A stretch of 64,000 nt of DNA from an uncultured Nitrososphaerales archaeon (GTDB taxonomy: Archaea > Thermoproteota > Nitrososphaeria > Nitrososphaerales > Nitrososphaeraceae). The stretch covers positions 1 to 64,000 of the forward strand of contig CAVPXM010000030.1 in assembly GCA_963709405.1 (NCBI GenBank), read 5' to 3'. Of this stretch, positions 1 to 64,000 are shown piece after piece (the first letter of the stretch is position 1; each line of letters opens with the position of its first letter). Both the position numbers and the translations under genes were made by a program. The notes beneath the pieces are model-generated. The model was not told the DNA's origin, made no database searches, and worked only from the letters and a program-made list of their open reading frames with translations.

Positions 1-66
1 GCGTTCCTCTTTGGTAAGAAAACTTCGCGTGCTACGTGAACTTGTTCCACAACAACCATATGTCAC
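1..66 (-). CDS. N-terminus of a small Cys-Cys-containing protein (DUF5320-like), runs off the window edge
   Basis: Not in ORF track. Manual minus-strand translation from GTG at 66 gives MTYGCCGTSSRSTRSFLTKEER; GGAGGTGA Shine-Dalgarno 8 nt upstream; divergent from a PadR gene. Confidence 0.55.
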   Translation of the reverse strand, partial: MTYGCCGTSSRSTRSFLTKEER

Positions 67-98
67 TTCATGATTCACCTCCTATTTTGTTTCTGTGC

Positions 99-116
99 AT
101 ATCGGATATACGATAT
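99..116. promoter_or_regulatory. Candidate PadR operator, inverted repeat ATATCG-N6-CGATAT
   Basis: Perfect 6-bp inverted repeat between divergent genes; a further ATATCGGATA half-site near 139-148. Confidence 0.4.
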
Positions 117-168
117 ATCGTAATGGGCGTATTTATATATATCGGATACCCAATACACTGTATAAGGG

Positions 169-480
169 ATGCCAAGGAGAGAAATAGCAGGCTACTGTTG
201 TGACATGCGAGGCATGTTGGGATTTCTAATTCTTTTCCTTCTATCAAAAAAACCCATGCATGGACAGGAGATTGCTGAAGAGATTGCAAAAAGAAAAGGA
301 GAAAGACCTAGTCCAGGCACAATCTATCCTGCATTAAAGAGTCTTCGAGAAATGGGATTTATTATTGACGAGAAGAATGATGGTAAGATAATAGTTTACA
401 GCTTGACGCAGACGGGAAAAAATGCGCTGATGATCGCAAAAAGGCGATTTGTAAAAACCTTCCTTGGAGTATATCCTTAA
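169..480 (+). CDS. PadR-family transcriptional regulator
   Basis: KKPMHGQEI...PSPGTIYPALKSL...YSLT PadR winged-helix signature. Confidence 0.9.
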   Translation: MPRREIAGYCCDMRGMLGFLILFLLSKKPMHGQEIAEEIAKRKGERPSPGTIYPALKSLREMGFIIDEKNDGKIIVYSLTQTGKNALMIAKRRFVKTFLGVYP

Positions 481-1121
481 GATTAGACTATGAAAATGAC
501 TAGAACTCAATGGTTATTGATGTGCACATCCTTTCATTTCTCCTCTTAGTCTATGGAATTACAGATCCGCCACGTTTGCTGATTGGATCTTGTCAACCCT
601 AACATGACCTGGAAGTAATCTATTTCCATCATATCAACGTCTGCCTAGTATTTACATGACCTGACAAGATCCCGAGTCGAAATAATTATCTATATTGTAC
701 CATCCTGCGATTCCCAGTAGTAATCCATTCACAAACTTCTCCATTTTCACTTGTTCAATTGAATAATTACCATATACCATTTCAAACACATTTCAAACAC
801 TATCATTGTGAGTTACTCAAAATCTTCAACTAGATTCGAATGCATCTACTGAACTATGAACTGACACTCTTGAGATATAGAATTATGAACGGTCTCACAA
901 GACTTGTGTACATAATACGCGATTCGAATTCGAATAAGATAAATTAGACATTTGAAAGATTCGGTGTATGAATTGGAACATATATTACAACAAAACTATC
1001 ATAATAATATATGTTTTATATCTAATAATATAGATTTGCTATTATTACAATATTTGCTAGACAAAATACAATAATACTTAGTTAAAGTATAGATATTATG
1101 AATCAGTAACCAGTAGTTAAA

Positions 1122-1718
1122 ATGGTGATGTCCAAAGGCGCGTCATACGGAGCGATAGCGGGTTTTATTGCTACTTGGTCTATATCTACTACGATAGCTG
1201 TATCTGAATTGGAAATAGGGTTGCCTATGACTACGTTTTATTCTATTATTGGAATAGCTTTAGGTCTGAATAATTTTACATTAGCGGCATCTGCTGGTTT
1301 TGGTCTTCACATTTTGACTGGGACACTACTTAGAGCAATAGTTGGAGCATTTGCTACCAGATGGAAGCGAGTTAAGATAATTATTCCACAACAAGGTATG
1401 TTTATCGGAATAGTGGCAGGCGTTCTTATATGGCTAGCATTGTTCCTTCCGATAACCGCTTTAGTAATTCAACCTTCTATTCCTCATATTGTTACCTTAT
1501 TAGTTGGAGCTGAAACTAACCACATGGTGTTGTCTGACGATATATATCAATCTACAAGAGGTATTGCAATTAGTGCAATACTCTTTCACATAATATGGGG
1601 AGCAATATCTGGATTTGCCATAAGTTCACTTCTACGAATTCGAGCATACAGAAATAAAACCTGGACAAGCATGTTGGATGAAAGTAAGAAACCTATATAC
1701 CTGTTATTCCAATATTAA
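1122..1718 (+). CDS. Multi-pass membrane protein, unknown function
   Basis: 198-aa ORF with about 4-5 hydrophobic segments and intramembrane His (LHILTG, FHIIWG). Confidence 0.7.
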   Translation: MVMSKGASYGAIAGFIATWSISTTIAVSELEIGLPMTTFYSIIGIALGLNNFTLAASAGFGLHILTGTLLRAIVGAFATRWKRVKIIIPQQGMFIGIVAGVLIWLALFLPITALVIQPSIPHIVTLLVGAETNHMVLSDDIYQSTRGIAISAILFHIIWGAISGFAISSLLRIRAYRNKTWTSMLDESKKPIYLLFQY

Positions 1719-1915
1719 AAATATATCAATAGAGGACAATGTTGTAGTTTTGATTATTTGCAATAATAATTCGCTATAACAACCAATATTGAATTGATAA
1801 TGTCTCTATAGTACAATATTTGATTCAAACAGTGATTCTGATAAACGATTGACTGATTAATTTTACAATCCGGGAAAGTTATAATTAATCCTCAGTAGTA
1901 AGAACACAATTAATT

Positions 1916-3083
1916 GAGGCTTGGGCATATTCCAGATCCATATTTTATGTCTATAATGAATTAGGATAAAGCTATCCTTTGAGTGTCTGAATTTGTGATG
2001 AAACATAATCAAACATTCCCAAAGGATAGCATATGGTAGTAAATGTGAATCTATTCTTTTTAGTATTCTGTACTTGATAGGTTCGATACCGTGGTCAGAA
2101 TCGCAAAAGGGAAGAAGGGGCAGACCATATGTTTATTCTCCCACTGTAATTCTGAGATGTTTCATAGTTAGGCTATGGTTTAGACTGGATTCTAACAATG
2201 CATTACATGAATTCCTAGAATTGGATTATCCTTACAATAAGAAGATAATGAAAAGATGTGGTCTTACCCAAATACCAGACAGGCGAACATTTGACAGACG
2301 ACTTAAGACCATATCCACAGACATCAAAAAAGGATTACTATCATGACCTGCATGTTTGTATGCGAAAAGATGATAGATCCATACATTGTTGCAATAGATA
2401 ACTGTACTTACTGAAAGCCAAAGGACATGTTTGGCACAAATCATCTATGAACAAAGGTATAGTACCATGTTCTGGCATAGATACTGACGCAAGATGGGGA
2501 TTCAGCCATACTAAAGGATGGATATTTGGTTACAAACTACATATGATATCAAGTCCCTGGTTCCGTCATAGTCCCATTAAGCAGATTTTACAACTGCTAA
2601 TGTCCAGTAATCAAATGTACAATCCGATGATATCATCATCATCATCTCTGTCTCCAGAAACATGTTTCATGATAGGCGATTCTGGGTATGACGACCATAA
2701 ACTATATGGCTTGAGTACTAAAAGAGGATTTGAACTGGTATGTCCAGTACAAGGATATGAACATACCCCTACTGACAGACTTGAGCTGATACAATTCTAT
2801 GAATCTGAGTTAGGACAGGCTATTTACTCTTGGAGAAGTAAATCGATAGAACCACTAATAGAACATATTAAATCTGTTTTTAGAATAGACCCATTACCAG
2901 TAAGAGGCTACCAGAAGGCTACCTGGAATGGTGCTCTGTCAGTCCTGTTCTGTCGAATCCTTGTCTACTACAATTATAAAACCAGACGTCGTAACGGCCA
3001 AAATCAATCAAACACATGTTATGTAGTTAATATGTTACTAAATAATATATGAAAAACATACAATTCAATTATGTCCAAGCCTC
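1916..3083 (+). mobile_element. Insertion sequence with frameshifted DDE transposase (DDE_Tnp_1-like; IS4/IS5/IS982 clan, family not resolved)
   Basis: Terminal inverted repeats GAGGCTTGGGCATA / TATGTCCAAGCCTC (13/14 match); AATTAATT on both flanks (1908-1915, 3084-3091); ORF pieces 2074-2346 and 2447-3052 with DARWG..GWIFGYKLH, GDSGYD, RSKSIEPL. Confidence 0.85.
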
Positions 3084-3094
3084 AATTAATTAGT

Positions 3095-3455
3095 ATGTAT
3101 AAGCAAGTTATTATTGTTCGCAAGGATTTCAGGAATGAGTTGTGGGTAAGATCAGGCAACAGCAAGTTGCACACGCTGCAATTATGGCAATGGAAAGGGC
3201 TAGTAAATACTGATATGCAGGGAGTGATAGATTGGAAAGGAGGAAGATGGACAGATTAAGGTTATATTAAAGGTAAATAGTTACAGTGAACTAAACGATT
3301 ATTTTATTAATATCATAAATGCAAATTTGCCTGTAGTAAAGATACATGACGCTGGCAGAACTCAGGTTAGAGCCTGATACTGTTACCTGTATAGGTATAG
3401 GACCAGTGCCATCTGAAAGGATAGACCCAATTGTAAAAGATCTCAACTGTTATAA
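3095..3455 (+). pseudogene. pth2: Peptidyl-tRNA hydrolase Pth2, multiply frameshifted
   Basis: Pieces MYKQVIIVRKD, QVAHAA, KVILKV, KIHDAGRTQV, VTCIGIGP across frames; several indels, possibly sequencing error. Confidence 0.75.
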
Positions 3456-5778
3456 TGATATATTACAGTTAGAGCAAATCGAGAATTTCGGATAGATACT
3501 TCCAGAGATCTATTTGCAGTTAATGAATTATTTACAAGCTAAGGTGACATATCCCTCTATTATATACAAAAGATATCATAAACTTTAGTGGAGAAATATT
3601 TTCATATTTTAAAATATCCTCCTTCGAATCTAGAATATTAATTCTTCTACTAGTAGACTAACATAATATAACATAGCATCGTCTGATCGAACAAACGAAC
3701 CCGAAAGACCTATTCATATTAACTTTAATAGCTATTTTCAAATATTTAGATTTGGGTTGTTATGTGATTTATTCTATTTTCTTTAGATAAAATCTCCTCC
3801 CTCTAACATTCTTTTATGTTTTATTTCGAGATCGTTCTCCAGCATTCCTTTTGATTAAATCAATCTTATCTTTTGAGACACCTTGTCCTACACATTCTTG
3901 TTCAACTACTAGTTCGAATTCGTGAAACACATCCAAGAAATCAATCAATCAATAATATGATTGTTCTTGGCATATTTGTCTATCCAATTTTGAAGAGTAA
4001 CTATAATCTTGGTTACTTGTTCTTCATGTTCAGAAACCGGAGAATGTTCTTTGCCCATTGTTTTATTTTCTCTTTAGTCCAAGTTAATTAATGTCTCTAT
4101 TATCTTTAATCTTTTGAGGGATTATTGTTAGAAATTATTAATGATTATGAACTAAAAGATCGCTCTTCAGGCTAAAGTAATGATGACTGAAAATCAAGAT
4201 GGTTCTGATGGAGTAATTAACCATGCTATAGGGGGTGAATAGTAGAGAAAATTGACTGTATAATATCTACTTTGTCAAAATTTAAAATTCAATGAATGAA
4301 CTGGAGGCTAAGATACCATTTTTGAAGATAGCCAAGTTATTGTTAACTCACATCATTTGCCAGAATTGATTAGGCTCCATTTAACGGACAGACAATTCAA
4401 CACACCACAAATTTTTGAAATATATTCATTTTGAATAAGTATCTATAAAAAGCAGATATTTATGTAAAATGATATGAAATATGCATTTGTGGAGAAACTG
4501 TTACTTTCGAAAATCCTTTTTTCCTATCGCTCATTAGTATTTTAAAGTAAGATGAGGGTTTTTGAGTGACGTATCATATAATAAGTAGAATTTGACCTCA
4601 CCATGTAGATGTTACCTTGACATGCTAGACTACAACATTTGGTTATGAATTCCCAAATTAATTTTCTTGGGATAGAAATAATCATTACATTGTTATTGGC
4701 TTAATTACAACACTAGGAGTGTTGAATAGGTAGATGAGATAATTGATAATATCTTGTTATTAGTTTAATAGAGTTAATCAGTTCATAGTTTTACGATGTT
4801 AAGGTTTAGAGAGGTTCTTGATAAACGGTCGATACACTTAGAAGAAAGCGATAATTGCTATTATGAGTATTATCATAATAGTTGGAACTAAAGAGGCAGT
4901 TATGATTTGTAACAAAAATCAATTCTTTTTCTTATATCAGTATTCGAGTTCTAATAACATTAATATTAATATCATTTCTTAACCATCATACCCACAACAG
5001 TGAATATCTATGTCCAAGTCGACCTCTGATCGCGTGAAGGTAATCGTACAGGTAATAGAAATTGCCGAGAAGTTACCAAGGATTTACCTATTATAGTATT
5101 TTCGTATGCAGGCCTGACCACTGTTTTTGCTGTTGTATGCTTACTTGAAAACTATGTAGTAGCAGGAATAGTCCTTTGCATATTCGCAGGGTTCGGTATA
5201 TATCTTGCAATAAGGCTCTCTCTGGTAAGAATAAGATGGAAACGGAGTGGCAAACACAGAAAAATACATAACTGAATATGGTGTGCTCATTAAACATTAG
5301 AGAATATAGCGTGTAAATTACAGGTAATTACATATGTGATTTCGTTTATAATGACCGTATTAAACTTTGACATATTGTTCGCCCCTATTAACTTAGCGGG
5401 ATTATTGGTAGACATCGGTAGCCATCTCATGCTTGGATTAGTAGCAATCTTTCCTACACAATTCCTTAAGTTAATACCACCTATTATTAATATCAAATGG
5501 ACATATTTATACTAAAAGTTAAGTAAAGTAAAGTAAAGTGAGGATATTTAACAAGAGGCGAATTGGATTTGCAATGTTGAATCGAGAGTGGGTTTGTTAG
5601 CCTGGCATGGACACCGTGGATTAATATTCGATTTTTCATCGTATTTTCATCTGTTTCCTCTTATTCCATTCATTCACAGTCATATATATGTCCTGTTTGA
5701 GATAAGAGTACTCAAAGACCTTATCTGCACTGTACATACATGCAACAAACAACCAAGTAATTTCATGTAACTATTTAT

Positions 5779-6174
5779 CTATAATCTTCTTAATTCATTT
5801 GCTAAACTTTTAATAGATTTGACAGCGTCCTTAAAAGCAATTATTATCTCCTTTAAATTTTGTTCCGACTTAGAATCTCTTTTATTTTTAACTGATAATG
5901 CCAAACTTTTAGTTTCATCCACAATACCAGTTTCGTTTACTCGTGTAGAGACGTTTCTGATCCTATCTCCAGCATGCTGCAATGCTTCAGAGGCAGTACA
6001 CATTCGTTCTAGATTATTAACCATTTGAGGATCCTCTATGGAATCAGTAATTTCTTGTCCTATTGATGCAATTTCTTTGATCTTACGAAGTGATTCTATC
6101 ATCCCTGGTGATCCGAATTCAGTGACAAGTCTCACACTATCTGAAGATATTTCTTTAATATCCTTAAGCCTCAT
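5779..6174 (-). CDS. Hypothetical helical protein
   Basis: 131-aa ORF with amphipathic, coiled-coil-like composition. Confidence 0.6.
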   Translation of the reverse strand: MRLKDIKEISSDSVRLVTEFGSPGMIESLRKIKEIASIGQEITDSIEDPQMVNNLERMCTASEALQHAGDRIRNVSTRVNETGIVDETKSLALSVKNKRDSKSEQNLKEIIIAFKDAVKSIKSLANELRRL

Positions 6175-6390
6175 CTCTGGTGTTCAATAATTATGCATGG
6201 AAATAATTAAAGTTATTTTAGATCACGTAACAAATCTATACATTTTGCTAGAAATCAATCGATACCACATAAGAAGCAAATCAACGAACCTTTATTTTTG
6301 CTTTTTTCGGCTACCGAATAATTCTAGACTCTTGTCCCACATATCCACAGTAGCGTTTTTCTTTAAAGTACCATATCATATACAAATGAT

Positions 6391-7556
6391 TTATAGTAAG
6401 TTGATTTCATCAGTGAGCACTGCTTTCCGAATCATCTGGATGGAGTTGAAGAATCTTGTTTCACAGCATCGCTTCCTACTTCTACCATTTGTTTTACCAC
6501 CTCGCCTACTTGAACGCTCGCTTGCTAACAATATTTTCTTTTTCTTCTCCTTTTTCACTCTCATTTTCTTGTTGGTTCGATTCAGAATTCTCCCATTCTG
6601 CCTTCGTCTTTTGATGGATCCCATATGGTAGTAGCTTGTATTCACCATGGTTCGCTCAATATACCATCCAAAACATGCTTTATCTTGGCCATACTCTTCC
6701 TCGAACCATTTGGGAACCAACATGTCTGCTATCCATGCCCCAGTATTTACTACGTTATTCTGAATATCATTGTAAGGTCTATGAGTATGCCCAAAAATCA
6801 GAATATCATTCAGGTGCATCCCTAATAGTGGATACCTAGCTTTTGACTTGGCAAATTTATCTATTGCATCCATACCTTTTCGTTGTTCTGCCGGCTGCCA
6901 GGAAATCAGTAATTTGAGGCTGTCCCTGCCTGAATATTCTATGAAACATTTCATGTAGATAACTTGCGATATTTCCTTCCGTGTCATTCATTCTACACAG
7001 TTAATCTGAAATTTTATCGTATCGGAGAGTTTAAGATATGTTAGCTTCGAGATCACTTCAAGCTCATGTCCATGAACAAGAAGAAGCTTTTGTCGTCACT
7101 TTTAATCCTAAAGTATTTGCCAATATTATAGCAGTTAAAATCAGGATAATTTTGTGCTGCATCTAGGGTAATATGATCGTGATTACCAGGAAGATAATAT
7201 ACGTCTTTGAACTGGTTAATCAAGGACAGAACCTCGTCAGATTCTTTTGAATATATAGTATCGTGCTTTCTCCAAAAATCCCAAAGGTCGCCAAGGATAA
7301 ATATCGAACGGTCTTTTGAAGTTCCGTTTGCAATATTGGTGGTAAGAAAATCTAGAAATGCTGTTACATTAGACTTTTCATACCCGAGATGCACATCAGA
7401 TACTATTATAGCTTTATCTATATCAATAATGGTTGAATAATTCTTCTCAATGAAATTCGTTTTACCATAATTTAAATTGTCTATTTTCTTGCGAATCGGT
7501 TGATCATTGGTAGCAGTACTCTTACTCATAAAGTGGTCACTTTCCTTAGGATTCAT
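6391..7556 (-). pseudogene. Calcineurin-like metallophosphoesterase (LpxH-like), split by frameshifts
   Basis: Motifs SDVHLG, GDLWD, PGNHD in 7053-7556; HGHE across the frameshift near 7065; GHTH and NTGAW in 6391-6987. Confidence 0.8.
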
Positions 7557-8223
7557 AGAACTAAGTTACTTATAACGCTTATAACAAGTAGCCTGTTCTC
7601 TGACCATCGATCCTCTAAAACCCTTAACATTGTAATTTGCTAGTGATATCTCTAAGGATATTGCGTGCGACTAACCAACCAACAAGACCAATGACCAGTA
7701 ACTCGGATTAGATCATGCTATGCCAGGTTAGACTAAATTGATAGATGAAATTCCTGTAGCCAAACTAAATGTAGAAACGATCACTCTAGGATCAGGATCT
7801 GGAGACTTGCATTACAAGATAAATCAATAGCCGCTCCACGGATTTTGCTTAAGGAATTTACGCACGTTATATCACAAGATACTCACAAGCCAAATCAGAT
7901 GGGATGGACATAACATGCTGCGGTCAGGAATTATGGTATTTTTGGATCCACCTAATTCTAATACGATCTTTTACCACATTAAAGTAACGCCGATAGGTAC
8001 TCTCACTTCTGCTGCTAGTGTTTACTTCGTAGATATTACATATAATCTCGATATAGTCAATTAAGCATAATCATATTTACACACATTCATAGAATTCATC
8101 TTCTTCGTATGAGGAAATTTATTCCTTAATATTGTCCACTTAAGGAGCTTGACAAACGAACATCGCGCATAAATGATGCGATACATGCAGAGCTGTAGCT
8201 ACTCCAACATTGGAATTAATCAT

Positions 8224-8490
8224 TTATACTTCTGAGTCGTTTGGCATCCCAGTAACATACAAACCAGCATGAGCTTCTTGTTCTAGATGTTGTATTCTAT
8301 CTTTGTTTGTATCAAATCGTACCCCACATACAAAGCATTGGAAATCAGAAGGTATTTTTGGATAGTCTTCGTTTGTAATTCTTCTCATATTCTGATTGTT
8401 GTTCTCGCCTCCTCTTTCATTTTCATCTGAAAGACTACGTCTCATTCCTATACATCCTATCATTTGGTGTACAAGTTGGCGAATTTTCAT
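8224..8490 (-). CDS. Small C2H2 zinc-finger protein
   Basis: FQCFVCGVRFDTNKDRIQHLEQEAH; true start probably downstream of the ORF-track start. Confidence 0.75.
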   Translation of the reverse strand: MKIRQLVHQMIGCIGMRRSLSDENERGGENNNQNMRRITNEDYPKIPSDFQCFVCGVRFDTNKDRIQHLEQEAHAGLYVTGMPNDSEV

Positions 8491-9439
8491 TGCTTCTAAT
8501 CAATAATAGGAGCAGGTATTATAAAAAAATATATATTTTAATAGAAAATTGCGCTTTAGATATCAGTTTCATACGACTAAACTCTTATAATATGATTTTA
8601 AGCACTTTTAAACTGAAAATATGTAATTTCTTAAGATGAGTTTCTGAAGCTTACTGCATCCCTTTGGTGAGCTATTGCTCAATATTTGCAAAAACGCTCA
8701 ATTTCTGATATATTATTAAAAATCTTGATCCACAATAAAGTTTTTGCACGGCATTCTGAAATGAGTCAACCAGAAAAGGATATTAGATTCAAATTTATAT
8801 TCGGAATAGTTATCCTTAATCCAAAATTTGAATATAATGAATTGTTTTAGAACTGACTTGTGAGATGGGCTAATGATGATCACTATTGATTTGCATCACA
8901 ATTTTAGGTAGAGGCTATTAATGAGATGACAAAAAAGATAATCCACAAGACAACGCTTATTCAGTTTGTTTTTGCTGCAATCCTTAATTGAATTCATCCT
9001 TGATCACATGCAGACAGTCAATGCCGCTATTGTTATAGAGGCCGTACCATGATTATTGAAATTCATATAGCTAAGCAAACTTCTGGTCGAGGAAAATCAA
9101 ATCCTAATTGGGCAAGTCAATTTACTTCTATTTTTCTTTTCATTCATTTGTTAATCCCAGAATTTAGTCTAATTACAACTTACATCGATTAAATCACTTT
9201 GTGCGAAAATTCCAAATTAGTGGGCCTTCATATAAAACTAACATTAGGCATTTCCGATTAGAGCCATCAGATTGAATATACTACATTTTACTACAGTAGT
9301 AACTGGACTGTGGCACACAAACTTCTATCAGAACAAATATCAGATATCTTATTTGTAGTTAGCTTTTGGAATCGATATTGATTTATTTATGGTAAAAGCG
9401 TGCGATACCGTTTAGAGGAACCGACATAATCCATGCTAG

Positions 9440-10017
9440 TACTTCTCAGGCCTATCACTTCGAAAAACATCACAAAGGCTATCTCAATTTATCAAAAGAA
9501 ACCATGTTTCCATTTGGAACTGGATCCAGCGTTACAAGCCGAAAAAGATATTGCAAATGAGATGCAAACTATCTGAATTTATCATAGATGAAACATTGAT
9601 TAAAGTAGGTAGTGACTATGTATGATGGTTACGGGTTGCTATTGAACCAACTGATAGGACTATACTTGGTATTCGCATCTCCATTGAAAGGAACATGCTT
9701 GTAGCTGAACAGTTTATACAATCTTTGATTAGAAGATATGGAAAGCACAATATTTCAACAGATGGTGGTACAAGGTATCCACAAGCATGTAGTTTCCTGA
9801 ATGTTGAACATCATAATCATTCCTCGATTGAAGAAAGCTTCATAGAAAGGACAATACAGTACATAATAAAAGATAGAACCGAATGTTTTGATGATTATTT
9901 CCCTTGTAGGAAAGATAATAATGATTGTAAGCTAAAGCATGTCATGAATTGGTTGGGTTTATTTGTAGATATGCACAACAGAGAAATTACGGAAAAGATT
10001 GTTAAGTGAACAGAGCC
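9440..10017 (+). mobile_element. IS6-family remnant (5'-truncated, frameshifted transposase)
   Basis: YFSGLSLR, IIDETLIKVG, STDGG.RYPQAC, IERTIQY..KDRTECFDDYFPC; right end GTTAAGTGAACAGAGCC resembles the termini of the IS6 at 20911; left terminus not found. Confidence 0.8.
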
Positions 10018-10406
10018 ATAATTTCTATACAATGCGTTTAACTAACGATTCTATTTAGATAATTTTGAGGGAGGTAACTATGGACAACCGATCTATTGTA
10101 CAAATCTGTAATTCTTTTCAAATTTGGGGTGTAGCTGCTCATTTCATTGAACTAACCAAACCAATTTATCGTGTGCTATCCACAAGTACTATCATTGTAT
10201 TTAGATTTCAATCTAAATCTAATAACAGCTTGCCACGACAAATAACTCGATACTAATTAACGTATTCTATATATTCTATATAGTAGTATATAGTGCTATT
10301 AGATATATATAGGTAGTTTGTTGATACTTAGATATGATAGATTCATCTACAGAAAAAATATTTCCAAAAGATAATAACGTAAAGATAGAGCAAACAAGGA
10401 GCCAAA

Positions 10407-10757
10407 ATGATGATAAGATGGTTCAAAAGTCACTTACAAATGAAACTGGACTTACGATTATTCAATTATCCCGACAGATTAAGGAATCTTGACAAGAAAA
10501 ACACAAGAATAGAAGAACTACTTTCATCTATCAAGAAAGACATTAAGAATGTAGTACTGGCCATAAAGGACAGTCAACAACTCGCATCAGACGGAGCAAC
10601 TAGAATGAAGGAATTTCACGATCAGATAGCTCAATTACAAATGCAAACACAAAAAATTGAACAGGTTATTAATGACGACTCTGTGTCTAAAAAATCAAAG
10701 AAAGTTAAGAAAGATAAGAAGAGGAATAAGAAGCAGAGTAATAAGAGAAAAGGATAA
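10407..10757 (+). CDS. Coiled-coil protein with Lys-rich tail
   Basis: Heptad-like region followed by KKSKKVKKDKKRNKK; true start may be near 10335 with a frameshift. Confidence 0.55.
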   Translation: MMIRWFKSHLQMKLDLRLFNYPDRLRNLDKKNTRIEELLSSIKKDIKNVVLAIKDSQQLASDGATRMKEFHDQIAQLQMQTQKIEQVINDDSVSKKSKKVKKDKKRNKKQSNKRKG

Positions 10758-10848
10758 GAAAAGCAAGAAGAAAGCAAAAAGTATGAAGAAAAAACAGAAG
10801 TAATCGTCAGTATATACACGAAAGAGATATGCGGAGTCGTAATTCTGA

Positions 10849-11136
10849 TTGGAATTATATTTATTAAGACACGGTGAGTCAAGCAAAAATTGCTGGTTTG
10901 AGCCGGCATTTAAAGTCAGTAATGGAAATTCAGGCCTTACAGAAAATGGGAGAAAGGAAATTACCAGAATTGCAAAATCAATAAAGAGATTCAATACTAC
11001 TTTTGATGTCATCCTAACAAGCCCTCTCAATTCTGCGATGCAAACTGCAAAGATAATTTCCAATACCTTCAAAATGAAAAATAAAATAGTGATTTGTGAA
11101 GAATTAGTTCCGGAAGGTAATAAACTAAAATTGTAA
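10849..11136 (+). pseudogene. sixA: SixA-like histidine phosphatase, C-terminally truncated
   Basis: MELYLLRHG catalytic motif, LTENGR, ILTSPL..AMQTA; only 95 aa. Confidence 0.75.
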
Positions 11137-12295
11137 CAAGAGGCGGCACGAGTTTACATCAGAATCGTCCTTTAAATGTATATTAAATTAAAATTGCCTA
11201 GGCAATAGCATATGCTATGATGAACAAACGTCGTCAGTCGTATAGTGTAGGACATTCTATGATGATTAATTCACCTTCCACACCGCGTTATTTATTATTT
11301 AATTATCATTGATAACTAACTACTTTCATTTTAGCAGCAAGTAAAATTTTGTTAACATCGACAACATAAAGCCTAATCCTTAGCGATTTTATTAACCCCG
11401 TATCACTGGGTTTATACATCATAGAAAAATTTTAATTTAATATACAACAAAACAACTCATGGCAAACACAGAATAATAACAATAATTGTTATTCCTGCTC
11501 TCCCTCTATGAATTTAGAACAATCACATTCCAAACAAAATACAGCTGGCGTGATTTTACCCGTCTTTACACTCCTAATCGACGTAAACATATGATAGAGT
11601 TTCGTATGTTGCATCTACAAAATGTTGCCTCACTCATTTTGATCCATTCCACTTTATTTGAGATTTGTATATAGTTATATACGATGTTGACCACATGTTA
11701 TTAAGCTATGGTTACATTAATAAAGAAACCAACATTCCATAATATAGATATAGATGATTTCATTCCTGGAAGCCCAGCCATGAATGACTATGAGGATGGA
11801 AGGGTGCTAGTAGACTTCTTCTCTAGACATAACACTTTAGAAGAATACATGAAGCTTTTGAATGAAACCTTCAAAAAGTAATGATAATAGCATCAATTGT
11901 GGCTATTATATACAACTGCATTGTAATATAGATACTATTCTTTAGAATACCATATACTAACCACGACCGTATTTTTGTTACGACTTGATTAAGCAAGAGA
12001 TGGGAAATGCCATCACAACACACACGAAGATCATGGTCCTAGGTAGAACAATAGCTCTTGTTGGTACTGCATTAGGAACAATAGATGAGCCAGATAACAT
12101 CTGCAACTAGTGGGTAAAACATTTTGATCCCTTAGTAGGATTTCCAAGATTAAAGACAAAATTGCTCATGATAAAACTTGAGAAGTGATTTCCATTTATC
12201 AAAGTAGATGATCAATATTGAATCAATCGCATTCTTGTGAAAAACTTTGATTAGTACGCTAATATTGATTTAAATAATTTCTAGGACATTTGAAT

Positions 12296-13030
12296 TCATC
12301 TTTTGATTGTATTCGTCCATGCTTTCACAAACTCGGTGTATGTATTGATCCATACTGCAACATAATCTTGCCATAATTTTACTAAAGGAATTGACGGGTC
12401 ATTATCATTACTAATTAAGTTAGACTGGTATTCTTTTTCATTCTCGCCATCATAGGATCTTATTGCATCACCTAAATGATTCTGTTTTTCCGATTCCTCA
12501 CTAACCTGAGCAATATCTAATTTCACGATTTCCTGTCGTCCTAGACCATCCTCTTTTAGTTCTGTACCACTACGATCTCTTTCTTCTAGCATAGGATTTG
12601 CTATCGTTGGAAAGCTAGTAGTAGTGCTTGTGTTTAGACTGTCTTCAGGATCAGTTTTAACGTTACTGTTGATACTAATCGTCGCAGGATCTAATCGCTG
12701 TTTCTCTTCCAACTTTGATAATACTTTGCTTGCATTATCTGGTCCCACATCTGCAGCTTCTTTCATTTCTGACATGGCGCTATATCTATACGAATCAAAT
12801 ACTTCTGGTTGTAGTCTTGTGCCAGACGTCAATGATATTGAGTGTTTTTCTTCTTTTTGATCAATCGTTTCAGAATTCGCTTTTCTATCTCTTTTTTGTT
12901 CTTCGTTCATATCTTTATTTCTACTCTTATTGTAGGTTTGATTATCATCATTGGGCCTTTGATAGTTTTTAGTAGTTTTTTTGATCCGATTTTTAGCTGG
13001 ACCTGTTCGTTTACTTCTCATGTTATCCAT
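12296..13030 (-). CDS. Hydrophilic, probably disordered hypothetical protein
   Basis: 244-aa ORF, charged/polar, with a C-terminal amphipathic Trp-rich helix. Confidence 0.65.
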   Translation of the reverse strand: MDNMRSKRTGPAKNRIKKTTKNYQRPNDDNQTYNKSRNKDMNEEQKRDRKANSETIDQKEEKHSISLTSGTRLQPEVFDSYRYSAMSEMKEAADVGPDNASKVLSKLEEKQRLDPATISINSNVKTDPEDSLNTSTTTSFPTIANPMLEERDRSGTELKEDGLGRQEIVKLDIAQVSEESEKQNHLGDAIRSYDGENEKEYQSNLISNDNDPSIPLVKLWQDYVAVWINTYTEFVKAWTNTIKR

Positions 13031-13565
13031 ATTCTTTCTCTCTCTATTGTTTTTTTCGTTCGCGATAAATCATCATACTTTCCTTAATTTATCTATAGTA
13101 GATATCCTTAAGCTTTTGTCAAGATAAAGTGTATAATCTGCTATGAAGACATTAATATACAAGTATGTTGATATTTGTTGTATTTCTATTGACGTTTATA
13201 TTAACTAAATCAAAGATTTAAGGTGCATATTCTTTATATAGGTCATATCTCTCATATAGAGATCATATCATGTTATTAATTTATTGCCAAAGATTGGATT
13301 CCGATATATCATTGGCGTTAGTGGTAGAGTAGCTAGCACCTTCATGTGTTGGTTCCATCATTTCATGGATTTTGCTAATGATTGATTTTTTTATCATAGT
13401 GTTTAGCTTGGATTCCGATATATCACCGGTAACACTTACAATATTTAATTAATGCTAGTGCAGGATTAGTATAGACATCTAACGAGAAATAGAAGCTGAA
13501 TTTTCCTATCTAGATTGCATGTTGCAGAGTCATCTATTTGACAAGATTTTTACTCAGAAACTTCA

Positions 13566-13979
13566 TTATAACATCAGTTCATAACCAGCACTCTTGAACG
13601 CTCCAATGGAAGAGTCAAACTCCCCAGGCAGTATGCAGACTAAACCATTCATCCATCCCAAAGCTTCGGATTCGGTAGAATAGGTTCGTAACACCACAAA
13701 CTTCCCATTCTTGTTCGTGTCTAGTCCTTTAAACGTCAGCTGTTGTTCGTCTTCAGTATTAAGTGCACCCTCCCAATCAGAGATGGTTATGCCGTTATTA
13801 TGTATAAAAGAGCGTCCGGAGGGAACAGGGAAGGAATCATATCCTTTGATATCACCAGTCCAAGTGCTTTCTCTCTCTACCACTCCTTCCTCATTATTCT
13901 CAAAAACAATCTTGCTACCAGTTGGTCTGTCGATCTCTTCAAATAGTTTTCTTCCTATAGATAACCCTGCGTTTGCCAT
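13566..13979 (-). CDS. Hypothetical beta-rich protein
   Basis: ORF 13566-14009; likely start at MANAGLS. Confidence 0.6.
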   Translation of the reverse strand: MANAGLSIGRKLFEEIDRPTGSKIVFENNEEGVVERESTWTGDIKGYDSFPVPSGRSFIHNNGITISDWEGALNTEDEQQLTFKGLDTNKNGKFVVLRTYSTESEALGWMNGLVCILPGEFDSSIGAFKSAGYELML

Positions 13980-15210
13980 TCTCTGCTTCCCCTTTCTAGG
14001 TTTTGTCAATTACTTATTAAAAAATATTTGTTACATATTCAAACGCTCCCAAAAAAGTCCATCAATACGACTGGTTGAGACTAACAATGGTACGCGATTG
14101 ACTAGACAGCTAAACTATTTCGACTGCGGCGTCACTACCACTGTTGATCACCACAAATGGAGACTACCTTATCCAAATGATAAACTTTTTACAACTCGAA
14201 CAACAAGACTAGAAGCAAAACCCCCAACGACCCAAAAATATGCGGAATATGTCGTGAACGTGGCCATAACTTCAAAATCTACCTATACGCTTACCAGATG
14301 GGACATAAAAGCAGCAATGTATGATTATTTCAGTCACACTAAGCACCACCATATGATACAGGACTAGTACATTAGGAAATCAAAGAGTTATCGAAGCCTC
14401 ATGATAGTAAATTCAGAAAAACTATCTCTAACTACCAGTGGCCAATGATTTCTTGCCAATAACGGTAGTAAGATGGTTACCAAATACAAAGGCAGTTACT
14501 AGAACACCAACTAGGACTGCGGCCAATATCATCCAAAGGCTGAATATATTAAAACTGACTTGATCGTTGGCTAGAAAATGGGTAAAAATACAATACCATC
14601 TGGCCTATTATTGCTGGAACCCTAAACTCTTATTTATGTACTAGCAATAACATCATTACCAGTGGAACCGTACTTAGTTTGTGACTGTCAAAAGATATCG
14701 ATTAGCCATCTTAAGCCGACCAATTTAAGGACCGATTCTCAATCTATATCACTATCGTGTAACTCTAAATCCTCTTGCAATAACAGGTAACTTTCTAGGA
14801 GTGAATTAGCATAGTCATGCACTGTCATACGGTGTTCTAATGCCTCCTTCCTTAACAAAGTCCACACTTCCAGACATAAGCCAATGATTATGCGCCTATC
14901 TACGATTTTACCCTCCATTTTTTAACAACCACCGTATGAAAAGTGTCATTAATCCAATGTATTGTGAAATGGGTCTGGTTCTCTTCGACTGAAAAGCGAT
15001 CAAGGGCTAGTAATTCTCTCATATGGGAGTCTTCTTGATTATCTTTGTGTATAGTCTTCGTATTGATGTCGTTAGTGATTGTAGACGTATCTGTCGACCA
15101 CTTATTTTTTCAACGTCTTGTAATATATTGAGTCGCTTATGTCTTGCCGCTTTGATTCCCATATAATATCATCATTAGCACAGTTACTGTTACTGTTACA
15201 AAATTAGATT

Positions 15211-15510
15211 TCATTTCTTGATGTGTGTTAGCTCGTAATGTTGCATCTCTTCTATGTCATTGAAAAATGACTGAACTGCTCCAAAGAATATCTGAAAGTC
15301 AGGACTACTACGAAACCCCTCCATATGTCCTTCTAGCGAGTCCCATTTTATTCTAAGGATATAATGCTCAGGCTTTTCAATACAATGAGATAGATCATAA
15401 TCGAGACAATGCGAGGATCTCCTCAGAGCTTCCTGAGCCCTCTCATATGCAAGCTCAAACTCTGTTTACCTTTCCTTAGAAATCTTGTATCGTATATATT
15501 CAACGATTCT
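15211..15510 (-). pseudogene. Antibiotic-biosynthesis-monooxygenase (ABM) family protein with internal stop
   Basis: Not in ORF track. Manual translation IVEYIRYKISKER*TEFELAYERAQEAL...YILRIKWDSLEGHMEGFRSSPDF...DIEEMQHYE. Confidence 0.75.
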
Positions 15511-15543
15511 GATATCTTAATTTTCATTTGACTATATGATGAA

Positions 15544-15790
15544 TCAGTAGATTCTGATTCTGATGGCTTTGCGGCCATCTTCATATTGGTCGAGTGGTAC
15601 AGATTTAGACAGACTTTCTAAAGCAAATTTAGTTCCGTGATAAGTGGAGTGAAATGGAATCGCAATCCTTCCTCCCATAGATGTTATATTTACTATTTTG
15701 CCGTTCCTTTGCTTTCTCATTATAGGTATCACTGCTTTCATCACTTTTACGGCTCCAACTAAATCATAGCCAGTTAAAGCTGGAAAGATG
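15544..15790 (-). pseudogene. Short-chain dehydrogenase/reductase internal fragment
   Basis: IPIMRKQRNGKIVNITSMGG...YHGTKFALE (YxxxK); both ends missing. Confidence 0.8.
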
Positions 15791-16570
15791 TGCTGTTCAA
15801 TGACGAAGTTAATCTACCATCATCTATCTGCTTGTCATCACAAAGAATTTGTGGACATTTCTTAAAATTATCTCAGAAATTACTATATTATTCGTATAGG
15901 GGAGTCTTTTATACAAGTCATTATTATTAATCTCACGGTTGAAATGAATGTTAATGATCCTAACATATTCTCGAAGAGATGCAGATGACGTTAATTATAA
16001 TAGTTTTTATCGTTGTTGTGATAAGTGTAGAACAGAAACCGCAGAGATATTTCAGGATAGCGGCGATTATTGTATAGAATACAACAGAAGTTAATGACAA
16101 ATGAGATGAGAACAATTTTAATCTACAATATAAGTTGATCATGGTGTACACATGGTTCGCGTACTTCTACCGTCTTGGTTTGGGCCCAAGCAGATATTAG
16201 GTAATCAATGAACAGAAATCTTATTCCGTCCAGCCATTAATCCAACAATCTCTGCAGATTATTTCAAAATCAGATATATAAGCGCCAGTATATAATCGAT
16301 CTTCTTCTAGCTCTCTAGCACACCTATGGCAATACATCATTATTTCACCATGTTCAATTTAAGTTGAACCATATGTGTTTTCTATCGATGATAGCTGAAT
16401 ACTCATAATTAATTGTTTTTCTAATTATGTAAGAAAAGTTTGATTCCGATCGTTATGAGTGTTATTATCTGACTTTGATCCTTAGGATCTGATATTAGTT
16501 TAGAAAGAATTGTGCCTTCCGTTAATACATAAATACAAGAAAACTGAATTTAAAGTCGTATATAAAATAA

Positions 16571-17488
16571 GGTAATACCTAAGAAGTTGGAACAGGTCTT
16601 ACCATTATTTTAGCTAGTAATCGGAAGATATCTTCGTTCCTATGGTTGAATCTAAATTCTATTTCTTTAAGGTACAGGTGAAAGTACTGTTTGGGTACTC
16701 CTCGATAATGATACAACCAGGTCTTTGCATAACTCCAGAATCCTTCAATACCATTGATATGACTAGTATCTTCACGTACATATTCTTCCATTCGATGAGC
16801 AATTATCTGATGTTTTCCGATTAGATCTAATGAAGCATATGCAGTATGGTCATCGGTATAATACAAGGAACCCTTCTTAGTATGGAGTTTAATTAATGGA
16901 ATTAGTGTATCATGTATTCTGTCAGATACAGGAAATGTGATGACCTTGCCATTTCTTTGATGTATTCCAAATACCAGGCTTTTACCTTCTGCACCCCATC
17001 CGCGTTTTCCTTTCCTATGCCCACCAAATAATGCTTCGTCTATTTCTATTTCTCCCGACAGCTTCTTCAGCTCCTTTAATTTCTGAAGTGATTCATTGTA
17101 GATTGATTGTCTGAATACTCAATGTTCTCTCTATTGTGGCCAAGCTAAGTGGAACATAAAATCGGATTCTTACGCTGGTACTCCAAGAGCATAGAGATAG
17201 AGGAGGTGCACTAGTATATCAAGTGGGAAATAAAACTCTCCAAGATAAGTTCCTGTCAACTCTCCAAATTTGTATCTGCAACGTTTGCATCCAAACCTCT
17301 TATCTTTAAGATGGTACAACAATCCATATCCACATCTTGGACATCGTCTCCTTCCTTTCCATCTAGCATGACGAAAAGCATGACTAAATATACGCGGCTT
17401 TTTGTCGCACACTTCCAGCGAGTTCTACTAGTATAAGACTAGATTCACGCACGCATGCACGAATAGGGCAAAATTTATCTCATAACCC
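16571..17488 (-). mobile_element. IS1595-family (ISXO2-like) element, frameshifted transposase
   Basis: N-terminal Zn ribbon CPRC..CKRC, EIDEALFGG, YTDD, HINGIEGFWS, YLKEIEFRFN; boundaries approximate, termini not clearly resolved. Confidence 0.85.
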
Positions 17489-17535
17489 AAATTATATAGT
17501 TTAATTTATATTCACTTTTAAAGATAAGGACTTTA

Positions 17536-18594
17536 TTGAATAATCTAACTAAATTCAAGCTGATTATACCATTGGTATTTATTATCATTGCCTTATGTTG
17601 TTCTCACCTAGCGCTTTTTCAAGGCTCATACGCAGAATATACTAATCCTCATAGGAGTTTGTCTTTGAAAGATTTTACATTTGCAAAGCAGGGATCTTTC
17701 ATGGATTCGCATGGCCTGTTAAATATTGTAGGAGTTGTGGATAATGTTGGAAGCATTCCAGCAGAGGTACGAGTTGGGCTAAATGTAAGTGAAAAAAGCA
17801 GCTCTGAACACAACATCAAAAGCAACGATCATGTGATTTCAACAATGATCCAATCGCTATATGGGAAGGTCATATATCCACAAAGCGGATCTCCGTTTAA
17901 ATTTGTAATTGATCCAAATATCTTCAGTGTACAAAGTAAGGCATTTCTTGTGAGTACGTTGGGAAGGCCCATCCCTAACTACAATAGTATGCTCAAGTTA
18001 AATTACTCAAATCTCGCATCTCGTCCAGACGGCCTTCTCACGGGAACTGCGAAAAATACAGGCCAGCTAGATCTTCATAATGTTAGCGTATATGCATCTG
18101 CTCATGACGGCAATGGTACACAAATAGATTCGGTAAAGAGTCAACCAATCTCCACCATCAGACCAGGGGAGGAAGTTAAATTCACTGCCGTTCCAAATGC
18201 AGCGATAAAATCGAAGGTGGTTTATTACAGTTGTGCTGGGGTTGATCTAAACGAACCTATTAACACACTTAGCGTAGGAGACGGCAGATTTATAACCTAT
18301 GATTTACAGGCTATTGCAAAGGTAAGCGATTTTAGATATGACAATAGTTCCGATAGCATAAAATTCGGCATACAACATTACAATCCTACTGGCGGACCAC
18401 TCACATTTAGACTCGCGCAGTTATCAAGTAATCATACAGTATCTGTCACAATGGACGGGAAGCCCTACCCATTAGTATATGACTCAAAAACAAGTATTAA
18501 TAGAGATGGGAAAACAATTAAGTTAGATCTTTTTATACCTAAAGGAGAACACCAGTTGGTGATTCGAGGGGTTTCCGACAAGGGAACAGTGTGA
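17536..18594 (+). CDS. Secreted or surface protein with FxLYD-like Ig-fold domains
   Basis: N-terminal signal-like helix; repeated GxVxNxG segments and VYASAHDGNGTQID..IRPGEEVKF. Confidence 0.7.
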   Translation: MNNLTKFKLIIPLVFIIIALCCSHLALFQGSYAEYTNPHRSLSLKDFTFAKQGSFMDSHGLLNIVGVVDNVGSIPAEVRVGLNVSEKSSSEHNIKSNDHVISTMIQSLYGKVIYPQSGSPFKFVIDPNIFSVQSKAFLVSTLGRPIPNYNSMLKLNYSNLASRPDGLLTGTAKNTGQLDLHNVSVYASAHDGNGTQIDSVKSQPISTIRPGEEVKFTAVPNAAIKSKVVYYSCAGVDLNEPINTLSVGDGRFITYDLQAIAKVSDFRYDNSSDSIKFGIQHYNPTGGPLTFRLAQLSSNHTVSVTMDGKPYPLVYDSKTSINRDGKTIKLDLFIPKGEHQLVIRGVSDKGTV

Positions 18595-19059
18595 GATCGA
18601 CCCGGATTTACTACCTCAAAATTCTGGCCTTGCACTTAAAACGGTGCTGATCGATTTGTTCGGCATCTACGTGTATCAAAGCATGATCTTGGGATTAGCT
18701 TATCAATGGGGGTTGATACTAAACTGGAATTAGACCGAACTCGATTTGGCTGGGTTTCAGAATCGATGTATTCTTATAGGGTAGAGAATGCTAAAATGAA
18801 GGATTTGAGAGAAGGCCTAAGGAAATGGTAAGATAGTACGAGCATCGGATGTTAATAACAATTCTTAGAATAGTAACCAGAGTAAGCAAATATTGATACA
18901 TTATGTAATAAAATGATCTTACATATTTTAGTATACATGACAAGGATTTACGCATCTATGATGCACAGAAAGAAAACCTTATGCTAATATACTAGAATCA
19001 TCCATATAGTTTTGATGCAATCACTATTATATTTGAGCGAAGAAAATTTGATTTAGTCC

Positions 19060-19740
19060 TAGGCTATATTCCAGAACAGAAGCGAGGCCGCTCAAGAGCT
19101 TGCATCAAAGGTAGAAGGATGGTTACGAGGCGAATTTGGACAGATAGCCAAAGATTCAGTCATAGTCTTGGCAATTCCTATAGGAGGCGTAGTTGTTAGG
19201 GATACTGTTGTTTCGCAGCTCGGATGTGACCTTGATATCATAGTTTCAAGGAAGGTTGGGCCACCATCGAATGGGCTTGCGATTGGAGCAGTCATGCCTA
19301 AAGGGACTTATTATTCTAACGAAAGTGTAGTGGCTAATTTTCACGATATCTATAGACAATATATATAGACGAAAATATTATGGCACAGAAACAGAAACAG
19401 ATCCAATATCTATTTCAGTTTAGAGGTAATAAAAACAATCTACTTAAGTCGCATGAAAAGATAGTTGTATTGGTTGATGATGGCATTGCCACAGGAGCAA
19501 TTACGATTGGCAGCTGCTCGCTGGCTGAGGGAAAACATGACTACAAATATTTGGTTATTGTTGTTCCAGCGGTACCCAAATCACCAGATACTATCAGTGA
19601 GCTGGAGCGAGCTGCAGATAAATTGATAATCTTATTTTCATCGAAGATTTTTCATGCCATTGGACAATTCGAGACTTTTCTCAAGTTAGCGATGAAGATG
19701 TAAAGAAAATTATGCAAAAGTACGGCTATGATCTATGATC
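19060..19740 (+). pseudogene. Phosphoribosyltransferase family protein, frameshifted
   Basis: FQNRSEAAQELA, LAIPIGGVVV, RKVGPP, VVLVDDGIATGA (PRPP-binding loop) across frames. Confidence 0.8.
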
Positions 19741-19849
19741 CTTCGGATGGTATTTGATTTTATTTCGTATGAATATTTAAGTCTTTATCACATTTACATC
19801 ATAAAGCCATTAGACGTAAGATCAGTTCAACGAGTGTCGTGGCATTGAA

Positions 19850-19871
19850 GACTGACTGACTGACTGACTGA
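19850..19871. repeat. (GACT)5 microsatellite
   Basis: gactgactgactgactgactga read directly. Confidence 0.9.
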
Positions 19872-20237
19872 ATTAACGATTGTTATTATTCGGGAGATTC
19901 GATAATTGAGTACAAATGAATACGATGACACAGGAGTCGTGTATGCAATTTACATTCATGATCATATAAATGGAATCCCTCCTTCATGTACGGTAATTGG
20001 GACTAAAAGGAGTGCATTCGTTATGGTGGTGCAACTATTGACACTTTATTTTACACGATTTGAACTAGAATCATTATTAACTTTAGAAATCTAAATGAAA
20101 ATAGTTTTTTTCACCGCAGGTGGTGACTAATCACATGACAGTTGATTAATTTGTATTGGCAATAGTAATCCAGCAGTTTTCTGACAGCTGACAGATATAA
20201 TATTTCGTTTAATATCATATATCAATAGTCCTTTACA

Positions 20238-20645
20238 TTAATGATAGAAATTAAAGTACCTATCATCGGACATACCCTCGTTCTTATTTTGCATGTCTGA
20301 TAATTCTTTGAAGAGAATGTCACCCGCAGCCATCTCTATTAACTCCCCCCGTGATATGCTAAGAGCGTATTTTATAATATTTAATCGTTGCATATTTTCC
20401 TCAAAGATTGAATCTCTCATTCCTTGTCCTTTTGCCCTCTGACGAAGTATATTTCTTATTCTGCCTTGATGATAGTTGGTATGTATGTCGCTCGCTTCCT
20501 CTTTCGTAACGCCATAAATATCGGATATTCTATTTGTAATTCTTCTTTCATCTTCAATGCAGGTGTTTTTATGAGCAGAATCGATTGCTGTTTTGCCCCT
20601 CAACTTTACCGTACTGGTCTCGGGATAATCATTTGAATCCTTCAT
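20238..20645 (-). CDS. Hypothetical protein
   Basis: 135-aa ORF, ATG start, AT-rich upstream region. Confidence 0.55.
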   Translation of the reverse strand: MKDSNDYPETSTVKLRGKTAIDSAHKNTCIEDERRITNRISDIYGVTKEEASDIHTNYHQGRIRNILRQRAKGQGMRDSIFEENMQRLNIIKYALSISRGELIEMAAGDILFKELSDMQNKNEGMSDDRYFNFYH

Positions 20646-20910
20646 CTATTTCTGTGATCAGGACTAATTCGACGGTTATGCCTAATAAATTATTCTAAAT
20701 GGTTCTCCTATGAAAATGAAATCTGGATTCAACATATTAGTTACATAGTTGAACGAGTCTAGGGGCCTAACTCGAGTTAGACATTATCACATACAAATTA
20801 GAGAATTAGATTGCAATTCAGTACATTAATTGCTAGGAATATTAATTGTACTGAGTCTTTAGTATATTAATAACAGCATAAACGATTTTTCGTACGTTAT
20901 CCTTTGTACC

Positions 20911-21592
20911 GGCTCTGTAAAGTTAAGATAACAAATTATTGTTATGATGACTAACAAATAGATCCAACCATTTTTGTATGTGTTGCAATTTACACTTACT
21001 TTTTCTACAAGGAAAATAATCATCGAAATATTCTGTTCTATCTTTGATGTATTGTACCGTCCTTTCTATGATACTTTTCTCATATGGAGAATGGATGTGA
21101 TGGTGCAGTCTCAAGAATCTACAAGCCTGTGGATACCATGTACCTCCATCAGTTGAAACAGGATAGATGTTCTCCATATCTTTTTACAAGGTTTAATATA
21201 AAACGTTCTGCAACAAACATGTTTCTCTCTTTTGATATGCTTATTTGAAGGATTTCTCGGTTATCATTCATTTTCAATGGCTATCCATAACCAGATATAT
21301 TCGGAACCAACTTTAATGATAGTTTCATCAATTATAAATTCAGTAATACGTATCTATCTTTCTGGAACTTAACATCTCTGGTTTATATTTTTGAATCCAG
21401 TCTCTGATGGCAGTATGACTTCTTTTAACAAATCTAGACACAGCTTTGGAAGTATTTCTTAATGAAAGACCAAGGAAATACAGATACAGAGAATATGCTA
21501 TATCCTCAGGTTCTGTTCTCTTTCTTATTTGACACATCATAACCTATATCGGAGTCATAAAGCTATAGATTTTTCCTTAACTTTACAGAGCC
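20911..21592 (-). mobile_element. IS6-family insertion sequence, full-length ends, frameshifted transposase
   Basis: Perfect 17-bp inverted repeats GGCTCTGTAAAGTTAAG / CTTAACTTTACAGAGCC; flanking direct repeat (C)TTTGTACC; ORF pieces 21340-21540 and 20923-21177. Confidence 0.92.
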
Positions 21593-21851
21593 CTTTGTAC
21601 CATAGTGCTAGCTTAAATACTGTATAATCTATATTCCGAGAATAATGACTAACTATCATAGCTGATCACCATGGGTTAGATTTTCGGGCTTTGCTTTTTC
21701 ATCTTATGAGCCTAAGCCAATTACTCCTGGAGAAGGTTACCCTCATTATGTCTACCATTGTTTGAAAATTAGGGATCTCAAGACCATGTAATTTCTTTGT
21801 CTATCGTAATAATTATTTATACCGGCTATATTTACTATTAGCTCAACGAGA

Positions 21852-22427
21852 ATGCACGATCTACGTTTAGAAGGCGACGAGAGGGTCACAAGAAAACTCT
21901 ATCTCGGAATATTCTATTTTTGCGCATTTGTTATGGCAGCTATAACTATTTATGCAATTTATGTGAGTGTTAATGAGTATCTTAATACTGGAAAAGTAGT
22001 CATTGGAGAGGTACTCGTAGACACTGAATTCCCAGTAAAGGGCCTATCAAAACTCGTAACTTATCTTATGATCGTATCTGTAGTAGGATGGTACTGCGTA
22101 ACTAAGCTTGGCACTAACAAAGTCCAAGGAATTTCTAAATCGACAAAATCGATACTTCAGATAGTCGTATTAGCTATTGCAATTATAGCTCTATATGAAT
22201 TTATATACAATTTTATACTATGGAATTCATTCATCACGGTCGATGTTATGAAAGGAATAATGAAATTAGATAGCATTAATGTGCCATATCCTAACCCAAA
22301 AACTCCATGGAATCTAGTATTCGCTACAAAAATGTCTCTTGCCGCTCTTCTTATTTCAGCCCACGGCTTCTATCTAATGTCTAAAAAGCCAAAAATAGAG
22401 GAGGTAGACGGTGGTAGTGTCGTATGA
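21852..22427 (+). CDS. Four-helix membrane protein, unknown function
   Basis: 191 aa, four hydrophobic segments, PYPNPKTPWNLVFATK motif. Confidence 0.75.
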   Translation: MHDLRLEGDERVTRKLYLGIFYFCAFVMAAITIYAIYVSVNEYLNTGKVVIGEVLVDTEFPVKGLSKLVTYLMIVSVVGWYCVTKLGTNKVQGISKSTKSILQIVVLAIAIIALYEFIYNFILWNSFITVDVMKGIMKLDSINVPYPNPKTPWNLVFATKMSLAALLISAHGFYLMSKKPKIEEVDGGSVV

Positions 22428-22690
22428 ATGCATATGAAATCCAAATAGAATCTGTATCATGCATCACATTTATCTGGCCAGCCATTTAATACGGACTTGT
22501 GATTGTACTTATTGATTTTATTAACCCATCTCGAGCCTATATAATTCTAAAAGATTCGCCCAGTGATTAAGAGCTCCTTGACGTGCAATATCAGTAACAA
22601 TAATATCAGTTAGTCTGTCGTATCAAGCATCGAGTCACGTTTTAACATAGAGTAAATCCAGTTCTGATTCAATCCTGATAGTGACTTTAT

Positions 22691-22933
22691 TCATGATCCC
22701 TGACCCTCAATCACAATAAGTGTAAGTGTTGATTTTATTTTATCTATTTTTCTAACATGCCACGTTATCGTTTCTTTTAACTTGTCCATAGTATCAGCAC
22801 TGATCTTTACTATCATGTCGTAGACCCCGTATGATCCTTCTACATCAACGATGCCTGGTAATTTCTTTAGCTCATTTATAATCTCATTTTCGTGTCCGAG
22901 TTCACAGTTTAGAAGAACGTATGCGGTTGGCAT
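22691..22933 (-). CDS. Stand-alone Lrp/AsnC ligand-binding (RAM) domain protein
   Basis: MPTAYVLLNC...GVYDMIVKI...VRKIDKIKSTLTL. Confidence 0.9.
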   Translation of the reverse strand: MPTAYVLLNCELGHENEIINELKKLPGIVDVEGSYGVYDMIVKISADTMDKLKETITWHVRKIDKIKSTLTLIVIEGQGS

Positions 22934-23787
22934 AATTATATTCAGTAATAGAAGTATTAAACTGCTATGATGATTGCTTCACGCTATAAATTATCAGCTT
23001 CATTAACTGCGTTCTAATGTGTTTGAATGTATTATTGCGGTACTGTTCAGCAATATTTCGGTTTCATGTATGGTGGAAAATTTTGATATTTACTGACAAT
23101 AAATTAAGAAAAAGTACTCAAAATTGGCCATACGTTGACGATCCATTATTGGTTATCGCTCTGACAGGTCCACTTATAACATTCCATTTAAAATCTGACT
23201 CGTAGACGTTATTACTCTTATAAAAAATGTATGATATATTTACAATATTTTTATATTATATCAAATAGATTGTCATTCAGATACAATATGATCGGAAAGT
23301 TTAATAATTGTATTTACGCTGTATGTGGACAATCAGAAAACATCCACTAAAAGATAGAGACCTCGCTTGCCAAAATCCTAGTCTTTGTTGCCAGGTGCGG
23401 TAGCGGGCTTACTCTGTCCTTTATCTAACAAGTTTTTCTTCAAAAAAAATTTGATTGAATGAAGGAAAAAACGTGCTTAAGTTGCAACCACCTGTTATGA
23501 ATTATTAGTACTTATCGTTACTTTTCGTGATAATCTGGTTGACTATACTCGTTATTTGATTCATTATCTGTACGCCTGATTTAGCTGGAAAGAAGCAAGC
23601 AGTAAGTTGGTCTAGGCGTCAAAATGCGGAACACCATAGTATTGTCCTGGTGATTTTTCCTGCACTTGTTAAGATGCCAAGTAAAGTAGACTGACTAGAA
23701 AACATCGAATCATCTGTTTCAGTTCCATATCGAGGAATCTGCTATCGAATTCTTAAAGCGCTTTTTGCTTTACCTATCAATTCATGG

Positions 23788-24456
23788 TTATATTTTGAAG
23801 ACTCTGGTAATCATAACCAATTCTGGTCCGCTAGTCGGACTGCCTACAACCACAGATTTTGAATTAGCAAGCATGCCATATGATAGAAATGGTATGCCGC
23901 CATTCACAGTCACAGGTTCAACTGGAACTTTGAGTATATCTGATATATTTTCAATTTCCTCATCGCTCGCCTTAGGATGTACTGCTGCGCCTAGATTAGT
24001 CGCAACGATCGCCGATCCAACCTGCACGTAACCAGCTACAGTTATAGAGTTTGTAGGAACTCCCAATACATCCTGAACTTGTTCGAGAACCCCATTTTCA
24101 AATAATGGTGATATTAAGGCTCCTTTATCGTTGCTTGAAATCAAATTCCCAATGGCAGTGAACTTTGTTTTAAGACGTTCAACATTTAAACCACTAACTT
24201 GTTCAAGCATTTGAATTTCCTCATCAAGAGTCGTTGCAGGAACCAGAATTCCGTTATTATTCATGACAGTCATTGCACCAATAAGCCTGGTACCCGCTAT
24301 CGATCCAAAGAGCTCCTGCTCAACTTGTAAATATTCTGATAGTTTAGTGCTCTTAGTCTGTGGGACTCCAAAGGGCACTATCAGCATACGATCGTTAGTT
24401 TTAGCAAATAGTCCAATATTTGGGCTTTTATATAAATCATATCTGTAAATTCCCAA
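23788..24456 (-). CDS. eif6: Translation initiation factor aIF-6
   Basis: SPNIGLFAKTND, IAGTRLIG, AIGNLI, GAAVHP, TVNGG; TTG start. Confidence 0.93.
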   Translation of the reverse strand: MGIYRYDLYKSPNIGLFAKTNDRMLIVPFGVPQTKSTKLSEYLQVEQELFGSIAGTRLIGAMTVMNNNGILVPATTLDEEIQMLEQVSGLNVERLKTKFTAIGNLISSNDKGALISPLFENGVLEQVQDVLGVPTNSITVAGYVQVGSAIVATNLGAAVHPKASDEEIENISDILKVPVEPVTVNGGIPFLSYGMLANSKSVVVGSPTSGPELVMITRVFKI

Positions 24457-24622
24457 TCAAGGAAGTTTTTCAATATGTTGTTCATATGAACCTATTGGAA
24501 TGGATCACAAATGATTTTTCATGATCGAACTTAGATCATGTTTGTAATCCAGTTGATAGCAATTCACTAAAATCAAAATCCGACATACTTAAACGGTATG
24601 AATATAAGGAATAAATTGCGGA

Positions 24623-25561
24623 ATGCCGAAGAACAATTTCTACAACCGTGACATAGTATCAATAAATGATATTAATAAACAAGATCTGGAACTTGTATTT
24701 TCATATACTGACAAACTGAGTAACTTAAAACCAAATGAAAAGAGTGAACTAGGCAAAGGGCGTGTTCTTGGCTCAGTTTTTTATGAACCGAGTACTAGGA
24801 CTAGAATGAGCTTCGAAGCGGCAATGGCATCGTTGGGTGGGAGCTCACTTGGGATTTCCGATCCTAAATCATCTTCGATCGAGAAAGGTGAAAGTTTGGC
24901 AGATACTATCAGGATTATGGATCTCTATTCAGACATTGTTCTATTACGTCATCCATTGGATGGTTCAAGTAGATTCGCCTGTGAATTATCGAAGAATCCC
25001 GTAATTAACGGAGGGAGTGGAAGTGAAGAGCATCCTACACAGGCGATGTTAGATCTATATACTATCGTTAAGGAAAAAAAGCAAATAGATGGACTCACTA
25101 TCGGTGTAATAGGTGATCTCAAATATGGTAGAACTGTATATTCATTGTTATATGGTCTAACTTATTACGATGTCAAGATTCATCTAATTTCGCCGGAATC
25201 TTTGAAGATAAGGAAGGAATCCATCTATGACGTTATGCACAAATTAAGAATTCATGAACATACTACCTTAGAGGAAGACATATTGTCCAAACTTGATATA
25301 ATATATGTTACTAGAATACAAAGAGAACGGTTCCCAGATCTACAGGAATACGAAAAGGTTAAAGGCACATACGTAATTAATACGGACGTTCTCAAAAAGG
25401 CCAAAACTGACGTATCAATCATGCATCCGATGCCAAGGATGGAAGAGATTTCTCAAGAGATCGACAACACAAAGAATGCGGTATACTTTAAGCAGGCAGC
25501 TTATGGTAAGGAACTTAGATCCGCACTGTTGGCAATGATATTGAATGAAAGTGTATTTTAG
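24623..25561 (+). CDS. pyrB: Aspartate carbamoyltransferase catalytic subunit
   Basis: FYEPSTRTRMSF, KGESLADT, HPTQAMLD, GDLKYGRTV, RIQRER, MHPMPR. Confidence 0.97.
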   Translation: MPKNNFYNRDIVSINDINKQDLELVFSYTDKLSNLKPNEKSELGKGRVLGSVFYEPSTRTRMSFEAAMASLGGSSLGISDPKSSSIEKGESLADTIRIMDLYSDIVLLRHPLDGSSRFACELSKNPVINGGSGSEEHPTQAMLDLYTIVKEKKQIDGLTIGVIGDLKYGRTVYSLLYGLTYYDVKIHLISPESLKIRKESIYDVMHKLRIHEHTTLEEDILSKLDIIYVTRIQRERFPDLQEYEKVKGTYVINTDVLKKAKTDVSIMHPMPRMEEISQEIDNTKNAVYFKQAAYGKELRSALLAMILNESVF

Positions 25562-25941
25562 TAACCAAGGACAAAAGCTAGCTTCATCCACTTTCATTTG
25601 ATTAGATTTAGACGAGCAATCAATTGGTCATAACATAGCGACCGATTGTCACAGATTACCGAGCTACCAAGACATTTTGATTATTCGAGTTTAAATATGC
25701 TACAAAGAAGCCTTATTAATTTATTGTAATACGGATCACGAAACCTTGAGACACAATTTAGGATATAGATATCAAGTATTTCGGATAAAAAATATCTGCA
25801 TGCATAGAGTTGCCGAAGACAATCCAAACAAGCTCCATAACGCAATAGAGCGGCGGACGACCGGAAAATTATTTTCATTTCCTGACTGTGGATTGAGATT
25901 CTGACACAGGATATCCCAACTCTAAGTGTATAATTAATGAA

Positions 25942-27012
25942 TTACCTTATTGTGTGGAGTGATCTTTGGTTAAGTATGTCATTTAATAACGTCAGATCAT
26001 ATAATCCGGATAGGTTCGGTCTTTCTTTTCCTTTTGCCAGAAATCCAAGATCATACGCATTATTGGCAGATTGGAATAATGATGATTTCACAGGGTCATA
26101 TGTGAATACCACCCTTGACCATGCATCACTTAACTCATCTTGTGGTATAGCTTTCCCAGTAACTTTTTTTAATTCTTCATTAAATAATTTAATTCCACTA
26201 TCTTTATTCTTGTTTATCCACATCGTCTCATTAATGTGAGCTGACAAAAATTTTCTGATTGTATCTGGATTGTTCTTAAGATATTCACTTCTGGCAACAA
26301 TATTCGCAGTTATAAATTTACCATCAGGCCATAAACTTCTTTCATCGACAAGGATCTTGCCATTGGCTTCTTTTGTTAGTCTGGCTCCCCATGGCTCAGG
26401 TACCCATGCTCCATCGATCTGTTTCTTAAGGAACAAGGTAAGAATATCTGAAGGATTTGCTTGGACTAACGTGACATTTCCACCATTCTCTTTGGTCTTG
26501 AATCCGCTATCTGCTAGATATTTTCTAAGTGCCACATCTTGTGTGTTACCCAGTTGTGGGGACGCGAAGACTCGATTACCTAGATCTTTACGTGAATTAA
26601 TTCCCGAGTCATTTCTAACTACGAATACCGCTCCGCCGCTTGCTGCTCCAGAAATTACTTTCAGCCCATTTCCATCAGATACAACGTAGCCATTTATTGT
26701 AGGATTCGGGCCAACATAGGCTACATCTATTTGATTAGCAAATAAGGCTTCGATAAGTGATGGGCCGGCACTGAACATCTTTGAATCAATTCTAACATTT
26801 TCGCCTAAAGCTTTCTGAAAAGTTCCAGTCCCTAGCCCTATAAGTGCCTGAGCATGGTTTAGATTCGGAAAATAACCAATTCTGAGAAGATTTGATGCTT
26901 TACTATTGACGCCACTGGTTGTCAATGATGGCCCTGTGGAATAGAGGACAGAACTTAAGATGACCGCAACCATTATCGCAGCAGATATTGCAAATTTTAT
27001 TTTAAAATCCAT
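25942..27012 (-). CDS. ABC transporter substrate-binding protein, SsuA/TauA/NrtA family
   Basis: LRIGYFPNLNHAQA, AYVGPNP, PQLGNTQDVALR, AWVPEPW; N-terminal membrane anchor. Confidence 0.9.
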   Translation of the reverse strand: MDFKIKFAISAAIMVAVILSSVLYSTGPSLTTSGVNSKASNLLRIGYFPNLNHAQALIGLGTGTFQKALGENVRIDSKMFSAGPSLIEALFANQIDVAYVGPNPTINGYVVSDGNGLKVISGAASGGAVFVVRNDSGINSRKDLGNRVFASPQLGNTQDVALRKYLADSGFKTKENGGNVTLVQANPSDILTLFLKKQIDGAWVPEPWGARLTKEANGKILVDERSLWPDGKFITANIVARSEYLKNNPDTIRKFLSAHINETMWINKNKDSGIKLFNEELKKVTGKAIPQDELSDAWSRVVFTYDPVKSSLFQSANNAYDLGFLAKGKERPNLSGLYDLTLLNDILNQRSLHTIR

Positions 27013-27938
27013 TTAGTAATGAACTACAATGATTAAACAATACCGCTATTAAATGTGTTTTAGACGTCTATCGAAATGCTTTTTCAAATTATGGAATTTT
27101 CCAATTCTTCTAATTCTAATCATGATTTTTTGGTTACATCAATCATAATCGTCCATATTTGTAGCATACATATGAAATGACCTGTTTTTAGAATATTTGT
27201 ACTCACCATGACGACGTGTAACTTCACGATCTTAGATGCCCTTCCTTATTTACCAGATTAATCCTTCGATATCCTATTAGATATCTAAAACAATTTTAGC
27301 TAGCTAGAGATCCAGTTTGACGAGATTCTGAAATTTTTATGACCGAATCTATTATTCTGAACTCAAAAAAACTTAAATTGAGTACTAAATGGCATCAGTT
27401 ACGATAAATTCGATCTAGTATGATCCAACAACCTAATGGATAACTGAATTGTATAAAAGTATCAGTCTTGATCATACAAATAAACTGGCAGCACTTCCAG
27501 GGCACTGCTTCGAGTCATCGGATTGAAGGAATAGATATCTTACCTATCTGCAGTATCGGTAAGACGATTGGTATAACCATTTTTCAACAGTGTTAAGCAC
27601 AAGGATTAGTATGGTTGCTAGTTGTAACCACATTGAGGAACGCGGGCACAACACTCTCTATGCACCCTTACGGTTGCAATAGGAACTGTTATAAATAACT
27701 TCAATTTTAATTGGCTGTACTGTGACGCCGAGCCGAAGCCAATGACGATTTTCGATTCGGTAATCATACAATATGGTGAGGCATACAAAATAAACATTTG
27801 ATAGAGTTCGGATAAACCATCCCCAAAAAGGTAAACTGACCTAGATTTCCCGTTGATTGGCAAAAGTAAGTAATATTGACTAATAGCGAGACCAAATGAT
27901 TTTATATCTCGTTTGAACTATTTACAGGTGATATTATC

Positions 27939-28466
27939 GTGCAGGCTTCTGACATTAATAGTGATGATGCTAATCGTCGGCTAATAGATGACGTTAATCT
28001 TAAAATAATTGATATATTGAACAAGGACTCTTCGACACCTTTTGTAAATATAGCTAAACAAATTGGAGTCTCGGATGCAACTATTCATATAAGGGTTAGG
28101 AGAATGATATCTGCAGGCATTATTAATAAATTCACCATTTCTGTGGACAATGGGCTTTTGGGTTATGATCATCTTGCATTTATGGGAATTAATATTGAAC
28201 CAGGGTCAGCGGACAGTATTATATCTGATTTATCGACAATTGATGAAGCCTTAGAAATCCATGAAATGCACGGCAGATTCGATCTTCTGTTGAAAATTCG
28301 TGCTAAAGACTTAGAACAGATGAGAGACATTGTAGAAAATAAGATCCGAAAGCTGCCACATATTCTTGAAACAGAATTAATGCCTGTCTTGAAATCAGAG
28401 AAGGAAGAACAAACGATATCTTTAGGCAATGATATAGCCTATAGAGATAAAATATCTATGCCATAA
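27939..28466 (+). CDS. Lrp/AsnC family transcriptional regulator
   Basis: HTH IAKQIGVSDATIHIRVRRM plus RAM domain (HGRFDLLLKI). Confidence 0.92.
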   Translation: MQASDINSDDANRRLIDDVNLKIIDILNKDSSTPFVNIAKQIGVSDATIHIRVRRMISAGIINKFTISVDNGLLGYDHLAFMGINIEPGSADSIISDLSTIDEALEIHEMHGRFDLLLKIRAKDLEQMRDIVENKIRKLPHILETELMPVLKSEKEEQTISLGNDIAYRDKISMP

Positions 28467-28621
28467 TTAGTTACGACACGTTTTCCGAATGTTCTAGTAA
28501 ATCGTGCAGGCCAGTCAATATCTTCTATACTTAAGTGAAATACTTTGTTTCATTACTAATCACACAGTAATCGGTTCTAATAGTTTTTTATATAGTAGCT
28601 TTTTTTTTTGTTAAAATAGGA

Positions 28622-28894
28622 GTGATTGTTATAAACTCTGTTCTGGAGATGGGGATCGTAACTTTACCACTGGATTGGGACGAGATAGTACAAATGAAAA
28701 GACCAGTAAAAACTAGCGACCAAACATTTTGTGGAAATGTAATGGCAGAGTATAAAGACAATCTAATTGTAATTGATGGGAGCATCGTTAAGTTACGTAT
28801 GTACATGATTCCCAAGTCAAAAGTAGAATCTTGCAATGAACAACAGCTTCGCCTAAAAATTTCTAGTGATATGTTATCGATTTTTGATTTTTAG
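28622..28894 (+). CDS. Small hypothetical protein (PRC-barrel-like)
   Basis: KRPVKTSD..CGNV....YMIPKSKVE pattern; fold call is inference. Confidence 0.6.
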   Translation: MIVINSVLEMGIVTLPLDWDEIVQMKRPVKTSDQTFCGNVMAEYKDNLIVIDGSIVKLRMYMIPKSKVESCNEQQLRLKISSDMLSIFDF

Positions 28895-29101
28895 TATGAT
28901 GACTGGCATTTTAGGCCTATAGAAATTAGCTACGAATATGGGGAAATTAAGCTCGACTTAATAACGATTTGTAGCAAATTGAAACAATATTACGGGAATT
29001 ACTTAACACTATGTACTCCTAAATCTCTTGCCAACATGGTAATGGTTAATGCCAATAAGAAAATGCCTCTCATAAAATGATAAAAATGATTTAATACTTA
29101 A

Positions 29102-29935
29102 TCATACGAAATTTAGTTTACATGCTGATGGTAACAATCCATGTTTTCTGGATAGTTCAAATAGACTTATGAGCGACTTTTCACCATCGGGACCCATGTC
29201 TACAGTTACATTGTTCACATACATCTTGACAAACTTAGTAATCATATCTTTCGATTGACCTCTGCTATAACTCATCGCATAATTTACAGCTTCATCGGTA
29301 TTATTTAGACCATAAAGGATTGAATTTTTAAAGAGGGTCTGGAAAGCCTGTATCTGAGCTTCATTCATTAGCTTAGTACTTGCTATATTAATTCCGAGTG
29401 GAAGAGGTAATCCACTGGTTTCAGTATTCCACCAAGACCCAAGATCCAGAACCTTGTAAAACACTGATTTATCGTAAGCGATTTGTGCTTCATGAATCAC
29501 AAGCCCAGCATCCACTTGCCCATTTTGAACAGCTTCTGGAATGAGCTCAAATTGTGTCTCTTTTTCCGTAAACGAAGTCCCTAGTGCAAGTTTCAAGAGT
29601 AAGCTAGCAGTAGTCAATTTTCCGGGTACTGCAATTATGCTATCTCTTAATTGATTTTGGGTTAACTTCTTTTTAGAAAGGACAATAGGTCCATAGTTTA
29701 ATCCGAAGCTACCACCGGTATGAAGTATCTGATAATCGCTTAAATAGTAATAAGCATGAGCAGAAACTGCTGTGATATGCAGTTGGTGCTTAAATGCCGC
29801 TTTATTTAATGTCTCTATGTCTTCTACAAAGTGTTTTATTTTGAAGTCTGAAGATTTAACTTTGCCAGATACAATTCCATAAAACATGAATGCGTCATCA
29901 GCATCAGGAGTATGGCCAACCGTTATTTCAATCAT
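29102..29935 (-). CDS. mqnD: 1,4-dihydroxy-6-naphthoate synthase (futalosine menaquinone pathway)
   Basis: GHTPDADDAFMFY, DIETLN, GGSFG.NYGP, PGKLTTA, GLVIHE, LPLPLG, MYVN. Confidence 0.9.
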   Translation of the reverse strand: MIEITVGHTPDADDAFMFYGIVSGKVKSSDFKIKHFVEDIETLNKAAFKHQLHITAVSAHAYYYLSDYQILHTGGSFGLNYGPIVLSKKKLTQNQLRDSIIAVPGKLTTASLLLKLALGTSFTEKETQFELIPEAVQNGQVDAGLVIHEAQIAYDKSVFYKVLDLGSWWNTETSGLPLPLGINIASTKLMNEAQIQAFQTLFKNSILYGLNNTDEAVNYAMSYSRGQSKDMITKFVKMYVNNVTVDMGPDGEKSLISLFELSRKHGLLPSACKLNFV

Positions 29936-30598
29936 AAACCATTCATATTAATTGCAATACTTGCCTAAATAAAAACCTGAAATCCCGGATACGGCCTCAT
30001 GCGCGCTGCAAATGCTAGCCAAGTCCTAATGTCCAAAAGGAACAAAAGTCGAGTAAGTCAGGTTCTTATCGCTATGACAACAGTCGAAAGTTGACTGTGA
30101 TCCTCAATATGACCTACTTGATAGATAACTTCATAGAATCAGAAACAAAATTAGACCTTACGGGTGCAATGAAAGATTCTGATTGTTGTCATCAATTTCT
30201 TGTTCGTAATGCAGATGTTCCTCACTTATTTCCTTTCAGAGCTTCATATATGCATATCAACTGATTCTGATTGTAATGATGATGAAGTTTCTGACTCAAA
30301 TTCCCAACGATCGTGTCTGTGACTTTTTCTAACGTCACATCATAAAGTTTCTTAGCGTGGTCCAATATTAACTCCTATAATTGTCATCTTGATAAGATCG
30401 TCCATAAACAGTGTCTGATGGTGTTCTTGATGATGTTGTTCATTTTATGATAACTATTACTGATTACATCTTCAGCATGAAGGAAATGAGCGGCAAAAGT
30501 CATGATCGTGACCATGCTTATTTGTAGGTAAGGTGAAACTAAAAATAGCCGGTAATTTAATTCCCAGTAAAGAGCGTGGAGGCTATTAACATAAGACT

Positions 30599-32328
30599 AT
30601 GAGACCAGTCTTGCTTACCGTGGATGATGATCCACAAGTGGTTCGAGCCGTTGAGCGTGATTTAAGACAGAAATATGGTAGGCGCTTTCGTGTTTTTAAA
30701 TCGGAATCTGGTGAAAATGCTCTTAGATTATTGAAAGAGTTGAAATTACGTAACGAGATGCTGGCATTGCTGTTAGTAGATCAGCGAATGCCTCAGATGT
30801 CTGGAGTAGAATTCCTGGAACGATCCATGGATATATTTCCAGAAGCTAAGCGTGTATTGCTTACAGCTTATGCAGATACAGAGGCTGCAATAAGATCCAT
30901 AAACAAAGCTAAAATTGATTATTACTTGATGAAACCGTGGGACCCGCCTGAAGAACATTTATACCCTATACTTGATGACTTGTTAGACGATTGGTGGGCT
31001 TCATTCAAGCCTCCATATGAAGGTATCAGGGTAATAGGATTAAGATGGTCTCCCAAATCATATGAAGTAAGACATTTTCTAGCCAGAAATGGCATACCTT
31101 TTCAATGGCTGGATATAGAGACTGATGAAGCTCGTCGACTACTCTCTTATGTTGATTCAACTAGCAAGGGAGAACGTTCTGGTTATACACCATCTACTTC
31201 TTCATTGTCTCGTTCGTTTTCACCCTCCTTGAACCTACCAGTTGTCGTTTTTCCCGATGGTTCATACATGGATGAGCCATCTAATTCGGGGCTCGCAGAA
31301 AAAATCGGTCTGAAAACCCATGCACAGATGCCTTTCTATGATTTGATAATAATAGGAGCAGGACCAACCGGATTGGCAGCGGCAGTATATGGTGCATCAG
31401 AGGGTCTCAGTACATTACTAATTGAAAGACAAGCGCCTGGTGGACAGGCGAGCCATGAGCTCTAATATCGAAAACTACCTCGGCTTTCCTTCTGGTCTCA
31501 CCGGCAGTAATCTTGCTAGACGCGCTGTTGCGCAAGCAGTTCGATTTGGCGTCGAGATTCTATCCCCACAGGAAGTCATGGGTATACGCATCAATGGTCC
31601 ATATCGGATAGCTAAATTGAAAGACGGGGCAGAGATAAGCTGCCATGCCCTCCTTATAGCGAGCGGAGTATCATATCGCAAGTTGGGAGATATAAAGGGA
31701 ATAGATAAACTGACTGGAGCCGGTGTATACTATGGTGCCTCCATGGTAGAAGCGCTATCATGTAAGGATGAAGATGTATTTATGGTTGGAGGAGCCAACT
31801 CTGCAGGTCAAGGCAGCAATACATTTTTCAAAATATGCTAAATCGGTAACGCTTGTAGTCCGTGGTGATTCTCTAAGTAAGAGTATGTCATACTATCTTG
31901 TTCATCAGATAAACAAGACATCTAACATACATGTATTATTAAATTCAAAAATAATCGAGGTACAAGGTGAAACTAGGCTTGAATTCATTACTATAACAGA
32001 TACTCATACAGGAGAGAAGCAGACTATTCAATGTTCTATCCTCTATATATTTATTGGCGCAGTTCCCCATACTGATGCCCTTGCTGATCTAATAGAGCGG
32101 GATGCAAATGGCTTTATTTTAACCGGTCAGGATTTGATCCAAAATGGGCGTAAACGTCTTAAAGGCTGGACGCTGGATCGTCAACCACTTTTACTCGAGA
32201 CAAATGTGCCTGGGATATTCGCTGCTGGAGACGTGCGTCATGGTTCTACGAAAAGAGTTGCTACGGGGGTAGGAGAAGGGTCTCTGGTTGTCCAGCTAAT
32301 ACACCAATATTTAAAGAGTGTTAAATAA
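30599..32328 (+). CDS. Fused response-regulator receiver / thioredoxin-reductase-like flavoprotein (two frameshifts)
   Basis: Receiver VDDD, DQRMP, LTAYAD, KPW; then [43 protein letters not shown] over ORFs 30599-31465, 31422-31841, 31768-32328. Confidence 0.88.
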
Positions 32329-32402
32329 ATGACAGTTATCTTTGCTAGCCGTACAAATAAAAATACTAATAACCAAGAAGTTAATAATAAGAATGAAATA
32401 AC

Positions 32403-33953
32403 ATGACGATTAGCTCAAAGAGTGGCAATATCACTCATGATCAAGAGGCTCTTTTTCATCAAATACGGTTGTTTTCAGGGCTCTCTGATAAGGAGTTAAA
32501 TTCGTTGGAAAAAGGAAAAGAGGAATGGTTTGAAAGAGGAGACAAAATAATTGCTGAAGGTGAAACTGACGCTTTTTATGTATTACTACAGGGGAAGGTG
32601 CAGATCATATTAAAAGATGGACCCCAAGAAGCGGTACTCTCTACATATGATTCAGGTGACCATTTTGGAGAGCTTTTGATTATTCTTGGCGAACATCTCT
32701 CAGATCATAAATGTGCTGCTATTGCTGCTGAGAGAAGCCATCTACTAAAATGGGATAAAGATGCATTCTGGCGAATGGTGTACAGTTCTCCTTCTTTGAC
32801 TAGGCAAATTCTGCATTCAATGGCGCGCCTTCTTAAATCGTTGGAGACAGTATTAGAGCGCAATCAAAAACTCATAGCGCTAGGTAGCTTGGCTGCAGGT
32901 CTTGCTCATGAGTTGAATAATCCTGCCGCAGCTGCCAATAGATCTGTCACACAATTGTCTGACTCTTTTTTAGAGTGGAGGTCTCTATTGCAGAGGTTAA
33001 ATAGTGAGGAAGGTATAACATCTGCACAATGGTCATATATTTCTAAATTGAGGGATGATATTCTTACGAACTCCACTAGATATCCTCTTAAGGGAGCTTC
33101 TGTTACTGGCGATCTTGGTACAAACGATCCTATAGCACAAAGCGAACAGGAGGAGCAGATCATAGACTGGCTTGAATCTCATGGTATTAGGGATGGATGG
33201 AAGCTGGCATCTGAATTGGTCAATGTAGGTGTCACTATAGATACCATAAGGGATATCGCTGGTACCATAAGGCCGCCGAAATCAATTACCGATAACAAAG
33301 GATCAGAACAAAACCTTAAGGATATTTTGGGTTGGCTTACTACTACTATAAGGGTAGATCATTTGCTTTATGAAATTAAGAGCAGCATTACGCGTATTAG
33401 CGATTTAGTCTCTGCGGTAAAATCATATTCATATGTGGATAAAACTCCTCTTCAGGATGTCGATATCCATAAAGGGATAGAGAGTGCATTGATTATTCTT
33501 CAGCATAAACTAAAGAAAGCAGATATAACTATATCTCGAGAATATGATTCTAATTTGCCGCATCTTAATGCTTATGGAAATGAGCTGATTCAAGTATGGA
33601 CTAATCTAATAGATAATGCTATTGATGGGATAGGCGAACACGGAGCTATTTCAATTCGTACCAAGAATGAGGCTAATGACCATATAGTTGTAGAAATAGC
33701 AGACAATGGAAGTAAAGGCATTCCGGAAGACATACAATCACGTATTTTTGAACCATTCTTTACAACTAAAGATCCAGGGAAAGGAACTGGTCTTGGATTG
33801 AGTATAAGTCACCGGATCATCACTGAAACGCACCGAGGAGACGTACGGGTATATTCTAGACCAGGAGAGACTCGTTTTCAGATTCGTCTACCTATTATTT
33901 ACAACGAAGGGGTCGAGAAAAGGTACTGGTCTTGGATTAAGCCATCGGATTAG
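32403..33953 (+). CDS. Sensor histidine kinase with N-terminal cyclic-nucleotide-binding-like domain
   Basis: FYVLLQG..GDHFGEL; H-box LAHELNNP; N-box NLIDNAID; [14 protein letters not shown]. Confidence 0.93.
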
Positions 33954-35245
33954 CAAGGAAAATCATAGAGGAATAGCTGCAGGCAGGACAATTTGAATGC
34001 CATATCTGATCCACAACCTGTATGGCCTAGTGTTATTCCTTCAATATATTTTGGCATGATTGATCAAATATATCCATTATTAGTAATCTAAACAATGGCA
34101 ACAGGTATGCTAGGGATTGTCATTGTCATCAGTTCTAGAGTAACAAGCATTTACTTGCATGATAATCATGAAATAACGAAGAGTAGTTTAGCATAGAGGA
34201 TATATTACTCAGCACCGACCCACCCACGACTCTAAATCAATATAGGGTCATGAGCTTTGATGTGATCTGCAAGAAGTAAGTATGGGCCTTCTGTGGGGGA
34301 TCTGAATACAGGCAACCCAGACACCAAACGCATGTATTTTTCATAGAAGGCTACCATCAGGGACTTTAGTATAATAGAGAACTGAACCTTCTATATCGAA
34401 AGCAGAAATATACAAGAAATCAAGAGACTTGAGATGAGTTTGGCTAGTGATAGGACCAGATCGCCTACCATCTCGTGAATCAGCACTTTATGTTGCAAAG
34501 ATGAATTATTACCCACATCATACATTTTACAACGCAACAGATAATGTGAAAAAAATTCGCCAATAAATTCTTTCCAATTCATGCAAGTTACGAAAATATG
34601 GATGTCTCCAATTTAATTTTATAAAAGCTTGGGGTTCTATTAACCCTAAAGATGTAATCCGTGATCACCAGAAATCTGCAGAAATAGAAAACCTGTTAAA
34701 TAAACTAAACAAGCACGATACTATCAACCTTGTTTAAAAATCTAAACTTGCTATAACGTTTGTAAGTATATCGCTAGTGTAGGAAAAGTTTTACGTATGT
34801 AAAACAGAGTGGGGCGACCAAGGTAAATCATTGGTTGGTTGGTCGTCCTACGAAGCATCTTGCCACAGCCTCTCTGTTGTCAATACTTTATAGTACATAT
34901 TAGCATAAAAGGTATGTATCAGTGATACTTGTGATAGATTCTAGCGATTTAATCGAAAAGCAAATTTCACAATTTCACATGAAGAGGACTGAAAGCGTCG
35001 ATTATTCTATGATAATTGACAGACTATAAGGTTGTACTCTAATTACATTTGAGATATTTCACTATTTGACGTTGGCTATATGTAACATCTAGGCCAGACC
35101 TAAATTTGAGAAGCAAACTTGAGATGTGATCTTCTAAATACTAATCAAATACCATACTTCACAACGGGAGAAGAATAGATAACACAACGGTCATGATATA
35201 TCTCTCAGAGATCAAATTATATAATGATGATAATTAACAAAAGTT

Positions 35246-35677
35246 GTGTTAGTAACCCCTCTAAGACCCCCTACAATTGAAGAAGTTAAGAAATTAGGCA
35301 CAACTGATAATGCTATAATGACCGCAGCGTCTTACTCTCTTAGAGCTAAAATGAGAAAATATATACAGATTGATCCGTATACTGTATCTGATCCATTTGG
35401 GGATAAAGATGATTTCGACTATTTTGTCGTCATAGATGGGGAAGTTCCCTCTAGGATAATTGCAATGAACATAAAGATCAAGGATCCAGCTTCTGAAATC
35501 CCTTGGAAGGAAATATTGAACGATCGGCTAGCTGTGCTTCAAATGTCTAAACCTGATGCTCTGCTACTAAAACGAGAGCTAATGCCGAAGGATACAAATA
35601 ATTTCTACCCATATAGGCGCTCCGGCAAGATTGTAGGATTCCTTATGTTCGCCTTTCAGATTTGCGGCCATAATTAA
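35246..35677 (+). CDS. Hypothetical protein
   Basis: 143-aa ORF, GTG start, TATA-like TTATATAA about 25 nt upstream. Confidence 0.75.
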   Translation: MLVTPLRPPTIEEVKKLGTTDNAIMTAASYSLRAKMRKYIQIDPYTVSDPFGDKDDFDYFVVIDGEVPSRIIAMNIKIKDPASEIPWKEILNDRLAVLQMSKPDALLLKRELMPKDTNNFYPYRRSGKIVGFLMFAFQICGHN

Positions 35678-35732
35678 TATCATTTTTGTGGTTATTATTG
35701 ATCCGATACGATTGTACCGTAAAAAGATAGTG

Positions 35733-36413
35733 TTACATTATTGGCTCTTCAATTATTTTCAAGTTTCCATCAGATAGTATCTCAATCCTCATAATATTTA
35801 ATATCTTTTTGGCCATGTATTTTTCTTCTCTACTCATAATGGCTTTAGCAATTTTTAGCCTATACGCCGGAGCCCATTGTTGACCAATTTTATACTTGCC
35901 ACGGATTTCGTTTGGAAATATCTTGATCACAGCTACTTCACGTACCGTTTGCATTAAGGGAGTAAGTTCTTGATATTTCTCTCTATTTTGATATTTTTGC
36001 ATTAACATATTCAATGCTAGGGCCTTCTCTTCCCAGTCTTCGATTATATCGGCTTTGCCCTTTATAACTACACTGATATAAAGAGTATCTGCTTGTGAGG
36101 CATCATGAGGATGAAAATAATAAGAGGGCAAAAAACATATGTGCTGATCAACCTCAAATCCGACCTTGGGGTTTATTCTAATGTTATCCAGTTTTTCCCC
36201 GGTTCGATGAGAGTGCATATACACGGCATCCCCACTTATTATTTTGTTTGGATTAGTTGTTGGATCGTCAGCTTGTATATATACAAAATTCATAGGTATA
36301 ATTTGGGGATAGCCATTTCTATCGATTGAGGCTACTCTGCCAACAGGCTGCTTGTTGAGAAATTCAATGATTTTCTCCCGGGATTTTATTTCTAGCTTTT
36401 TTACAAGCTGCAT
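35733..36413 (-). CDS. Pyridoxamine-5'-phosphate-oxidase-like (NimA-like) flavin-binding protein
   Basis: GRVAS..YPQIIPMNF, YMHS...GEKLDNI..NPKVGFEVD, YISVVIKG. Confidence 0.87.
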   Translation of the reverse strand: MQLVKKLEIKSREKIIEFLNKQPVGRVASIDRNGYPQIIPMNFVYIQADDPTTNPNKIISGDAVYMHSHRTGEKLDNIRINPKVGFEVDQHICFLPSYYFHPHDASQADTLYISVVIKGKADIIEDWEEKALALNMLMQKYQNREKYQELTPLMQTVREVAVIKIFPNEIRGKYKIGQQWAPAYRLKIAKAIMSREEKYMAKKILNIMRIEILSDGNLKIIEEPIM

Positions 36414-36980
36414 ACGTTGAAACTTTCATGAAGCGTAAATAAAGTTATTGTGAACATAAGGATATACTAAAATTATACTAAATCTGTCAAATAATCGGGA
36501 AATTAATCAGATAGTGGTATGGTAATTATTCCTTCTTAATTGTGACCACTATATTCACATTTGGTATCAACATATGTGATAATGGGGGTATCAATATAGT
36601 ATATGAACTAACGAAGCAAGTGACAAAGATTCATAATTAGAGTTAAAACCAACGAATTGTGATTTCAAATCTGACGTAGCATCACTACTTGCTTTAGGCT
36701 TGAGTTGCATGTGAGAGATTGTGTAGTTACAGACAATTCTAGTTTATTATTAATTATCGTTATAGTGAATTTACATAGGGATAATGCAATTAATATGAAA
36801 TATCAATTCAGCTGACTCTCATCTATTAAAGGGATTCTGATGATGCGCATAGCAGTTAGTTTACCCTAAGACGATGGAAGTGCAAAATCTAAATACAAAT
36901 TCGAATTCATTGAGTAATCATGGGAATTAAAGCCTCTAAAAACGTCTTCAAAAAAAGGGATTTAGGCCTTTAGAAGGTTC

Positions 36981-37274
36981 TTAACCCTCTTCCCAGCCCT
37001 TGACAAATACTGCATTCTTCTTCAATGGAATTGGCTGTCCTGGTGTATAGTCCATTGGCCTCATCCAAAATATTGCCTTTGTTGGACACACTCCGATGCA
37101 GGCACCATCAGATATACACCTCTCTGGATAAAACACAAAGGCTTTACCTCTCTTCCATCCTTCGACAGGTTTTACTCTAAGAACATCTGGACCAAGAGCG
37201 GTGCAAATCTCTACGCAGAGAGCACAGCCTATACAGTGTTGTTCGCTAATATCTGGAATTATTGCGACTGGCAT
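36981..37274 (-). CDS. 2[4Fe-4S] ferredoxin
   Basis: CIGCALCVEIC and CISDGACIGVCP (Asp in place of one Cys). Confidence 0.93.
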   Translation of the reverse strand: MPVAIIPDISEQHCIGCALCVEICTALGPDVLRVKPVEGWKRGKAFVFYPERCISDGACIGVCPTKAIFWMRPMDYTPGQPIPLKKNAVFVKGWEEG

Positions 37275-37602
37275 CTTTTTTCACTTAATGTCGTTTCATA
37301 TCGAAAGTATTTAAACCCTATGCCATTTGTATAACACTGATATAATGGTAACTATTGCATTTTAATTTCTGCCTTTGACAGCGATAATCGGATTGTTGAA
37401 CACATGAGACATCTAATTTTGGTACGCGAAATTCACTTTATAGGCTCGTATAAAAGTCCTAGCCGAAAATGTAGATAAAAATAGGCAAGTGATTACGGTT
37501 GCCGTATGATAAGATTCAAAGTACCATGAGTGAATGACGAAGGTAAGAGGACTGACCGAATATAAAATCTAGACGAAATCCTGACAAGCTTTAATAGAAT
37601 CC

Positions 37603-38890
37603 GTGACAAGCAAATCTATGCGGAATTATTCCAATTTATCTACAATGAATTTTGAAATCTCAAGGAAACAAGAACATTTCTTAAAAAAAGTTGATGATAT
37701 TTGTAAATTAATTCGTCCATACGAAGAAGAATGTTACTTGAAAGAAAGGTTTAACAAGAGAATAATTTCCGAATTCAGTAAAATTGGAATGCTGGGATGT
37801 CCTATATCTAAAAAATATGGTGGGCTCGGATATGATATTCTAACTTATGCCCTCGCAATAGAAAGATTAGGCGAGGAAGGCAATTCATTGAGGACTTTTT
37901 TTTCAGCGCATATCTCGATTGGTCAAATGGTTCTTGAAGGATGGGGGAATCAAGAACAGCAAAAGAGATATCTGCCTTACACTTCTACAGGCAAAAGCAT
38001 TATGGCATTTGCACTGACAGAGCCTACTGCAGGAAGTGACCCATCTTCTCTTGCTACCACATATGAAGATAGGGGAGACCATTTTGTCATAAATGGAAAG
38101 AAACACTGGATTGGGAATGGCACTATCGCCGACCTCATGACTACTTATGCAAAGGAAAGTGGAAGTATTAACAGTAACAAGAATATATCAGCATTCATCA
38201 TTGATACTGATTCTCAGGGTATATACATAAAGGAAATGAAAAACAAGATTGGCATGTTAACCGTGAAAAATGCGGAAATCTCTTTTCATAATTGCATTGT
38301 CCCAAAAAAGAATTTACTTGGCCAAAAAGGCCAGGGTCTGAATATTGCATACAGTGCACTTATCGATGGACGGCTTAGCGTCGCAGCTGGTGCAATAGGT
38401 GTCATGGTAGACTGTTTACATGAGTCCACCTCCCATGCCAAATCTCGAGTTCAACATGGTTCATTTTTGGCAAAAAAGCAATTAATCCAACGACATATCG
38501 CGAAAATAATATTGAACATAGAAAGTTCTCGGTGGTTGGTATATCGTGCTCGCATTTATCAGGCAAAAACTTCACAATTACGTAGAGGAGCTGAAGACGA
38601 AAGATGACCATTGGCAACTCAAATTGACTAGAAATAATAAAGAATATTCAGTATTGAGGGCTGAAGCTGATAATCTGTCGGCAATAGCAAAATTTTCTGC
38701 AAGTAACGCTGCTTTTGATACATCAAACATAGCTGTTCAAATATTCGGATCCTTCGCTTATAGAAAAACAAACAGAGTAGCACGACATTTCTTGGACTCA
38801 AGAGCAATTACAGTGTATGAAGGTGCAAATGAGGTTCTAGAGCTTAAAATAGCCTCTCACGTTTTGGGAGAAAGATACCGAGCATATTAG
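37603..38890 (+). CDS. Acyl-CoA dehydrogenase family protein (one frameshift near 38560)
   Basis: FALTEPTAGSD, NGKKHWIGNG, GRLSVAAGAIG; C-terminal AVQIFG..ITVYEGANE in the second ORF. Confidence 0.9.
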
Positions 38891-39712
38891 CCCCGGTTTC
38901 TGGGCCTTAACCATAGTTATCGGACAGGTCTTTGTTACCAATCAGATCCAGAATCGAATTATGAATCTACGCGGATAAAAATCATCCTTAATGTTCATTT
39001 ACAGTCGTCTCTGACTTAAGGTTTATCAGCACTCCCTTTCACTATCTATTATATCGAATGGTCTACAAGTCTACATGAAAGAATAAATTTCTCTGTGATA
39101 ACGAGAACAAGGGAGACAAGATTCTAGGTTTAGAAATTCTGATTTTTGTGCCAGTTTTGTGCCAGCTCCCAACTAATAGTTATCATAGCCAGTGATCACA
39201 TACTGGGCACTTTTTATTCCAAACTATTCTTATCCTGTCTTGAAAACTCCAAAATAGTACTCCCTCGTGAATTAATTCGAATATTGCGAACGAATTACAA
39301 CTAATATGATGGATATATCAGATTGCCTAACTAGATGGAACCTCTTCAGACTAAAATTTTTGCAGTCAGCTATTATTCCTATTACCAAGTCTTGCATTCC
39401 GCCTCCATTTGATACGTTGAAGCTTTGAATTGTATTTGAATCAGGTTGACTTTCCATTTCTGCACAAATTTCAATGATCCTTCATCGTGTTCTCCAAAAT
39501 CTATACAATAATAATATTAGTTTTCTGATAATTATCGTAAAATTGCTCACCTACTTTGAATTTGACCATTTGAGAATGCAGACATCTTGAGGTATAGTTT
39601 TAGCGCTAAGAGGAGAGGTTACAAGGATAACCCAGAATACTTGATGGGTAAGAGAAAATGCACTAGTATTTATTATTGTATTGAGCTTAATAAGATGATA
39701 ACAAATCTCGAC

Positions 39713-39991
39713 ATGAGGTATCGAACAAGGACTGAAATTATTGCAAGGATATTGGAGGTTGCTAACGAGGGTACAGTACTTAAAACCAAGATAATGTATG
39801 GTGCATTTTTATCTCATCAACAGCTTAAAGAATATCTCTCTCTTCTATTGGAAAGAGAACTGATACAATATTCCAAAATTGGGCAAACTTATAGAACAAC
39901 AGATAAGGGAGTGCACTTTCTACAAATATATACCACTTTGAATAATATGATCGACAAGAAGAAAAAATCAAATAATAAGAATATTACTTGA
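39713..39991 (+). CDS. Winged-helix regulator (HTH_45-like)
   Basis: MRYRTRTEIIARILE...KTKIMYGAFLS..QLKEYL...YRTTDKG; ATG at 39713 is in frame with the tracked ORF. Confidence 0.88.
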   Translation: MRYRTRTEIIARILEVANEGTVLKTKIMYGAFLSHQQLKEYLSLLLERELIQYSKIGQTYRTTDKGVHFLQIYTTLNNMIDKKKKSNNKNIT

Positions 39992-40892
39992 TTACAGTGG
40001 CTTGGCTATCCATTTGAATTTGTATTAATCTACAATGTTGTCTAGAAGCAAAGGCGGGTACTCGGCAAGAAATAAGCCATTCAATTTTGATAGAATTTCT
40101 TCACAAGGGTGATCAACTTATGGATATCTTTTCAAACCACAATGCAATTCCTACGAGAATAATTGAGGGTTCATCATCTTGTGCATTATAATGATCACCG
40201 GTCTATGCAGGGTGTATAACAGGCTTTACTTATTCCAGTAACGCATTTACTTGATAATCTACTATATATTATTTGTTCTTGTGTTCTCATATAACATACC
40301 TATTAACTTTTTATCCATAGACGTCAGTAATTAATACATTGTTGCAGATTATTGTTACCATTTATGAGGTAGCAAATTTTGCACTCGTTTTAGTGCTTGG
40401 CCAAATTAGTATTTTTCGGTAAAAAAATGACAGTCTTAAACGAGCTCGTTAATGATTGATGCAATTGCTTAATGATACCAATATCCGTAGTAGTTATCGA
40501 ACGCAGAATTAACGGATTTGCTGCTGGCATTGTGGTCTATCTATATAGGAATATACTATTCATATTACTAGATCATCTATCTGTTTTTAATATACTATTA
40601 GTTTACTAATAAACGTATTAAAACTTATTATACAAAATTATCAAATTTCGAGTATATATTAATTAGCATAACCGAAATCGTCTACAGAATAATCAATTAC
40701 TTGATTTATTTATTGAATAATACGTCGAGGTTTAATTTTCTGCTAGACTCCCTTGACAACCTGTCAAGGGTTGTTAATTCAATCTATTACTCTAAAATAA
40801 GCTCGATTCTATATTATAGAAGCAATTAATTCGCGAAATGCATAGAATTTAGCTTCGAAATATGGATATATGAACGGCTAATATTAAATGAT

Positions 40893-41123
40893 GTGTTAAT
40901 AGAAAAGAATTTAGAATCATGTAGGTGTACAGAGTGCTGGAACAAAGACCAGGATGAGTATGGTCGATTCTCATGTCCAAAATGTTGTTCCGAATGCCTA
41001 AGTGTTGAAAGGTATCGAATTGACAATAATCGAGCAATTCAGATTGTCGTATGCCATGGCTGCAATTTTAAATGGAAAGATGTTTGGGGTATACCAGTGC
41101 CGTGTATAGCATTAAAACCATAA
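40893..41123 (+). CDS. Small Cys-rich zinc-ribbon protein
   Basis: CTEC, CPKC, CHGC pairs in 76 aa. Confidence 0.65.
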   Translation: MLIEKNLESCRCTECWNKDQDEYGRFSCPKCCSECLSVERYRIDNNRAIQIVVCHGCNFKWKDVWGIPVPCIALKP

Positions 41124-41599
41124 GAGTCTGTGAGTTTTATCTGTTCAAATCCTCTCATTCTTGATTGACCAACAGTGTTATCCATCGAAACCACTTTTAC
41201 TATAAAAACGAGCTACGGGGAGAGATGTGGACAGGACGTTAAGTGGATTATGGCTCTGCCTGGTTATTTTAACCCCACATTATTTCATCTTCACAAAATT
41301 TGGTAACAAGAAAAAATAGATCCGATTTTTAAATCAGGTGGCCAAAGCATCTATTAAGGAATTGGGAATAGTACCTGCAGAGTAATCATCCAGGGGGACT
41401 CTGAATTGTAAATATTCAGTTCCTTGTCTCAGCAATAATTCAAATATAGTATGAAGATGACCTGTTAGGCTTTTACTAATGTCATTGCTAGTCTACATAA
41501 GGTTACAGGTAACGACGTGTATCTCAATACATTTCTCAATTGAAGTTGATACGGATTCTAGATCTCCAGTTCTGGGGCTTTGTTCTGTAATGAAAGCCC

Positions 41600-41785
41600 C
41601 TAAACTCCTGTCTTTTTCTTCCTTTCCCCTCTTCCAGAATGAGCCTTCTTAGAATGTATTTTGAATCTCTCCTTATTTTCAAATTGCATGCCACATTGCT
41701 TGCATTTGACAGGTTTACCTTTAAGTTCAGTTTCTTGATCGTTATGTTCGTGTTTATCATCTTGTTTACGGTTAAATAGACGCAT
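41600..41785 (-). CDS. Small C2H2 zinc-finger protein
   Basis: CKQCGMQFENKERFKIHSKKAH. Confidence 0.8.
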   Translation of the reverse strand: MRLFNRKQDDKHEHNDQETELKGKPVKCKQCGMQFENKERFKIHSKKAHSGRGERKKKTGV

Positions 41786-42014
41786 GATTGTTAATCTGTC
41801 TATATGAAAGCTTATTAATGCTACGTTAATTTTTTTCGGTGGCTAAAGACTTTAAGGAGTTATTATATCAATGATGAGAAGTTTTTATTTTCAGCTATCT
41901 TCCACAGTTTCGTAGTTAAAACCCGATTTGTACTATTGTATATAATATAATCGTACTAGTGACTCGAGTTGCTGACTTTGTGTGAATTCCTGCTGTTCGC
42001 TCTCCTAGAATCAG

Positions 42015-42848
42015 TTAATGTTCATGACTTTGGTTCAACCCCCATTTTTCTCTTACTCTGTCCTCCAACTTAGAAAATACGACTCTGTCAAATATTAACC
42101 CGATAGCAAATATCGTAATCATCGAAGCAATTATTTGGTCCATTAGCTGAAATTCTCGGCCAACTAGAAGTATGTGGCCTAAACCTACGACTGCTCCTAT
42201 AAGTATTTCAGCTCCTATTAATGCGTGCCACGCGAAAGACCAAGCTTGTTTTATACCGATGAGCAAAGAAGGTGTAGCTGCCGGTATCATGAGATATCGG
42301 AAAAGTGAAAATCCCTTTGCCCCCATATTCCTTGCAGCACGAATGTAAATAGGCGGTATATTACGTACTCCACTATAGGTTGACATCATTACGGAAAAGA
42401 CTGAACTCATTATAACAACAAATAATATGCCGAAGTCATTTAAGCCGATTAATAGGATTGCAAATGGTACCCATGCTACACTCGGAAACGATTGCAGCCC
42501 TACTGCAAAGGAACTCATAGTTTTTCCAAAGCCTGAGAATTTTACCATGGCCAATCCAATTCCTATGCCAAAGATTATTGATATGGAAAACCCAATGCTA
42601 AGCCTATACATGGTAACTGCAATGCTGCTTATCAGAGTCATATCTTGAATTAGCTCTTCAAACGAGCCTGAAACCATAGCTGGAGACGGTAATGCCACCC
42701 GTGGCCACACGTTCAGTAAGAATACTATCTGCCATATTCCAAGGAATGTAGCTATAAACAGAGTAACATTAGCTACATTATCCAAATCTATGTTTCTTAA
42801 TGCCCTTCTTTGAGAGGCATTTTTTCCTAGTCCTGTTTCCATATACAT
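42015..42848 (-). CDS. ABC transporter permease, SsuC/TauC family
   Basis: LPSP, PSVAWVP, IRAARNMGA (EAA loop), W.ALIGAE, GLG. Confidence 0.92.
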   Translation of the reverse strand: MYMETGLGKNASQRRALRNIDLDNVANVTLFIATFLGIWQIVFLLNVWPRVALPSPAMVSGSFEELIQDMTLISSIAVTMYRLSIGFSISIIFGIGIGLAMVKFSGFGKTMSSFAVGLQSFPSVAWVPFAILLIGLNDFGILFVVIMSSVFSVMMSTYSGVRNIPPIYIRAARNMGAKGFSLFRYLMIPAATPSLLIGIKQAWSFAWHALIGAEILIGAVVGLGHILLVGREFQLMDQIIASMITIFAIGLIFDRVVFSKLEDRVREKWGLNQSHEH

Positions 42849-43856
42849 CAGGTACCAGAATCAGAGTACATTTTAGATTCAATAAGAAATCTTTTTTTCT
42901 GTATCTTACTAAGTGACAATTGTCTCTTCCTCACTGGATGCAGCACGTATGCCATGCTGCAGACCTACTCATACTGTTTGTGTTATTCATGCGCATCACT
43001 TCTGTAAAACGCTTAATCTCAGCTATATCCTAGATGAATATTACTGCTTAGGTATGTGCAAAAATGCACAGGTTAACGCAAAATATTCACATATCGTAAT
43101 CATCACCAATTATTCTGCATCTTTTCTCAAATATAGATAAGAAGAATAGATATAACAATGCGTAATAATGGTCAGGCAATATTTTTCCAAGCCTATTATA
43201 GTGTTTCCGATAAACAATCCACAATAAATTCTAAATTTGCTCACGAAAATGCACGTGTATTCTAAAGACCTGCCTGTCGTGTTTTGTATTTAGCCATCCA
43301 TTATTTACCTTATAAGGATTATTCGAGATTGCGTGGATCGTTTCTACGTTAAATTACACTATGCCATATCCAAGGCGGGTTTCCCGTGTTCCGCCTAGTC
43401 TATATCAACATATCTGTTTGGAATTTGAGTTCAAACCTAGCATAAATCTAATCATTTGCTATTTTATAAAAGACGATTCTGGGAATAATGCAGATAAAAA
43501 GTAATTGTAAATACACTTCGGCTTAGTCTCAGTCCTCATGAGAGAATCAATCATCGTGTTACGCACAAAAACAAGATCAATAAAGATGGATGTCAACTCT
43601 AAATGAAAAACTATAATGACCTAAAATTCTATGATAGAGATTGATCTATGAATAGGCTAAATTACCTATCAGGATCTTTCAATTTGGTTCTGCATTTATA
43701 TGGGTTTGAAGCGCAAGGCGATATTTATGCTATTCCAAGACGATGACCTGTTTGAAAGATGATAATAACAATAAAACAATAATTTGTTATCGGATATTGT
43801 TATTTAGAGAAGTAGCATATGTATTTTTAAGATGGTATTAAGTAAGTAAGTAAAGC

Positions 43857-44063
43857 ATGGTAGACTTAACGAAGCTAAAATACAAAGTCAATTATAATCA
43901 TTATACATATAATTTTAAAACGAAGAGATATGAGAGTAAAGAAGCAAGCTACTCAAGTTATGAGCAGGCTAGAGCAAATCAATGGAAATGCGAAAAATGT
44001 TGCAAACTATTCGCAACTCTCAAGCAACTTAGACTCCATAAACTGGAATATCATTCCTACTAG
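43857..44063 (+). CDS. Small C2H2 zinc-finger protein
   Basis: WKCEKCCKLFATLKQLRLHKLEYHSY. Confidence 0.8.
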   Translation: MVDLTKLKYKVNYNHYTYNFKTKRYESKEASYSSYEQARANQWKCEKCCKLFATLKQLRLHKLEYHSY

Positions 44064-44558
44064 TACATTTAGACGATGAACGCGTCAGTTCTGATTAGTG
44101 TACATTTTGATGTATTAGGTAAATGTTAGTTATTGCTTTTACTGATTGAGATTCTGATAAGTGGATCCAAAGATCAGTTGGTGAGGCTAATGCTAGACGA
44201 ACTGTTCGTGACTTGGCATGTTCGGCTCCGTATTGTCTAGTTACGTAGCCGCTTTACCTCCCTCCCATCGTAAGTTTGAATAATCTCTCATCGAGAGTTT
44301 ATTCAATTGAATACTGCCCAGAAATCTTTTATTCGACAGACCATGTATTACGAACCGAATTTATATCATGAGGTTGAGTATCTAAGCGTTAGTTTTTAAT
44401 GTTCTAATACCAACTACTCAATGTTGAGAACAATACAAGTAACGTAAAAAGGATATAAATCTTATCTAATAAAGATATGTAAGACAGAAATTTAAACGAA
44501 GCTAGGTAGTTATGTTAGCATATCATAAATACTTATTTTTTAACTTATAGTTGGCCAC

Positions 44559-44819
44559 TTGAAATATAGGAGCAGAACTGATATAATTGCAATGATTTTG
44601 GAGAGCGCAAATAGAGAAGGTGGGTCAACAAAGACTAAGATAATGTATAAAGCATTTTTGTCCTTCACTCAACTCAAGGAATATCTGATGGTTTTATCAC
44701 AAAACGATTTGCTACAATATGAGGAAATAAATCAGGTCTATAAAACTACAAGCAAAGGAATTCAATATTTAGATCTCTATAATAATATTGACGAACTGAG
44801 CAGTGCCAGCGTAGACTAA
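44559..44819 (+). CDS. Winged-helix regulator (HTH_45-like), paralogue of 39713-39991
   Basis: MKYRSRTDIIAMILE...KTKIMYKAFLS..QLKEYL...YKTTSKG. Confidence 0.9.
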   Translation: MKYRSRTDIIAMILESANREGGSTKTKIMYKAFLSFTQLKEYLMVLSQNDLLQYEEINQVYKTTSKGIQYLDLYNNIDELSSASVD

Positions 44820-44866
44820 TGGCTCTAAGTATCTGATTATCAACTGTTTGAGACTAGTGTGATTCT

Positions 44867-45000
44867 GCTTTGTTGCATAACTAAGCAAACCTCAACTACT
44901 TGACGATAAGCCGATAACATTGTATTAATTAATATCATATATTTATCTCAAAAATGACTTTCTATACCATAAGAGACGAGGATGAGTCATGCAACAAAGC
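44867..45000. mobile_element. MITE (~135 bp, non-autonomous)
   Basis: Inverted termini GCTTTGTTGCATAACT / AGTCATGCAACAAAGC (15/16); flanking direct repeat AGTGTGATTCT at 44856-44866 and 45001-45011. Confidence 0.8.
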
Positions 45001-45390
45001 AGTGTGATTCTATTAAATTACACGTTAATCACGACGAGTTTGATAAAAAAAGAATCATAGATTGTAAATTTCATAAACATATGCGATTGATCTTTTCTGA
45101 TTTGAACGTGAACGAGAGTTGAATAATTTACATTTCTAAACTTTGATTTACGCCGTGGAAGTCATTTATTTGTTGAAATACAGGGATAATTTCTTTATGG
45201 AGGCGTGTATTAGTTGTCTTAATTCTGGAGTAACCGCTAGTCGGTTGACCATTCGACAAAATTCAATGTTTAGCAAATCATAATCAAAACCTTGATTTGT
45301 TACCATGACAATGCACTATAATACATTTACAATCAAAAAAAGAAATTGGATATTTCTGAATTACACTCGGTTGACAGCGATGTCGTCATT

Positions 45391-45954
45391 TTACGGTATG
45401 GATCTGCTGTATAATTTACCTTCGAGAGCTAGCTTGTACATCTCGGCTACATATGGATTCCTGGCTGGTGTTTCTGCTCCTAACTCCACTAAACGTGCAT
45501 ATACTCTTACTACATAAGCAAGAGCACCCATGAAAGCAACTACTACTCCCATGTTGAACATCCAATGGTTGGGGACTGAAAATATTTCTTCGACGAACCA
45601 GAAGTGCCACAATTCATTTATGCCTATTGTAAACATTGTAGCTAGATAACCGATGATAGTTATCTTCAGGCCAGTATTCATAGAGTTATTCGGTCCTCTT
45701 AGGATAGGCACTCTTCTATCGTACATTGCCACAAATCCCCATCCTAATGGAAGAGCAATGAAGTGGCTGTACAACCACCAGTGAGCTGGTGTAAATGCAC
45801 TATCTCTAATAGCTGTCTGATGTAGTGAGCCGTCGACGAAGTTATCTACTTCTACTGATGCAGCGATTGAACCAAGCATAATGACCATTATGTATATCTT
45901 TTTTAGTCTCTGTATTTCTACTTCTTTGGGAATCAGTGCTGGCATTTGTGCCAT
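45391..45954 (-). CDS. amoC: Archaeal ammonia monooxygenase subunit C (stand-alone copy)
   Basis: MAQMPALIPKEVEIQRLKK, DGSLHQT, FTPAHWWLYSHF, NELWHFWFVEEIFSVPNHW; metal-site D/H/H intact. Confidence 0.98.
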   Translation of the reverse strand: MAQMPALIPKEVEIQRLKKIYIMVIMLGSIAASVEVDNFVDGSLHQTAIRDSAFTPAHWWLYSHFIALPLGWGFVAMYDRRVPILRGPNNSMNTGLKITIIGYLATMFTIGINELWHFWFVEEIFSVPNHWMFNMGVVVAFMGALAYVVRVYARLVELGAETPARNPYVAEMYKLALEGKLYSRSIP

Positions 45955-45984
45955 GTTAGTTCATAATTCATCATGTCTTTGCAT

Positions 45985-45992
45985 TACTTAAA
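45985..45992 (-). promoter_or_regulatory. TATA box of amoC
   Basis: TTTAAGTA on minus strand about 30 nt upstream of the ATG, preceded by A-rich BRE-like sequence. Confidence 0.55.
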
Positions 45993-46281
45993 GCTTATGT
46001 TAACAAAATTTCATTCGGAATTACACAACATTGAATCATTAAAGTATAATTGTAAATATATTGATATTCAAATCTAATAATTCAATAAAATTAATATCGT
46101 CAATGAGATTATCGATATTGATAATCATATATGCTAGACAAATGACTCACTATTATTCAAGGTTTTATAGAACGGTAGATCCTTCTCGACCCAGAATGGG
46201 CGATCTGAATTTGTAAGATGAATCCAAGATTCAACAGACATGGGTATATGGATAATATGAACAATCCGTAAAATCCTGTAT

Positions 46282-46776
46282 TTATTCATCGGGAACTTTT
46301 TTAAGTATGTCTTTGGATTGCCAAAAAGTCAGAAGTTCCCTAGCTTGTTCATATTCAAGCCAAACATAATCGACATGTTCTTGGGAAATTATTACTTGAT
46401 AATCATAAGTACTAACATGATAGAATTTGACCACCTTTTCGATCTCTACGCCCATCTTTAAGAAGATGTAGTTTACGTCACCAAGATAGTCTAATACCAC
46501 GAATTTGCTAATTCCAGTCTCTTCACGAATTTCTCTTCTAAGCGTGTCATAGTCTGTTTCGCCTTTCTCCCTACGACCTTTGACAAAGTTCCAGTCTCCT
46601 CTCGGACTTTTCATTAGTAAGAATTGTCTCGTTTTGGAATTGAGTCTTTTAGATCGTGAAGGCCCAAACGTCGATTGGTACGGAGTATATGAAATGACTG
46701 CACCCACAGATTCTTCATAACCTCGTTTCTTTATTTGCACTTCCATCATTCTATCCAATGAATCAGAACAAACCAA
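46282..46776 (-). CDS. Nudix hydrolase (Ap4A-hydrolase-like)
   Basis: Nudix box KGRREKGETDYDTLRREIREETG; SQEHVDYVW. Confidence 0.9.
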   Translation of the reverse strand: MVCSDSLDRMMEVQIKKRGYEESVGAVISYTPYQSTFGPSRSKRLNSKTRQFLLMKSPRGDWNFVKGRREKGETDYDTLRREIREETGISKFVVLDYLGDVNYIFLKMGVEIEKVVKFYHVSTYDYQVIISQEHVDYVWLEYEQARELLTFWQSKDILKKVPDE

Positions 46777-46838
46777 CTGTACCTTGAGATCAATTTTGCC
46801 AAATATCTTATGGAATGTGTTATATCAACAACAAATTT

Positions 46839-47583
46839 TTAAGTGCATCTAAATGAATCAGCCGAGAACCCGTCGCTTTTATCATCTTTTGACATGTGAT
46901 TAGCATCTAATACCGCATCGATATCGCATTTTGAAATAGATGTTGATTCGTCGTTTAGTGTAGGAGACATTAAGTCACCATTGAAATTTGCATGGCCTAA
47001 ACCAAGTGCATGTCCCAGCTCATGTTTTGCAATTTGTTCAGTCGTACCAAAGTCTAATTTGTCACCAAAAATAGATTTCGATATCGTTGTTACTGCATCA
47101 GTAATCATGCCATTTTGAAGGTTATAATTAATTCGTGTTGCTCCGGGCGCTATAGCCTTCAAACTAATTCCTTTATTAGCTGAGCTTCATATGCCCCACA
47201 CTACCATCTTGGGAAAATTTTGAATTAAACTTCAACGTTATATCTGCGTTAGTGTCAGAAGAGTCTAGTTCATTGAACCTTAGACCCTCAATGTTCCTGG
47301 TCCAATCATCTATAGCACTGTGCACTGCTTGTTCCGTCATAGCATTTCCGCCTATGATCCTATATGTTACGCCTTCACCGCTAATCTTATTAGCTCCCCA
47401 ACCACAACAAATTTGGATCGACTGTTCGTTATTTGATAGATCGTTATTGCCATGACCAAACGAACGTACTGATTTAGATTTTTTTGCTTCTACTTGATGG
47501 TTATAATTGTGCACATCAATAGCCGGTAATGCGATAAATACAGACATTACAATAATGATAAATAGCGAGATCTTGAAGAACAA
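46839..47583 (-). CDS. Secreted matrixin-like (metzincin) metalloprotease, split by a frameshift
   Basis: Signal peptide in 47176-47583; HELGHALGLGH and Met-turn DLMSP in 46839-47162. Confidence 0.82.
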
Positions 47584-48007
47584 TATAACTCTCTTGACGT
47601 CCAGCTCTTTAAACTTACTGTTTTTATTAGGTTTCGTTTCCCTGTGTTAGTTGTACCATGGTCTATAACTTCTGAAGTAATCATTCACGAAATATTATTT
47701 GTAAGGGTTGTGTTCAATAATCTTTATCCGGTATCTTTGAATCATTACTCCTGTTACATCTACGTATTCCAAGAACGAGTCGGCTCAATATACTGGATGA
47801 TAAATAATTGTATTATGGTAGACATAATGAGAGGCTAAGTAATGATAGTATTCGTTGCTTGTTGAGTTAATTATGGACAACACTTCAATTCAGATCGAAC
47901 GAGGATCTAGTTCGATACCAGGGCTAAAATTGAGACGACCACTTTCTACTAGAACCAATAGCATCCCATTGTGATCTCTTATTAAAAATGTCCTTCCTTA
48001 TCTAAAG

Positions 48008-51000
48008 CTATTGATCATCAGTCCCACTTTTATTGATTTCAGTATTGTCTATCCTTGTTAGTTGATATACGCTCTTTTTTAAGTCAATTATGCTTCTCGT
48101 ATAAAATACCGCACTAAATATAATACCAGCAGCAACAGCTGGCCCGATAATATCAGCATAGCGGAAACCCAATTGAGGAATCCCATTGTTTTTATTAATT
48201 AAATTCCTATTATCAGTGCTAATGGATGAAGATACCTGACTTGAGCTTGAACTCGCTTGTAATGTACCTGTGACAGCATTTACTGTGCCAAGTGAATTAC
48301 CTCTTTGTTCTGCAAACCATATATTTCCATTAGAGTCTGCAGTTAACCATTGAGTGAAGGGGTTTTTTGCTGGAAGATCAATATCTTTATGTTCTCCGGT
48401 TGTAGTATCAATAATCGATATTTTATTTATGACATGTTCTGCAATCCACAGATTATGGTAACCATCTAGTGCCATTCCAAATGGCAGGCCTTTAGGATTT
48501 AGTCCTGCGTATCGTTTGAACGTCTTTAATACAGGATCAAAAACACTCACTGCATGACCGTCGTGTTCTGAGATATATATATTGCCAGTATCTGGATCGA
48601 TAAGCAAAGCCGTAGGACTCTTCAATGAGCCATTAGTATTAATATTTTCATTCGTTACCGGATATTCTGCTATCTTATATCCATTGTTAGTATCTATGCT
48701 TCCAATCTTTCCGGAACCACCTTCGGCAAACCAAATCAAACCCTCGTTATCAGCAGCGATGCCTAGCGGGCCGGCATTCGACGTCGGTAAGAGATACTTA
48801 GTAAAAATTTTTGATTGCGCATTGAACCTTAATATCTCATTATCAGCGGGTAATGTTATCCAGATATTGGTGTCTGTACTATTATTGCCGGTATTGGCGA
48901 CCGTAATACCAGATGGTGGCCCTTGACTTTGTATTCGATAGAGAGTATTTCTATTGGTATTAGGATCATAGTTTCCTAGATTCCTGTTCAATGGATCAAT
49001 GTACCAAATATCGTTATTATGATTTGAATTAAGAGCAATACCTGTAACAATACTTGTTGCATTAAGTTTATGAGAATAATATTTACCACTACTCAGATTG
49101 AATGCCAACAGTCTTCCACTACCTATGGCAGTATCGCCAACCCAGATTACATTTCTATTTCTGTCATAAACCGGATAAAGCGGTTGGCTCACTGTACCAT
49201 TAGTGTTCAAATCTGAGGGAATACGAAATTCTTTAACATTGAATTTCGTCTGATCAAGAGACGGTTTGACTAACAAGTCATAAGTACCCACAACATTTGG
49301 TTCATTTTTTTTATTCGGCGTGCCCTCAATCTGAATTTCCCATTTTCCAGGCAATCCAAAAGATGCACTAGCTGAAAATACACCTTTGGAAGAAGAGACT
49401 CGTTTGGTATCGACTTCAATCGGCCCGATACCCTTATCAGTTTGCGTAAATCTCATCTTCGCTGAACTAATGTCTACTGGATTCCATGTTGAATTCAAAA
49501 ACTTTATTTGGAAATTGTTACTGCCGGGTGCGAAAGGATCTACGGAAAGAGTAATGATATCTCCGTCTTCAGTAAAAGTAGTTGAAGTAAATGGTTTGTT
49601 GCTTGATTGTACAGGGATGAATTGACTATTCTCATACTGTTGCTTCTGTTGTTGTATGAGATTCTGAAACTCACTTGCCGGCAATCCACTATTGACCATT
49701 ACTGCTACAGCTAGAAGTAGTGCAATCCCGATTAAGGCTTCTATCTTTGTAGTCTTATCGAATTTTGATATCGCTGTCGGGGCCAGTGATGGAGAGCTGA
49801 AATTTTCGCCATTACTTCTCTTATTCTCGCTAACGTCTGGGTGAGTTAATTTCTCTTGTGAAGACGTGTCTGTGCCAAAGTATCGCCTAAATGTTCTTTT
49901 ATTCTTGCTGATTCTTTTTTTTCCTTCCAGAGTCGCTTTAATCGCGATAATTGTCGATTCCTTCAAGGCTTGAGGATAAATTCTAGCCTGATTATATCCT
50001 CCAATAGATATCATCACTGCCGCAAGGGATAGTTTAATAATCAAAACTTTTCCATAGAAAGAAGCTAAGGTCAATGCCAGATTGTTTTCCAATATATACA
50101 ACAAAAATGGTCCGGTAATTACAATCACCCCTAGTACCGTTACTGGTATCGTGGAAAACCTGGGAATTATTACTGATAAAATCGAAGCTTTTATACGTTC
50201 ATCTAGGTTTCCTCGTTTTATGCTAGGTACTACTACAAAAGCAAGATATATCAATCCACCAATCCAAAAAGAAGCCGCCAAATTGTGAATAAAATCTATA
50301 ATAATTGATGTAAACGCATTTCCTGATACAGCTGCACCGTGGCTAATTAGACTTGTGGTAAACAGCGTGAGAACACCAATTATCAAGAAGCTAGTGACCA
50401 CTTTCGTAGAAAGTCTAATTGAGGAATAGTTTGACTCGAGTTTCTTACTATTCTTTCCAAAGTTTTTTATGGTTGCAAATCTCAATATTCCTTGCCTATA
50501 ACAAAATAGCATGGACATACTAACTAATATAAACGAAAGAACCGTTCTAATGATCCAGACGCTTCCAAATTTGGTAGCTATAGCATCACCAATTGTTGCG
50601 TTTATGGAAGACGCTTGAACAGATATCATGGCAATATCTGAGAAAATCAGAATTAATGAGCCAACGAGCATCAAAACATAGAAATTGCGATCAATTCGAT
50701 ATTTCGTTACTGTGAAAGAAGTATTTAGCCAGTCAATCCTAGTTAAAGGCTTCCATATCCACAGAGCTAGGAACGCCCCACCTACTACGATCACCTGACC
50801 TACTAGGGTAGGAAATCTTGCAATCGCATCAGGAATCGAAAGCTGCGAAGACGGTGTAGCACTGGATCCAGATGCTCCCATAGTACTGGGAATCGTAGCC
50901 TTACCAACCCCAAAAACGAATGCATTATCAGTAACATGACCGTCCACCTCTGACAACATTTTTGTAGATACTGTGTAGATTCCATCACCAATACCTGCTG

Positions 51001-51400
51001 GCAAGGTTAGGCTCAGTGAAGTATGGTCGCCATTAACATAATGTAGGTCTTTTTTATCTACTTCCTTTCCATTTGAATCGACAACTGAAACCTTGCTATA
51101 ACGTACATCTACTGGTTCACTTAACGATACTTGAACCTTCGAGGGCGGTGTTTTTAATGTTTGTGATGGCGACGGATCGCTATTTATTACAAATGCGTGT
51201 CCATATGAATTCTGAAGCAAAAATGGTGTAAACATTAGAACAAAAATTGAAAAAGACATAGCCACGATTACGATCAAGACAAAAAGATTATTCCTATCTT
51301 TACCTGACTGGATATTGATTCCATCAGTCATACACAGTACACCTCCAATTATGTAGGGATCATTAGAATTTATAGTATTTGAGAATTTTATTCCTGACAT
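48008..51400 (-). CDS. Copper-handling fusion: CopC - CopD - YtkA-like - Vgb/NHL beta-propeller, C-terminal membrane anchor
   Basis: SYG/HAFVINSDP and VDGH (CopC); SHGAA, FIHNLAASFWIGG, RFS, KIE (CopD); GKWEIQI; repeated P.GIA.D..G.IWFAE blades; true start probably later than the tracked ATG. Confidence 0.9.
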   Translation of the reverse strand: MSGIKFSNTINSNDPYIIGGVLCMTDGINIQSGKDRNNLFVLIVIVAMSFSIFVLMFTPFLLQNSYGHAFVINSDPSPSQTLKTPPSKVQVSLSEPVDVRYSKVSVVDSNGKEVDKKDLHYVNGDHTSLSLTLPAGIGDGIYTVSTKMLSEVDGHVTDNAFVFGVGKATIPSTMGASGSSATPSSQLSIPDAIARFPTLVGQVIVVGGAFLALWIWKPLTRIDWLNTSFTVTKYRIDRNFYVLMLVGSLILIFSDIAMISVQASSINATIGDAIATKFGSVWIIRTVLSFILVSMSMLFCYRQGILRFATIKNFGKNSKKLESNYSSIRLSTKVVTSFLIIGVLTLFTTSLISHGAAVSGNAFTSIIIDFIHNLAASFWIGGLIYLAFVVVPSIKRGNLDERIKASILSVIIPRFSTIPVTVLGVIVITGPFLLYILENNLALTLASFYGKVLIIKLSLAAVMISIGGYNQARIYPQALKESTIIAIKATLEGKKRISKNKRTFRRYFGTDTSSQEKLTHPDVSENKRSNGENFSSPSLAPTAISKFDKTTKIEALIGIALLLAVAVMVNSGLPASEFQNLIQQQKQQYENSQFIPVQSSNKPFTSTTFTEDGDIITLSVDPFAPGSNNFQIKFLNSTWNPVDISSAKMRFTQTDKGIGPIEVDTKRVSSSKGVFSASASFGLPGKWEIQIEGTPNKKNEPNVVGTYDLLVKPSLDQTKFNVKEFRIPSDLNTNGTVSQPLYPVYDRNRNVIWVGDTAIGSGRLLAFNLSSGKYYSHKLNATSIVTGIALNSNHNNDIWYIDPLNRNLGNYDPNTNRNTLYRIQSQGPPSGITVANTGNNSTDTNIWITLPADNEILRFNAQSKIFTKYLLPTSNAGPLGIAADNEGLIWFAEGGSGKIGSIDTNNGYKIAEYPVTNENINTNGSLKSPTALLIDPDTGNIYISEHDGHAVSVFDPVLKTFKRYAGLNPKGLPFGMALDGYHNLWIAEHVINKISIIDTTTGEHKDIDLPAKNPFTQWLTADSNGNIWFAEQRGNSLGTVNAVTGTLQASSSSSQVSSSISTDNRNLINKNNGIPQLGFRYADIIGPAVAAGIIFSAVFYTRSIIDLKKSVYQLTRIDNTEINKSGTDDQ

Positions 51401-51407
51401 TCGACGA

Positions 51408-52244
51408 ATGAACCAACAAATTTATAGGAATATGACTCCGTTAGTAGTGGAGGTCATAACCATCAATTTTTGTGACACAGCGAACAAATATGCCAACTCC
51501 TTCTCTTTGTTTGCAGCCCTTATCAGTATTCTAATAGTCTCTGCGTTCAGTGGGCATTACCTTTTTAACTTATCAGGCGCACCTGCTTATGCACACATAA
51601 CGAAGCAGATTGGAAATATCAAAGTCGAAGTTGGCTGGTCTGATGAACCACCATTAACTGGACAAGTTAACAACATTATAGTCGCTGTCAACAAAACATC
51701 AGCTGGTGGACGGGAATCAGCGATAATAAATGCATTGGCTGATCTTGACATAAAGGAAAGATACGGCAGTATTACAAAATCGGTAGATTTTATACCATCC
51801 GAACAGGCCGAAGGTGTATACGAATCAAAAATAATACCTACTAGGGTTGGCTCCTACAGTCTTGTTATGAATGGTACCATTCAAGGAGAGAAGTTGTCAA
51901 ATGTAGAAATACCGTTAGATCTTGTAGAGGGCACACAAAAAATCTCATTCCCCAACACTTCAGGTTCTAATACTGTAACTTCAGGTGTGCAAGCAGCAAG
52001 TAACAATATCGGGCCTAAATTACAGACAATCATTAGTGGTATCTCAAATGATGTCGGCTCATCTAAATCCGATATCCAATTATTGGCTAAGAATATGGCT
52101 AATATTCAGAAATCGGCTTTAGATATGAAAAACTCTGTCGATCGGTTATACATGATCGCAATGCTAGGTATCGGCGCAGGAATTGCAGGCATTATAATAG
52201 CAGCTGCGTCCCTCTCACGTAAGCAAGTCTTTGGTCTTCACTAG
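51408..52244 (+). CDS. Membrane-anchored exported protein with predicted mature N-terminal His
   Basis: Hydrophobic signal, APAYA/HITKQ, VGWSDEPP, IPTRVGSY, coiled stalk, C-terminal TM helix. Confidence 0.8.
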   Translation: MNQQIYRNMTPLVVEVITINFCDTANKYANSFSLFAALISILIVSAFSGHYLFNLSGAPAYAHITKQIGNIKVEVGWSDEPPLTGQVNNIIVAVNKTSAGGRESAIINALADLDIKERYGSITKSVDFIPSEQAEGVYESKIIPTRVGSYSLVMNGTIQGEKLSNVEIPLDLVEGTQKISFPNTSGSNTVTSGVQAASNNIGPKLQTIISGISNDVGSSKSDIQLLAKNMANIQKSALDMKNSVDRLYMIAMLGIGAGIAGIIIAAASLSRKQVFGLH

Positions 52245-52395
52245 ACTCGGATCTTGTAGTTTGGAAGACTAAACTGCATCTTTTCAATACTTGACAGCAT
52301 AAACCTGCGATTTCGTAAGAGTAGTTGACCTAGTTAGATTCCGAAATTTAATGTTGCAAAAGTTAATATGTCGCTAGAGATATTACTAGTGATAT

Positions 52396-52935
52396 ATGAA
52401 AGAACTTGTCTCGAAATGGTTAGGCAAGGTGGGGAGTTCCATCCCAAGGGGATTTTCGCGATATTATATTTTGAATTTATTGAAAGAGCAACCCATGTCC
52501 GGAAAAGAAATCATTAACAGGGCCAGTTTACAAAGTAGTGGTAAATGGAAGCCTTCGCCTGGCTTGATCTATCCGATACTGGGAAGACTACTTCAGGAAG
52601 GACTAATAAAAGAAGAAGGCGATGGTAGATACAAGATTACATCCAAGGGAGTAGAGATGGCTGCAGACATCGAGTCAATAGGAAATATTGTAAAGAAACA
52701 GCTGGATGTGATGCTTAAAGTAGGTGATACTGGCAAGTTTATGGCGCAGGACTTGATCGATAGAGCTTATACTATCGGATCGGCAATAAGTTCCAATTTG
52801 GACAAGATGACTACAGAAGAGCGAATCAGGTACAAACAGGTCCTGGCAGATGAATTGCATAAGGTAGAGGCAGGGACTACCGAAGTTGATGAAACTAATC
52901 AGGGGCTAAATGGAAAATCAATAGATGTAGAATAG
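52396..52935 (+). CDS. PadR-family transcriptional regulator
   Basis: PRGFSRYYIL..PMSGKEI..WKPSPGLIYPIL..YKIT.KG. Confidence 0.9.
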   Translation: MKELVSKWLGKVGSSIPRGFSRYYILNLLKEQPMSGKEIINRASLQSSGKWKPSPGLIYPILGRLLQEGLIKEEGDGRYKITSKGVEMAADIESIGNIVKKQLDVMLKVGDTGKFMAQDLIDRAYTIGSAISSNLDKMTTEERIRYKQVLADELHKVEAGTTEVDETNQGLNGKSIDVE

Positions 52936-53632
52936 ATGGCTTGAAATTGTTTCAAGCGACTTGAAAGGCATTCCATATGATTCTGCGGACTCAGTAGTTA
53001 TGTTTCCCTCGTCCGGCTCACTATTTTAGCTAATATATTAGGCATAACTATCGACTATCACCGTTAACCTTTGATTCGGGACAATTAGTGGGGTAATTTG
53101 AAATAATATGAGCTTGTCTGCTCATAGCATAAATATATACTTCAATTGTGTTTTATCATAGATCCACGATTCACAAACGATTCGTATCTCCGTACCACTC
53201 TATTTTATTAATTAACTAATTTACCAATCCAATTCTAGATATTACGCGAGTGTTTTGTAATATGCTTATTTTCTTCTATTACCATGAATACCCATTGATG
53301 CCTGTACTTTAATTCGCTAAGAACTTTTGAATGTGCTACGTGAAAACTCAGTTTAATTATCATTATATATCTACTTTTCACTATATCCAATGTTATTACA
53401 TTTCTACAGAAATGTCGATTATATTAGGATGCCAAAATGTCAAATAGGTCAGTTAATCCTCAGTTTACTAATCGACATTGGTGTTCATACACGCACGATT
53501 AACCATAATTCTAAATGGCAAAATAGAAATTAACAAATATTGCTTATAGAATGCTTATTCTCAGAGATGCAGAGAGCATTGGTTTCTAATCATCTATGTG
53601 TATTATCAGAGTTTCGTGTAAAAATCGCCTAA

Positions 53633-54649
53633 TCACAGCATATAAAACATCTTCTTGATATCTGCAAACCTCTTTCTGAGGGTTACCATGCTGGTGCCAG
53701 CAGCTATAGCCATTTGTTCTTGCGTTATTCTTTCACCCTCTCTTATACATGCAGCATATAGTACAGCAACAGCTAATGCATTTGGATGCTTTCCTATAGC
53801 CATATGATCTTCATTTACTCTAGCTAACATCTCTAGCGCCCTCCTGTATGTCCTCTCACTCACTTCGGCTTTGCTAGCTATCTTTGACAGGTAGCTACTT
53901 GTGAGTACCACCGGAAGGGATTGAAGTTTGAGATGTCTTACGAGTAAACGATAACACTTGCTCACAAATGTTAGATCGCTATTTATGACTGTGGAAATTT
54001 CATCAAGCGTTCTTGGAACACTTAGTTCTCTGCATGCAACATAGACAGAAGCAACGACCATTCCCTCGATTGATCTGCCTTTAATCAGATTCTTGTCGAG
54101 GGCTTTACGGTAATAATATGCAGCCTTTTCTGTTACTGGATCTGTTAAAGAAAGTTTGTCTTTAATTCGTGACATAATTTCGAAAGCATTATTTAGATTC
54201 CTCGCTGACTTATTATTATTATAGGTAGAAATCCTATTCCAACGACGCATTGCTCTTACTTTGTTAATTTGCTCTTGACTAAGCGCAGTCCCGTTCGCGT
54301 CCACGTTCGAATAGGATATGAATGTTGATAAACCCATATCATGAATAGCAAGTGAAGTAGGCATTCCAGTTCTCTCTTTCAGTTTAATATCTTCAAATTT
54401 ATGGATTCTCCATTCTGCTTCTAAAGATTGCATATTATCATATATTACCATACCACAATTGCTACAAACAACCTCGCCAGTCTCGGCGTCAAATATAGTA
54501 AGGCTACTACTGCAAAGGGAACAAATAGTGCTCAAATCAGAAGAGATATTGCCATGGACTAAAATATCTTCATCATTTAGATTAAGTTGTTTTGCAGATC
54601 CCTGGAAACCATCTGAACTTCCTTCACATAAAGATGATCTGTTATACAT
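53633..54649 (-). CDS. tfb: Transcription initiation factor B paralogue
   Basis: Zn ribbon CSLC..GEVVCSNCG, HDMGLST, two cyclin repeats (KGRSIEG.V.ASVY.ACR, GKHP..LA.AVLY). Confidence 0.93.
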   Translation of the reverse strand: MYNRSSLCEGSSDGFQGSAKQLNLNDEDILVHGNISSDLSTICSLCSSSLTIFDAETGEVVCSNCGMVIYDNMQSLEAEWRIHKFEDIKLKERTGMPTSLAIHDMGLSTFISYSNVDANGTALSQEQINKVRAMRRWNRISTYNNNKSARNLNNAFEIMSRIKDKLSLTDPVTEKAAYYYRKALDKNLIKGRSIEGMVVASVYVACRELSVPRTLDEISTVINSDLTFVSKCYRLLVRHLKLQSLPVVLTSSYLSKIASKAEVSERTYRRALEMLARVNEDHMAIGKHPNALAVAVLYAACIREGERITQEQMAIAAGTSMVTLRKRFADIKKMFYML

Positions 54650-55468
54650 GAATCTATATGCCTATCACTATAATGAAAATGTTTGCCTTGATTTTTTCAT
54701 GCCACAGATCTAATTTCCATCCTAAAGGAAAATATTTCATGTCATCGATACTTTAGTTTGTATGCATATCATTATAGGGATTACAATAGTAAAATATGGT
54801 CGTGCAATAACAAAAGGTCTATTTGTGAGATGTTTCAAATGATCGATTTGGTCAAGCCTGATCGTATGCCAATTTGATTAAGTCTAAACTAAGCATATCT
54901 TGAATGAGATACTTCAACAAACGCGATTTTAATCTTGATTATCGAATTACATTCTTATAGTATTCTAGATTATCTGCTATTAAACGATGATAATAATGAT
55001 GGAGATTTAATGCTGTTTTACTGAACGAATGCTAAGGCTGGAATGGAGGGATTGGTATGGTTGGCGAGTATTGCTATCGCCCAATAGTTTCAAGACCAAG
55101 TAACAGTATTACCAGAAATTTCTGATGAAGTTTAGTATTTCGGCCGGACCTGTCCCTAGTATTCAATTGCCTCGATAGGATGAGTACTACGATATTGCAT
55201 ACAAATGACTATGTCGTCTACTGACCTTCGATGCTCTTATCGTTAATAAATCTTGTCTAATCCATAGTCGATTTACCTTTTGGAGGATTTCCTTACTAAG
55301 AAAAATCAATTATGTACAATCCTTTATCACTCGAATCCTAAAGTCTAGAATTAATTAGAATATAGATTACATTCGTTACTACCCCTTGTGCATGACACGT
55401 TACGGCTATGAATAATGATTTTTCTAATACCCTAAAATACTAATACTAACACGAGAAATTAAATTCAT

Positions 55469-56891
55469 ATGAATCTAGAGCAAAAGTTTTGCCAATTTAC
55501 CATTAAAGATTTATCAAAAAAAATAGAATCTTTAGAAATATTGCCAACAGAACTAATAGAATGTTATCTTACTAGAATTAAAAAATTAGATCGATTATTC
55601 AATACATTCATCACAGTATCTAACGAAAATGAAATTTATGAAGATGCCAAAAATGCGGAGAGGGAAATTAAACAGGGATACTATAGAGGGCCTCTTCACG
55701 GCATTCCTTTTTCTGTTAAAGATAATATCTTCACAAAAAATCTTAGATGCACTGCAGGCTCTAGGATACTATCCACCCACATACCGGAATACGATGCTAC
55801 TGTAGTCAAGAGGATGAAGAAATCAGGCGCAATTCTAATTGGCAAAAACAACTTAAATGAATTCGCATCTGGAATCACTGGTGTGAATCCATTTTATGGC
55901 AACACCAGAAACCCTTGGGATATATTGAGGATATCTGGTGGCTCGAGCGGAGGCTCAGCCTCAGCCGTATCAAGCGGAATGATTCCCATCTCATTAGGAA
56001 CAGACACTGGTGGTTCTATAAGAGTCCCATCTTCTTTGTGTGGGGTGGTTGGTTTAAAGCCTACATATGGTCTTGTGAGTAGACACGGTGTGATACCTCT
56101 TTCACCATCACTAGATCACGTTGGATTTATTTCTAAAAGTGCTTGGGATGTAGGCAGCGGCATTGGAATGCACTGCAGGGTGGGATCCTCTAGATCCGAC
56201 GACTTCCAAACATAAGAAAGAAGGTTACACGAAGATTATCGAAAAATCAACAGTCGAACAGATATCAGTTGGAATTCCAAGTAGCTATTTCATGAGCTAC
56301 TTTGATTTAGATGTCGAAAAATGCTTTTATGATTTTCTGGATTGATTGAGACCTATAGTGTCAAAAATATATGATATAAAATTGTCAAACACTGAAAGAT
56401 ATTTCGAAACTTGGAAAAAGATTAGGCTTGCAGAGGCATCAGAAATACATTTGCTTAGGTGGAATACACGATTGCAAGACTACAGTAGAGAGGTTAGAAA
56501 GATGCTAATTCAGGGTACAAGAGTAATGGCCTATGATTATCTAAATTCAAAAAAAATAATAGAAGAAATAAGAAAAGAATTTATGCGAACATTATCTTCG
56601 GAATGTTCTACCATTATCATAGTCCCTACCACTATAATTACTGCTCCATTATACTCTGAATTGATAACAATAAATGTCAATAACAAACTCTTCCAAACCA
56701 GAGAAGCTTTACTTAGAAACACAATTGTATTTAATAGTATAGGTTTGCCAGTCATTAGCATCCCTATTGGACTAACAAGTAAGAATTTACCTGTGGGGGC
56801 TCAAATGGTAGGCGCACAATTCAAAGAGGACAGTATCCTATCACTTGCTTATTCTTACGAAAAAGAGAATAATGATAAGTTGATGTTGTAG
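55469..56891 (+). CDS. Amidase-signature enzyme (GatA/AtzE-like), frameshifted into three pieces
   Basis: GPLHGIPFSVKDN, GGSSGGSA, GTDTGGSIRVP, GLKPTYG; C-terminal GLPVISIP..LPVGAQ. Confidence 0.88.
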
Positions 56892-56941
56892 CGATAGAAG
56901 AGCAGCGTAAACGTGTAGCTGAATTATTAAGACGTGGAGAT

Positions 56942-57094
56942 ATGACAGAGACTCAAATTGCTGCCCTTCTAGGCTATGACTTGAGTACGATTTCAAAAGA
57001 TATCAAGTTCCTGAAAACTCAGGCCCAAAAATATATTTTTGATCTTGCACGTTTAGATTTAGCTTATTTCTATGTTTCAACAATTCAAGATTTA
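56942..57094 (+). pseudogene. HTH protein remnant interrupted by IS5
   Basis: MTETQIAALLGYDLSTISKDIK HTH; reading frame runs into the IS left end at 57095. Confidence 0.6.
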
Positions 57095-57988
57095 GAACCC
57101 ATCCCAAAAATAGAGACATATAGCTTGAGAGCGTTTTGTTCATAGGTGTGGCTTACAGTAGAGTCAAATGCCTTCCAACTGTCAAAAGAATCCCAGATGA
57201 GTTATGGGATGAGATAAGGTTTATACTTCCATCAGAAAAACCAGCGAATACCATAGGACGTCCGGCAGTATCATTTAGGAAGGTACTGGATTGCATTCTA
57301 TATGTCTTAAGAACTGGATGTCAATGGAAGATGTTGCCAAAGGAGTATGGGTCTGGTTCGACATGTCATAGACGATTCCAACAATGGTCCATATCTAAGA
57401 TATTTCAAAGATTGTGGACTAGACTGCTAAAAGTGTATGATGGTATAGTAGGCATTAGTTGGAGATGGCAATCACTTGATAGTATATCTGTAAAGGCACC
57501 TTTAGGGGGGAGATGACTGGGCCTAATCCTACAGCCAGAGGAAAGTTAGGAACAAAACGTCATGTATTAACTGATAGACAAGGTATTCCATTATCTGTTA
57601 TTATAACTGCGGCTAATACGCATGATATGAAGGCTGCTTTAAACACACTGGATAATATCGTAGTTCAAAGACCGTCTTCTAAGAAGTATAAAGAGAAACA
57701 GAACCTTTGTCTTGATAAGGGATATGACTTTCGGGAGATTGAAAACGAAGTTATCAAGAAAGGATACCTGACCAAATATTCGACATAGAGGAGAACAATC
57801 AGTAATAAAGGGTAGTAATCATCATCGTCATGCTAAAAGAAGATGGGTTGTAGAAAGAACCAACTCCTGGCATAACAAGTTCAGGAAATTTTTGGTTAGA
57901 TACGAAAAGAAGCTAGAAAGCTATTTTGCGTTAGTATGTTTAGGCTGTTGTATTGTTATCTACAGGAGGATAATTTTTGGATAGGCTC
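57095..57988 (+). mobile_element. IS5-family element (IS427/IS1031-like), 894 bp
   Basis: TTA on both flanks (57092-57094, 57989-57991); imperfect inverted termini GAACCCATCCCAAAAAT / ATTTTTGGATAGGCTC; LRTGCQW..LP, DS..VKAPLGG junction on a G6 run, DKGYD, RWVVERT. Confidence 0.93.
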
Positions 57989-58286
57989 TTAATCCATAAC
58001 CATTCCGATAATCCGTGACGCTTAATAGTCTGTTCACTTAGGGTATCAATTAACAAAATAAAGAATGTACGTTAACTCATTTCGTTACGATCTAAGATCA
58101 CATGGTAGTTCATTAAAAAATCAATAAATGATATCAAAAATCCGGTTTTCTAACTCTATTAATGATCTAGAAAACTTGCCAAAATTATGGGATCGATTAA
58201 TGCATGCCCTACTGACTATGAATTTAATTTGTGTATCTCTTCAGTACCGAAGGTTACTGTATTTGAAACAAATATAATTGGATATA

Positions 58287-58820
58287 CTAAATAAGAAAAT
58301 ACGAACTAATTGTTACTACTATTAGTGCAACGTTCGTGGCAAAATGTAACATGTATGCGTGATTAATACTATATTTATCATAGATGTATTTGTAAAAGAA
58401 TCCGAGCGGTAGCAATATGAGTACTACGCTAAGTGATACTCCCATGAGTATATGCAAAAACCCCCATATCACTACACGCTTCGAGTTCGTTCTGAAATAA
58501 TACTCTTCAAAGTAATTTACATGAATCAACATGTATAAAAGTAGCGGTAGGAATGGAATTACGCCAATAACGCCATGTTGCGCCAAGGGACCTACAGCTA
58601 TATTGTAGCCAAGCCACGAGAGACTTAGTATCGGGATACGGGATATGAAAGGCATCACGAAGAATACGTAGCTTAATAATACTGACACAGTTATAGGTAG
58701 TAACACAAGTATTCTAATTCCAGAACGCAAATTCGAAATTCTCATTCTTGTTTCCTTGACGACTAACAATGAAGGTATCACAAGAGCTACGTAAATTATT
58801 ATTATGTAAATGTCTTGCAA
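58287..58820 (-). CDS. CPBP/CAAX-protease-like membrane protein
   Basis: Multi-TM with EEYYFR, WGFLH and HFATN motifs. Confidence 0.7.
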   Translation of the reverse strand: MQDIYIIIIYVALVIPSLLVVKETRMRISNLRSGIRILVLLPITVSVLLSYVFFVMPFISRIPILSLSWLGYNIAVGPLAQHGVIGVIPFLPLLLYMLIHVNYFEEYYFRTNSKRVVIWGFLHILMGVSLSVVLILLPLGFFYKYIYDKYSINHAYMLHFATNVALIVVTISSYFLI

Positions 58821-59090
58821 TTAATAGCCTTGATCATTGTCCCTAGTTGACCATATTAATTTAAGCCAATATATAGCGAAATTATCTAATTTATGAGCAA
58901 GCTTTTTGTAGATGTGAAGTATTCACCTGCTTGGCCAACATCGAGACTTGTTTTTAAGTCTAACGACTGGTATGTGCAACAAGATTTGTGAGCTAGATAG
59001 TATGTCAATCCCATAAAATGAAAAAGATCGTTCGAACATAAGGCGTAACTAGGAATGAATCGATTATTCGTTTCCTGTGGTTATTGCAAC

Positions 59091-59504
59091 CTAAAAAATA
59101 TAATGCATTCGTTGATGTATCATCATTTGTTCATGACTTTGAAATGGCGTTCCACAATGAGCACACATAAATATACCAATCTCTTCAATATCCCCAGATT
59201 TTAAGATTGCAATTTCGCTCTCGTCCATCGTATTTTCTACAACAATATACTCCTCTATGCGACTCTTTGAGAGGATGCCGACTAAAATCTTGATTATTTT
59301 TTCTCTATCCTCCTGAGGTAACATTAAACAAACAAGATCGTCATTCTTATCATAATGGTTATCCCTGGGGAGCGAAGCAAATTCTTGATTGTTCAAGATA
59401 ATGGACCTTAGGGTAACAGGAAGATGTGATATATCGATCTTGATAACCACGTCTCTCCATCCTCCTGATAACTGATTTAAACTTATCATATATAGAATCC
59501 TCAT
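59091..59504 (-). CDS. Protein with C-terminal C2H2 zinc finger
   Basis: CAHCGTPFQSHEQMMIHQRMH. Confidence 0.8.
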   Translation of the reverse strand: MRILYMISLNQLSGGWRDVVIKIDISHLPVTLRSIILNNQEFASLPRDNHYDKNDDLVCLMLPQEDREKIIKILVGILSKSRIEEYIVVENTMDESEIAILKSGDIEEIGIFMCAHCGTPFQSHEQMMIHQRMHYIF

Positions 59505-59827
59505 AACAACAACTGTGTCTAAGACAACTATGACGTATTATTAGCAGGATAAATTGTTAAATCCCTCTGTCCCAGAATTATACATGCAATTCGTTCAAAT
59601 CAGATTCACAGTGAAAAGGAAAAGACGGTCCGGACGTGATTTTATTTAACTAACCAGGTACTCTTTCATATGAAATAACACTAAAAGATCGCTTGGGCTC
59701 ATTCTACGCAACAAGTCAAGGTATAGGTGTGTTGCAAACCAAATCAATATAACATTATTCCTTCAAAGCAAGGGCTAAGTATGGTTTTAAATGGCATTTA
59801 TACCCAATTAATGGCATAGTTTATATT

Positions 59828-60415
59828 ATGGATAACAAGACTAAAAGTATGTCATCAAAGAAAGAAGAGAGAAAGGAAGTGCCTTCAAGATCGTTTTCGG
59901 AGGTCCCTGAATTGACAACTGCGGAAGAACATTTTGCAGAATACCGTGATAACATTAACAAAGCATTAGACGAAACCAAGGCTAATATTAAAAAATCAAT
60001 AGATGAAACAAGAACTCAAATCCCTCGTTATACTAATGCAATTAATGAATATCAGGAACAGGTCTTTCAAACAGCTAAGGAAATAGCAGATAACTATGTG
60101 GATTCTCAACGGGAAATCATCGTCTCGTCAGAGTCGACCTTGAGTCCATATATCGAAGGTGCTCAAAGAATCGCCAATTATTGGACACCATCACCTAGGG
60201 CATTGGCTGGGGCATATGTAGGGGCAGTGAGTAACTATGCTGATAATATCATTACTACGACAAGACTCGTCAACAACATGATGTTTGCGAATGTAGAGGC
60301 CTGTAAAACAACTTTACAGCAAGCAGCTGACAATTCGAAGGAATTATTAAAAGTGGGTATCAATACCGCAAGGACTGTTTTTGTTGCTTCGATGCTATTT
60401 CAAATACAAGAATAA
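59828..60415 (+). CDS. All-helical hypothetical protein (phasin-like composition)
   Basis: INKALDETK.NIKKS.DE.R.QIPRYT..INEYQEQ amphipathic helices; 3' end may be frameshifted; product is inference. Confidence 0.65.
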   Translation: MDNKTKSMSSKKEERKEVPSRSFSEVPELTTAEEHFAEYRDNINKALDETKANIKKSIDETRTQIPRYTNAINEYQEQVFQTAKEIADNYVDSQREIIVSSESTLSPYIEGAQRIANYWTPSPRALAGAYVGAVSNYADNIITTTRLVNNMMFANVEACKTTLQQAADNSKELLKVGINTARTVFVASMLFQIQE

Positions 60416-60614
60416 TTCTATTAACCTGGATACGTGGTCTGATTCCAAAGATGATAATGGTTTGGATTTAAAAATTTCAAGTATCACAAGTATGAATTGC
60501 CAGAAATTGCTGAAGATATTTCACAATAAAGGAAAATCTAATGCTTTGTATCATAAGAGTCATTTTTGCTTTAAGTAATATTCATGAATATTATCTCATA
60601 ATTGCTTCTCAGTA

Positions 60615-61324
60615 TCATGAAACGCACCTTTGATCGATATTGGACCAATATCTTGAAACGGTAATATCTGAGATATTTGCGCTCTCCGACCTAGTCTCAC
60701 AAATATCTGCAAGTTCACATTGATTGTCCTCAGGATATGCACACATATGGGAGTCTCCATATATCCCATCAAACTCCGGATTAGTCACTATTTCGACGAT
60801 CTCATGGGTGCAAGTCAAGGTTATTTGGCTTAGTTGATTAAAATTAATGACATAGCCAAATGGTACTCTAACCGTAATTTGAGCATCGCCACTACGTAAT
60901 TTACACTTGAAAAAATCATGTCCACCATCGACGAATTCTGGAATTTCACCTTTCAGTGTCATATCTTCTGCAGGTATTAAGATATAAGCAGTATCATGCT
61001 CGTAAGATAGCGTTCCATCTAGTATTAGATCCATTATTGCTTCATGCATATGGCGATCTGTAAACAAACGCGGAGCTTTGGATACAGTATTAGTCACTGC
61101 TTTGAGCAAAAACGGACTATGGATGTTTCTATATTGATTAAGTTTTTCAAAATAATCGCTATCAAATATTTTGCGAAGTGCATCTTTTATTTGTCTCCTA
61201 AAGATCCCTCTAGTAGGGCTAGTATCCCACTTGGTTCCCCAAAAATGATTTGTATCCTTGAATTTTCCAACACCCTGCCTCGATGATCCCTAACATAATG
61301 CTTTAGATGGGACTTGAAGATCAA
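60615..61324 (-). pseudogene. Phi-1/EXORDIUM-like protein with HE motif, frameshifted at the 5' end
   Basis: DHRGRVL..IQIIF upstream in another frame; THEIVEIVTNP...ELADIC...YWSN....C in ORF 60615-61109. Confidence 0.55.
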
Positions 61325-61484
61325 TAGGTTATCAGATTTGAGATTATGGGCTTTATGGTAATAAAGCTAATTATCTTATATAATCAAGGATAGGACTGAA
61401 ATCATGTTTCTAATTCAACCCGTAACCATAGATCTTAACTACCCTTCTTTGCCAATAAATTTGGCATATTTGAAATGCTAGAGT

Positions 61485-62384
61485 CTACATTAGGTAGTTA
61501 GAAATTAATAGTTCTGTATGCCCCATACGCCTTAATGCATTCGAATTAATAGCTCTTAAAGTATTAACTTTTTTTATATTTTCAAAGTCATAATATAATT
61601 CTTTGACCAATGAGGTGTAGGAATTGCTAAGAAGGACCATACATTTTCTATCGTCGAGTTTCTTAAACAATCGTGCAAGCTCATATTGATCTTCATCCGT
61701 AAAACCGTTATCCGTATATCTCGTAAAGTTAGCAGTTCTGCTCATGGGGTCATATGGCGGATCTAGATAAATAAAGTCGCCCTCTCTTGCATTTTCGAGC
61801 AGTATTCGTTTATAATCGCCCAGTTCTATATGAATCTGTGATCCTTGAAGAACTTTACTAATGTTTCGAAGGTTCCCTTGATCGCATATACATGGATTTT
61901 TGTATCTACCCATAGGAACATTGAATTTACCCTGTCTGTTTACTCGATAGAGACCGTTGTAACATGTTTTGTTAAGTGTGATAAATCTTGCAGCCCTTTC
62001 GATGACATTCCTCTTGAGTGGAATAGCATCATCACGTAGAGAATAATAAAACTTAGCAGGAGATTTCTTATAGTCCTCTTCGTAGATGATTAAAATCTCA
62101 ATTAACCTCTCAACATTTGACTTCACGACGATATACGCATTAATTAGTTCTTCATTTAAATCTGATAGGAATGCGTCAAAATGAATATTATTTTTATTGA
62201 TCGTATGCAAGAATACGGCGCCGCCACCCAGAAAAGGTTCGAAGTATCTTCTGAAGTATGTTGGAATGAAGGTATCTATTCTAGATAGTAGTTGCGACTT
62301 TCCTCCAGCCCATTTTACGAATGGATACATTTTGTTGAAGTTTATAGGTAAAGCCTCAATTGATTGATCCATATTTTGGCCCAC
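61485..62384 (-). CDS. Dam-type (D12 class) DNA adenine methyltransferase
   Basis: KWAGGKSQL, YFEPFLGGGAV, CYNGLYRVN..G.FNVP.G.Y, YLDPPY, LLSNS, ELLISNY. Confidence 0.93.
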   Translation of the reverse strand: MGQNMDQSIEALPINFNKMYPFVKWAGGKSQLLSRIDTFIPTYFRRYFEPFLGGGAVFLHTINKNNIHFDAFLSDLNEELINAYIVVKSNVERLIEILIIYEEDYKKSPAKFYYSLRDDAIPLKRNVIERAARFITLNKTCYNGLYRVNRQGKFNVPMGRYKNPCICDQGNLRNISKVLQGSQIHIELGDYKRILLENAREGDFIYLDPPYDPMSRTANFTRYTDNGFTDEDQYELARLFKKLDDRKCMVLLSNSYTSLVKELYYDFENIKKVNTLRAINSNALRRMGHTELLISNYLM

Positions 62385-62817
62385 TATCTAACCCATTCAC
62401 CCTATTTTAGGTTTTTATTTATTTTTTATACTGACTTGTAGTTCAATGAAGTAACCTATAACTCGTGACATTCGCTCATTCGCCTCTACTGGAGAAAAAC
62501 AAAACATTCATTAGCCAGATTCTATCGAAACTGCTTCTTCCATGTCTGAACCCTTGCTGCTACGGAGGCTACTTATCTAAAAGCAGTTTTAAAATGTTTC
62601 AATCAGTAGACGTGTACGGTGTTGATACCGCCTACAATTAGCTGGTCTTCGGAAGTATTGCTAACTTAGTAAAACAAGTGGATAGTAATCGAAGGATATG
62701 TGTTTGTATATCAAACCAATCCTCAGATCACTATTCGCTTCATGGTGCTTCGAGAACCACCAAAGGATGTCTTTAAGCTTGTGTTAGATACGTGGGTGCC
62801 GTGGAATGGTTCTACGC

Positions 62818-63171
62818 TCACTTTGATAATAATCTTCTAGCCGTATCTATTAATTTTGAATGATCTGCCTGGACTTCGGTAGTGATATATAGAATGTGAT
62901 CGTCGCCCAAGGGCATAGTAATTCGCTTAATCTTTTCATATTCTGCCAAAACATATCTTCCTTTTCCAATCTTTGGTGCGAGTGCGCTTCGTGTTTTCCA
63001 AGAATTTACGGCTAATTCAAGTGATTTTTTACTCTCTTCTGGTGTAAGTAGATTCTTGACACCTTCACGATGGCTAGAATACATTATATTTCCATTTTGG
63101 TCACATACTGTTACTAGTCTTATATGAGGATCGCTCTTCATGAGTTCTTCATAAATATGTTTATAATCCAT
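62818..63171 (-). CDS. Roadblock/sensor-like small protein (DUF6659-like)
   Basis: DPHIRLVTVCD..G...REGVKNLLT.EES...IGKGRYVLAEYEKIKRIT. Confidence 0.75.
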   Translation of the reverse strand: MDYKHIYEELMKSDPHIRLVTVCDQNGNIMYSSHREGVKNLLTPEESKKSLELAVNSWKTRSALAPKIGKGRYVLAEYEKIKRITMPLGDDHILYITTEVQADHSKLIDTARRLLSK

Positions 63172-63184
63172 TACTCACTAATAA

Positions 63185-63664
63185 CTAACCGTCATATAAT
63201 AATATATTGCGACTTACTGGCTCATCATTGCTGGAACTAAGCAATGTTATATCTGGAATCGTCATTAATAATTTAGCGATCTCATCTTCTTTAGCAAGCA
63301 GCAGTATCTTCTTAGATACTGTACTAACTTCATCATTCAACGATCTAATAACACGAAGGCAGCCATTAATTCTATAATCATCATGTCCTTCCAGTTTATC
63401 CATATCTCTTTTGGTAAATGTACTGGTACGATCGACATCGGAGGCATCTATACCCTTCATAAGCGTAATGCTATGTACCTTATTCTTTAGTTTAGTTCTC
63501 ATTCTTACAAGTGCGGCTCTATGCCTAACAATGTCTCGTAGTTCCATTATTCTCTTGTTTGGAACATAGCATTAAGCTATGTATCCTCCTCTCAGTAGAT
63601 CAGCTAGTTTAACCGCATCAAGTTTGTCAGTCTTTATTTTAGCTGAGGCAATACTCTTGTCTTA
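63185..63664 (-). pseudogene. IS110-family transposase remnant, disrupted at TTA 63662-63664
   Basis: IASAKIKTDKLDAVKLADLLRGGYIA*CYVP..MELRDIVRHRAALVRMRTKLKN...LLMTIPDI; internal stop; C-terminal catalytic domain absent. Confidence 0.88.
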
Positions 63665-63688
63665 GAACCTATCCGAAAAGTAGTGGAG
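63665..63688 (+). mobile_element. IS5-type terminal sequence GAACCTATCCGAAAAG directly upstream of the array
   Basis: Follows TTA exactly where IS110 coding similarity stops; resembles both termini of the IS5 at 57095-57988. Confidence 0.65.
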
Positions 63689-63972
63689 GTTGTAATTTGA
63701 CTGATATAGGATTGAAACACTCTTCATCTCAGATTGTAGGTGTGTATGTTATTGCGTTGTAATTTGAGTAATATAGGATTGAAACAACGACTAGGCGGTG
63801 TTCAAGCGTTCCCGCCTAGATGGTTGTAATTTGAGTAATATAGGATTGAAACAACGACTAGGCGGTGCACGCCAATCCCCGCCTAGATGGTTGTAATTTG
63901 AGTAATATAGGATTGAAACTTAATACATGCATACTAGGTATAGGTATGGATAAACAGTTGTAATTTGACTAA
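63689..63972 (+). CRISPR. Mini CRISPR array: four full 30-nt repeats, one interrupted repeat, four 37-nt spacers; no leader, no cas genes in window
   Basis: Repeat GTTGTAATTTGAGTAATATAGGATTGAAAC at 63756, 63823, 63890; 2-mismatch variant at 63689; 16-nt partial at 63957; exact 67-nt period; 3' ATTGAAAC typical of Cas6-processed type I-B/I-A/III repeats. Confidence 0.93.
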
Positions 63973-64000
63973 GAACGTATCCGAAAATTCCAACTCTTCT
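63973..64000 (+). mobile_element. Start of a second IS5-type element inserted into repeat 5 (runs off window)
   Basis: TAA followed by GAACGTATCCGAAAATTCC; 14/15 identical to the terminus at 63665. Confidence 0.6.

What the first reader, a model, noticed from the sequence alone, without database searches (positions are those of the whole stretch)
63662..64000. Mini CRISPR array apparently carried inside an IS5-type transposon end
Seen: IS110 coding similarity ends exactly at TTA (63662-63664). GAACCTATCCGAAAAG follows, and repeat 1 starts only 24 bp from that junction, leaving no room for a leader. The IS5 at 57095-57988 has similar termini (GAACCCATCCCAAAA, GAGCCTATCCAAAAA) and a TTA duplication. 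No cas gene lies in the preceding 63 kb. Established: IS1031-like IS5 elements duplicate TWA, and ATTGAAAC repeats are Cas6 substrates. Inference: the array arrived as cargo of an IS5-ended element, i.e. a mobile guide cassette that would borrow host Cas6/Cascade in trans. I know mini-arrays from viruses, Tn7-like CASTs and IscB loci, but not as IS5 cargo in ammonia-oxidising archaea.
Basis: partly seen in the sequence, partly recalled or inferred. Interest (0 to 1): 0.85.

Follow-up and report, generated by a model that had tools for sequence, protein, structure and literature searches.

The report
Insertion-sequence-borne mini CRISPR array, multicopy
The small CRISPR array at the end of the window is one of about fifteen scattered, partly decayed copies of the same short array that were apparently spread around this ammonia-oxidising archaeon's genome as a passenger of an IS5-type jumping gene.

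Summary
A remnant of an IS110-family gene stops at 63663. A 24-nt IS5-type terminal repeat follows (63665-63688), then four 30-nt repeats with 37-nt spacers. A fifth repeat is cut after 13 nt by TAA plus a second IS5-type end in the same orientation (63973).

Past 64000 the second IS is truncated at contig position 64599. There is no outer inverted end and no 5' half of the IS110 gene.

The core idea survives in another form. The same repeat occurs at 15 loci on 10 contigs, always as 1-4 repeats, never a long array. The spacers come from about seven shared families. Eleven loci start with the same IS end, and nine of those are preceded by TAA or TTA. All six copies of the adjoining IS ("IS-A") abut the same truncated repeat, and their far flanks are unrelated.

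I read this as a three-ended IS5-family composite carrying a mini-array, now non-autonomous and decaying. All six IS-A transposase genes are broken.

A type I-B cas6-cas8b-cas7-cas5-cas3 operon lies on another contig. Its own 5-repeat array has a 23/30-identical repeat, and no cas1 or cas2 was found. Use in trans is therefore possible but unshown, and no spacer target was found.

Other first-stage notes on this genome had flagged sister copies.

The parts
63249..63663 (-). Remnant of an IS110-family transposase gene, cut at both ends. It forms the left flank of the element.
   Evidence: 94% identical over 416 nt to C54:44565-44980, which lies inside an intact 352-aa IS110-family gene. The ORF 63185-63547 gives a weak PF01548 hit (E=0.0024).
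63662..63664 (.). TTA directly before the IS end. The two T's belong to the IS110 sequence; the A does not match the paralogue.
   Evidence: In this genome, 116 of 131 IS5-type ends are preceded by TAA or TTA, against 5% of all genome trinucleotides.
63665..63688 (+). Solo 24-nt IS5-family terminal repeat ('X2-type' end) facing into the array. It occupies the place of a leader.
   Evidence: 23/24 identical to the consensus found at 10 other array loci. That consensus is 23/24 identical to the far (X2) end of IS-A.
63689..63718 (+). CRISPR-type repeat 1 (2 mismatches to repeats 2-4).
63719..63755 (+). Spacer of family A, present in 6 loci.
   Evidence: mean pairwise identity 93%.
63756..63785 (+). 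Repeat 2.
63786..63822 (+). Spacer of family B (GC-rich hairpin), loop variant 1.
   Evidence: Nearest loop variants are in C63:192366, C50 and C97.
63823..63852 (+). Repeat 3.
63853..63889 (+). Spacer of family B, loop variant 2.
   Evidence: Nearest loop variant is in C63:258410.
63890..63919 (+). Repeat 4.
63920..63956 (+). Spacer of family D, shared with C50, C97 and C55:124012-124048, and in part with C49.
63957..63969 (+). First 13 nt of repeat 5, cut at the TAA that forms repeat positions 14-16.
   Evidence: The same break point is seen at 9 of the 15 loci.
63970..63972 (.). TAA: repeat positions 14-16 and the target triplet of the IS insertion.
   Evidence: GAC is the commonest triplet before the TWA at IS5-type ends in this genome (24 of 131).
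63973..64000 (-). 'X1' end of IS-A, an IS5-family element. It continues to contig position 64599, where it is truncated. Transposase fragments lie on the minus strand.
   Evidence: 91% identical to the full IS-A copy on C97 over 860 nt. DDE_Tnp_1 fragments score E=3.5e-6 and 7.7e-4. No open frame in any IS-A copy exceeds 129 aa.
57095..57988 (+). Another IS5-family element of a different subfamily, with TTA on both sides. It serves as a comparator for end sequence and target duplication.

Best explanation
The array is one copy of a non-autonomous, three-ended IS5-family composite.

Layout: [24-nt X2-type end] - [mini CRISPR array] - [repeat cut at GAC|TAA] - [IS-A: X1 end, transposase gene, X2 end].

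Origin: an IS5-family element (IS-A) landed in the TAA at positions 14-16 of a type-I-B-like repeat. GAC+TWA is this IS group's favoured target. A solo copy of the IS's other end sits directly in front of repeat 1. The outer two ends therefore form an inverted pair.

Inferred mechanism: a DDE transposase acting on that outer pair moved array and IS together (about 1.1-1.3 kb) to new TWA sites. All IS-A transposase genes are now broken, so any recent movement needed a transposase in trans. The likely source is the related, still intact IS-B.

After insertion the copies decayed. The IS was lost or truncated, the left end was lost, and recombination between repeats deleted spacers. This left 1-4 repeats per locus.

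The window copy is such a decayed one. It sits in an IS110 remnant whose other half is gone, and its IS-A is cut at contig position 64599.

The array is most likely a passenger with little or no present function. Processing by the genome's Cas6 and type I-B Cascade in trans is possible but not shown.
For: Shown:
- The repeat occurs 37 times at 15 loci on 10 contigs, never more than 4 per locus.
- The 33 spacers parsed fall into about 7 families shared between loci, in a consistent order: A before B, B before C/F/G, with D or E last.
- 11 of 15 loci begin with the same 24-nt IS end. 9 of those 11 are preceded by TAA or TTA, against 5% background.
- That end is 23/24 identical to IS-A's far end.
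- All 6 IS-A copies, plus one degenerate remnant, abut the repeat at the same base and in the same orientation.
- Where the far end of IS-A is present (C97, C55, C21), the DNA beyond it is unrelated between loci and is not the rest of a repeat. Array and IS therefore arrived together rather than by repeated insertions.
- The IS-A tree groups the copies with terminal spacer D (C50+C97 support 0.99; C30 joins at 0.63). It also groups two of the three copies with terminal spacer E (0.97).
- Two loci carry the related IS-B at the same base. They share array peculiarities, which suggests a second composite lineage.
- The two structurally complete composites (C55:150266-151581 and C63:38134-39263) have TAA on both outer sides.
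- One IS-less copy (C21:283326) has TTA on its left. On its right, the truncated repeat is followed by TAT and then TTA, one base away from the TAA+TTA expected after IS loss.
- IS family: DUF4096 plus DDE_Tnp_1.
- All 6 IS-A genes are broken, while IS-B has an intact 282-aa frame on C58.
- Repeats are no better conserved (91% mean pairwise identity) than spacer A (93%) or IS-A (94-98%).
- Contigs from two runs bridge the left junction.
Against: - No empty site was recovered for any locus. Same-genus genomes are only 72-81% identical in the flanking genes and lack the element. The transposed unit and its duplication are therefore inferred, not seen.
- The matching TAA flanks of the two intact composites are uninformative, because the inner junction is also TAA.
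- Four loci lack the left IS end. C50 and C97 are 98% identical, yet their left flanks diverge 2 nt before repeat 1, and C50 lacks the last 37 nt of IS-A. At least that duplication did not use the terminal repeats as they now stand.
- Five or six loci have no IS on the right and no inverted end within 3 kb, apart from an IS-B fragment 2.3 kb from C49. Each needs a secondary loss.
- Support for rooting the IS-A tree between the D and E groups is weak (0.63-0.73).
- A metagenome contig from a relative has the same truncated last repeat, but different spacers and no IS end. The truncation could therefore predate the IS.
- The hairpin spacer's loop varies far more than neutral decay of the family predicts.
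Confidence: 0.6

Rival explanations
1. Functional mobile guide cassette. The dispersed mini-arrays are transcribed, cut by the genome's Cas6 and loaded into its adaptation-less type I-B Cascade/Cas3. The IS-borne copies would then supply or amplify a fixed set of guides against viruses or rival mobile elements, or would soak up Cas proteins as RNA decoys.
For: - The genome has cas6-cas8b-cas7-cas5-cas3 on C46. No cas1, cas2 or RAMP was found, and the only cas-linked array has 5 repeats.
- The cas-linked repeat is 23/30 identical to the mini-array repeat, including 13 consecutive bases that end one base short of the 3' end.
- Relatives in the same family carry ordinary arrays (10 repeats in G012) with repeats whose 3' 20 nt equal the common form of the mini-array repeat.
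- In the hairpin spacer the stems are invariant in 12 copies while the loop varies. That pattern is hard to get from neutral decay.
Against: - There is no leader or recognisable promoter. The IS end abuts repeat 1.
- No protospacer was found in the genome itself.
- Exact scans of IMG/VR with cores of 3 of the 7 spacer families found nothing. A blastn search against 50,697 phage records also found nothing.
- Repeats diverge as fast as the dead IS, and the last base of the 8-nt handle differs in 8 of 37 repeats.
- The repeat differs at 7 of 30 positions from the only cas-linked repeat.
- The element was not found in 6 same-genus genomes or in 200 sampled family genomes, where only the 3 best candidates per genome were scored.
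Confidence: 0.2
2. IS homing. The arrays were scattered first by some other route. IS-A and IS-B then inserted independently, again and again, into the favoured GAC|TAA of the last repeat. This would be comparable to the Tn7-like elements reported to target CRISPR repeats.
For: - GAC+TWA is the preferred target of these IS elements: 116 of 131 ends follow TWA, and GAC is the commonest preceding triplet at 24 of 131.
- Two different IS types sit at the same base.
- A contig of run X19 shows spacer D followed by an uninterrupted repeat, so an uninterrupted state exists somewhere (table 7).
Against: - All IS-A insertions have one orientation and always sit in the last repeat, never in an internal one.
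- None has the 3' remainder of the repeat on its far side.
- No full-length IS-A copy lies away from an array. The only other IS-A-like piece is a 167-nt internal fragment on C38.
- The IS-A tree follows the terminal spacer.
- This reading leaves the dispersal of the arrays, and their IS-type left end, unexplained.
Confidence: 0.06
3. Dispersal without transposition. Segmental duplication, or recombination between the very many IS copies of this genome, scattered fragments of one old IS-riddled array.
For: - The genome carries at least 131 IS5-type ends.
- The C50/C97 pair and the window copy have boundaries that do not coincide with IS ends.
- The window locus has lost the other half of the IS110 gene, which needs a deletion or rearrangement.
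Against: - In 11 loci homology starts exactly at base 1 of the IS end, and 9 of these have a TWA flank. Flanks are unrelated immediately outside.
- Recombination between dispersed IS copies would carry flanking IS bodies along, not a solo 24-nt end.
Confidence: 0.1
4. Assembly or binning artefact: a collapsed or chimeric join of an IS and an array.
For: The genome is a 100-contig draft, 91% complete with 3.7% contamination. At least one contig (C46) starts with about 950 nt of foreign GC-rich sequence.
Against: - Contigs from two other runs bridge the junction.
- The same architecture recurs at 11 loci with different flanks.
- 20 runs from 13 studies hold part of the stretch.
Confidence: 0.02

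Closest known systems
Passenger-carrying IS derivatives: composite transposons, transporter IS (tIS) and mobile insertion cassettes (MICs).
   Same: DNA that is not needed for transposition lies between IS-type terminal inverted repeats, is multicopy, is flanked by the IS family's target triplet, and can depend on a transposase supplied in trans.
   Different: The passenger is a CRISPR array, not a protein gene. The unit has three ends: a solo 24-nt end plus a whole IS. Most copies have since lost one end.
Virus-borne mini-CRISPR arrays (PMC6858448, seen as search listing and abstract start; review PMC11656645, passages read).
   Same: Arrays of 1-4 spacers without cas genes, carried by a mobile element and dependent on the host's Cas proteins.
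   Different: In that case the repeats are identical to the host's and the spacers target related viruses. Here the repeat is only 23/30 identical to the host's cas-linked repeat, no target was found, the carrier is an insertion sequence, and the array is amplified to 15 chromosomal loci. The terms 'insertion sequence', 'IS element' and 'solitary' have no occurrence in the review's main text.
Stand-alone CRISPR arrays on integrated elements of Thaumarchaeota (PMC6563490, passages read).
   Same: Same phylum. Type I-B-like arrays without cas genes are carried by mobile elements and thought to use host Cas proteins in trans.
   Different: Those are long arrays (69 and 96 spacers) on two integrative-conjugative elements, single-copy and still acquiring spacers. 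The IS-like transposons described there have 1-2 genes, and the passages I read mention no arrays on them.
Tn7-like transposons that target CRISPR repeats (PMC11837452, search listing and abstract start only).
   Same: A transposon end lies inside a CRISPR repeat at a fixed position.
   Different: Different transposon family and target-selection machinery. Here the far-side flanks show that array and IS moved together rather than the IS homing repeatedly.
CRISPR repeat-like regulatory mini-arrays in cas loci (10.1101/2023.03.03.530964, search listing and abstract start only).
   Same: Very short arrays with conserved 'spacers'.
   Different: Those lie inside cas loci and partly match cas or toxin promoters. 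These are dispersed and IS-linked, and blastn-short found no partial self-match longer than 18 nt.

Membership tests
CRISPR array (type I-B-like repeat class) | Three or more direct repeats of 23-47 nt at a regular period, separated by spacers of similar length. | tested here: met
   4 full repeats of 30 nt, 37-nt spacers, period 67 nt, plus a 13-nt fifth copy.
CRISPR array (type I-B-like repeat class) | Repeat related to a repeat that is linked to cas genes. | tested here: met
   23/30 identical to the 5-repeat array between cas6 and cas8b on C46. Relatives G012 and G023 carry ordinary arrays with repeats sharing the 3' 20 nt. Rfam gave no significant hit (CRISPR-DR9, E=0.7).
CRISPR array (type I-B-like repeat class) | Spacers are unique, and at least some match mobile elements. 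| tested here: not met
   All four spacers recur at other loci, and two of them are 88% alike. No match was found outside the arrays in the genome, in IMG/VR for 3 of 7 spacer families, or in the phage collection.
CRISPR array (type I-B-like repeat class) | AT-rich leader with a promoter before repeat 1. | tested here: not met
   A 24-nt IS end abuts repeat 1 in 11 of 15 loci.
CRISPR array (type I-B-like repeat class) | Transcribed and cut into crRNAs by Cas6. | not testable with these tools
   Only assembled contigs of RNA libraries were available. They cover array variants but cannot show transcription or processing.
IS5-family composite / passenger-carrying IS | IS-family terminal repeats in inverted orientation at both outer ends. 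| tested here: inconclusive
   Not met at the window locus: IS-A is truncated at contig position 64599 and no inverted end lies within 3 kb. Met at 2 of the 11 loci that keep the left end (C55:150266-151581 and C63:38134-39263).
IS5-family composite / passenger-carrying IS | 3-bp TWA target duplication flanking the whole unit. | tested here: inconclusive
   A TWA precedes 9 of 11 left ends. Both intact composites have TAA on both sides, but the inner junction is also TAA. No empty site was found.
IS5-family composite / passenger-carrying IS | DDE transposase of the IS4/IS5 type, either encoded in the unit or available in trans. | tested here: met
   IS-A fragments hit DDE_Tnp_1, and IS-B hits DUF4096. 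IS-A genes are broken in 6 of 6 copies, while IS-B has an intact 282-aa frame.
IS5-family composite / passenger-carrying IS | Several copies at unrelated sites, with homology starting at the terminal repeat. | tested here: met
   15 loci on 10 contigs. Left flanks are unrelated apart from two that lie in other repeat families.
Mobile-element-borne mini-array used against rival elements | Repeats (nearly) identical to the host's cas-linked array. | tested here: not met
   7 of 30 positions differ from the only cas-linked repeat found. The genome is 91% complete, so a second cas locus could be unassembled.
Mobile-element-borne mini-array used against rival elements | Spacers match relatives of the carrier or other mobile elements. 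| tested here: not met
   No match to any IS or other sequence of the genome. None in the viral collections searched. Four spacer families were not searched in IMG/VR.

The most novel reading that the evidence does not exclude
An insertion sequence has captured a CRISPR mini-array and amplified it to about 15 loci in a soil ammonia oxidiser that keeps a type I-B interference module but no adaptation genes. The IS-borne copies would then be the cell's main working guide set, or an RNA decoy that titrates Cas6/Cascade. The hairpin 'spacer', with invariant stems and a hypervariable 11-12-nt loop, would be a diversifying recognition module rather than an ordinary spacer.
Probability: 0.15. Interest if true: 0.85.

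Novelty: new variant of a known kind. Interest (0 to 1): 0.55.

Why it matters
CRISPR arrays are known as cargo of viruses, plasmids, integrative elements and Tn7-like transposons. My four literature searches and the two texts I read in part turned up no case of a plain insertion sequence carrying and multiplying a mini-array. This is not proof that none is in print.

If the copies are expressed, this would be a route by which guide RNAs spread and are dosed without Cas1-Cas2. It would apply in an abundant soil nitrifier: 20 metagenome runs from 13 studies hold part of this stretch.

If they are dead passengers, the family still has practical value. It shows that CRISPR repeats can hold a preferred IS target (GAC+TWA). 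It also warns that orphan 'arrays' with shared spacers in draft genomes may be transposon debris, which matters for spacer-based virus-host linking.

Tried and rejected
1. There is no inverted end, no TTA and no IS110 5' half. The 5' 300 bp of the IS110 gene occurs only on C54, C42, C44 and C5.

2. I searched for empty sites.
- Within the genome, left flanks are unique, except that C30 lies in an IS110 copy and C63:258537 lies in a repeat family that stops 42 nt short of the junction.
- In 6 same-genus genomes the flanking genes are only 72-81% identical, and the array part matched nothing outside this genome.

3. Sampling 200 genomes of the family gave only two weak hits, both ordinary arrays with related repeats. 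Only the 3 best candidates per genome were scored.

4. Exact scans of public collections gave the following.
- The junction of IS end and repeat 1 was absent from genome contigs and from metagenome contigs.
- The exact repeat was absent from genome contigs.
- The exact repeat occurred in one metagenome contig, L044.
- Records of this genome may be left out of these collections by design.

5. Protospacer search.
- blastn-short of the 7 spacer families and the 4 cas-linked spacers against the genome found nothing outside the arrays beyond 14-18-nt matches.
- IMG/VR exact scans for families D, E and the hairpin B found 0 hits.
- The phage collection gave no match.
- Families A, C, F and G were not searched in IMG/VR.

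6. RNA evidence. Two RNA-library runs were laid.
- X17 gave 3 contigs of 151 nt. One joins spacer A directly to spacer D and runs into the IS end. One matches the C49 locus.
- X19 gave 66 pieces, mostly 90-95% alike, so these come from relatives.
- These are assembled contigs of libraries that can contain DNA. They show neither transcription nor processing, and I draw nothing from them or from parts without cover.

7. Folding 63665-63990 as RNA gave z = -3.6, driven by pairing between the two hairpin spacers. It was not informative about function.

8. Rfam gave no family at a meaningful score.

9. I considered a cryptic inverted end at the right of the IS-less copies. None was found with up to 4 mismatches within 3 kb, except IS-B ends and chance-level hits.

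10. I considered whether the repeat is under extra constraint. It is not visibly so: repeats 91% against spacer A 93% and IS-A 94-98%.

11. Supplementary files of the papers were not opened. Supplementary tables of PMC6563490 (lists of IS and arrays) could bear on whether IS-linked arrays were seen before.
Full report
WHAT IS THERE

The window is positions 1-64000 of a 257,784-bp contig (C30) of a 4.83-Mb draft genome. The draft has 100 contigs, is 91% complete and has 3.7% contamination. It encodes archaeal AmoA, so it is an ammonia-oxidising archaeon.

Reading left to right, the finding contains the following.
- An IS110-family gene remnant on the minus strand. Its similarity to an intact paralogue on C54 stops at 63663.
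- TTA at 63662-63664.
- A 24-nt IS5-type terminal repeat at 63665-63688.
- Four 30-nt repeats separated by 37-nt spacers, at 63689-63956.
- The first 13 nt of a fifth repeat, at 63957-63969.
- TAA, and from 63973 a second IS5-type end in the same orientation as the first.

Contigs of two other sequencing runs bridge the 63664/63665 junction.

WHAT LIES BEYOND 64000

The contig continues. The second end belongs to an IS5-family element that I call IS-A. Complete copies are about 985 bp. Fragments hit DDE_Tnp_1, and the N-terminal ORF of its relative IS-B hits DUF4096.

In the window locus IS-A aligns to a full copy only as far as contig position 64599. After that an unrelated repeated gene family starts. 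No inverted end lies within 3 kb. The missing 5' 300 bp of the IS110 gene occurs only on other contigs.

THE KEY RESULT: A FAMILY

The repeat occurs 37 times (up to 6 mismatches) at 15 loci on 10 contigs. Each locus has 1-4 repeats, and there is no long array anywhere. A crude scan for other arrays found one more, described under the cas genes below.

The 'spacers' are not unique. The 33 that I could parse fall into about seven families shared between loci.
- A occurs in 6 loci.
- B, a GC-rich hairpin, occurs in 12 copies.
- C, D, E, F and G make up the rest.

The families keep a consistent order: A before B, B before C/F/G, with D or E last. All four spacers of the window array recur elsewhere.

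The ends of the family are equally regular.
- 11 of 15 loci begin with the same 24-nt IS end directly abutting repeat 1.
- 9 of those 11 are preceded by TAA or TTA.
- Genome-wide, 116 of 131 IS5-type ends follow TAA or TTA, against 5% expected from trinucleotide frequency. GAC is the commonest triplet before the TWA, at 24 of 131.
- The repeat contains GAC-TAA at positions 11-16. In 9 of 15 loci the last repeat is cut exactly there by an IS end. IS-A does this six times, plus one degenerate remnant. The 79%-identical IS-B does it twice.

WHY I THINK ARRAY AND IS MOVED TOGETHER

1. Every full-length IS-A copy in the genome, 6 of 6, abuts the truncated repeat at the same base and in the same orientation. 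The only other IS-A-like piece is a 167-nt internal fragment on C38.
2. Beyond the far end of IS-A, the DNA is neither the rest of a repeat nor shared between loci. These are therefore not six insertions into whole repeats.
3. The 24-nt end in front of repeat 1 is 23/24 identical to IS-A's far end and faces it. The outer two ends thus form an inverted pair around array plus IS.
4. The IS-A tree follows the terminal spacer. C50+C97 (spacer D) group at 0.99 support, with C30 (D) joining at 0.63. C21+C40 (spacer E) group at 0.97. The root is weakly placed.
5. The two loci with IS-B share array peculiarities. They look like a second composite lineage.
6. One IS-less copy, at C21:283326, has TTA on its left. 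On its right, the truncated repeat is followed by TAT and then TTA. This is one base away from the TAA+TTA footprint expected if a composite inserted at TTA and the IS later left.

All six IS-A transposase genes are broken, in different ways in different copies. IS-B has the usual two overlapping frames, and one copy has a single intact 282-aa frame. Its end matches the array's end at 18 of the first 19 positions. Trans-mobilisation by IS-B is my inference.

WHAT SPEAKS AGAINST, OR STAYS OPEN

- No empty site was recovered, so no transposition event is seen directly.
- The matching TAA flanks of the two complete composites prove little, because the inner junction is TAA too.
- Four loci lack the left end.
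- C50 and C97 are 98% identical. Yet their left flanks diverge 2 nt before repeat 1, and C50 lacks the last 37 nt of IS-A. That duplication did not use the ends as they now stand.
- Five or six loci have no IS on the right.
- A metagenome contig from a relative (L044) has the exact repeat twice and the same truncated third copy. Its spacers are different and it has no IS end. The truncation could therefore be older than the IS association.
- A contig of run X19 shows spacer D followed by an intact repeat (table 7).

CAS GENES AND POSSIBLE USE

The only cas locus found is on C46. It reads cas6, then a 5-repeat array with 4 unique spacers, then cas8b, cas7, cas5 and cas3. The 5' end of cas6 is lost where the contig starts with about 950 nt of foreign GC-rich sequence.

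Cas1, Cas2 and RAMP profiles found nothing, and there is no second set of I-B genes. With 91% completeness this is not proof of absence.

The cas-linked repeat is 23/30 identical to the mini-array repeat. The identity includes a 13-base run that ends one base before the 3' end. Two genomes of the same family have ordinary arrays with still closer repeats. Processing in trans is therefore plausible.

Several points count against a present function.
- There is no leader.
- No target was found.
- Repeats (91% mean pairwise identity) are no better kept than spacer A (93%) or the dead IS-A (94-98%).
- The element was not found in the 6 same-genus or 200 family genomes sampled.

AN UNEXPLAINED FEATURE

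In the 12 copies of hairpin spacer B, the flanking repeats and both stem arms are almost invariant. Twelve loop columns are highly variable, with column entropy up to about 1.9 bits. Copies whose neighbouring spacer A is 100% identical differ at 4-5 of 11 loop positions.

Uniform neutral decay does not give this pattern. Three explanations remain open.
- An ancestral longer array held many B-type spacers taken from a diverse target family with a conserved hairpin. Different copies then kept different ones after repeat-repeat deletions. The window array keeps two.
- Selection acts on the stem.
- The loop is hypermutable.

One free-standing relative of the hairpin lies at window 43372-43397, in a 700-bp intergenic gap.

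COMPARISON WITH WHAT IS KNOWN

Mechanistically the nearest things are passenger-carrying IS derivatives: composite transposons, tIS and MICs. These names are recalled and were not looked up.

On the CRISPR side the nearest are the following.
- Virus-borne mini-arrays (PMC6858448, listing only; review PMC11656645, passages read).
- Stand-alone arrays on integrative elements of Thaumarchaeota (PMC6563490, passages read).
- Tn7-like elements that target CRISPR repeats (PMC11837452, listing only).

None of the texts I read mentions arrays on IS-type elements. My searches found no such report. That is a limited search, and supplements were closed.

VERDICT

The array is IS-linked and mobile, with confidence about 0.6 for the composite model.
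- The locus-specific prediction is wrong.
- A guide function is unshown, at about 0.2.
- It is a new variant of known kinds (mobile-element-borne mini-arrays and passenger-carrying IS).
- Interest is moderate to good.

Noticed in passing
window 63786-63822 and 63853-63889; also C21:283386, C40:8989, C49:18113, C50:68612, C55:151454, C59:10962, C63:38194, C63:192366, C63:258410, C97:2870: The hairpin 'spacer' B has invariant stems and flanks in 12 copies but a hypervariable 11-12-nt loop. The loop diverges far more than the neighbouring spacers or the IS do. This is unexplained.
   Followed up: partly
window 43372-43397 (minus strand): A free-standing relative of the hairpin spacer lies in a roughly 700-bp ORF-poor gap, with the same stem arms, a different loop and no repeats around it. 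A second relative at C63:86052 lies about 450 nt from a mini-array and is preceded by a degenerate repeat end.
   Followed up: partly
G000 contig C46:907-7567 (locus L012): This is the only cas locus found. It reads cas6, a 5-repeat array with 4 unique spacers inside the operon, then cas8b, cas7, cas5 and cas3, with no cas1, cas2 or cas4 after cas3. The first ~950 nt of the contig are GC-rich and look foreign, and they cut off the 5' end of cas6.
   Followed up: partly
C46:1537-1572 versus C30:156439-156456: The second spacer of the cas-linked array has an exact 18-nt match inside contig C30 (E=0.001). This could be a partial self-target. I did not examine it.
   Followed up: no
L044:1915-2070 (metagenome contig, minus strand): A relative carries two exact copies of the repeat plus the same truncated third copy. 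Its two spacers are different and it has no IS end.
   Followed up: partly
C63:192260-192500: This mini-array copy has a 19-nt stretch (the truncated repeat plus the next 7 nt) repeated, with one mismatch, about 40 nt upstream of its IS end. One of its repeats has a short palindromic insertion.
   Followed up: no
whole genome: The load of IS5-family elements is very high. There are 131 ends within 2 mismatches of one 15-nt terminus, from at least five subfamilies, and 116 are flanked by TAA or TTA. IS110-family copies occur on C54, C44, C42 and C5.
   Followed up: partly
C63:208930-209616: About eleven tandem copies of a 62-nt unit, probably coding. They turned up in the crude array scan.
   Followed up: no
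window 61485-62384 (minus strand): A 299-aa ORF whose translation contains a DPPY motif. From memory, this motif is typical of N6-adenine DNA methyltransferases. I did not check it against a profile.
   Followed up: no
L013:972 (= C30:63972), run X19: A contig of an RNA-library run continues after the TAA with the rest of the repeat instead of the IS end. A version of spacer D followed by an uninterrupted repeat therefore exists in some population or locus (table 7).
   Followed up: no

What the first reader, a model, noticed from the sequence alone, without database searches (positions are those of the whole stretch)
63786..63889. Two consecutive spacers share a fixed hairpin scaffold with a swapped 10-nt core
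Seen: spacer 2 is AACGA-CTAGGCGG-TG[TTCAAGCGTT]C-CCGCCTAG-ATG and spacer 3 is AACGA-CTAGGCGG-TG[CACGCCAATC]C-CCGCCTAG-ATG. Both are 37 nt with identical ends (27/37), a perfect 8-bp stem and a 13-nt loop whose central 10 nt differ at every position. Established: Cas1-Cas2 spacers are normally unrelated, duplicated spacers drift by point changes, and strong internal hairpins impair guide function. Inference, three options: (a) independent acquisitions in the same register from two copies of a repeated palindromic element; (b) Cas6-released structured RNAs whose variable loop is the functional unit (decoy, regulator or short guide); (c) the DNA palindromes are protein-binding or recombination sites stored in the array.
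Basis: partly seen in the sequence, partly recalled or inferred. Interest (0 to 1): 0.85.

Follow-up and report, generated by a model that had tools for sequence, protein, structure and literature searches.

The report
Hairpin spacer family in transposon-borne mini-arrays
The two look-alike hairpin spacers belong to a dozen-copy family of one spacer type that travels, with the rest of a small relic CRISPR array, on a jumping gene scattered through a soil ammonia-oxidising archaeon; only the hairpin loop differs between copies, and the reason is still open.

Summary
The sequence is as described, with one correction. Spacers 2 and 3 differ at 8 of the 10 core positions, not 10, so 29 of 37 bases are identical. 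The pair is not a local oddity. The array lies between two same-direction ends of an IS5-family insertion sequence. About 15 such mini-arrays are scattered over 10 contigs of this genome and share a small set of "spacer" modules (A-F).

The hairpin spacer (module B) occurs 12 times in 11 arrays, plus two decayed relics. Its arms are essentially invariant. Its loop has 11 distinct versions, with diversity 0.43 against about 0.06 in the repeats.

The genome has a type I-B interference locus with a related repeat. Searches found no cas1, cas2, type III or TnpB genes. No protospacer or B-like hairpin turned up in 200 related genomes, IMG/VR, JGI metagenomes, phage or plasmid sets.

Public contigs confirm spacer 3. 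They show the same locus with only one B unit in other samples. The tandem pair itself is therefore unverified.

Best reading, at 40% confidence: these are relic, IS-amplified arrays, and B is an old paralogous spacer family taken from a palindromic site with a variable centre. A functional hairpin RNA or loop hypermutation is not excluded.

The parts
63661..63688 (+). Outer IS5-type terminal inverted repeat (CTTAGAACCTATCCGAAAA, 63661-63679) plus a 9-nt linker (GTAGTGGAG). It takes the place of a leader. The sequence to its left is unique.
   Evidence: IR hit at C30 63661-63679, 1 mismatch; the same IR plus GTAGTTGAG sits 24 nt before the first repeat in 11 of 14 array loci examined; the linker equals the inner side of the IS left end.
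63689..63718 (+). Repeat 1 (2 mismatches to the commonest form)
63719..63755 (+). Spacer 1 = module A, shared with 5 other array loci
   Evidence: 6 copies, mean pairwise difference 0.098
63756..63785 (+). Repeat 2
63786..63822 (+). Spacer 2 = hairpin module B, loop TTCAAGCGTT (alpha lineage). The 3' half of its loop is not covered by any contig of the 4 public runs laid.
63823..63852 (+). Repeat 3
63853..63889 (+). Spacer 3 = hairpin module B, loop CACGCCAATC (beta lineage; closest copy at C63:258380-258416). Confirmed in runs X5 and X1.
63890..63919 (+). Repeat 4
63920..63956 (+). Spacer 4 = module E, shared with 4 other loci
63957..63972 (+). Repeat 5, cut after GTTGTAATTTGAC-TAA by the insertion sequence
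   Evidence: (D1 fifth copy 69%). The same junction occurs at 9 of 14 loci.
63969..64000 (-). Inner terminal inverted repeat (63969-63987) and start of a decayed IS4/IS5-family element. The transposase is read on the minus strand. The element runs on to about 64613 of the contig, beyond the window.
   Evidence: DDE_Tnp_1 on the C30 fragment, E=3.5e-6; DUF4096 + DDE_Tnp_1 on a fuller copy on C18 whose reading frame is split between the two domains.
43371..43398 (-). Decayed relic of a B unit followed by the start of a repeat, in a 1.4-kb stretch without long ORFs
   Evidence: the local alignment to repeat-B3-repeat scores 28, and 0 of 500 shuffles reach it.

Best explanation
The window holds one copy of a relic CRISPR mini-array that has become a passenger of an IS5-family insertion sequence. 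Its structure is: outer IS end, array, truncated repeat, then an IS in inverse orientation. With that IS, the array has been spread to about 15 places in the genome of a soil ammonia-oxidising archaeon.

The hairpin spacer (module B) is one of about six modules these arrays share.

**Shown:**
- B has normal spacer length (36-38 nt) and sits in one register.
- Its arms are invariant.
- Its loop varies about 7 times more than the repeats.
- The loops are still recognisably homologous and fall into lineages.
- B content at one locus differs between samples.

**Inferred:**
- The B units are old paralogues. They were captured, when an adaptation module was still present, from a palindromic site with a variable centre in several copies or variants of an unknown mobile element. 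The PAM (protospacer-adjacent motif) fixed the register.
- Alternatively, they were duplicated early within one array.
- They diverged long before the IS-driven spread.
- Since then they have been sorted and shuffled by unit loss and recombination between repeats and between the constant arms.
- The two neighbours in the window are an alpha-lineage unit and a beta-lineage unit that this copy retains, or regained, side by side.
- As guides they are probably inert.
For: **IS context**
- Two same-direction IS ends bracket the array.
- The neighbouring element is an IS4/IS5 DDE transposase.
- There are 141 such ends in the genome.

**Dispersal**
- 37 repeat hits fall in 15 clusters on 10 contigs.
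- The clusters share modules: A in 6 loci, B in 11, C in 3, D in 3, E in 5, F in 5. The modules keep a consistent order.

**B family**
- There are 12 units, 11 of them with perfect identical arms.
- 12 of 14 loop columns are variable against 10 of 51 elsewhere (Fisher p = 1e-5).
- Diversity is 0.43 in the loop, 0.00 and 0.04 in the arms, and 0.06 in the repeats.
- Loops share T[T/A]C...A[A/T]C and form lineages.

**Age**
- IS copies next to the arrays differ by only 1.9-6.3%. Core loop diversity is 0.52. The loop divergence therefore predates the spread.

**Stability**
- The C49-type and C55-type B units occur unchanged in another study's run.

**Unit turnover**
- The same locus reads A-B3-E in run X1 and A-B(C50 type)-E in run X2, against A-B2-B3-E here.

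**No present adaptation**
- Cas1, Cas2, RAMP and TnpB families give 0 hits in the 91%-complete genome.
- A type I-B cas6-array-cas8b-cas7-cas5-cas3 locus carries a related repeat.

**The repeat is a normal CRISPR repeat**
- It appears with unrelated spacers in a same-genus genome and in one metagenome contig.
Against: - No protospacer or free B-like element was found anywhere. Searches covered the own genome outside arrays and relics, 200 family genomes by pattern, 149 by each covariance model, JGI metagenomes and IMG/VR, and phage and plasmid records.
- The model needs roughly ten distinct B units in the ancestral array, yet no array with more than two is seen.
- Between C21:283350 and C59 the following spacer D shares an identical 33-nt stretch, while the B loops differ at 4 of 10 positions. 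Between C30 and C50 the loop differs at about 3 of 10 positions, against about 3% elsewhere. These comparisons are by eye.
- The loops are C-rich (34%) and G-poor (10%) on the repeat strand, against 18.6% each in the genome (the copies are not independent). This hints at a strand-specific constraint.
- B is the most often retained module.
Confidence: 0.4

Rival explanations
1. The B unit is a functional structured RNA carried by the IS composite. Cas6 or read-through transcription releases a hairpin. Its constant stem is the selected feature. Its loop is either irrelevant (a decoy that ties up Cas6 or Cas7, like an RNA anti-CRISPR) or the specificity element (short antisense or kissing-loop regulator).
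For: - The arms are invariant while everything else drifts.
- The stem is extended by pairing between the flanking repeats.
- The loop is strand-asymmetric, C-rich and G-poor.
- B is present in 11 of 15 loci, more than any other module.
- It is carried by a mobile element.
- RNA-library contigs cover array units (weak, and could be DNA).
Against: - There is no covariation. The arms are identical in sequence, which common descent alone explains.
- After the spread, arm changes (1 degenerate copy of 12) are about what the drift of other modules predicts.
- There is no conservation outside one species.
- Loop words have only chance-level matches in the genome.
- No spacer matches the IS over 10 nt or more.
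- cas6 shows only its C-terminal domain, in a 146-aa frame.
Confidence: 0.2
2. The loop is mutated in place faster than its surroundings, without function. The cause could be exposure of the loop when the palindrome extrudes as single-stranded DNA, or error-prone synthesis through the hairpin at each transposition or repair event. Every new copy would then receive its own loop.
For: - There are 11 distinct loops among 12 units, and loops are related by single-base steps.
- Loops differ by 20-60% between composites whose IS parts differ by about 3%.
- The neighbouring spacer D shares an identical 33-nt stretch while the loops differ.
- Loops are stable between samples at paralogous loci. That fits change at duplication rather than continuous change.
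Against: - An 8-bp stem with a 13-nt loop is a weak cruciform.
- The changes include all substitution types and indels, not a deamination signature.
- C50 and C97 share one loop although their IS parts differ by 1.9%.
- No comparable mechanism is known to me for archaeal IS5 elements (recalled, not searched).
Confidence: 0.2
3. The side-by-side pair in this window is an assembly product. A population mixture of strains carrying either an alpha-type or a beta-type B unit at this locus was threaded into a tandem. This concerns only the adjacency, not the family.
For: In one search, run X1 (best holder, 0.85 of words) and run X5 show or fit A-B3-E. Run X2 shows a single alpha-type unit. No contig of the 4 runs carries spacer 2's exact loop, which is also unique in the genome.
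Against: - The two loops are 57 nt apart, so reads of 100-150 nt would span both, and a false tandem is not an easy assembler error.
- Logan contigs break at every 30-nt repeat and drop rare variants (notes).
- The run that the genome was assembled from is not known to be among the four.
Confidence: 0.2
4. The palindrome is a DNA site for a dimeric protein or recombinase, with 8-bp half-sites and an uncontacted 13-bp spacer, stored in the array.
For: The half-sites are conserved and the centre is variable. The motif is almost confined to these units: 25 of 55 genomic occurrences of the 8-mer lie in them.
Against: - No candidate protein travels with the element except the transposase.
- The unit obeys spacer length and register, which a protein site has no reason to do.
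- There is no such site outside arrays and their relics.
Confidence: 0.05

Closest known systems
Mini-CRISPR arrays borne by mobile elements (virus-borne mini-arrays of Sulfolobales viruses, Medvedeva et al. 2019, PMC6858448: search listing and abstract seen; review PMC11656645: passages seen)
   Same: A cas-less array of 1-4 spacers is carried inside a mobile element. Its repeat belongs to the host's CRISPR repeat class.
   Different: - The carrier here is an IS5-family insertion sequence composite, not a virus.
- The array has been amplified to about 15 genomic loci.
- The repeat is only 23/30 identical to the host's cas-linked repeat.
- No spacer matches a related element.
- The review's text contains no occurrence of 'insertion sequence'.
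Stand-alone CRISPR arrays on integrated mobile elements of Thaumarchaeota (Krupovic et al. 2019, PMC6563490: passages seen)
   Same: It is the same phylum-level host group (AmoA present). The repeats are type I-B-related, the arrays sit on mobile DNA without cas genes, and an IS5 expansion is reported in one soil lineage.
   Different: Those arrays are long (69-96 spacers), lie on conjugative elements and have diverse spacers. Here the arrays are tiny, IS-borne and built from shared modules that include a hairpin family.
RNA anti-CRISPRs (Racr) from solitary repeat units (Camara-Wilpert et al. 2023, PMC10651486: search listing and abstract seen)
   Same: Repeat-like RNA units encoded by mobile elements could engage Cas6 or Cas7 unproductively. 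A hairpin in the spacer position would plausibly block guide function.
   Different: Nothing here shows inhibition. The units are full repeat-spacer-repeat units, not solitary repeats. The carrier is a resident IS.
Transposons that insert into CRISPR repeats (Tn7-like family in Cyanobacteria, PMC11837452: search listing and abstract seen)
   Same: A transposable element is joined to a CRISPR repeat at a fixed position. Here that is after GTTGTAATTTGAC-TAA, at 9 of 14 loci.
   Different: This is a DDE IS5-type element with a TWA target. The shared junction is mostly inherited by copying rather than repeated targeting. The array then moves with the IS.
   Same: A degenerate mini-array in a type I-B host whose 'spacer' is conserved rather than acquired.
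   Different: - It is not inside the cas operon.
- No adjacent small toxin gene was identified.
- No partial match of any module to neighbouring DNA of 10 nt or more was found.
- It is multi-copy on an IS.

Membership tests
CRISPR array | Regularly spaced direct repeats of constant length | tested here: met
   5 copies, spacing 67 nt, 30-nt repeat; weak CRISPR-DR matches below the gathering score.
CRISPR array | Spacers of constant length that are unrelated to each other | tested here: not met
   Lengths are 36-38 nt. However, spacers 2 and 3 are 29/37 identical, and all spacers are modules shared among loci.
CRISPR array | Repeat related to that of a cas-linked array in the same genome | tested here: met
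   The C46 array next to cas6/cas8b/cas7/cas5/cas3 has the repeat GTTTAAATCGAACTATTATAGGATTGAAAG. It is 23/30 identical, counted by eye, with the same 3' TATAGGATTGAAA.
CRISPR array | Leader and adaptation genes (cas1, cas2) | tested here: not met
   An IS end lies 9 nt before repeat 1. PF01867 and PF09827 give 0 hits in the 91%-complete genome. Absence from an incomplete assembly is not proof.
MGE-borne mini-CRISPR array | Array lies inside a mobile element and is copied with it | tested here: met
   An outer and an inner IS5-type end bracket the array. There are 15 dispersed loci with unique outer flanks. The 3-bp TAA duplications at both ends of 2 composites are uninformative, because the target is always TWA.
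MGE-borne mini-CRISPR array | Spacers target related or competing mobile elements | tested here: not met
   There are no matches of modules A-F outside arrays in the own genome and none to the IS. There are none in IMG/VR for A, E, F or the B scaffold, and none in phage or plasmid records. C and D were not scanned in IMG/VR.
RNA anti-CRISPR / solitary repeat unit | Repeat-mimic RNA that binds Cas proteins and inhibits interference | not testable with these tools
   Only the fold and the carriage on an IS could be shown.
IS5 family (IS4/IS5 DDE transposons) | DDE_Tnp_1 transposase with DUF4096 N-terminal part, and terminal inverted repeats | tested here: met
   PF01609 at 6.8e-17 and PF13340 at 3.5e-15 on the C18 copy; PF01609 at 3.5e-6 on the C30 fragment; paired inverted ends about 880-990 bp apart.
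CreTA (CreA-like mini-array) | Pseudo-spacer partly matching the promoter of an adjacent small toxin gene, inside a cas locus | tested here: not met
   It is not in the cas locus. There is no match of 10 nt or more between any module and the neighbouring IS. Shorter seed matches were not evaluated.

The most novel reading that the evidence does not exclude
The hairpin unit is a purpose-built cargo of the IS5 composite. It would be a Cas6-processed (or repeat-promoted) structured small RNA whose constant stem blocks normal Cascade loading, so that it acts as an RNA anti-CRISPR or decoy. Its loop, renewed in nearly every copy, would serve as a copy-specific recognition element. That would make it a transposon-borne, crRNA-shaped regulatory RNA family.
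Probability: 0.15. Interest if true: 0.8.

Novelty: new variant of a known kind. Interest (0 to 1): 0.5.

Why it matters
If the ordinary reading holds, this is a clear natural example of a CRISPR array being captured by an insertion sequence. The array was multiplied to about 15 loci and then eroded differently in each copy, in a genome where no adaptation genes were found. That matters for anyone who counts arrays or spacers in soil archaeal MAGs. Shared "spacers" and orphan mini-arrays here reflect transposition, not immunity history.

The hairpin family also offers a rare internal clock contrast: invariant arms, a near-saturated loop and IS neighbours only 2-6% apart. This makes two questions testable. 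Do palindromic spacers persist because of what they were taken from? Or do they persist because the hairpin does something as RNA? If the latter, it would extend RNA-based anti-CRISPR or crRNA-like regulators from viruses to simple insertion sequences in archaea.

Tried and rejected
**Protospacer hunts, all negative**
- Own genome, by BLAST-short for modules A-F and both B units.
- Hairpin patterns, exact and relaxed. They found only array units, one chance-like site set and the two relics.
- Strict scaffold in 200 family genomes, JGI metagenome contigs and IMG/VR.
- 20-nt cores of A, E and F in IMG/VR.
- The whole array against phage and plasmid records. The only hits had E = 4 and were noise.

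**A wasted scan.** The generic palindrome CTAGGCGG-N12-14-CCGCCTAG was a poor choice for genome contigs and IMG/VR. Among 140 matches inspected, none has B's asymmetric flanks. This used the only genome-contig scan, so the strict scaffold was never scanned there.

**Covariance models.** R1 (repeat-B-repeat) and R2 (B alone) were run against 149 other family genomes each.
- R1 gave only hits of 29 bits or less. The six inspected were ordinary repeat-spacer units, solitary degenerate repeats or chance.
- R2's best hit had E = 0.25.

**A false lead.** B, D and two foreign hits seemed to share 'GAAAC-AATGACTA'. A 17-mer search with up to 2 mismatches in 238 family genomes was noise, with control counts similar. 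The exact and 1-mismatch hits lie in a protein-coding gene. One search flagged nine unpublished genomes; no claim here rests on them.

**Other negatives**
- Loop words against the genome gave chance-level counts.
- No second hypervariable patch was found in the IS.
- No spacer-IS match of 10 nt or more was found.
- No TnpB/Cas12f-type domain was found.
- Rfam gave only sub-threshold CRISPR-DR matches.

**Sequencing runs.** RNA run X18 gave two low-depth contigs over array units. This is told only as a weak hint. The lack of cover of spacer 2 in the 4 runs is no proof of absence.

**Literature.** 'CRISPR' with 'palindromic spacers' gave 0 papers. 'CRISPR, mini-array, insertion sequence, archaea' gave 2 papers, neither describing IS-borne arrays by title or abstract. 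Searches listed nothing describing a hairpin-scaffold spacer family. I did not read those papers in full, and supplements were closed.
Full report
**1. Observation**

The end of the window holds four 30-nt repeats (GTTGTAATTTGA[G/C]TAATATAGGATTGAAAC) at 63689, 63756, 63823 and 63890, with a truncated fifth at 63957. Spacing is 67 nt and spacers are 37 nt.

The two 67-nt units are 88% identical. They differ at 8 columns, not 10: core positions 3 and 9 are shared, so 29 of 37 bases are identical.

Each spacer folds into an 8-bp stem with a 13-nt loop (z about -3). In context the stem is lengthened by ACAAC/GUUGU pairing between the flanking repeats. The resemblance is far beyond chance.

**2. 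Local anatomy**

- Nine bases before repeat 1 lies a 19-nt sequence, CTTAGAACCTATCCGAAAA (63661-63679).
- It recurs, in the same direction, at 63969-63987, immediately after the first 13-16 bases of repeat 5.
- To the right, on the minus strand, is a decayed transposase with an in-frame stop. It is truncated at about 64613 of the contig.
- Its fragment and a fuller copy elsewhere (split into separate reading frames) match DDE_Tnp_1 and DUF4096, the IS4/IS5 transposase domains.
- The genome holds 141 matches to this end sequence, many in inverted pairs 880-990 bp apart.
- The nine-base linker equals the inner side of the IS left end.

The array therefore sits where the interior of an IS should be: outer IS end, array, then an inverted IS that cuts the last repeat at a TAA.

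**3. Genome-wide picture**

With up to 6 mismatches the repeat occurs 37 times, in 15 clusters of 1-4 repeats on 10 contigs.

- Printed side by side and parsed, the "spacers" are a small set of shared modules.
- A occurs in 6 loci, the hairpin B in 11 loci (12 units), C in 3, D in 3, E in 5 and F in 5.
- The order is always A, then B, then C/D, then E or F.
- Eleven of 14 loci examined have the outer IS end plus linker, with unique DNA outside it.
- Nine of 14 have an IS joined to the truncated last repeat.

These are copies of one array that has been moved around with the IS and eroded differently in each place.

**4. The hairpin family**

- The exact palindrome occurs 11 times, all inside arrays. 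A twelfth unit, on C55, has a degenerate arm.
- Two free-standing look-alikes lie at window 43371-43398 (minus strand) and at C63:86046-86084.
- Both align with repeat-B-repeat beyond the hairpin. They include the end or the start of a repeat, and 0 of 500 shuffles reach their scores. They are decayed array units, not an independent genomic element.
- The 8-mer arm is otherwise not enriched: 30 occurrences outside B units against about 40 expected.

In the alignment of the 12 units with repeat flanks, variation is concentrated in the loop:

| Region | Variable columns | Mean pairwise difference |
|---|---|---|
| Loop | 12 of 14 | 0.43 (0.52 in the core) |
| Everything outside the loop | 10 of 51 | see next two rows |
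| Two arms | 0 of 8 and 2 of 8 | 0.00 and 0.04 |
| Flanking repeats | 3 of 14 and 2 of 13 | about 0.06 |

- The loop against the rest gives Fisher p = 1e-5.
- Eleven of 12 loops are distinct.
- The loops are still homologous (T[T/A]C...A[A/T]C) and fall into lineages.
- Alpha, TTCAAGC..., is found in C30 spacer 2, C50, C97 and C63:192k.
- Beta, [C/T]ACGC[C/G]AATC, is found in C30 spacer 3 and C63:258k.
- A gamma group of three exists, plus singles.
- The window's pair is thus one alpha unit next to one beta unit.
- Loops are C-rich (34%) and G-poor (10%) on the repeat strand. The copies are not independent.

**5. Timing**

The IS parts next to six arrays differ pairwise by 1.9-6.3% and show no second hypervariable patch. 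Other modules differ by 0-10%. Loop divergence is therefore roughly ten times older than, or faster than, the IS-driven spread.

**6. Cas content and host**

- One locus on C46 reads cas6, a five-repeat array with unrelated spacers, cas8b, cas7, cas5 and cas3.
- Its repeat shares 23 of 30 bases with the mini-array repeat, including the 3' TATAGGATTGAAA.
- cas6 shows only its C-terminal domain, in a 146-aa open frame.
- Cas1, Cas2, RAMP and TnpB/Cas12f families give no hit in the 91%-complete assembly.
- The genome encodes archaeal AmoA and TFIIB. Its holders are soil, sediment, peat and biofilm metagenomes.

**7. Elsewhere**

- The repeat occurs with ordinary, unrelated spacers in one of six other genomes of the genus. 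There it is followed by an IS-end-like remnant.
- It also occurs in one JGI metagenome contig.
- The hairpin scaffold occurs in none of the following: 200 other family genomes, 149 genomes searched with each of two covariance models, JGI metagenomes or IMG/VR, and phage or plasmid records.

**8. Independent sequence data (Logan contigs of 4 runs only)**

- Spacer 3 between two repeats is reproduced exactly in run X5.
- Run X1 has a contig running from the end of this locus's own version of spacer 1, through a repeat, into spacer 3, spacer 4 and the IS.
- Run X2 has a contig that spans the unique left flank to position 64000 with one B unit. By its coordinates, that unit's loop is the 38-nt C50/C97 form.
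- No contig carries spacer 2's exact loop.
- Run X2 also contains the C49-type and C55-type B units unchanged.
- The loops are therefore stable between samples, while the number and identity of B units at this locus vary. The tandem itself remains unverified.
- An RNA-library run has low-depth contigs over array units, which is at most a hint of transcription.

**9. Interpretation**

- Shown: the array is an IS5 passenger in many copies.
- Shown: B is a spacer-length, fixed-register family with invariant arms and divergent but homologous loops.
- Shown: loop divergence far exceeds that of the neighbouring DNA.
- Shown: unit content turns over between samples.
- Inferred (40%): the B units are old paralogues. 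They were captured in one register from a palindromic site with a variable centre in several copies or variants of an unknown element, or duplicated early. They were later sorted by recombination between repeats and between the 15- and 12-nt constant arms. That recombination would also explain why most arrays keep exactly one B.
- Against this reading, no source was found, no array holds more than two B units, loop differences sit next to identical neighbouring spacers, and the loop composition is skewed.
- Rivals: a functional hairpin RNA, decoy or regulator (20%); in-place loop hypermutation tied to the hairpin or to transposition (20%); a protein-binding palindrome (5%).
- Separately, there is about a 20% chance that the adjacency in this assembly is artificial.

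**10. Comparison and novelty**

Cas-less mini-arrays on mobile elements are known from viruses (PMC6858448, abstract; PMC11656645, passages). Stand-alone arrays are known on thaumarchaeal integrated elements (PMC6563490, passages). Repeat-mimic RNAs act as anti-CRISPRs (PMC10651486, abstract).

I found no description of an insertion-sequence-borne, genome-amplified mini-array or of a hairpin-scaffold spacer family (searches, by listings and abstracts only). I class this as a new variant of a known kind.

**11. Limits**

- Only contigs, not reads, could be laid.
- The strict scaffold was not scanned in genome contigs.
- Several counts of identity between short units were made by eye from printed alignments.

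Noticed in passing
G000 contig C46:900-7600 (locus L010): The only cas locus found reads cas6, a 5-repeat array, cas8b, cas7, cas5 and cas3. cas6 matches only the C-terminal Cas6 domain, in a 146-aa open frame. No cas1, cas2 or cas4-type adaptation genes lie nearby. The contig starts about 1 kb upstream, so more may be missing.
   Followed up: partly
window 43371-43398 (minus strand): A GC-rich hairpin in a 1.4-kb ORF-poor stretch is a decayed B unit followed by the start of a repeat. A second relic lies at C63:86046-86084, about 430 nt from another mini-array.
   Followed up: yes
whole genome G000: There is a large expansion of IS5-family elements: 141 matches to the terminal repeat, in at least two subfamilies about 81% alike. 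Many copies next to arrays carry frameshifts or in-frame stops.
   Followed up: partly
G000 C50:68551-68715 and C97:2767-2931: Two arrays (A-B-E) lack the outer IS end. Their unique flanks begin exactly at the first base of repeat 1, so they were not placed by the same outer-end route, or they lost it.
   Followed up: no
G000 C63:192330-192486: One repeat of this array carries an insertion that makes a short palindrome inside the repeat (…TAATATCCGATATCGGATTGAAAC).
   Followed up: no
G000 C63:208931-209632: About 11 tandem copies of a 66-nt unit (TTTTCAGATGAGGATGG…), near-identical. They are probably inside a repetitive coding region and are unrelated to the CRISPR repeats.
   Followed up: no
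window 61485-62384 (-), 53633-54649 (-), 48008-51400 (-): Neighbouring genes are a D12-class N6-adenine DNA methyltransferase, a TFIIB homologue, and a 1130-aa protein combining CopC, CopD, YtkA and beta-propeller (Vgb-lyase/SGL-like) domains.
   Followed up: no
IMG/VR loci L036, L038, L041, L045-L047, L051, L052, L054, L055: Ten viral contigs share one conserved hairpin, GGACTAGGCGGC-N-AGGGAGACTGAACCGCCTAGTTTAA. It has the same 8-bp arms as module B but a conserved, unrelated loop and different flanks. This is probably coincidence of the arms.
   Followed up: no
Read-laying run X18 (RNA library), window 63703-63984: A 151-nt contig joins spacer 1's repeat directly to repeat 4, spacer 4 and the IS end, which is an A-E array form. 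Another contig matches the C49-type locus. Array units are thus present in an RNA library at depth about 2.
   Followed up: no
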